From contig JAWQFM010000030.1 in NCBI GenBank assembly GCA_033442325.1, positions 1-33,200 on the forward strand: a DNA stretch of 33,200 bases, written 5' to 3'. The notes under the pieces were generated by a model that was not told where the DNA came from, did no database searches, and worked only from the letters and a program-made list of their open reading frames with translations. This stretch comes from Salpingoeca rosetta (lineage: Eukaryota; Protista; Choanoflagellata). A program made the position numbers and the translations under genes. Positions 1 to 33,200 of this stretch are shown one piece after another. How positions within the stretch are numbered: position 1 is the first letter of the stretch; each line of letters begins with the position of its first letter.

Positions 1-2819
1 CATGCAGCAGATACCCGGGGACACATGCGTACGAGGTACTGCACGGGAATCTGCTCGAGTTGGCCACTGCCATCGCTGCGCCATCAATCACGGGTGGTGG
101 TTCACATGTCACGCCCACGCACACACCTGCAGTAGAATTACCGCACCCCTCACGAATGTAACCTGGAGGGCACAGGTCACACTCACGACAGGGTGTAGTT
201 GCGTTCTCTCCTGGATCCGTGGATTCAAAGAGCCTGAATTACAGCAACGACATGGACAAACCAGTTTCTGCGTGAGTGCGTGAGAATGCGTGAGAACGAC
301 TTGTAACCAACCCTCTCATCCTTCAACAGTCACATCCGTTCAAAATGCATGAGACTCACCCGGGTGCACAGGTACAAATGCCGGGATGATCTGCTGTGCA
401 ATTATACAGCTGCTCCACAGAAGCACAATGACGGCAGCACACGCGGTCGCTCGTCGATGTCGCAGCAGTCTTCTCGTACTGGCTGCTCGTGCACGTCGTC
501 AGCTTGCTGCACATGCGGTCGCTCGTCGATGTCGCAGCAGTCTTCTCATACTGGCTGCTCGTGCACGTCGTCAGCTTGCTGCACACGCGGTCGCTCGTCG
601 CCGTCGCAGCAGTCTTCTCATACTGGCTGCTCGTGCACGTCGTCAGCTTGCTGCACACGCGGTCGCTCGTCGCCGTCGCAGCAGTCTTCTCATACTGGCT
701 GCTCGTGCACGTCGTCAGCTTGCTGCACATGCGGTCGCTCGTCAGCGTCGGTGCACGAGACTCAAACTCGCTCTCACCATCGCACGTCGTCAGCTTGCTG
801 CACACGCGGTCGCTCGTCAGCGTCGGTGCACGAGACTCAAACTCGCTCTCACCATCGCACGTGGTCAGCGCCCGGCACTCCCGGTCTGTCGTCGCCGTCG
901 GCGCCTTCACCTCATACCCAGCATCCACATCGCACGTGCTCACCTTCCGGCACACAGCATCAGCGCTGCTCGTGCATGCCGTGTGCAGATACTCTCCGCT
1001 CGCGCACGACCGGCACCGCTTGCACGTCGTGTCTGCCTCGCTCGTGCACGGCGACTGCACAAAGTACCCGCTCCCGCACCGCGTGCATTCCGTGCACTCG
1101 GCATCAGCAAGCGGCGTGCACGCCGTCGACACAAACGTCCCGCTTGGGCACTCAGTGCACGCCTTGCACACAGCATTCGCGCTCTCGCTGCACCCAGACA
1201 TAAGATACTCAGACGACGTGCATTCCCGGCAGCTCGAGCACTTGCGGTCGCTCGAGTCCGTCGCGGCAACAGACTCGTACTCCGTGTCCGCACACACCGT
1301 CAGGTCCGCACACACCCTGTTCGTCGTCGCCGTGCACGTCGCCGTCTCATACTGCGTCCCGCTGTCGCACCGGTCGCACTCAGCGCAGTCCCGGTCCGTT
1401 GTCGCCGTCGGCTTCGACACCACAAACTGCGTCGAGTCGCACTGCGTCACACTCGCGCACTTGCGATCCGTCGTCGCCGTCGGCGCGCGCGTCTCGTACT
1501 CGCCGCTCCCGCACGTCGTCAGCCCCGTGCACTCCCGGTCGCTGTTCACTGTCGGCGCGCGCGTCTCATACTGCTCATCACTGCACGCCGTCAGCGCTCG
1601 GCACTGCGTGTCCGTGCTCACAGTCGCCGCACGGTACACGTACTCGTCCTCCTCGCACGTCGACACAGGCTGGCACGGCGTCTGCCCAGTTGTCGCCTTG
1701 AACTTCCCAGACGCGCACGTGCTGCACACCCGGTCCGTTGACGCTGTCGGCGCGCTCGTCTCCTCCTCGCCAGCGCCGCACTCGCTCACAGACGTGCACC
1801 TCGTCAGCCCAGCGCTCCCGGCATAGTTTACGCCTGCCTCGCACAACTTGCACGCCGTCGCAGCATCCTCGTCCTGGTCCACGTGGCCCGCCGCGCACTC
1901 AAACGCCGCACACCCGCCAGTGCGTCCGCGCGGCACATAGTGCCCGGCACTGCACGCAACACAGGGCGTCGTCCCGCTTCCGTCAGCATCCGTCGTGCCC
2001 GCAACACACTGCCGGCACTCCCGATCAGACGTCGCCGTCGGCGCGGACGTCTCCTCGCTGCCCGGCACACACTGCGTCACCCCGCAGCACTCGCGGTCCG
2101 TCGTCAGCGTCGCTGCCGTGCACTCGTACTCCCCAGGCTGGCACGCCGTCAGGTCCTTGCACCGGCGGTCACGCGTCGCTGTCGGCGCCTCAACCTCAAA
2201 CTGCGTGCTGCTGCACGTCGTCAGCGTCGCACACTCCGTGTCCTGCGACACGCTGCAAGCCTTCGTCTGGTACTCATCGCTGCCACACGTCGTGCACTGT
2301 CGGCACTGCGTTTGAGAGCTCAACGTGCATGACGAAAGCGTGTACTCATCGGACGCACACTCGTCACACCCAACACACTTGGTTGGCGACGTATCAGTGC
2401 ATGCCTTGTCAAGTGTCAGCCCATCCGTACACCTGCCGCAAGGAGAGCACTCTCTGTCCGTGGTTATTGTCGGTGCCTTGGACTCCCACTCGTCATCCTG
2501 GCACACCGTCAGCGCCTTGCACTTCCGATCAGACGAGCTCGTCGGCGCAACCGTCTCATACTCGGTGTCCTCACACGTCCTGTGCGCACGACACGTCCCA
2601 TCGCCAGCAGTCGCCTTAAATGTCCCGGGCGCACACTCAACGCACACCCGATCAGACGATGGTGTCGGAGCAACATCCTCCTACAAACACACACACAAAC
2701 ACGCACACACAAGCACATTGTTGCATCGCAGTCGCATCACACCAACCACGCGTGAGCCATCGTAACCAAACATACAGCCCAGGCACACACTCACGCACGG
2801 CTTGTACAACCCAAGTTCT

Positions 2820-2857
<38 letters not shown>

Positions 2858-5800
2858 CACACATATGCACACATATGCACACACATGCACACAGTCAGTC
2901 AAAACACACACACACACTACACAGTGACGTACCGTGAAGCCAGCAGCACACGTGCTCACAGCAACACATGTCGTGCCCTGCCCAGCAGCAGCCTTGAACG
3001 TCCCACTGGCACACGTGCGGCACTGCCGATCTGTGGACAGCGTCGGCGAAGCAATCTCCTCCTCACCAGCGCCGCACGTCGTCACAGAAATGCACCGCGT
3101 GCTCTGTCCGCTCTGCGCCTTGAACGTCGACCCGAGCTGGCACGGCTGACACACCCGGTTCCGCGTCGCACTCGGCGACGTCGTCTCCTCTTCGCCAGCC
3201 CCGCACGTCTTCACACTCAGGCACCGCTCCTGGCCCTTGCTCGGCTGGTACGTCGTCGCCCCGTCGCACGTCTCGCACGCCGTCCCAGCGTTGCTGTCTG
3301 TGTCAGCCGTGCCCGCGCTGCACTCGTACTGCGAGCAAGTCCCAGTCGACCCAGCTGGCACATACGTCCCACCGCCGCACGTCACGCACGCGTCGCTGCC
3401 GTCGCTGTTGGCATCCGTCGTCCCAGCTGGGCACGCCTCGCACACGCGGTCGCTGCTCGCCGTCGGCGCCACCTTCTCCTGCTCCCCTGCACCGCACGTT
3501 GTCAGCCCGCGGCACACGCGGTCGGTTGTTGCTGTTTGAGAACGAACTTCGTACTGGCTGCTCGTGCACACTGTCAAGCGAGTGCACCTTCGGTTTGAGG
3601 TGGAGGTACATGGCGATGTCTCGTACGTGGAAGATGGACAAGCGGTGCATGACGTGCAATTGCCTGTGCTATTAACCAATTTGTACGTTCTACAAAGCAA
3701 GGGGAAACGCAATTGCAACAGCCGAGTGAGTGTTCTCGAATTCATGCATGATCAACGCAAGCGAATATTTGCACACCACAGGGCAGCATGTGTCTTGCGT
3801 GAGTGAGCTTGTTGCCGAGCATCAAACTTACCCTGACGAGCACGTGCGGCAATATCCGCTGTTTTGGCCGCCGCACTTGTAGCGGTAGGTGCCGGCAGGA
3901 CAAGAGGCACATGCCCGACAAGTGCCTGCGCTTGATCCTCCGCACCCAGAGCGGTATTCACCGGGTGAACAGTTGTCGCATGCGTAGCAGTTCGTCGCTC
4001 CGTAGTAGGGCATGTATGTGCCTGTGCCGCAGTATGAGCAGTATGGGGCTGTGCCGTAGTAGCCAGGGTTGCAGTAGCAGCTGCTGTCACAGCCCGTGTC
4101 GCAGCTGATCGGCGTACACGTGTCGCAGGAGTCATCTGCGATGGCAAACAGCGATTTTAAAAGAAGGGAGGTTCGTCAACATGATTTGAAGTGAGCGGGG
4201 AAGGCGGCCGTGCAGCAGACGTAAGCAAGGCAGGAGCCACATTAATGTCGACACAATGTTCTAGCAGAGTTCCATCAATGCAATGAGGGCAAAGGGAGAT
4301 TGGAACGCACCGCAGCTATCATCACAGCCCCTGAGGATGATGAACCGCAGATAATTCATGGGAGCCAAGAACGAGCAGGTGTGAGCGGTGACAGCGGTAA
4401 CGCAAGGGATGTTGAATGTGAATAATGGTTCAGTTGTGCAGGGGAGGAGAGAGTCGCAGTAATCATCGAGTCGCGCCAGCAACATGTAATGTGAGTGAAC
4501 AGACAAGACCGACACATCTTACGAATCGCATGGGCCGTCGCAGCCAGTGTCTGCGTTAGGAAGAAGGGAAAGTTTGGGGGGCGCAAGTTAGGTGCATGTG
4601 AGCTTGTGTATTGGAAAATCAAGACTTGGCAGCAAGGCGGTGATGGCTGGTGCACATCAGCAAAAACAGCAGAGGGCACAATTGAAGAGAGTTCATTTCA
4701 GCAGCTGCATGCACTCACCACATGAATCGTCTGTTGGTGTTGGCATGTCAACGCGACGAGAGCACGGTTATCGGAGTTGAACGGAGTGAGATGTCGGCCA
4801 CACACACACAAAACAAGACGATCATCATGCCAGTCAATAAACTTTACAGGCCTGCAAGCATTGGCAGGCCAGGTGGGATGTCGGTGGTAACTGACCGCAG
4901 CCATCGTCACAGTAGTCGTCGCAGTATGTCTGCAGCCATATGGGTGTTGATGTGGGGTTTACGGGGAAGCGTGGGCAGAGGACGATGTATGTGAGGAGGA
5001 AGCATGTGACACTGCGCTAAAGTGGTCTCACTGACGAACATGTTGACGATATCACTCACCCAAGCACATGTGTCGTCGCATCCGTAGTCGCAATTCCCGT
5101 TGCAATCTGGCAAGCGCAAAGGCATCAGTGGAAAGCGCGCGCGCGTGTGCATGTGTGGTGTGTGTGTGTGTGCGTGTGCGTGTGTGTGCGTGTGTGAACG
5201 AGAACGTGTGTGATGTGTGCGCTCCCGGGTAGCAAGCTCGTGTTCCCAGTGACAAGCCAGCAAATGACCTCACAAGCCTATCATTTGCAAGCAAGCATTC
5301 ATAAGACAAACGCACAATCATCGCAGCTGTCGTAGCAGATGTCGCAGCCAGAGTCGCATCCGCTGTAGCAGGTATCACAGCCGTCGTCTAAAGTTATGGT
5401 GTCAAACACCGCATGCGTCCAAATGTTAGACCACGAATGCCATCCGTTGTACGTTGCCGTGCAACACGGGAGGCTGGGGCAATGATGCATGGTGTGGCAT
5501 GTTTGAGCAACGAACCACAGCCTCCGTCACAGTAGTCGTCGCAGGAGTCATCGCAGGTGGTGACACAGTAATCACAGCTGCTGTCGCAACTGCCTGTAAA
5601 TGGTGGTAAAAATGAAACAGACCAAAGCGGTGAAGAATGCTGAGTTAAACGACACAAACACACGAGTCAACGGCATCACAAGCGTAAAATGTGCTTGCGG
5701 TGTGTGATATGCAATGAGATGGTGCTCGGAAGCACAAGAGAGATTGGCTTTGCACTCACTCTCGCATCCGATGCTGAAAATGGTGCAATTGGAATCACAG

Positions 5801-6262
5801 CTGTCATCACAGCTTGAGCAGGACGTCGAGCAGCTCCTGAAGGTCGTGGACGTGTGAGACAGCTCATGAGCGGTGGGCAGCAGTAGAAGGTACAGGAACA
5901 GAAGAAGAGAAGACAACAACAAAAAGCGAGCAAGCGGCCAACATTGACGCGTGTGAACAGCTCCACGCACGCCTTCCGATGATAAACTTACGAGTCGCAT
6001 CCAGAGTCGCAATAGTAATCGCAGCTGGCAAAGAGAAGGAGGTAAAGCAGGAAGAAAACAGGCAACAGAGCATTCGAGAGGCAACAGGTGAACAGTGTGA
6101 GATCACGCACGTGTTGGGTTGCGTTGCAAGCTCAAACAGGACTTATGCTAGCATGGTGCACAAGCTCTGTGTGTGTGTAATTTGGAACGGACGAAGACGA
6201 GCTTCCTTACCCGTAATCGCAGCCAGCGTTGCAGTCGTCATCACAAAAGTCGTCACAACCAC
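1..6262 (-). CDS. Large extracellular cysteine-rich repeat protein: C-x3-C Asp-rich N-terminal region, TNFR-like/ephrin-receptor-like Cys repeats and a Sushi/CCP domain. First exon not found; the 3' end runs out of the window
   Basis: Fourteen phase-compatible GT-AG exons: 6262-6211, 6024-5992, 5836-5760, 5593-5516, 5387-5316, 5106-5060, 4929-4896, 4730-4719, 4550-4523, 4330-4311, 4135-3832, 3689-2933, 2680-360, 162-<1. Junctions read through, e.g. CSSG/TYKL, AAGFT/EDVAPT and CTCAPG/YIREGC. Repeats are CxxxTxCxxxEYExxAPTxTSDRxC. The last exon reads CEPPPVIDG...YACVPGYLLH, which is Sushi-like. Confidence 0.85.
360..2680 (-). CDS. Largest exon of the Cys-rich gene; tandem TNFR-like 'T-x-T-S-D-R-x-C' repeats
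   Basis: ORF 356-2647, bounded by acceptor GTAG at 2684-2681 and donor GTGAGT at 359-354. Confidence 0.9.
438..865 (-). repeat. Coding tandem repeat: four near-identical 72-nt units and two 75-nt units
   Basis: The 72-nt units encode SKLTTCTSSQYEKTAAT[AS]TSDR[VM]C and the 75-nt units encode ...TTCDGESEFESRAPTLTSDR[VM]C. GCGGTCGCTCGTC recurs at 443, 515 and onward with a period of 72. Confidence 0.9.
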
Positions 6263-7048
6263 CTGCGTCATGTGGCACAATAACAGCCAAACAGCGCGAC
6301 TCCTTTTGAGGGCTATGACACACCCAGAGAGGAGACGATAGAGTGGGAGGCAAAGGAAACAAGGACATCATATCTCTACAGTCTGTCAGCAAACCCATCT
6401 GCGACAGTGCGTGCGTCGTGGTTGACAGTCTTTCAGAACAGGCGTCCCCATCAGCCACAGAGAGAGCGTGACTCGAGCAGGGGACGGAGACAAGAGGAGA
6501 GGACAAGCCACGGTGAACCGCACACGCAGACGTGGGTGTGTGTGTGTGTGTGTTTGCATGAATCTGTGATCGAACACGTGTGCATTGCATATGCGTGATT
6601 ACGAAAACTGCAAATCAACGCTGCTGGTTTCTTCGGAGCGGACAAGCAGTCACAAATCACACCGTACCAATGAAACATTGCATTGAAGTATTGAACTGCC
6701 CGTAGTTCTTTCGTTCTCTTGTCTGCAGCAACAGCAACGTGAGGTGAGTAACGGTTGGCGATGGATGACCACGCTCTCCCTTTCACACGTGCCCAGCTCC
6801 AAGGCAGATTTGACTTTGGGATTGAGCGATCCGTTTGCCCATCTTTGTGACGCATGCGCCTAAATTTTCGCGCCATTGGTCCTCCTCTCAGTCTCTATTT
6901 TCTTGTCGACCACAAACCACGCCACTTTCTACCTTCCGTTTCGCTTGTTCGCTTGTTTGCCGTGCTTAGTGTCAGGCTGACGCTGTTGTTGTGGAGCTGT
7001 GTAGAGAGAAGTCTTGAACTGGAACCATGCCCCACCATGTCTGTCGCA

Positions 7049-8436
7049 AGTGTGGCCGTGAAGTGAAGCACAAGCACAGGAGTGCGCAAGACAGCAGCAT
7101 CCAGCCATCGTCACACAGGAGGACGACACGCATCATGATACGCAGCAAGCTGACTCTGACACATGGCTCTCGTGAATACGTCTTCGTTGCTTGCACTGTT
7201 GGCGTGTTTGGTTCTTCCTCTTCTTGATGGAGTGGCCTGTGATGATGGCGATTAGCCCTTCAGGCTGCTTGAGTTGTTGAATTGCACACGAGTGGCGAAG
7301 ACCTTGGTCGTTTGGTCGCTATCTCTAGCGTCTCTCCTTCTCTGTTGGGTGTCTTGTCGACGTGTCATAAACGAATAAACACCATTATCTCGTTAGGGGA
7401 ATCAGTTCAGTTACAGAACGGGCGTTATTCGTTTGGGAGTCAGTGCCAGCACACACAACACACGCGTGCATTGAAGAAGTGTGGGCAAAGAAGAGGGATG
7501 GTGCACGCTGTCTGGACGTTGAACTGCATGCAGTCGACACAAGATGCCGGGTGGTCAACGTAAAGGCCTGTGTGAGTGTGTGGGTCTACTCCACTCGGCA
7601 GTCGCGGTGGAACAAAGGAAACAGAAGATACACGAAGCACGCGTACAAAGGTCGATGCAATCGTTCGACACTCACCACATGAGGTTCATCAAAGGAGGCA
7701 GAAATCCGCACACACTAAAGGTAAGGACACAGACAGATGGACAGTGCGAAGACCAGTGTGGCCGTGAAGTGAAGCACAAGCACAGGAGTGCTCACGACAG
7801 CAGCATCCAGCCATCGTCACACAGGAGGACGACACGCATCATGATACGCAGCAAGCTGACTCTGACACATGGCTCTCGTGAATACGTCTTCGTTGCTTGC
7901 ACTGTTGGCGTGTTTGGTTCTTCCTCTTCTTGATGGAGTGGCCTGTGATGATGGCGATTAGCCCTTCAGGCTGCTTGAGTTGTTGAATTGCACATGTGTG
8001 GCGAAGACCTTGGTCGTTTGGTCGCTATCTCTAGCGTCTCTCCTTCTCTGTTGGGTGTCTTGTCGACGTGTCATAAACGAAAAAACACCATTGTCTCGTC
8101 AGGGGAATCAGTTCAGTTACAGAACGGGCGTTGTTTGTTTGGGAGTCAGTGCCAGCACACACAACACACGCGTGCATTGAAGAAGTGTGAGCAAAGAAGA
8201 GGGATGGTGCACGCTGTCTGGACGTTGAATTGCATGCAGTCGACACAAGATGCCGGGTGGTCAACGTAAAGGCCTGTGTGGGTCTACTCTACTCAGCAGT
8301 CGAGGTAGAACAAAGGAAACAGAAGATACACGAAGCACGCAAACAAAGGTCGATGCAATCGTTCGACACTCACCACATGAGGTTCATCAAAGGAGGCAGA
8401 AATCCGCACACACCAAAGGTAAGAAGGACACAGACA
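7049..8436. repeat. Near-tandem direct duplication of ~690 bp (copy 1 ~7049-7737, copy 2 ~7755-8436)
   Basis: Both copies start AGTGTGGCCGTGAAGTGAAGCAC (7049 and 7755; offset 706). Parallel ORFs occur at 7282 and 7988. The copies differ by scattered substitutions and an 8-nt indel. Confidence 0.92.
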
Positions 8437-8899
8437 CAGACACACACACAGACAGACACACACACACACAGAAGTGCACCATGAAGTAATTGCTCACCCT
8501 CCTCTGTCTTTCATGCACATAGATCCACTTGTTTTGTTGCTGACAGCTCCAGCTGAAACCTCTGCGCATTCGCCATGCACGCAGACACATCCTTTGACAA
8601 ACCAACAAACCAGTCTTGAATATGGCGCGTTTAACACGTTCGGCACATCGATACGCAAGCAATAAGCTTGCCGGCCTGCGGTCCTGTCGACCAATGCTGT
8701 CCACACCCTTGCCCATGAGTGAGGCATTTGGACACAGAGACAGGAGTGGAGAGAGGACAGTGGCGACGCAGCCGAATGCAAATGCAAACACAGAGAGGCA
8801 CACAGAGAGGCGCTGAGACACTGAAGCGAACACACACACACACACACACTCTCTCTCTCTCTCTCTCTTTTTATGCTAGCACAAGCATACCCTCCCTCC

Positions 8900-9773
8900 G
8901 TCCTTCTTCTCCTCTGCCTCACTTTGGGCGACGTCGACACATCAACGAACATACACCTCCATGAAGGCGCCATTCGAAGCACTGCCGAGAAAGCCAAGCG
9001 CAGACTGCTCTGCGTTGGCGGATGTACGCAAGGGCCCAAGCGACCCAGTTTCGCCCAATGGACGGCGGGCGTTGTGACCAAAACTCCACGCGAAGCCGCA
9101 TGTGCTTTTGCCATACGTCGAGTCGGAGCCGTGCCATCAACACGTCTTCGTCGCATCGGCTTCCTTTGGCGGACACGTTGCAGCTTCAGACAGCCGGTGC
9201 TGCACGGCACCGGGACGCCTGAGAAGAGGGCTTGAAGGGAATCGCTGGCCAGCGCACCTTCGTACGGGATCCACTCTTCCGTGTTGGAGACAAACAGCAC
9301 GTCCACTGCCTTTGGAAACCACGCGTTTCCTTTGAAGTCGTTCTGGCATTCTGCTGTTCAAACGAGTTCTTGGTTTGACCACAGGTTGCAGCGATTCAAT
9401 GTCCATGTATTGGTGCCGTCGTTTGAGAAGCGAGCGGCGAGCGTCCACGGGTGTGCACTTTCACCTGCGATCTCCACTTTGCATTTCGTCGTCGCCAAAA
9501 ACGTCTGCAATGCCCGAGTCTACGTCGCACCTGAGCGAATTCCCGTTGAGCAAGTCTTTCATGCTGGCGATCTCGTCCTGAAGCCTTGCAACGGTGTTGT
9601 GCAAGCCTTGCACGTCGACGCCGTTCGGGGTCTGTGGTGTTAATTACCAGCCTGCCGGAATCCTCTTCTTTGAGGACAGCGCCCAACACCGCAGTCGGAT
9701 GCGGTGCCAAGCACTGAAGCAGCAGAGCCGCTGCCAAGTAGGAGTGTGAAAGGAACAGCGTCCACTCTTCCAC
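8900..9773 (-). pseudogene. Disrupted secreted protein: signal peptide, GxLxINTxDP/NGVDV module, coiled coil and fibrinogen/intelectin-like domain. 3' boundary approximate
   Basis: Three frames join: MEEWTLFLSHSYLAAALLLQCLA...SGRLVINTTDP | NGVDVQGLHNTVARLQDEIASMKDLL...C (from 9625) | KCKVEIAGESAHPWTLAARFSNDGTNTW...LWSNQELV*TAECQNDFKGNAW...DVLFV. There is an in-frame TGA at 9360-9358. Confidence 0.65.
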
Positions 9774-10724
9774 CGCCTTTGCTGCGAAAACATTGTCAGT
9801 TCTGTTCTTGTTGCGTTGTTGAGGTACACGAGGGAGGACGGTGTTTAGGTGTTTGGTCTTTCTGCTTGTGTTCGCTCGCGCTCACGCAAACTTTGTTCTT
9901 GCTTGCAGACTCGCAGAGCTGGGGGGGGGGGGGCTGGTCTTTGAGTGAGTGAGACTTGATGTCAAGAAAGAAGAAAAGCAAACCATCTTCAGCAAATGGG
10001 AGAGTGGCCGGAAAGTGGAGATGCTGAAAGACTGAAAGAGATGCTCAGGGTGTTTGTTCACCCTCGCCACATCAGCGAGCTAAAGAGAGAGCTCTAAAGC
10101 TGTCTCACTCACGCGAGAAGGCCACGAATTCGCGAACAGTACAACAACTCGAACAAGCAGAACGAGGCGAAGAACGAGGCGAACGAAGCAAACCCCATTG
10201 ACCCGTTCGTTCGCTGTCCCACCCGCCGAGCGCACCGTTGTCTCATCTCCGCCTTTGTTCGATCCATCCAATGGGGACAAACCGGGACAGCCTTGTGGGC
10301 TTGCTCACGATACACGGGAAATTTTCTCCCACTTCGTTTGTGCGATTGTTGCCCAGCGTCCACACCTTGACTTTCAGGCCTTTTGTGCTTGTGCGTTGTT
10401 TCGCTTGTTGCCCCCCCCCCACCTCACCTGAGGCTTTCCCCTCAGCCACTCTCTTCCCACATTGCTCCCTTCTTCTCCTTCCTTTCATTTCTTCCTCTGA
10501 GCCGACTGCAACTGCAACGAAGCAGCAACTTCCGTCTCTTTGCGTTCCTGTCGCACAATTTGCCAGAGCAAGCCTTCATTCACCCCTCCACCCTGCAGCT
10601 ACTCCTGAGCACCTCCCCGGCGGCTTGACCTGTTGGCTGACGCTAGGACAGAAGACTGCACTGCACACCCACACACACACACACACGCACACACACACAC
10701 ACATCTGAAAACAACGACGACGAG

Positions 10725-11623
10725 ATGCCATCCTCCTCCGTGCTCAGGACCGTGGCCATTATGGCGGCGATTGTCCTTGTGACGGCGACGGGCGGCTTCC
10801 AGGGCGTGCTTGGTTCCTGCCATGGGCAGGAGGAAGCTGAGGGCTCATGCAGCGCAATTTACCGCCAGTGTTCCGCCGCATCCCTCGCCCAAGTGTGCGG
10901 ACACAGCGATGACGACCTACCGCTGAGCTTTGGTCACTCATTTTGTCAAAGGTTTGAGCGCGGATTCAACGACTTCACTGGGCGTGGCCGGCGGTGGGTG
11001 CGATCCACAAAGAAGTGCTTGCAGGGCAAACTGGATGCCTATTTCCGCTCAAACCCAAACAGCCGTTGCCGCACATTGAGCGCGACAGAGTTGAGTCGCA
11101 CCTGTCATGCTACACACAGGCATCAAAGAACGCCTGCAACCTCCGTCGGAGTGACAGGCAGCTGATCTTCGACATCGTGAGGAACGCGTACAATGAATTC
11201 CAGACGACCTCCACGATTCGTCAAGGTCTGCAAACGGCGTTCAGTTGCCTCGGGTCCTTCGGAGCACCCAACAACAGGCATCAGCAAGTCAAGCCTCTGT
11301 ACGGGGCTGCGGGACTTCTTCAACAACTGATTGATGCCTTGACTCGACGGTCAGTACCGTCCATCTCTGCTTCGATGGCCAAGTCTGTGGAACAGCAGCT
11401 GGCTCAGCAGCTGGGCATCACGCCTGAAAGCATTCACATCACCGTGAAAACCATGGGTACCGCCACCAACATCTTCAGCGACCTTGCCAGCAACATGACG
11501 AACGCAAACGCCACAGCACGCGCCCAGGATGCTGATGACTCTGGGCCCCACTTTGCGGTTGTCATTGACATCTCCGATGCGCAAGGGCATGCGGACAGGT
11601 TGGCAGCGCGGGCGACTGCGCTC
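10725..11623 (+). pseudogene. Secreted stanniocalcin-like protein with a 1-nt frameshift near 11070-11075 (pseudogene or sequence error); runs into a gap
   Basis: Signal peptide MPSSSVLRTVAIMAAIVLVTATGG. Cys pattern C..C..CG..FGHSFCQRF..FTGRGRRWVRSTKKCLQGKL..C continues in the other frame as IERDRVESHLSCY..ACNL. A SEA-like segment LAQQLGITPESIHITV follows. Confidence 0.65.
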
Positions 11624-11723
11624 NNNNNNNNNNNNNNNNNNNNNNNNNNNNNNNNNNNNNNNNNNNNNNNNNNNNNNNNNNNNNNNNNNNNNNNNNNNNN
11701 NNNNNNNNNNNNNNNNNNNNNNN

Positions 11724-11778
<55 letters not shown>

Positions 11779-11836
11779 GTGTGTGTGTGTGCGCGCGCGT
11801 GTTCATGTGTGTGTGTGTGTGTGTGCCATTGCTTAC

Positions 11837-12805
11837 AACAAGTGGCACGCTCGCTGGTATCTAACCTGACAAGGGCGCGGTCACTGGCTGTTGCTGTGGC
11901 TGTTGCTGTTGTTGTTGTTGCTGTTGTTGTTGCATCTGTTGTTGCTGGAACTGGTGTTGCGCCATGGACACAAACGTGGTCGACGGCATCATAGTTGGCG
12001 CCCAGCATGCTGCTGGCATTGCCTGTGACGACCAGACGGCGACAGGGGTTGGTTGTTTGAGGGTGAGCATGGTGTGAATGGTGAGGGCCACACGTGACGT
12101 TCAAGTGGTCGCACAGCACATGGTTGAGGGACAACACATGGTTGAGGCACAGCACGTGGTTGGGGTGGTGGTAGGAAGGCCGGCATGAAAGACAACAAAA
12201 CCAAGAAGCGAGGTCAAACCAAGCACAAAACAACAACGCTGTCAACTCACTTGGGAGACAGGGAAGTAGAAAGGAGCTTGCGGCATGAACCACGACCCGA
12301 CTGGCGGTGCGGCGGTTGTGGTTGTGGCGGGAAAGGAGGCGACGGTCGCCTCATGTGGCGACTGCCGCTGCTGCTGTTGGTGCTGCTGCTGTTGGTGCAG
12401 GTGGTGGTGCTGTTGCTTGGAGGAGGAGGACGCGTCGTCAGAGTCAGAGTGGGACATTTGCGAGGACGTGTTGACGGCGTGGCACAGGTGCTGCATGAGC
12501 GCGTGGGAGCCGTGCGCGGCGTCGTCCTGTGGGGTGGGCGCTGCCTTCGCCATGGGCGCTGGGTGGCCGAATGGCGGGGCGAGTTGGGGAGCCATGTTGG
12601 CGGCGGTGGCCAGGGCCATGAGGGGCTGGAACTGCGGGTGCATGTTGGGCATGAACATGGCCTGGTGTTGCGGCAGCTGGTGTTGCTGCGGCTGCGGCTG
12701 CGGCTGCTGCTGCATTGGTGGCGCTTGCGGTTGAGCGTACTGCGCAAAGGCCGGGTGGTGGGCCAAGGGAGCATATGTCGACATGGTGTCCTGGGGACCG
12801 CCCAT
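11837..12805 (-). CDS. Low-complexity Gln/His/Pro-rich protein, multi-exon and possibly degenerate; function unknown
   Basis: ATG at 12805 (MGGPQDTMSTYAPLAHH...). Exon 12805-12251 ends at a GTGAGT donor. Putative exon 12180-12115 follows. The exon from 12022 (AMPAACWAPTMM...polyQ) reaches TAG at 11863-11861, then a GTAAGC donor at 11836. Confidence 0.5.
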
Positions 12806-13697
12806 GTTGGAAGAAAGGGGGGGGGGGGAGGGCGGGTGGGTGGTGGAAAGGGAGGACAGAAGACGAAGGACGCGGGTTGATGAGAAGGGCGATAATGGGA
12901 AACGGATGCTGAGAGGGGAAGGGCGTTGACGGGGAACGGATACACGGAAGTCGGGAGGGAGTGCTGGTGGGGCGGTCGTCAGAGGGTCTTGGAAGAAAGG
13001 GCGCGTGAGATGAAAATGAAAATGAACCAGGAGAGGGCAGAACAATGGGGGTGGGGAGGCAACGACAAAACAAAAGAAACAAGGGAAGGGAGTGTGGAGA
13101 TGGACAGGCGCACGATGAGAGAAGGAGAGAACAACGGCAGAAGACAGCAGCAGCACCCTCGTGGTGATGTGATGTCAAAGGTATGCGATGACGACAGAAA
13201 TGAGTTTAAGGGGTACCGTGCACCCAAACAATTGAAGGAGGTGCGTGGCTGAATGCAGAACGATCGGGAGAAGGAAAGGAAAGGAAAGGAAGGAACGTGG
13301 GGGGGGGTGGACGAAGAGGAGAAGGAGGGAGAAGGCGGTAAGGGTAGTGCGGTCGGTGAAGGGGGCGGTCAGAAGCGTGAATGACGAAAGGACAGATGCA
13401 GCGAAGACAGCAACACGACCGACGCAGGACGCATGCTCGTGTGCGTGGTGTGGCGTGGCGTTCGTGTGTGTGGTTGCGGTGGTTGCGGTCGGAACGCAAC
13501 AACGGCATCCCTATCGTTTTAAATGGGATTGACGAAATCGCCGAAAGATAGCTGATGATATTAGACAATAATCGGCATCGCCACACGACAACGCTGCCTC
13601 GAACCAAGCAAAAGGTTTAGCTTTGGCGCTCTGGTGATGTCATTTTCTGGGAAAAGAGTTGACGCAAGTGTCGCAATGGGAACGGTGTTGCGTGGTT

Positions 13698-13701
<4 letters not shown>

Positions 13702-13775
<74 letters not shown>

Positions 13776-13859
13776 TGTGTGTGTGTGTGTGTGGTTGTGT
13801 GTGTGTGTGGTTGTGTGTGGTTGTGTGTGTGTCTGTTTATGTGTGTGTCTGTATCTGTA

Positions 13860-13897
<38 letters not shown>

Positions 13898-13935
13898 TGT
13901 GTGTGCATGTGTGTTGTGTTGTGTGTTGTGTGTTG
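13702..13935. repeat. (TG)n microsatellite-rich tract
   Basis: Long interrupted TG runs, seen directly. Confidence 0.9.
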
Positions 13936-14311
13936 CGTGAATGCTCATCACGTCATGCGAGTTCTCGGAACTGTGATGTGATGATGTGACACCAACCACA
14001 ACGACAACAAAATGATGTCAGCCACCACGGACGTCACATGACGGGAGGAACAAGAGGACTGTTCATGACGCTCTACACAATGTCACGCGGAGGAACAGAG
14101 AGTGCGTGCGTTCTATGATGAATCCTGGCAAGAGGAAGACGGTGAGGGGAAGAGAGCGAGAGGCATCGAGGGAAAGGACACTGGGTACAACGCACAGAGA
14201 GAGAGACCGAGAGAGAGAGAGAGAGAGTGAGTGAGTGAGTGAGAAAGACTGATAGACTGAGACAGAGAGTGTACAAACGCTCGTACACACACACACACAG
14301 AGCACACAAAT

Positions 14312-14346
<35 letters not shown>

Positions 14347-14423
14347 CCCCCCCCCCACACACACACACACAGCACACAGAAGTCCCCCCCCCTCCTCCCG
14401 CCCAACACTCACACACATCCCCG

Positions 14424-16001
14424 CTAGCTGGTGTGGTTGATGGGACATGATTGCACTTTGATGATGGATTCGCTGGTGGTGCCGCTGGTCTCGTTGCTGT
14501 ACGCGTCGCTCGCCTGAACGTTCCTCACGGCCTCCTCAATCGTGCGCCCGCCGAGCCGTGCGTCGCTCTTGTGCATGTACAGCGGCGTCGGCGTGCACGC
14601 ATGCAGGCTCGACAGCACCCGCTTGAAGCACTGGCGCTCGGCGTACAGACGCCGCTGCAGCGCAAACTTCATCAACGCGTGCGTGTACAGCTCGTGGTCG
14701 AGCGAGTTGCGCTGCCGCAGCACCCTCACCGCCTCCTCCCTTTCGGCAGCGGCAACGGCCGCGGCATCGTCAGCACGACCGCCATCGCCACGTCTGGGTG
14801 CTGCCACTGCCGCTGCTGCCGCCGCCGCGGCCGCGTGGTGATGCACACCCAAAGAATCACCAACACCACGGCCGCCATCCCCAACATCCCCCGTGCCACC
14901 ACGGCTGCCTGTGTGCTGCTGTGTGTGCGTGTGCGGGTTCCAGTTGGAGCAGAGGTTGATGTGCTGCAGCTGCCGGCCCACCTTCTCCTCCAGCCAGCAG
15001 TTGAGGATGGCCAAGCTCTCGTTGTAGCGGTCCGCAAGCAGCACCACGTCCAGTGCCGACAGCATGTCCAGCCCAACCCGCAGCACGCGCGAGCGCTCCT
15101 CCTCGTCCAGCGTGCCGAGCGGGCGGTACGTGTCGCTCAGGTGCTGGAGCTGGTAGTTCATGGCCATCTCGGTCGAGGTTGAGGTGGCAAACTGGTGCAG
15201 CGTCATGTTCCCAGCCGCCAGGTCGCGCACCGCGTCCCCACACACGTGCACGTGGCCCACATACGCGCACCCCTTGACCACCTTCTTCTTGTGGATGTCG
15301 CTGCTCCGGCCCAGGCTCGTGCTGAACGCGGAGAGCACGCGCGCCGTCGGCTCCCGCAAAATCGTCGTCAGCAGCTGCACGTCCTTCGGGCGCTCCTGCT
15401 TGGCCTCCTCGTACATCTTGCGCACGTGCCAGGCCTTGGAGTGCCCCCGCGTCACCGCCGACAGCACATCGGCCAGCGGCTGCGGCAGGCGCCTGCTGAA
15501 CTTGGGCCGCATCCCGTTGCTCGAGAACGTGCACCGAATCGTGCGCCCACCGGCCTTGCGCAGGTGAATCAGAAACACGTCAACCCGCGGCAGCGACGCG
15601 TCCAGCTCGTTCTGGCGCACTTTCGGCGCAATGGCATCCAGGAAACCCATGGTCGTCGCTGCCGCCGTCGACGTTGACGTCGTCTCTGCTGCTGGTGCAC
15701 CGCCCCTGCCACCTCCGTGCAAACCGTCCTTTATGCCTTCTATGCTGCTGATGGTGTTGGCGGCAGCGTTGGCGCCGCCGTTGTCGTCGTCGTCGTCGTC
15801 TTCATAATCGCCGTCGGCGGGATCATCGTCGTCATCTGCCACAATCGACAACAGAGACCTTCGGTGCTGTGGCTGTGGTTGCTGTTGTTGTAGTTGTTGC
15901 TGTGTGGGTGCTGGCGCGCATGACGTAAGCGCTTGAAGTGAAAACAGCACGAGGAGGAGGAAGAGGATATGGCAGCGGAGAGGTCGGTGTTCCCGCCGCA
16001 T
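14424..16001 (-). CDS. Golgi-type PAPS-dependent sulfotransferase (Gal-3-O-ST / Sulfotransfer_2-like), single exon, 525 aa
   Basis: N-terminal hydrophobic segment ILFLLLVLFSLQALTSC and an acidic stem. 5'-PSB-like FLIHLRKAGGRTI, 3'-PB-like TILREPTARVLSAF and C-terminal NSLDHELY are present. Confidence 0.85.
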   Translation of the reverse strand: MRREHRPLRCHILFLLLVLFSLQALTSCAPAPTQQQLQQQQPQPQHRRSLLSIVADDDDDPADGDYEDDDDDDNGGANAAANTISSIEGIKDGLHGGGRGGAPAAETTSTSTAAATTMGFLDAIAPKVRQNELDASLPRVDVFLIHLRKAGGRTIRCTFSSNGMRPKFSRRLPQPLADVLSAVTRGHSKAWHVRKMYEEAKQERPKDVQLLTTILREPTARVLSAFSTSLGRSSDIHKKKVVKGCAYVGHVHVCGDAVRDLAAGNMTLHQFATSTSTEMAMNYQLQHLSDTYRPLGTLDEEERSRVLRVGLDMLSALDVVLLADRYNESLAILNCWLEEKVGRQLQHINLCSNWNPHTHTQQHTGSRGGTGDVGDGGRGVGDSLGVHHHAAAAAAAAAVAAPRRGDGGRADDAAAVAAAEREEAVRVLRQRNSLDHELYTHALMKFALQRRLYAERQCFKRVLSSLHACTPTPLYMHKSDARLGGRTIEEAVRNVQASDAYSNETSGTTSESIIKVQSCPINHTS

Positions 16002-16246
16002 GGTAGGTGTGTGTGTGCGTGTGTGTGTGTGTGTGTGTGTGCGTGTGTGTGTGTGTGTGTGTGTCGTGTGTGTGTGTGTGTNNNNNNNNNNNNNNNNNNN
16101 NNNNNNNNNNNNNNNNNNNNNNNNNNNNNNNNNNNNNNNNNNNNNNNNNNNNNNNNNNNNNNNNNNNNNNNNNNNNNNNNNGACATTGTGGGGGGTAGGG
16201 TAATATGTCGACGGCCTTAATCAATGTGATCATTGGGCCAGTTGGG

Positions 16247-16297
<51 letters not shown>

Positions 16298-16488
16298 TGT
16301 TTGTGTGTGTGTGTGTGAGCGACAGCCCTCCTTCGTTTCAGGCACCAAAAAAGAGCGCAAGTTGGGAAAAGTAGCAATAATTTCCATTGGAAATCTCGAG
16401 CCTCCAACGACAAGACAACACAAACAAGCAAGCAAGCACCCCCCCCCCCCCTCCTCTCTCTGTGTCACTCTCGCTTCACTTCTCTTTG

Positions 16489-17780
16489 ATGGCGCCGTGC
16501 ATGTCGCTGGCGGCCCTGGCCTCCTGGCGGTGCTGGTGCTGATTTGTGGTGTGGGGAGTGAGGTGGCCATTGACAGCGATGAGCGCGGGGCACTGCACAT
16601 CAACACGAGCGACCCTGTACGTGCGCCCGTGCTATTCAACGGGGTGGATGTGTGGGAATTGTCTCGGTGGGTGCAGGCGCAAGCAGCGGCGCTGTCAACG
16701 CAGGTAGCAGCGCTGTCAACACAAACGAAGCAGCTTCAGGCACAACAAAGCACCACCGCAGCGCTTAGCGCGAAGCTGGACCAGCTGGAAGCGGTCACCT
16801 GTTCCAAGATTGACCCATCCACGGATACAACCATGCTCACGGACATTGGCACTGAGGGGAGTGCGGACTGGCGTGCCGCCGTCCTGGCCAGCAACGGCCT
16901 CATCTACTGCATTCCTCACAACGCAGCATCCGTGCTCATCATCGACCCTGACACGAACACTGCTGACACAACAACCATTGCCGGCCTTGAGCTGGGCGGC
17001 GGCAAATGGAATGGCGGGGTTCACGCAAGCAACGGCCTCATCTACGGGATACCCGGGAATCGCGAGCAAGTGCTCATCATCGACCCCGCCGCAAACTTGA
17101 CAGACACCACCAGCATCACTGGCCTGCCATCCACCTCGCAGAAATGGTTCGGCGCCGTACAGGCGCACAACGGCCTCATCTACGGCATCCCCTGGGCTGC
17201 GTCTTCCGTGCTCGTCCTGGATCCAGTAACCAACTCCACAGACACAACCAGCATGGCCGGCTTTGATGAAGTCGGGGGCAAGTGGTACGATGGTGTGCTC
17301 GCAAACAGCGGGCTCATCTACTGCACCCCACGTGACTCGGCAGCTGTGCTCATCATCGACCCGACCACGAACACGGCCGATGTGACGTCCATCTCGGGCC
17401 TGCACGGCCCAGCCAAGTGGCAAGGCAGCGTGCTTGCAGCCAACGGTCTCATCTACGGCATTCCACGCGCAGCATCATCCGTGCTTATTGTTGACCCGGC
17501 TACAAACACGGCCGACACGACCTCCATCAGTGGCCTCGCCAGCGACCCGAACAAGTGGGTTGGCGGGGTACTGGCGCCAGATGGGCGGATCTTTGGCGTC
17601 CCATTCTCTGCCGCTGCTGTGCTCATCATCGACCCTGCCACCAGCTCATTTGACGTGTCCTCGCTGCCTGTGTCTGATGACATCGCCAAGTGGTACTCTG
17701 GCGTGCTTGCCGACAATGGCCTCATCTATGGCGTCCCGTTCTTCTCGAACTCTGCCTTGATCATCCATCCAGGCTGTTGA
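16489..17780 (+). CDS. Secreted 7-bladed beta-propeller protein with an N-terminal GxLxINTxDP/NGVDV module and coiled coil; apparent 1-nt frameshift in the signal peptide
   Basis: Seven ~46-aa repeats KW.G.VLA.NGLIYGIP..A..VLIIDP.T...DTT. ATG at 16489 gives MAPCMSLAALA, one base out of frame with LLAVLVLICGVGS (from 16521). Stop at 17778-17780. Confidence 0.8.
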
Positions 17781-18437
17781 GGCGTTGCGTTTGTGTGTGT
17801 GTGTGGGGGGGAGGGAAAGAGGGGTCCTGGTGGTGGTTACTGTGTGATTGCTTGGAATCACCTCCCATCACCTTCAAAGCTACGTCCCTTCTTCCTGTCT
17901 TGCCCATTTCTCTCTCGTTGACTAGCTTCATTGCGAAGCACACGCTGTTCGGCTCTGTCCCTCGTGCACTGCTACAATGTCTCTCCAAGTTGACCCAATT
18001 AAACGCACTTACTCCTTGTACTGACATGACATACGACTCGAGGATCAAAGCTGGAAGGACGGAGGGAAAGTGGCGGGTAGAACACCACACTCAGCCTGCC
18101 ACCGCGCAGCAGGAGAGAGCAGACGCAACAAGAACAATCAACAGCAAAGCAACAAACACGCAATGCACACGAGATACTAACCTAACGCAGGCAGCGAACT
18201 GCAAACAAAAGCAAACAAGTACATAAAGAACCGCGTGCAAAGGAACAAAAGGCTAAACAGAGCACAAACCTCAGAGGCAGCCAGGCATGGACAGGCGAGC
18301 AGGAAGAACAAGAGCAATGACACGACTCTGAGGCAAGCGGCCTGACAGAAGAACAGAAGGGGAGACGATGTGATGCAAGCCAAACAACAAAAACAAATTG
18401 GCCGTGGCAGTTGACACGTCACATAGGACACGTGGCG

Positions 18438-24195
<5,758 letters not shown>

Positions 24196-24289
24196 CTGTG
24201 CACACAAGAGAAGAGAGAGGGAGAGGGGGAGAGAGAGAGAGAGAGGGAGAGAGAGAGAGAGAGGGAGAGAGAGAGAGAGAGAGAGAGAG

Positions 24290-24389
24290 NNNNNNNNNNN
24301 NNNNNNNNNNNNNNNNNNNNNNNNNNNNNNNNNNNNNNNNNNNNNNNNNNNNNNNNNNNNNNNNNNNNNNNNNNNNNNNNNNNNNNNNN
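24290..24389. other. Assembly gap (100 N) joining the ROCO gene to the middle of 28S
   Basis: N run. Other gaps are at 11624-11723, 16082-16181, 26361-26853 and 29603-30283. Confidence 0.99.
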
Positions 24390-24977
24390 ATTCCCCCTAT
24401 TCCCCCCCACAATGCAGCTCGTTAAAAAGAAAAGAAAACTCTTTCCAGGGCCCCCGGCAGCGTCTCCGAGTTTGTACGCGTTGCCGCTGCTCTATCAAAA
24501 CATTCTTTGTGGCGTGCGTTGGTCCAGGAATCTTAACCTGGTTCCCTTTCGATGGACTGGGGTAATATACACGTGTGCAAGCATGGCGATAATATCACCA
24601 CCACCCACACACACGCAACAACTCCCCACTTGACACAGGACTGCCCCATCTCTTAGGACCGACTCACCCGTGGCCAACTGCTGTTCCCACGGAACCTTGC
24701 TCCACTTCAGTCTTCAAAGCTCTCATTTGAATCGTTGCTACTGTCACCAAGATCTGCACTGGAGGCCCCTCCACCCAGGCTCACGCCACAGGCTTCCACG
24801 GCTTGTTCAAAAGATTGCTCTCACGCAAACACCTCCACGCCCACCTACTTGTGTGTGGCTACATGTAGTTTTGAGACGCAACAAGCACGAATGCTCGCTT
24901 CGCTCGCTTTCTTTCTTCCACACACAGCGGAGTATAGGTACGACGCTTGAGCGCCATCCATTTTCAGGGCTAGTTGA

Positions 24978-25011
<34 letters not shown>

Positions 25012-25253
25012 ATTCCGACTTCCATGGCCACCGTCCTGCTGTCTATATCAACCAACACCTTTTGTGGGTTCTCATGAGCGTCGATTCCGGCACCCTAACT
25101 CCGCGTTCGGTTCATCCCGCATCGCCAGTTCTGCTTACCAAAAATGGCCCACTTGAGACTCGGTTATTCAGCATTGCCCGCTTCATAAACAAAGAAAGCG
25201 CGCCGCCTTACCCATTTAAAGTTTGAGAATAGGTTGAGGGAAGTGGCTCCCCC

Positions 25254-25284
<31 letters not shown>

Positions 25285-26238
25285 AACTAACCAAAAGTTC
25301 AAAAAATAAGTCTCAGCTATCCTGAGGGAAACTTCGGTGGGAACCAGCTACTAGATGGTTCGATGAGTCTTTCGCCCCTATACCCAAGTTCGACGACAGA
25401 TTTGCACGTCATGATCGCTACGAGCCTCCACCAGAGTTTCCTCTGGCTTCGCCCTACTCAGGCATAGTTCACCATCTATCGGGTCCTAACATCTGCGCTA
25501 AAACGCAAATCCTTCAGCGGAGGAGGTGGAGCCACACAAAAGTGCTTTTCCCCCTCCCCCAATCCAGATCGGTCGATGGTGCTGCGAGTGCTGCTGTTCA
25601 AAGTGTACTCACGCACACTTCCCAACACTGCATCCCACCTCTCACTTTCATTGCGCGCCCTAGCTTCATGCTCGCTAAAACACTCGCGCACATGTTAGAC
25701 TCCTTGGTCCGTGTTTCAAGACGGGCCGTTTGCAGCCCTGTCGCCAGCATCTCCCCGGTGGTGTGCGCCAAGCGGCAAGCGCAACATTCCCAACACCGCC
25801 CGCACACACTCTGTCAACAGCACAAGAGAACGAGTCTCCCATGCCAAAACAAGAGTCTGCGCAACACAATGCCGAAAACAGCACCCATGCCAAAGACCAC
25901 ATAACAAAGCCACCGCATCGATAAATTCCTCGGTCCCGCGTGCGACAAAAAGACAAAAAGCAGATGCGCCACGCACAAGGGCGCCCTCGCATCGCCGTCT
26001 CTCACACACAAAACTCATGCTGGCAGACACGCCCCGCGAGTGCAGGCAGCGCAGCACACAACAACAGCAACGCAGCGGCGCATGTGCAACAAGTGCACAC
26101 AATACACCCCCCGCACCGTCATCACACACCACACCAAAAACCCTGATCACAAGGCGCGCCCAGTCTCTGCTAGCTGCAAGCGATTCTCTGTCAACGGTTT
26201 CACGTACTGTTTAACTCTCTTTTCAAAGTGCTTTTCAT

Positions 26239-26272
<34 letters not shown>

Positions 26273-26360
26273 GTGCCAGTATTTAGCCTTGGATGCAGTT
26301 TACCACCCGGCTTTGGCTGCATTCCCAAACACCCGACTCAGAGAATAAACGGACCACACA
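24390..26360 (-). rRNA. 28S rRNA: 28S (LSU) rRNA, partial (5' half), bounded by gaps on both sides
   Basis: Reverse complements of conserved LSU segments: CCCTCACGGTACTTGTTCGCTATCGG, TCCTTGGTCCGTGTTTCAAGACG, TCCTGAGGGAAACTTCGG, GGTTCATCCCGCATCGCCAGTTCTGCTTACC and CCACTTCAGTCTTCAAAG. Confidence 0.97.
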
Positions 26361-26853
26361 NNNNNNNNNNNNNNNNNNNNNNNNNNNNNNNNNNNNNNNN
26401 NNNNNNNNNNNNNNNNNNNNNNNNNNNNNNNNNNNNNNNNNNNNNNNNNNNNNNNNNNNNNNNNNNNNNNNNNNNNNNNNNNNNNNNNNNNNNNNNNNNN
26501 NNNNNNNNNNNNNNNNNNNNNNNNNNNNNNNNNNNNNNNNNNNNNNNNNNNNNNNNNNNNNNNNNNNNNNNNNNNNNNNNNNNNNNNNNNNNNNNNNNNN
26601 NNNNNNNNNNNNNNNNNNNNNNNNNNNNNNNNNNNNNNNNNNNNNNNNNNNNNNNNNNNNNNNNNNNNNNNNNNNNNNNNNNNNNNNNNNNNNNNNNNNN
26701 NNNNNNNNNNNNNNNNNNNNNNNNNNNNNNNNNNNNNNNNNNNNNNNNNNNNNNNNNNNNNNNNNNNNNNNNNNNNNNNNNNNNNNNNNNNNNNNNNNNN
26801 NNNNNNNNNNNNNNNNNNNNNNNNNNNNNNNNNNNNNNNNNNNNNNNNNNNNN

Positions 26854-27559
26854 TTCAGTGTTTTTGCTCACATGACCAGTGTCACAAAAGCCACATAAAT
26901 GATGTCAAGCACACAAGTGCACATGCCTCTGCACATACACACACAGCATACACACACGCTGCAGAACAACGATGCCAGTTGACACATCGCTCCACAGCTT
27001 GGTGTATCCTGATGCATATGCAGATACATCATGCGTGTGCTTGCCGTGGTCTCGCAACAACGGCACCCACACAGCGACAGTGAGTGATGACAACAGTATG
27101 AGAGTAGAGAAGTGGGATGTGTGTGTGCGTGTGACACATCAACATCGACAACACAACGCACAAGGCATTGTATCATCGTGCAATGCAATCCACATGCTCC
27201 ACACACAAACTCCCACTCCATCTTCTTCTTCACAGTCATCATCACAGTTATCATCGCAATGGAGTCGTAAGCTCTCCTCTTCAGAGTCCAGTCTCACACA
27301 ATACACACACACAGCAAAAATGTGTGTGTGCACCGCATCGACTAACACCCCATGGCCACCAACAATGCACAGTGTGCAAATGAGATATGAGTGCATGCAT
27401 GCGTGGGCGCTTCTTCATACTGCGACACAACAACAAACAAACACCACACCAACAAAGGTGCGCTGCTGCTGCTGCATAGTTGCAGTAATCAAATACACCC
27501 ACACACATACTCACATCCTCATAAGCACACTAAAACGCATTGTCAATGAGATTGAGTGG
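26854..27559 (-). other. ITS2 (at least 700 nt; 3' end in a gap)
   Basis: Lies between the 5.8S 3' end and the gap that hides the start of 28S. Confidence 0.8.
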
Positions 27560-27744
27560 CGACACTCAGGCAGACATGCCCGCACGCACAGACACGCACA
27601 CAATGGCGCATGCCCACACACACAGGCGCAATGTGCGTTCGAAGATTCAATGATTCACGGAATTCTGCAATTCACACTACATTTCGCGTCTTGCCACGTT
27701 CTTCATCGATGCACGAGCCAAGAGATCCACCGTTGAAAGTTGTC
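27560..27744 (-). rRNA. 5.8S rRNA: 5.8S rRNA (~185 nt, with an enlarged hairpin)
   Basis: The minus strand reads ACAACTTTCAACGGTGGATCTCTTGGCTCG...CATCGATGAAGAACG...GAATTGCAGAATTCCGTGAATCAT...GGGCATGTCTGCCTGAGTGTC. Confidence 0.95.
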
Positions 27745-28408
27745 TCATGGTTTTTATTTGGTTGTGTTGAATGAGATGTTGAGATGGAGGTGAGAGTGGT
27801 TGCACTGTGCACATGTGTTTGTGTATGTGTATTTCCAACGCACAATGTTTGTTGGCACACACAAACACAACACATCACAACGCTCTCTCTCTTTCTCTCA
27901 CTCACTCGTTTGTGGTTATCATGTATGTACGTATGTCCACAGCACAGCACACGCCTTTTGGTTGCTGTTGCTGCAACAAGATGCTTTCGCCCACACTGTC
28001 GTGTGTGTGCAATCGCTGCCGCTGCCACAACAACAATCCAAAACACACGCTTGCTTGCTGTGTTCATTTCTTCTTCTTCTTCTTTGCACGAGGCAAACAA
28101 TATGACATCGCACACACGCACACAAGAACACTGCCATCGCAATGCAACACACACAATATGCGTGCTCCACTGCGACACACAATGCTCATGCACGCATGCA
28201 CATGCTTTTGCTTTGTTTTTGTCTTCATTCACACAATGCTCACTCCCACACACACAAAAGCGTGCGAGAGCGATTTGGTTGGTTGGTTGGCTCAGTTGGC
28301 TCGGTTGGCTCAGTCCAGTGTCTCCACCTTCCCTCACCATTCCTCACCATCCCTCACCAATTCTCACCTTCCTTTCACCAACCACGCTTTTCAACGTTTT
28401 CCTTGTTG
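27745..28408 (-). other. ITS1 (~660 nt)
   Basis: Lies between the 18S 3' end (GGATCATT) and the 5.8S start. Confidence 0.85.
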
Positions 28409-28409
28409 G

Positions 28410-28466
<57 letters not shown>

Positions 28467-28559
28467 AATGATCAAGTTTGACCAGGTTCTCAGCAAAGAA
28501 ACACATGGGCAGCTGTTGCCAGCGCCCACGCGCCAATCCCGAGGCCTCACTAAACCATT

Positions 28560-28605
<46 letters not shown>

Positions 28606-29137
28606 ATCAACGCAATCTGTTGAATTGCGCTTACTAGGAATTCCTCGTTCAAGATGAATAATTGCAAGCATCTATCCCCAGCACGACGGGTTTTCACAAG
28701 AGTCCCCACGCCTTCCAGCGCAGGAATAGATGTCTGTCGTAGAAAAACGCTTTCACGCTCCCCACCACAAACACCCAAAGCATACTCGCTGCCCCCGTCA
28801 GTGTAGCGCGCGTGCAGCCCAGAACATCTAAGGGCATCACAGACCTGTTATCGCCTCAAACTTCCTTCGGCTTACGCTCAATAGCAACGCCGAGTGTCCC
28901 TCTGAGTGGTGTGATGAGAGACACGCTTGCGCGTAATCTCCAACGCCTGCTAACGCAGGCGCACACCAATCAGCAAGTCAAGGTCTCGCCGTTTACCGTA
29001 ATCAAACAGAGATTTCACAACAAAAGCTGGACGGCCATGCACCACCTCCCTTGGAATCAAGAAAGAGCTGTCAATCTGTCAATCCTTCCCATGTCTGGAC
29101 CTGGTGAGTTTCCCCGTGTTGAGTCAAATTAAGCCGC

Positions 29138-29184
<47 letters not shown>

Positions 29185-30511
29185 ATCTTGCGATCATACT
29201 CCCCCCGGAACCCAAACGCTTTGGTTTCCCTAAAGGTCCCGATGGCGCCTCCACTTGATAAAAGTTTGTGCTGCCCACCGAGCCCTGGCCGGCATCGTTT
29301 ATGGTTAAGACTACGACGGTATCTAATCGTCTTCGATCCCCTAACTTTCGTTCTTGATCAATGAAAGCGTCCTTGGCAAATGCTTTCGCAGTCGGCGGTC
29401 TTTCGTAAATCCAAGAATTTCACCTCTGACAACGAAATACCAGTGCCCCCAACCGTCCCTATTAATCATTACTTCAGACCCGATGTGGTGAGGGAGGAAC
29501 AAGAAAACCTTGCGGTTTCTCACTCCACACCCCCGCACCACACGCCAACAGTACAGGCCCAAAAGTCCTCTTCCGTTGTTCCATGCTAATCTATTCAAGC
29601 AANNNNNNNNNNNNNNNNNNNNNNNNNNNNNNNNNNNNNNNNNNNNNNNNNNNNNNNNNNNNNNNNNNNNNNNNNNNNNNNNNNNNNNNNNNNNNNNNNN
29701 NNNNNNNNNNNNNNNNNNNNNNNNNNNNNNNNNNNNNNNNNNNNNNNNNNNNNNNNNNNNNNNNNNNNNNNNNNNNNNNNNNNNNNNNNNNNNNNNNNNN
29801 NNNNNNNNNNNNNNNNNNNNNNNNNNNNNNNNNNNNNNNNNNNNNNNNNNNNNNNNNNNNNNNNNNNNNNNNNNNNNNNNNNNNNNNNNNNNNNNNNNNN
29901 NNNNNNNNNNNNNNNNNNNNNNNNNNNNNNNNNNNNNNNNNNNNNNNNNNNNNNNNNNNNNNNNNNNNNNNNNNNNNNNNNNNNNNNNNNNNNNNNNNNN
30001 NNNNNNNNNNNNNNNNNNNNNNNNNNNNNNNNNNNNNNNNNNNNNNNNNNNNNNNNNNNNNNNNNNNNNNNNNNNNNNNNNNNNNNNNNNNNNNNNNNNN
30101 NNNNNNNNNNNNNNNNNNNNNNNNNNNNNNNNNNNNNNNNNNNNNNNNNNNNNNNNNNNNNNNNNNNNNNNNNNNNNNNNNNNNNNNNNNNNNNNNNNNN
30201 NNNNNNNNNNNNNNNNNNNNNNNNNNNNNNNNNNNNNNNNNNNNNNNNNNNNNNNNNNNNNNNNNNNNNNNNNNNNNNNNNNNACACACCTCTCTCTCGG
30301 GCCTTGTCGCACGTATTAGCTCTAGAATTACCACGGCTATCCGTCTAGCACAACACCGCTCCGAAAAACGAGTTGCAAACTATCAAATAAACTATAACTG
30401 ATTTAATGAGCCATTCGCAGTTTCACAGTATCAAGAATACTATTCATACTTAGACATGCATGGCTTAATCTTTGAGACAAGCATATGACTACTGGCAGGA
30501 TCGACCAGTTA
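28409..30511 (-). rRNA. 18S rRNA: 18S (SSU) rRNA with an internal gap at 29603-30283
   Basis: 5' end AACTGGTCGATCCTGCCAGTAGTCATATGCTTGTCTCAAAG; internal AAACTTAAAGGAATTGACGG and TGTACACACCGCCCGTC; 3' end GTAGGTGAACCTGCGGAAGGATCATT. Confidence 0.98.
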
Positions 30512-33200
30512 TCTCTCCATAGGAGGGGCAGTGGCAGGTTGTGGTGTGTATGAGTGTGCGTAGATGCACGTGAATGCATGTGTAGATGTGTGTGGATGCG
30601 TGTAGGTTGTAAGCCCATACACAATGCACACACACAATACACAACACATCACATTGCACACAACACAAACACAACACACCACAGCTGCCGCCCAGCTATG
30701 GCTGTCGAGGATTCAGAAGAGACGAGAGAGAGACAAGCAAAGGGAAAAGCGAGAAGAAAACACACAACAATACAATGAATGCTGTGCTTTTTCTCCTCCC
30801 TTCTTCTTCCCCTCAGTTTTGTACACTCACCACTCCTCCTGCACCCCAACAAACAAAGCTTCCACAAGCAACACGCACATCGCTGCACGTGCCACTCGGG
30901 TCGTTCTGTTTTTCGTTTTGGTTTTGTTCTTGTGGCTATGCACACAACAACAACCCCAGACACACACACACACACAAAAAGGTGTGTGGATGAAGCAGTG
31001 TCATTCAATGCAAGTACACAATCTGTGTGCTGTTTTCCAGTGAGTGCCAGTGACAACAACCTGCTCTGCCAACAAAACACACACCACCATTGTTTCGCAT
31101 GTGCATGCATGTGCATGTGTGTGTGTGCAAACAACGCGAGGTTGCTCACACAACACACAATACACACACAGCACACACAAATACAATGGCAGCACGTGCC
31201 CATCAGCAGCATGCAGCGCGCATGGCTCTCTTTCGAAACAACACACAACACTGTTTCGCATCAAATGTACTTCATCCACGCATGTGTGCGTGCCCAAAAT
31301 CATCATCGTGCTCACAGCACAGTTTGCCTCCACTCATGATAGAGTGTTGCTCAAGGCACCCTCTCAAGAAGAATAATCCACACCGCTCTCACGGCGGAAT
31401 TGCCTCCTGCATGCGCAAGCTTGGTGTCATCAAGGGCGGTCGCATCCTGCCGCTATTACAATAACAGACAGCGCCCACCCTCTATCAGAGATCACAGCAG
31501 ATAAACACACATGCATGCATGTGCCTTGCCGTCACTCCGCCAGCGGCTTGCAACTTGCTTCAACTTCATAGACTTTTGGCTCAACACCAGCAATCCATGC
31601 AAAGCTTTGCTTGCTCTCGCTCGCAATACTTCATCGACCCGCATGTCACAGCGGGCTGCGTCTTGCCTCCAAAGGCAACCACAGCCACACCCACAACACA
31701 CAGCTGACAACGTCTTGTTTTTCACTGTGCCACATCCACGTGTGCAGCAAAGCAACTGCCAGCCATCCCCCCACACACAAACACATGTTGGCTCATCGCC
31801 CTTCACCCAACGCACAGCTACACACACACAGGGAAAATGCAAGCCCGTTCATGCGCACACACGTCATCTACGCGCCAGGCACATCGCTGTGCCCGGGTCT
31901 CAATGCACCATGCGTGCAGGCCTGCTTCCTGCGTCTCGCTGCGTCACATCACTGTGAGGAGAGAAGAACAATCAAGAGCCAACAAATGCGCGTTCGTATG
32001 AGAAGAAATGACCAGCGCTTCACGCTGTCACACTCAGAGGAAGCTGAACAATCAGCTCGCCCTCTTTCCGCAAACACAGTCGTTGCTCGCCACAAGCGCA
32101 TATGTCGTGTGTTGCTTTTGCTTCTGTGTTGTAGAGATGCGTTTGCTCATGCGAGTGATCACAAGAACACACACAGAGACACGAGCAATCGCTTGCTCGC
32201 CTCCCCACATGTGCCTCATCACACCCACACATCGCTCACGCATCACACACTCAAGCATCCACACACATACACACGCCCGTGCTGTTCTCATTGCATGTGC
32301 TGTGCACGCATGTGTGCTCGTGCAAGCATCGCTCACAACACACATAAAGAGTGTCGCTTCGCTTTGCCTGCACTCACACACACACATCACACACCAATGA
32401 AGAGAGAGGTCGCTCAGAACACAGCAGACAAGACCAGAGAAAGAGAAGTAGCTGCAAGGGCGCAGACGCGGCTTTTCGTGCCCGCAAGCAATCCTGCTCA
32501 GCGACATTCGCCTTGCTCTCATGCTTGCGCCTCTACTCAGCGGCTCTTTGCCTTTGCCTTCTCTTTTCCTTATTTGTCTTGCTCATTTGCATCCTTCCTC
32601 TCATGTATGCCAATCCATCGAGCGGCAGCTGTTTGAATCACTGCTTTGCCCTCGTGCACTTTGCCTGCAGGCACCGCAATCTAGCTTCAGTGATTCTGCT
32701 AGATCTAGATTTGTGACTGGATCTAGCTGGTGTGCACAGCTTCACTGCATCAAGATTCTTCACATTGCTCACACCCCAGATTCCCCTGGCCCGTGACCAA
32801 CCAATGCTTGCATGCATGCAATTTGCTTGCGCTGCTAATTCGCTGCAGCTGCACAGCTGCCTCGCGACGCAGTGTTCAGACACTACTCATGACAGTTTTG
32901 GGCTTTTTTCTGTCACAACATCGCACTTTTTCTGCACCCCTTTTTGACTTCACCGCCCCAGTCTCCCTACTCCGGTGATCAAGTGAGCAAGCGAGCAAAC
33001 GTCACTGCACCATGCCATGAGCTGCTGCAACACGCACAAGACCACGTGGCTGGCTTGCAGGCACACGTGCGCACGAGCACACTGCACTGTGTGCACTTCT
33101 ACTTGCCTGCAGGCACGCTTCGCTGAAGCAAGAAGGAGCAAAGCAGAGGAACTGAGGAGTAGAGAAGCAAGGATGGATTCGTTTCCATGTGATGCACAAG
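30512..33200 (-). other. Probable 5' ETS / intergenic spacer of the rDNA unit
   Basis: Upstream of 18S, with no credible coding signal. It shares the CA-rich plus-strand bias of the ITSs up to about 32.5 kb. The transcription start was not located. Confidence 0.6.

What the first reader, a model, noticed from the sequence alone, without database searches (positions are those of the whole stretch)
9500..16810. Shared N-terminal module 'GxLxINTxDP-x7-NGVDV + coiled coil + Cys' fused to different C-terminal domains
The gene at 16.5 kb reads signal-SEVAIDSDERGALHINTSDPVRAPVLFNGVDVWELSRW-coiled coil-C-beta-propeller. The unrelated minus-strand gene at 9.7 kb reads signal-GAVLKEEDSGRLVINTTDP/NGVDVQGLHNTVARLQDEIASMKDLL-C-fibrinogen-like. 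In the second gene a ~20-nt deletion removes the spacer and shifts the frame. A conserved base with swappable head domains suggests a modular secreted family, logically like collectins/ficolins or phage tail fibres with an oligomerising neck and variable binding head. I cannot assign the module to a named domain.
Basis: partly seen in the sequence, partly recalled or inferred. Interest (0 to 1): 0.78.

Follow-up and report, generated by a model that had tools for sequence, protein, structure and literature searches.

The report
Shared stalk cap on swappable heads
In the choanoflagellate Salpingoeca rosetta, more than 150 secreted proteins start with the same short module and a helical stalk but end in different binding heads; this window holds one nearly intact member and one dead copy.

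Summary
The window is Salpingoeca rosetta DNA.

- **Plus-strand gene (16489-17780).** It encodes a signal-like stretch, a 31-residue module (consensus EVVLxEDDxGALHINTSDPxxQPVFVNGVDV), a 53-residue helix and a seven-bladed propeller (AlphaFold pLDDT 94). Its only upstream ATG is one base out of frame.
- **Minus-strand "gene" (8942-9793).** This is a pseudogene. The 20-nt deletion, an in-frame TGA and other lesions are shared with two near-identical copies elsewhere. Five intact paralogues carry the same module on a fibrinogen-like head.
- **How common the module is.** A profile of it hits at least 150 places in this genome and 98 cluster representatives in 1.8 billion proteins. These include Monosiga brevicollis and Microstomoeca roanoka.
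- **Heads.** DUF6923-type propeller, fibrinogen-like, Kelch, SBBP, PQQ-like, FG-GAP, Receptor L, TNFR-Cys and mucin-like.
- **Known domains.** No Pfam or PDB sequence match to the module.

It most likely caps a parallel, probably trimeric, coiled-coil stalk that displays the heads. Oligomerisation is inferred, not shown.

This scan noted the same family before on other DNA (s1-444831, s1-435998, s1-432599). Both assembly gaps lie outside the two genes.

The parts
16489..16491 (+). Only upstream ATG of the plus gene. It is one base out of frame with the main open frame, and its own frame stops at 16540-16542.
   Evidence: Direct reading. All but one of the other sampled paralogues have an in-frame Met 35-80 residues before the module. 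Either a real frameshift or a homopolymer assembly error somewhere in 16489-16520.
16509..16559 (+). Hydrophobic signal-peptide-like stretch in the main frame (GGPGLLAVLVLICGVGS).
   Evidence: It sits where the paralogues have their signal peptides.
16560..16652 (+). N-terminal module (EVAIDSDERGALHINTSDPVRAPVLFNGVDV), with an NTS sequon at 16602-16610.
   Evidence: Profile A2 scores it E 2.6e-18. AlphaFold models strands at residues 4-7 and 13-16 and bridges at 26-31, with pLDDT 77-83.
16650..16808 (+). Coiled-coil stalk, a single helix over residues 32-84 of the mature protein.
   Evidence: AlphaFold helix 32-84. Heptads with V/L at position a and L/Q at position d.
16800..16802 (+). First Cys (Cys82), invariant in alignment A3. 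Probable partner of the C-terminal Cys.
   Evidence: Invariant C82 and nearly invariant C407. Both flank strands of the closing blade in the model. The disulfide is an inference.
16809..17780 (+). Seven-bladed beta-propeller head (NGLIYGIP...VLIIDPxTNTxDTT repeats), C-terminal Cys at 17775-17777, stop at 17778-17780.
   Evidence: AlphaFold pLDDT 94-98 with 7 x 4 strands. Foldseek best hits are virginiamycin B lyase and the BT4663 sensor propellers at about 10% identity. Relatives carry DUF6923 (PF21959).
8942..9793 (-). Pseudogene (relic) of the fibrinogen-like-head class, running from its out-of-frame ATG (9793-9791) to the stop after ...MEVYVR (8944-8942).
   Evidence: Three-frame reading. 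Intact paralogues L034-L038. Lesions shared with two other copies.
9627..9683 (-). First half of the relic's N-module (GAVLKEEDSGRLVINTTDP).
   Evidence: Matches the class consensus GEAVLEEDDxGRLIINTTDP.
9626..9626 (-). Junction left by the 20-nt deletion of the spacer (SQPVLV in intact paralogues); it shifts the frame.
   Evidence: The junction is identical in all three relic copies.
9527..9625 (-). Second half of the relic's module (NGVDV), a short coil and the first Cys of the head (9529-9527).
9358..9360 (-). In-frame TGA inside the relic's head domain.
   Evidence: Present in all three copies.
11624..11723 (.). Assembly gap, outside both genes, flanked by GT microsatellite.
16082..16181 (.). 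Assembly gap 308 nt upstream of the plus gene's ATG. An in-frame stop just before 16230 lies between it and the coding frame.

Best explanation
The shared element is a real, undescribed N-terminal domain of choanoflagellate secreted proteins.

Layout (shown): directly after the signal peptide comes a module of about 31 residues. AlphaFold models it as a beta-hairpin plus two short strands, with a conserved N-x-S/T glycosylation sequon in the connecting loop. The module runs straight into a heptad coiled coil of variable length, which carries a globular head.

Mechanism (inferred): the module caps and sets the register of a parallel coiled-coil stalk, most likely three-stranded. Several copies of one head are then displayed together for multivalent binding. 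Heads have been exchanged many times in evolution.

In this window: the plus gene is a propeller-headed member whose 5' end has a one-base frame problem. The minus-strand locus is a dead member of the small fibrinogen-like-head class, and it was copied twice after it died.
For: Shown:
- At least 150 profile hits in the genome, 47 of them on the 2.5-Mb contig C4.
- In about 70 sampled members the module always lies 35-80 residues after an in-frame Met and a hydrophobic leader, and a coil follows it.
- 98 representatives at E<=1e-3 in 1.84 billion proteins. They include S. rosetta PTSG_10030 (TNFR-Cys head), PTSG_04970 (PQQ-like), Monosiga brevicollis MONBRDRAFT_30356 (Receptor L head) and Microstomoeca roanoka proteins.
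- Pfam table of heads.
- Five intact module-plus-fibrinogen-like paralogues.
- AlphaFold model of the window protein: pLDDT 94.3, module strands at pLDDT 77-83, helix 32-84, seven blades.

Support for a coiled coil fixed at both ends:
- The distance from module to first Cys is 7n or 7n+4 in 57 of 62 members.
- Anchored at the module end, position a is 79% LIVMF, position d is 41% Gln and 26% Leu, and positions b, c and f are polar.

Support for a structural unit rather than a leader peptide: module-plus-short-coil units occur two or three times in tandem in MONBRDRAFT_30356, L074, P0026 and P0033.

Sequon: present in 71 of 74 members. It is kept, though displaced, in divergent members.
Against: - No oligomer was modelled or measured, and the monomer model cannot show strand exchange.
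- A Gln-rich d layer only suggests a trimer; that reading rests on my knowledge of coiled-coil statistics.
- The paralogues are related, so the spacing statistic overstates independence. Counting distinct lengths instead, 14 of 19 still fall in the two phases.
- The plus gene may itself be non-functional, and no full-length annotated protein for it appeared in the word search.
- No expression or secretion data were available.
- What the heads bind is unknown.
Confidence: 0.65

Rival explanations
1. Anchor module. The N-terminal beta segment of three chains interlocks, as in animal cubilin, and docks onto a membrane partner (amnionless-like or other). The many heads would then be tethered to the cell surface rather than free. 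This is compatible with the stalk reading but adds a docking function.
For: The layout matches the solved cubilin N-terminus: an N-terminal hairpin, an intertwined three-chain beta-helix and a trimeric coiled coil (PMC6283879, read). An earlier scan note raised this lead (s1-444831). The Pfam Amnionless family gives one weak match in the genome at C4:287518-287889 (E 0.0045, 20.3 bits), 12 kb from a module gene.
Against: Profiles of the module (A2), of the full propeller proteins (A3) and of all hits (A4) find no cubilin chain in the PDB sequences at E<=10. The Amnionless match is below the curated cut-off (30.4 bits). It covers only model positions 295-422, which I take, from my own knowledge of the protein, not from a test, to lie outside the beta-helix that binds cubilin. 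Papers naming both amnionless and choanoflagellates: none found.
Confidence: 0.15
2. Propeptide or sorting signal. The acidic module directs the proteins to a compartment (for example the secretory route, food vacuole or extracellular matrix) or is removed on maturation, and has no role in assembly.
For: It always sits immediately after the signal peptide, has an acidic EEDD stretch and carries a conserved glycosylation sequon.
Against: The module recurs internally, between coil segments, in several proteins. It is in fixed heptad phase with the coil. It is modelled as structured and continuous with the helix. No conserved dibasic or other cleavage motif follows it.
Confidence: 0.1
3. No function of its own. 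The common 5' end reflects recent duplication and gene conversion within one genome, and the other heads were joined by accidental recombination.
For: The genes are strongly clustered (47 of 150 on one contig), and many are close paralogues.
Against: The module is conserved across three named choanoflagellate species and in many environmental sequences, on unrelated heads. D, G, N and NG positions are nearly invariant while the signal peptides and coils diverge freely.
Confidence: 0.05

Closest known systems
Collectins and ficolins (animal soluble pattern-recognition lectins)
   Same: Secreted proteins. An N-terminal assembly region and a helical or rod-like stalk carry a C-terminal recognition head. 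One head class here is fibrinogen-like, as in ficolins. The logic is multivalent display.
   Different: No collagen Gly-X-Y region and no Cys in the N-terminal segment. The stalk is a pure heptad coil. Most heads are beta-propellers. There is no sequence relationship, and the fibrinogen-like head fails Pfam PF00147.
Cubilin N-terminal region in the cubam receptor (PDB structure described in PMC6283879)
   Same: The order is signal peptide, N-terminal hairpin with short beta strands, then a coiled coil that carries ligand-binding domains. In cubilin the beta part interlocks three chains.
   Different: No detectable sequence similarity. The module here is shorter. No clear amnionless partner was found. 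Trimer and interlocking are not shown here.
Fibres that alternate short beta segments with trimeric coiled coils: trimeric autotransporter adhesin stalks with necks, reovirus sigma-1, phage tail fibres
   Same: Short beta segments alternate with coiled-coil segments and end in a binding head. Tandem module-coil units occur in MONBRDRAFT_30356, L074 and P0026. There are weak structure-level look-alikes among small phage proteins.
   Different: This is only an analogy from my own knowledge. The Atlas matches are short (43-48 residues, TM 0.55-0.58) and carry no weight. There are no sequence matches.
DUF6923 (PF21959) beta-propeller proteins of bacteria
   Same: The propeller head of the window's plus gene is 40-55% identical to bacterial proteins (Leptospiraceae, Spirochaetaceae, Geoalkalibacter, Pseudorhodoplanes) over about 75% of its length, meaning the propeller only.
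   Different: The bacterial proteins lack the N-module and coil (query coverage 74-79%). Full-length matches are choanoflagellate or unnamed environmental sequences.

Membership tests
Any described domain for the N-module (Pfam-A, PDB sequences) | Significant profile match of the module to a curated family or to a solved chain | tested here: not met
   Seventy module sequences scanned against Pfam at E<=10 gave only scattered single noise hits. Whole proteins gave nothing over the N-terminus. The best PDB profile-search E-value was 0.39.
Fibrinogen C-terminal domain (PF00147), head of the relic and its paralogues | Match to the Pfam model | tested here: not met
   No Pfam hit for PTSG_09705, PTSG_09713, PTSG_03109 or P0004, even at E<=10.
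Fibrinogen C-terminal domain (PF00147), head of the relic and its paralogues | Fibrinogen-related fold | tested here: inconclusive
   The ESM Atlas model of PTSG_09705 residues 88-292 aligns at TM 0.60-0.71 to clusters carrying PF00147. UniRef names PTSG_09713 a fibrinogen C-terminal domain protein. My own AlphaFold run failed (pLDDT 30, four sequences).
DUF6923-type seven-bladed propeller, head of the plus gene | Match to PF21959 and a seven-bladed fold | tested here: inconclusive
   The window protein itself has no Pfam hit at E<=0.1. Thirteen family members and many relatives carry PF21959, often just under the cut-off. The seven-bladed fold is modelled at pLDDT 94.
Cubilin-type N-terminal trimerisation and docking region | Sequence similarity to the cubilin N-terminus | tested here: not met
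   No cubilin chain at E<=10 with profiles A2, A3 or A4.
Cubilin-type N-terminal trimerisation and docking region | Three chains interlocked in one beta-helix followed by a trimeric coil | not testable with these tools
   Only monomer prediction was available.
Cubilin-type N-terminal trimerisation and docking region | An amnionless-type membrane partner in the genome | tested here: inconclusive
   One sub-threshold match to PF14828 (20.3 bits against a cut-off of 30.4) at C4:287518-287889. The locus was not read.
Collectin / ficolin | Collagen-like Gly-X-Y stalk and Cys-rich N-terminal segment | tested here: not met
   The stalks are heptad coils without Gly-X-Y, and the module has no Cys.

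The most novel reading that the evidence does not exclude
The module is a pre-animal counterpart of the cubilin N-terminus. Three chains would interlock through it and dock onto a common membrane anchor, so that one anchoring device displays a repertoire of more than 150 different recognition heads on the choanoflagellate surface. Many of those heads are built on a propeller shared with bacteria. The cubam anchoring principle, and a large innate recognition repertoire, would then predate animals.
Probability: 0.1. Interest if true: 0.85.

Novelty: new variant of a known kind. Interest (0 to 1): 0.62.

Why it matters
Choanoflagellates are the closest living relatives of animals. They eat bacteria and respond to bacterial cues. 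I estimate a gene family of more than 150 members to be over 1% of the S. rosetta genes (an estimate from my own knowledge of the gene count, not measured here). A family that puts interchangeable binding heads on one conserved stalk looks like a secreted or surface recognition repertoire, built on the same logic as animal collectins, ficolins and cubilin but from different parts.

The module is absent from Pfam and from the papers I could search, so it defines a new domain family. It also gives a handle for finding all such proteins in other choanoflagellates and in environmental data.

The two window loci themselves are ordinary members, one possibly defective and one dead.

Tried and rejected
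1. Introns as the cause of the frame changes in the minus-strand locus: rejected. Intact paralogues are single open frames. The junction leaves no room for an intron. The same lesions plus private indels occur in two other copies whose flanks also align over more than 2 kb.
2. Gaps interrupting the genes: rejected.
3. AlphaFold of the fibrinogen-like class with four sequences: failed at pLDDT 30 and was not used.
4. Pfam on the fibrinogen-like proteins: nothing. Two of the three references had wrong minus-strand coordinates; the proteins were rescanned correctly.
5. PDB sequence searches with four profiles: no meaningful hit.
6. ESM Atlas on the module alone: only short, weak phage-protein look-alikes.
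7. Literature: no paper names these PTSG genes or DUF6923, links amnionless to choanoflagellates, or links choanoflagellates to fibrinogen-related coiled-coil proteins. One broad search returned an unrelated review.
8. Profile hits made only of the (V/I)F(V/I)NGV core, repeated several times (P0037, P0054, P0064, P0068, P0070, P0093, P0094): set aside as probable false positives. P0093 matches the bacterial PEGA domain in Pfam, and P0068 reads like one.
9. Long annotated proteins with an internal module (P0015, P0021, P0085, P0086): probably fused gene models. P0086 shows a second signal peptide before the module, and P0085 has an unrelated IDO domain upstream.
I did not try to obtain them another way. 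The unusual frames therefore remain unread: C4:1617674 (1626 aa), C4:1709582 (653 aa), four copies of 204-216 aa, and others.
Full report
**Organism and setting.** The window is rich in GT microsatellites and has about 56% G+C. Earlier notes of this scan name the genome Salpingoeca rosetta. I confirmed this: paralogues fetched from the same assembly are 100% identical to NCBI proteins such as PTSG_09705. The window is contig C30:1-33200 of assembly G000.

**The gaps.** Both gaps (11624-11723 and 16082-16181) lie in microsatellite DNA between genes. The plus gene's open frame is closed by a stop just before 16230, downstream of the second gap. The relic ends at 9793, 1.8 kb from the first gap. 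Neither gap bears on the finding. The stated span also covers unrelated DNA, for example a 525-aa minus-strand ORF at 14424-16001.

**The plus gene.**
- The main frame reads a hydrophobic leader (16509-16559), the module (16560-16652), a heptad helix, Cys (16800-16802) and seven repeats of about 46 residues, ending ...HPGC (stop 17778-17780).
- AlphaFold with 63 family sequences gives pLDDT 94.3. Strands fall at residues 4-7 and 13-16 with short bridges at 26-31 (pLDDT 77-83). One helix spans 32-84. The propeller has seven four-stranded blades, and the strand just after the helix completes the last blade.
- Cys82 is invariant and the C-terminal Cys407 is nearly so. Both adjoin that closing blade, so I infer a disulfide clasp of the propeller. 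The Cys therefore belongs to the head.
- Foldseek finds only generic seven-bladed propellers, such as virginiamycin B lyase and the BT4663 sensor, at about 10% identity.
- The only upstream ATG (16489) is one base out of frame and its frame stops at 16540. All but one of the other sampled paralogues have an in-frame Met. This is either a real frameshift or a homopolymer error in a GC-rich stretch.
- No full-length product of this gene appeared in the word search. This suggests annotators did not call it.

**The minus-strand locus.**
- Reading three frames gives an ATG at 9793 in one frame and a leader with the first module half in a second frame. One stray base follows at 9626. NGVDV, a short coil and Cys are in a third frame. 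There is another shift near 9490-9500, an in-frame TGA at 9360-9358, further indels near 9176, and the end ...MEVYVR at 8942.
- Two other loci (C31:510k and C19:907k) are 90-98% identical at the protein level over the head pieces searched. They share the 20-nt deletion and the TGA, carry private indels of their own, and align through the flanks for more than 2 kb.
- It is therefore a pseudogene that was duplicated after it died.
- Five paralogues with long open frames (four of them full-length; L035 breaks off inside the head) read signal peptide, GEAVLEEDDxGRLIINTTDPSQPVLVNGVDV, short coil, Cys and a head of about 200 residues ending FVELYVR. These include PTSG_09705, PTSG_09713 and PTSG_03109.
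- That head has no Pfam match, and my AlphaFold run failed. The ESM Atlas model aligns at TM 0.60-0.71 to clusters carrying Fibrinogen_C, and UniRef names one member accordingly. It is a probable divergent fibrinogen-related domain.

**How widespread the module is.**
- The 42-aa query finds 131 places in the genome.
- A 43-position profile of 70 modules (A2) finds 150 scored matches out of 182 candidates. Of these, 47 are on contig C4 and 19 on C25.
- In about 70 members that I could read, the layout is constant. There is a Met, a leader, the module 35-80 residues from the Met, a coil, and a head.
- Most heads are the propeller. Five are fibrinogen-like. One (L056, identical to P0006) has a Ser/Thr-rich mucin-like tail. 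One (L074) has two modules in tandem. Several short frames are frameshifted propellers (L067, L018, L077).

**Outside this genome.** The same profile, run against 1.84 billion representatives, gives 98 proteins at E<=1e-3. Named sources are S. rosetta, Monosiga brevicollis (MONBRDRAFT_30356) and Microstomoeca roanoka. The rest are unnamed environmental assemblies.

**Heads by Pfam.**
- DUF6923/DUF5074-type propeller
- SBBP
- Kelch
- PQQ-like
- FG-GAP
- Receptor L domain
- TNFR cysteine-rich
- Several heads have no match.

All of these show signal peptide, module, coil, head. MONBRDRAFT_30356, P0026 and P0033 have two or three module-coil units in series.

**What the module looks like.**
- The consensus is (G)EVVLxEDDxGA(L/F)HINT(S/T)DPxxQPVFVNG(V/M)(D/N)V.
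- Across all 93 proteins of alignment A4, which includes the non-S. rosetta hits, the nearly invariant positions are D, G and the NG pair. Within the 70 S. rosetta modules of A2, T18, N29 and G30 are invariant, and D9, G12, H15, N17, P21, V26 and V33 are 90% or more conserved.
- An N-x-S/T sequon sits at the HINTS position in 71 of 74 members. In divergent members it is displaced but kept (NQT, NSS, NIS). I infer selection for an N-glycan in that loop.

**Evidence for a coiled coil locked at both ends.**
- The distance from the module to the first Cys is 7n or 7n+4 in 57 of 62 members. Counted as distinct lengths, 14 of 19 fall in those two phases.
- With the last module residue taken as position a, a is 79% V/L/I/M/F, d is 41% Gln and 26% Leu, and b, c and f are polar.
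- From general knowledge of coiled coils, aliphatic a with a Gln-rich d layer fits trimers better than dimers. This remains an inference.

**Comparison with known systems.**
- No Pfam family and no solved chain matches the module by sequence.
- The working logic is that of collectins and ficolins, but without collagen or N-terminal Cys.
- The closest structural analogy is the cubilin N-terminus. It has a hairpin, a beta-helix interlocking three chains and a trimeric coil, and it docks on amnionless (PMC6283879). An earlier scan note raised this lead.
- I found no sequence support for that kinship. The only sign of amnionless is a sub-threshold match in the genome. The kinship stays undemonstrated.
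- The propeller head is 40-55% identical to bacterial DUF6923 proteins that lack the module.

**Verdict.**
- The module is a real, undescribed domain family of choanoflagellates.
- Its role as an oligomerising cap is the best-supported mechanism, but it is unproven.
- The two window loci are one possibly defective member and one dead member.
- The same family was already noted by this scan on other DNA (s1-444831, s1-435998, s1-432599).

**Limits.**
- No multimer modelling, expression data or glycosylation data were available.

Noticed in passing
window 8300-10300 (minus strand); L032 (C31:509188-512313); L033 (C19:905907-909032): The dead fibrinogen-like gene and more than 2 kb of its flanks exist in three copies on three contigs, with shared and private lesions. 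This is a dispersed segmental duplication or a repeat element of unknown extent.
   Followed up: partly
L084 (JGI metagenome 3300042365, contig Ga0453947_0000021, 87.5 kb), gene at 6001-7050: A module-plus-Kelch protein (P0053) lies on a long environmental contig. The contig has closely packed genes in which the gene caller's table shows no splits. They include a ribonucleotide reductase small subunit, several TPR proteins and a 2285-aa TNFR/ephrin-receptor-like protein. It could be a compact protist genome or a giant virus of choanoflagellates.
   Followed up: no
window 16809-17777 and relatives: The propeller head is 40-55% identical to proteins of Leptospiraceae, Spirochaetaceae, Geoalkalibacter and Pseudorhodoplanes (DUF6923). 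Gene transfer between bacteria and choanoflagellates is possible, with the direction untested.
   Followed up: no
G000:C4:287518-287889 (minus strand): Single weak match to the Pfam Amnionless family (E 0.0045, below cut-off), 12 kb from a module gene at C4:299873. The sequence was not read.
   Followed up: no
window 14424-16001 (minus strand): A 525-aa open frame with a signal or anchor-like N-terminus, an acidic stretch and a motif resembling the PAPS-binding loop of Golgi sulfotransferases (HLRKAGGRT). No Pfam hit at E<=0.1.
   Followed up: no
G000:C4:1617674-1617802 (plus strand) and C15:1042136, C17:261968, C4:939531, C1:3077736: One strong module hit opens a 1626-aa frame. Four near-identical hits open frames of only 204-216 aa. 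These may be further head classes or a repeated relic. They could not be fetched.
   Followed up: no
P0015, P0021, P0085, P0086 (the last two are PTSG_13026 and PTSG_08527): Annotated or predicted proteins with the module in the middle look like two neighbouring genes fused by gene prediction. In PTSG_08527 a second signal peptide precedes the internal module.
   Followed up: partly
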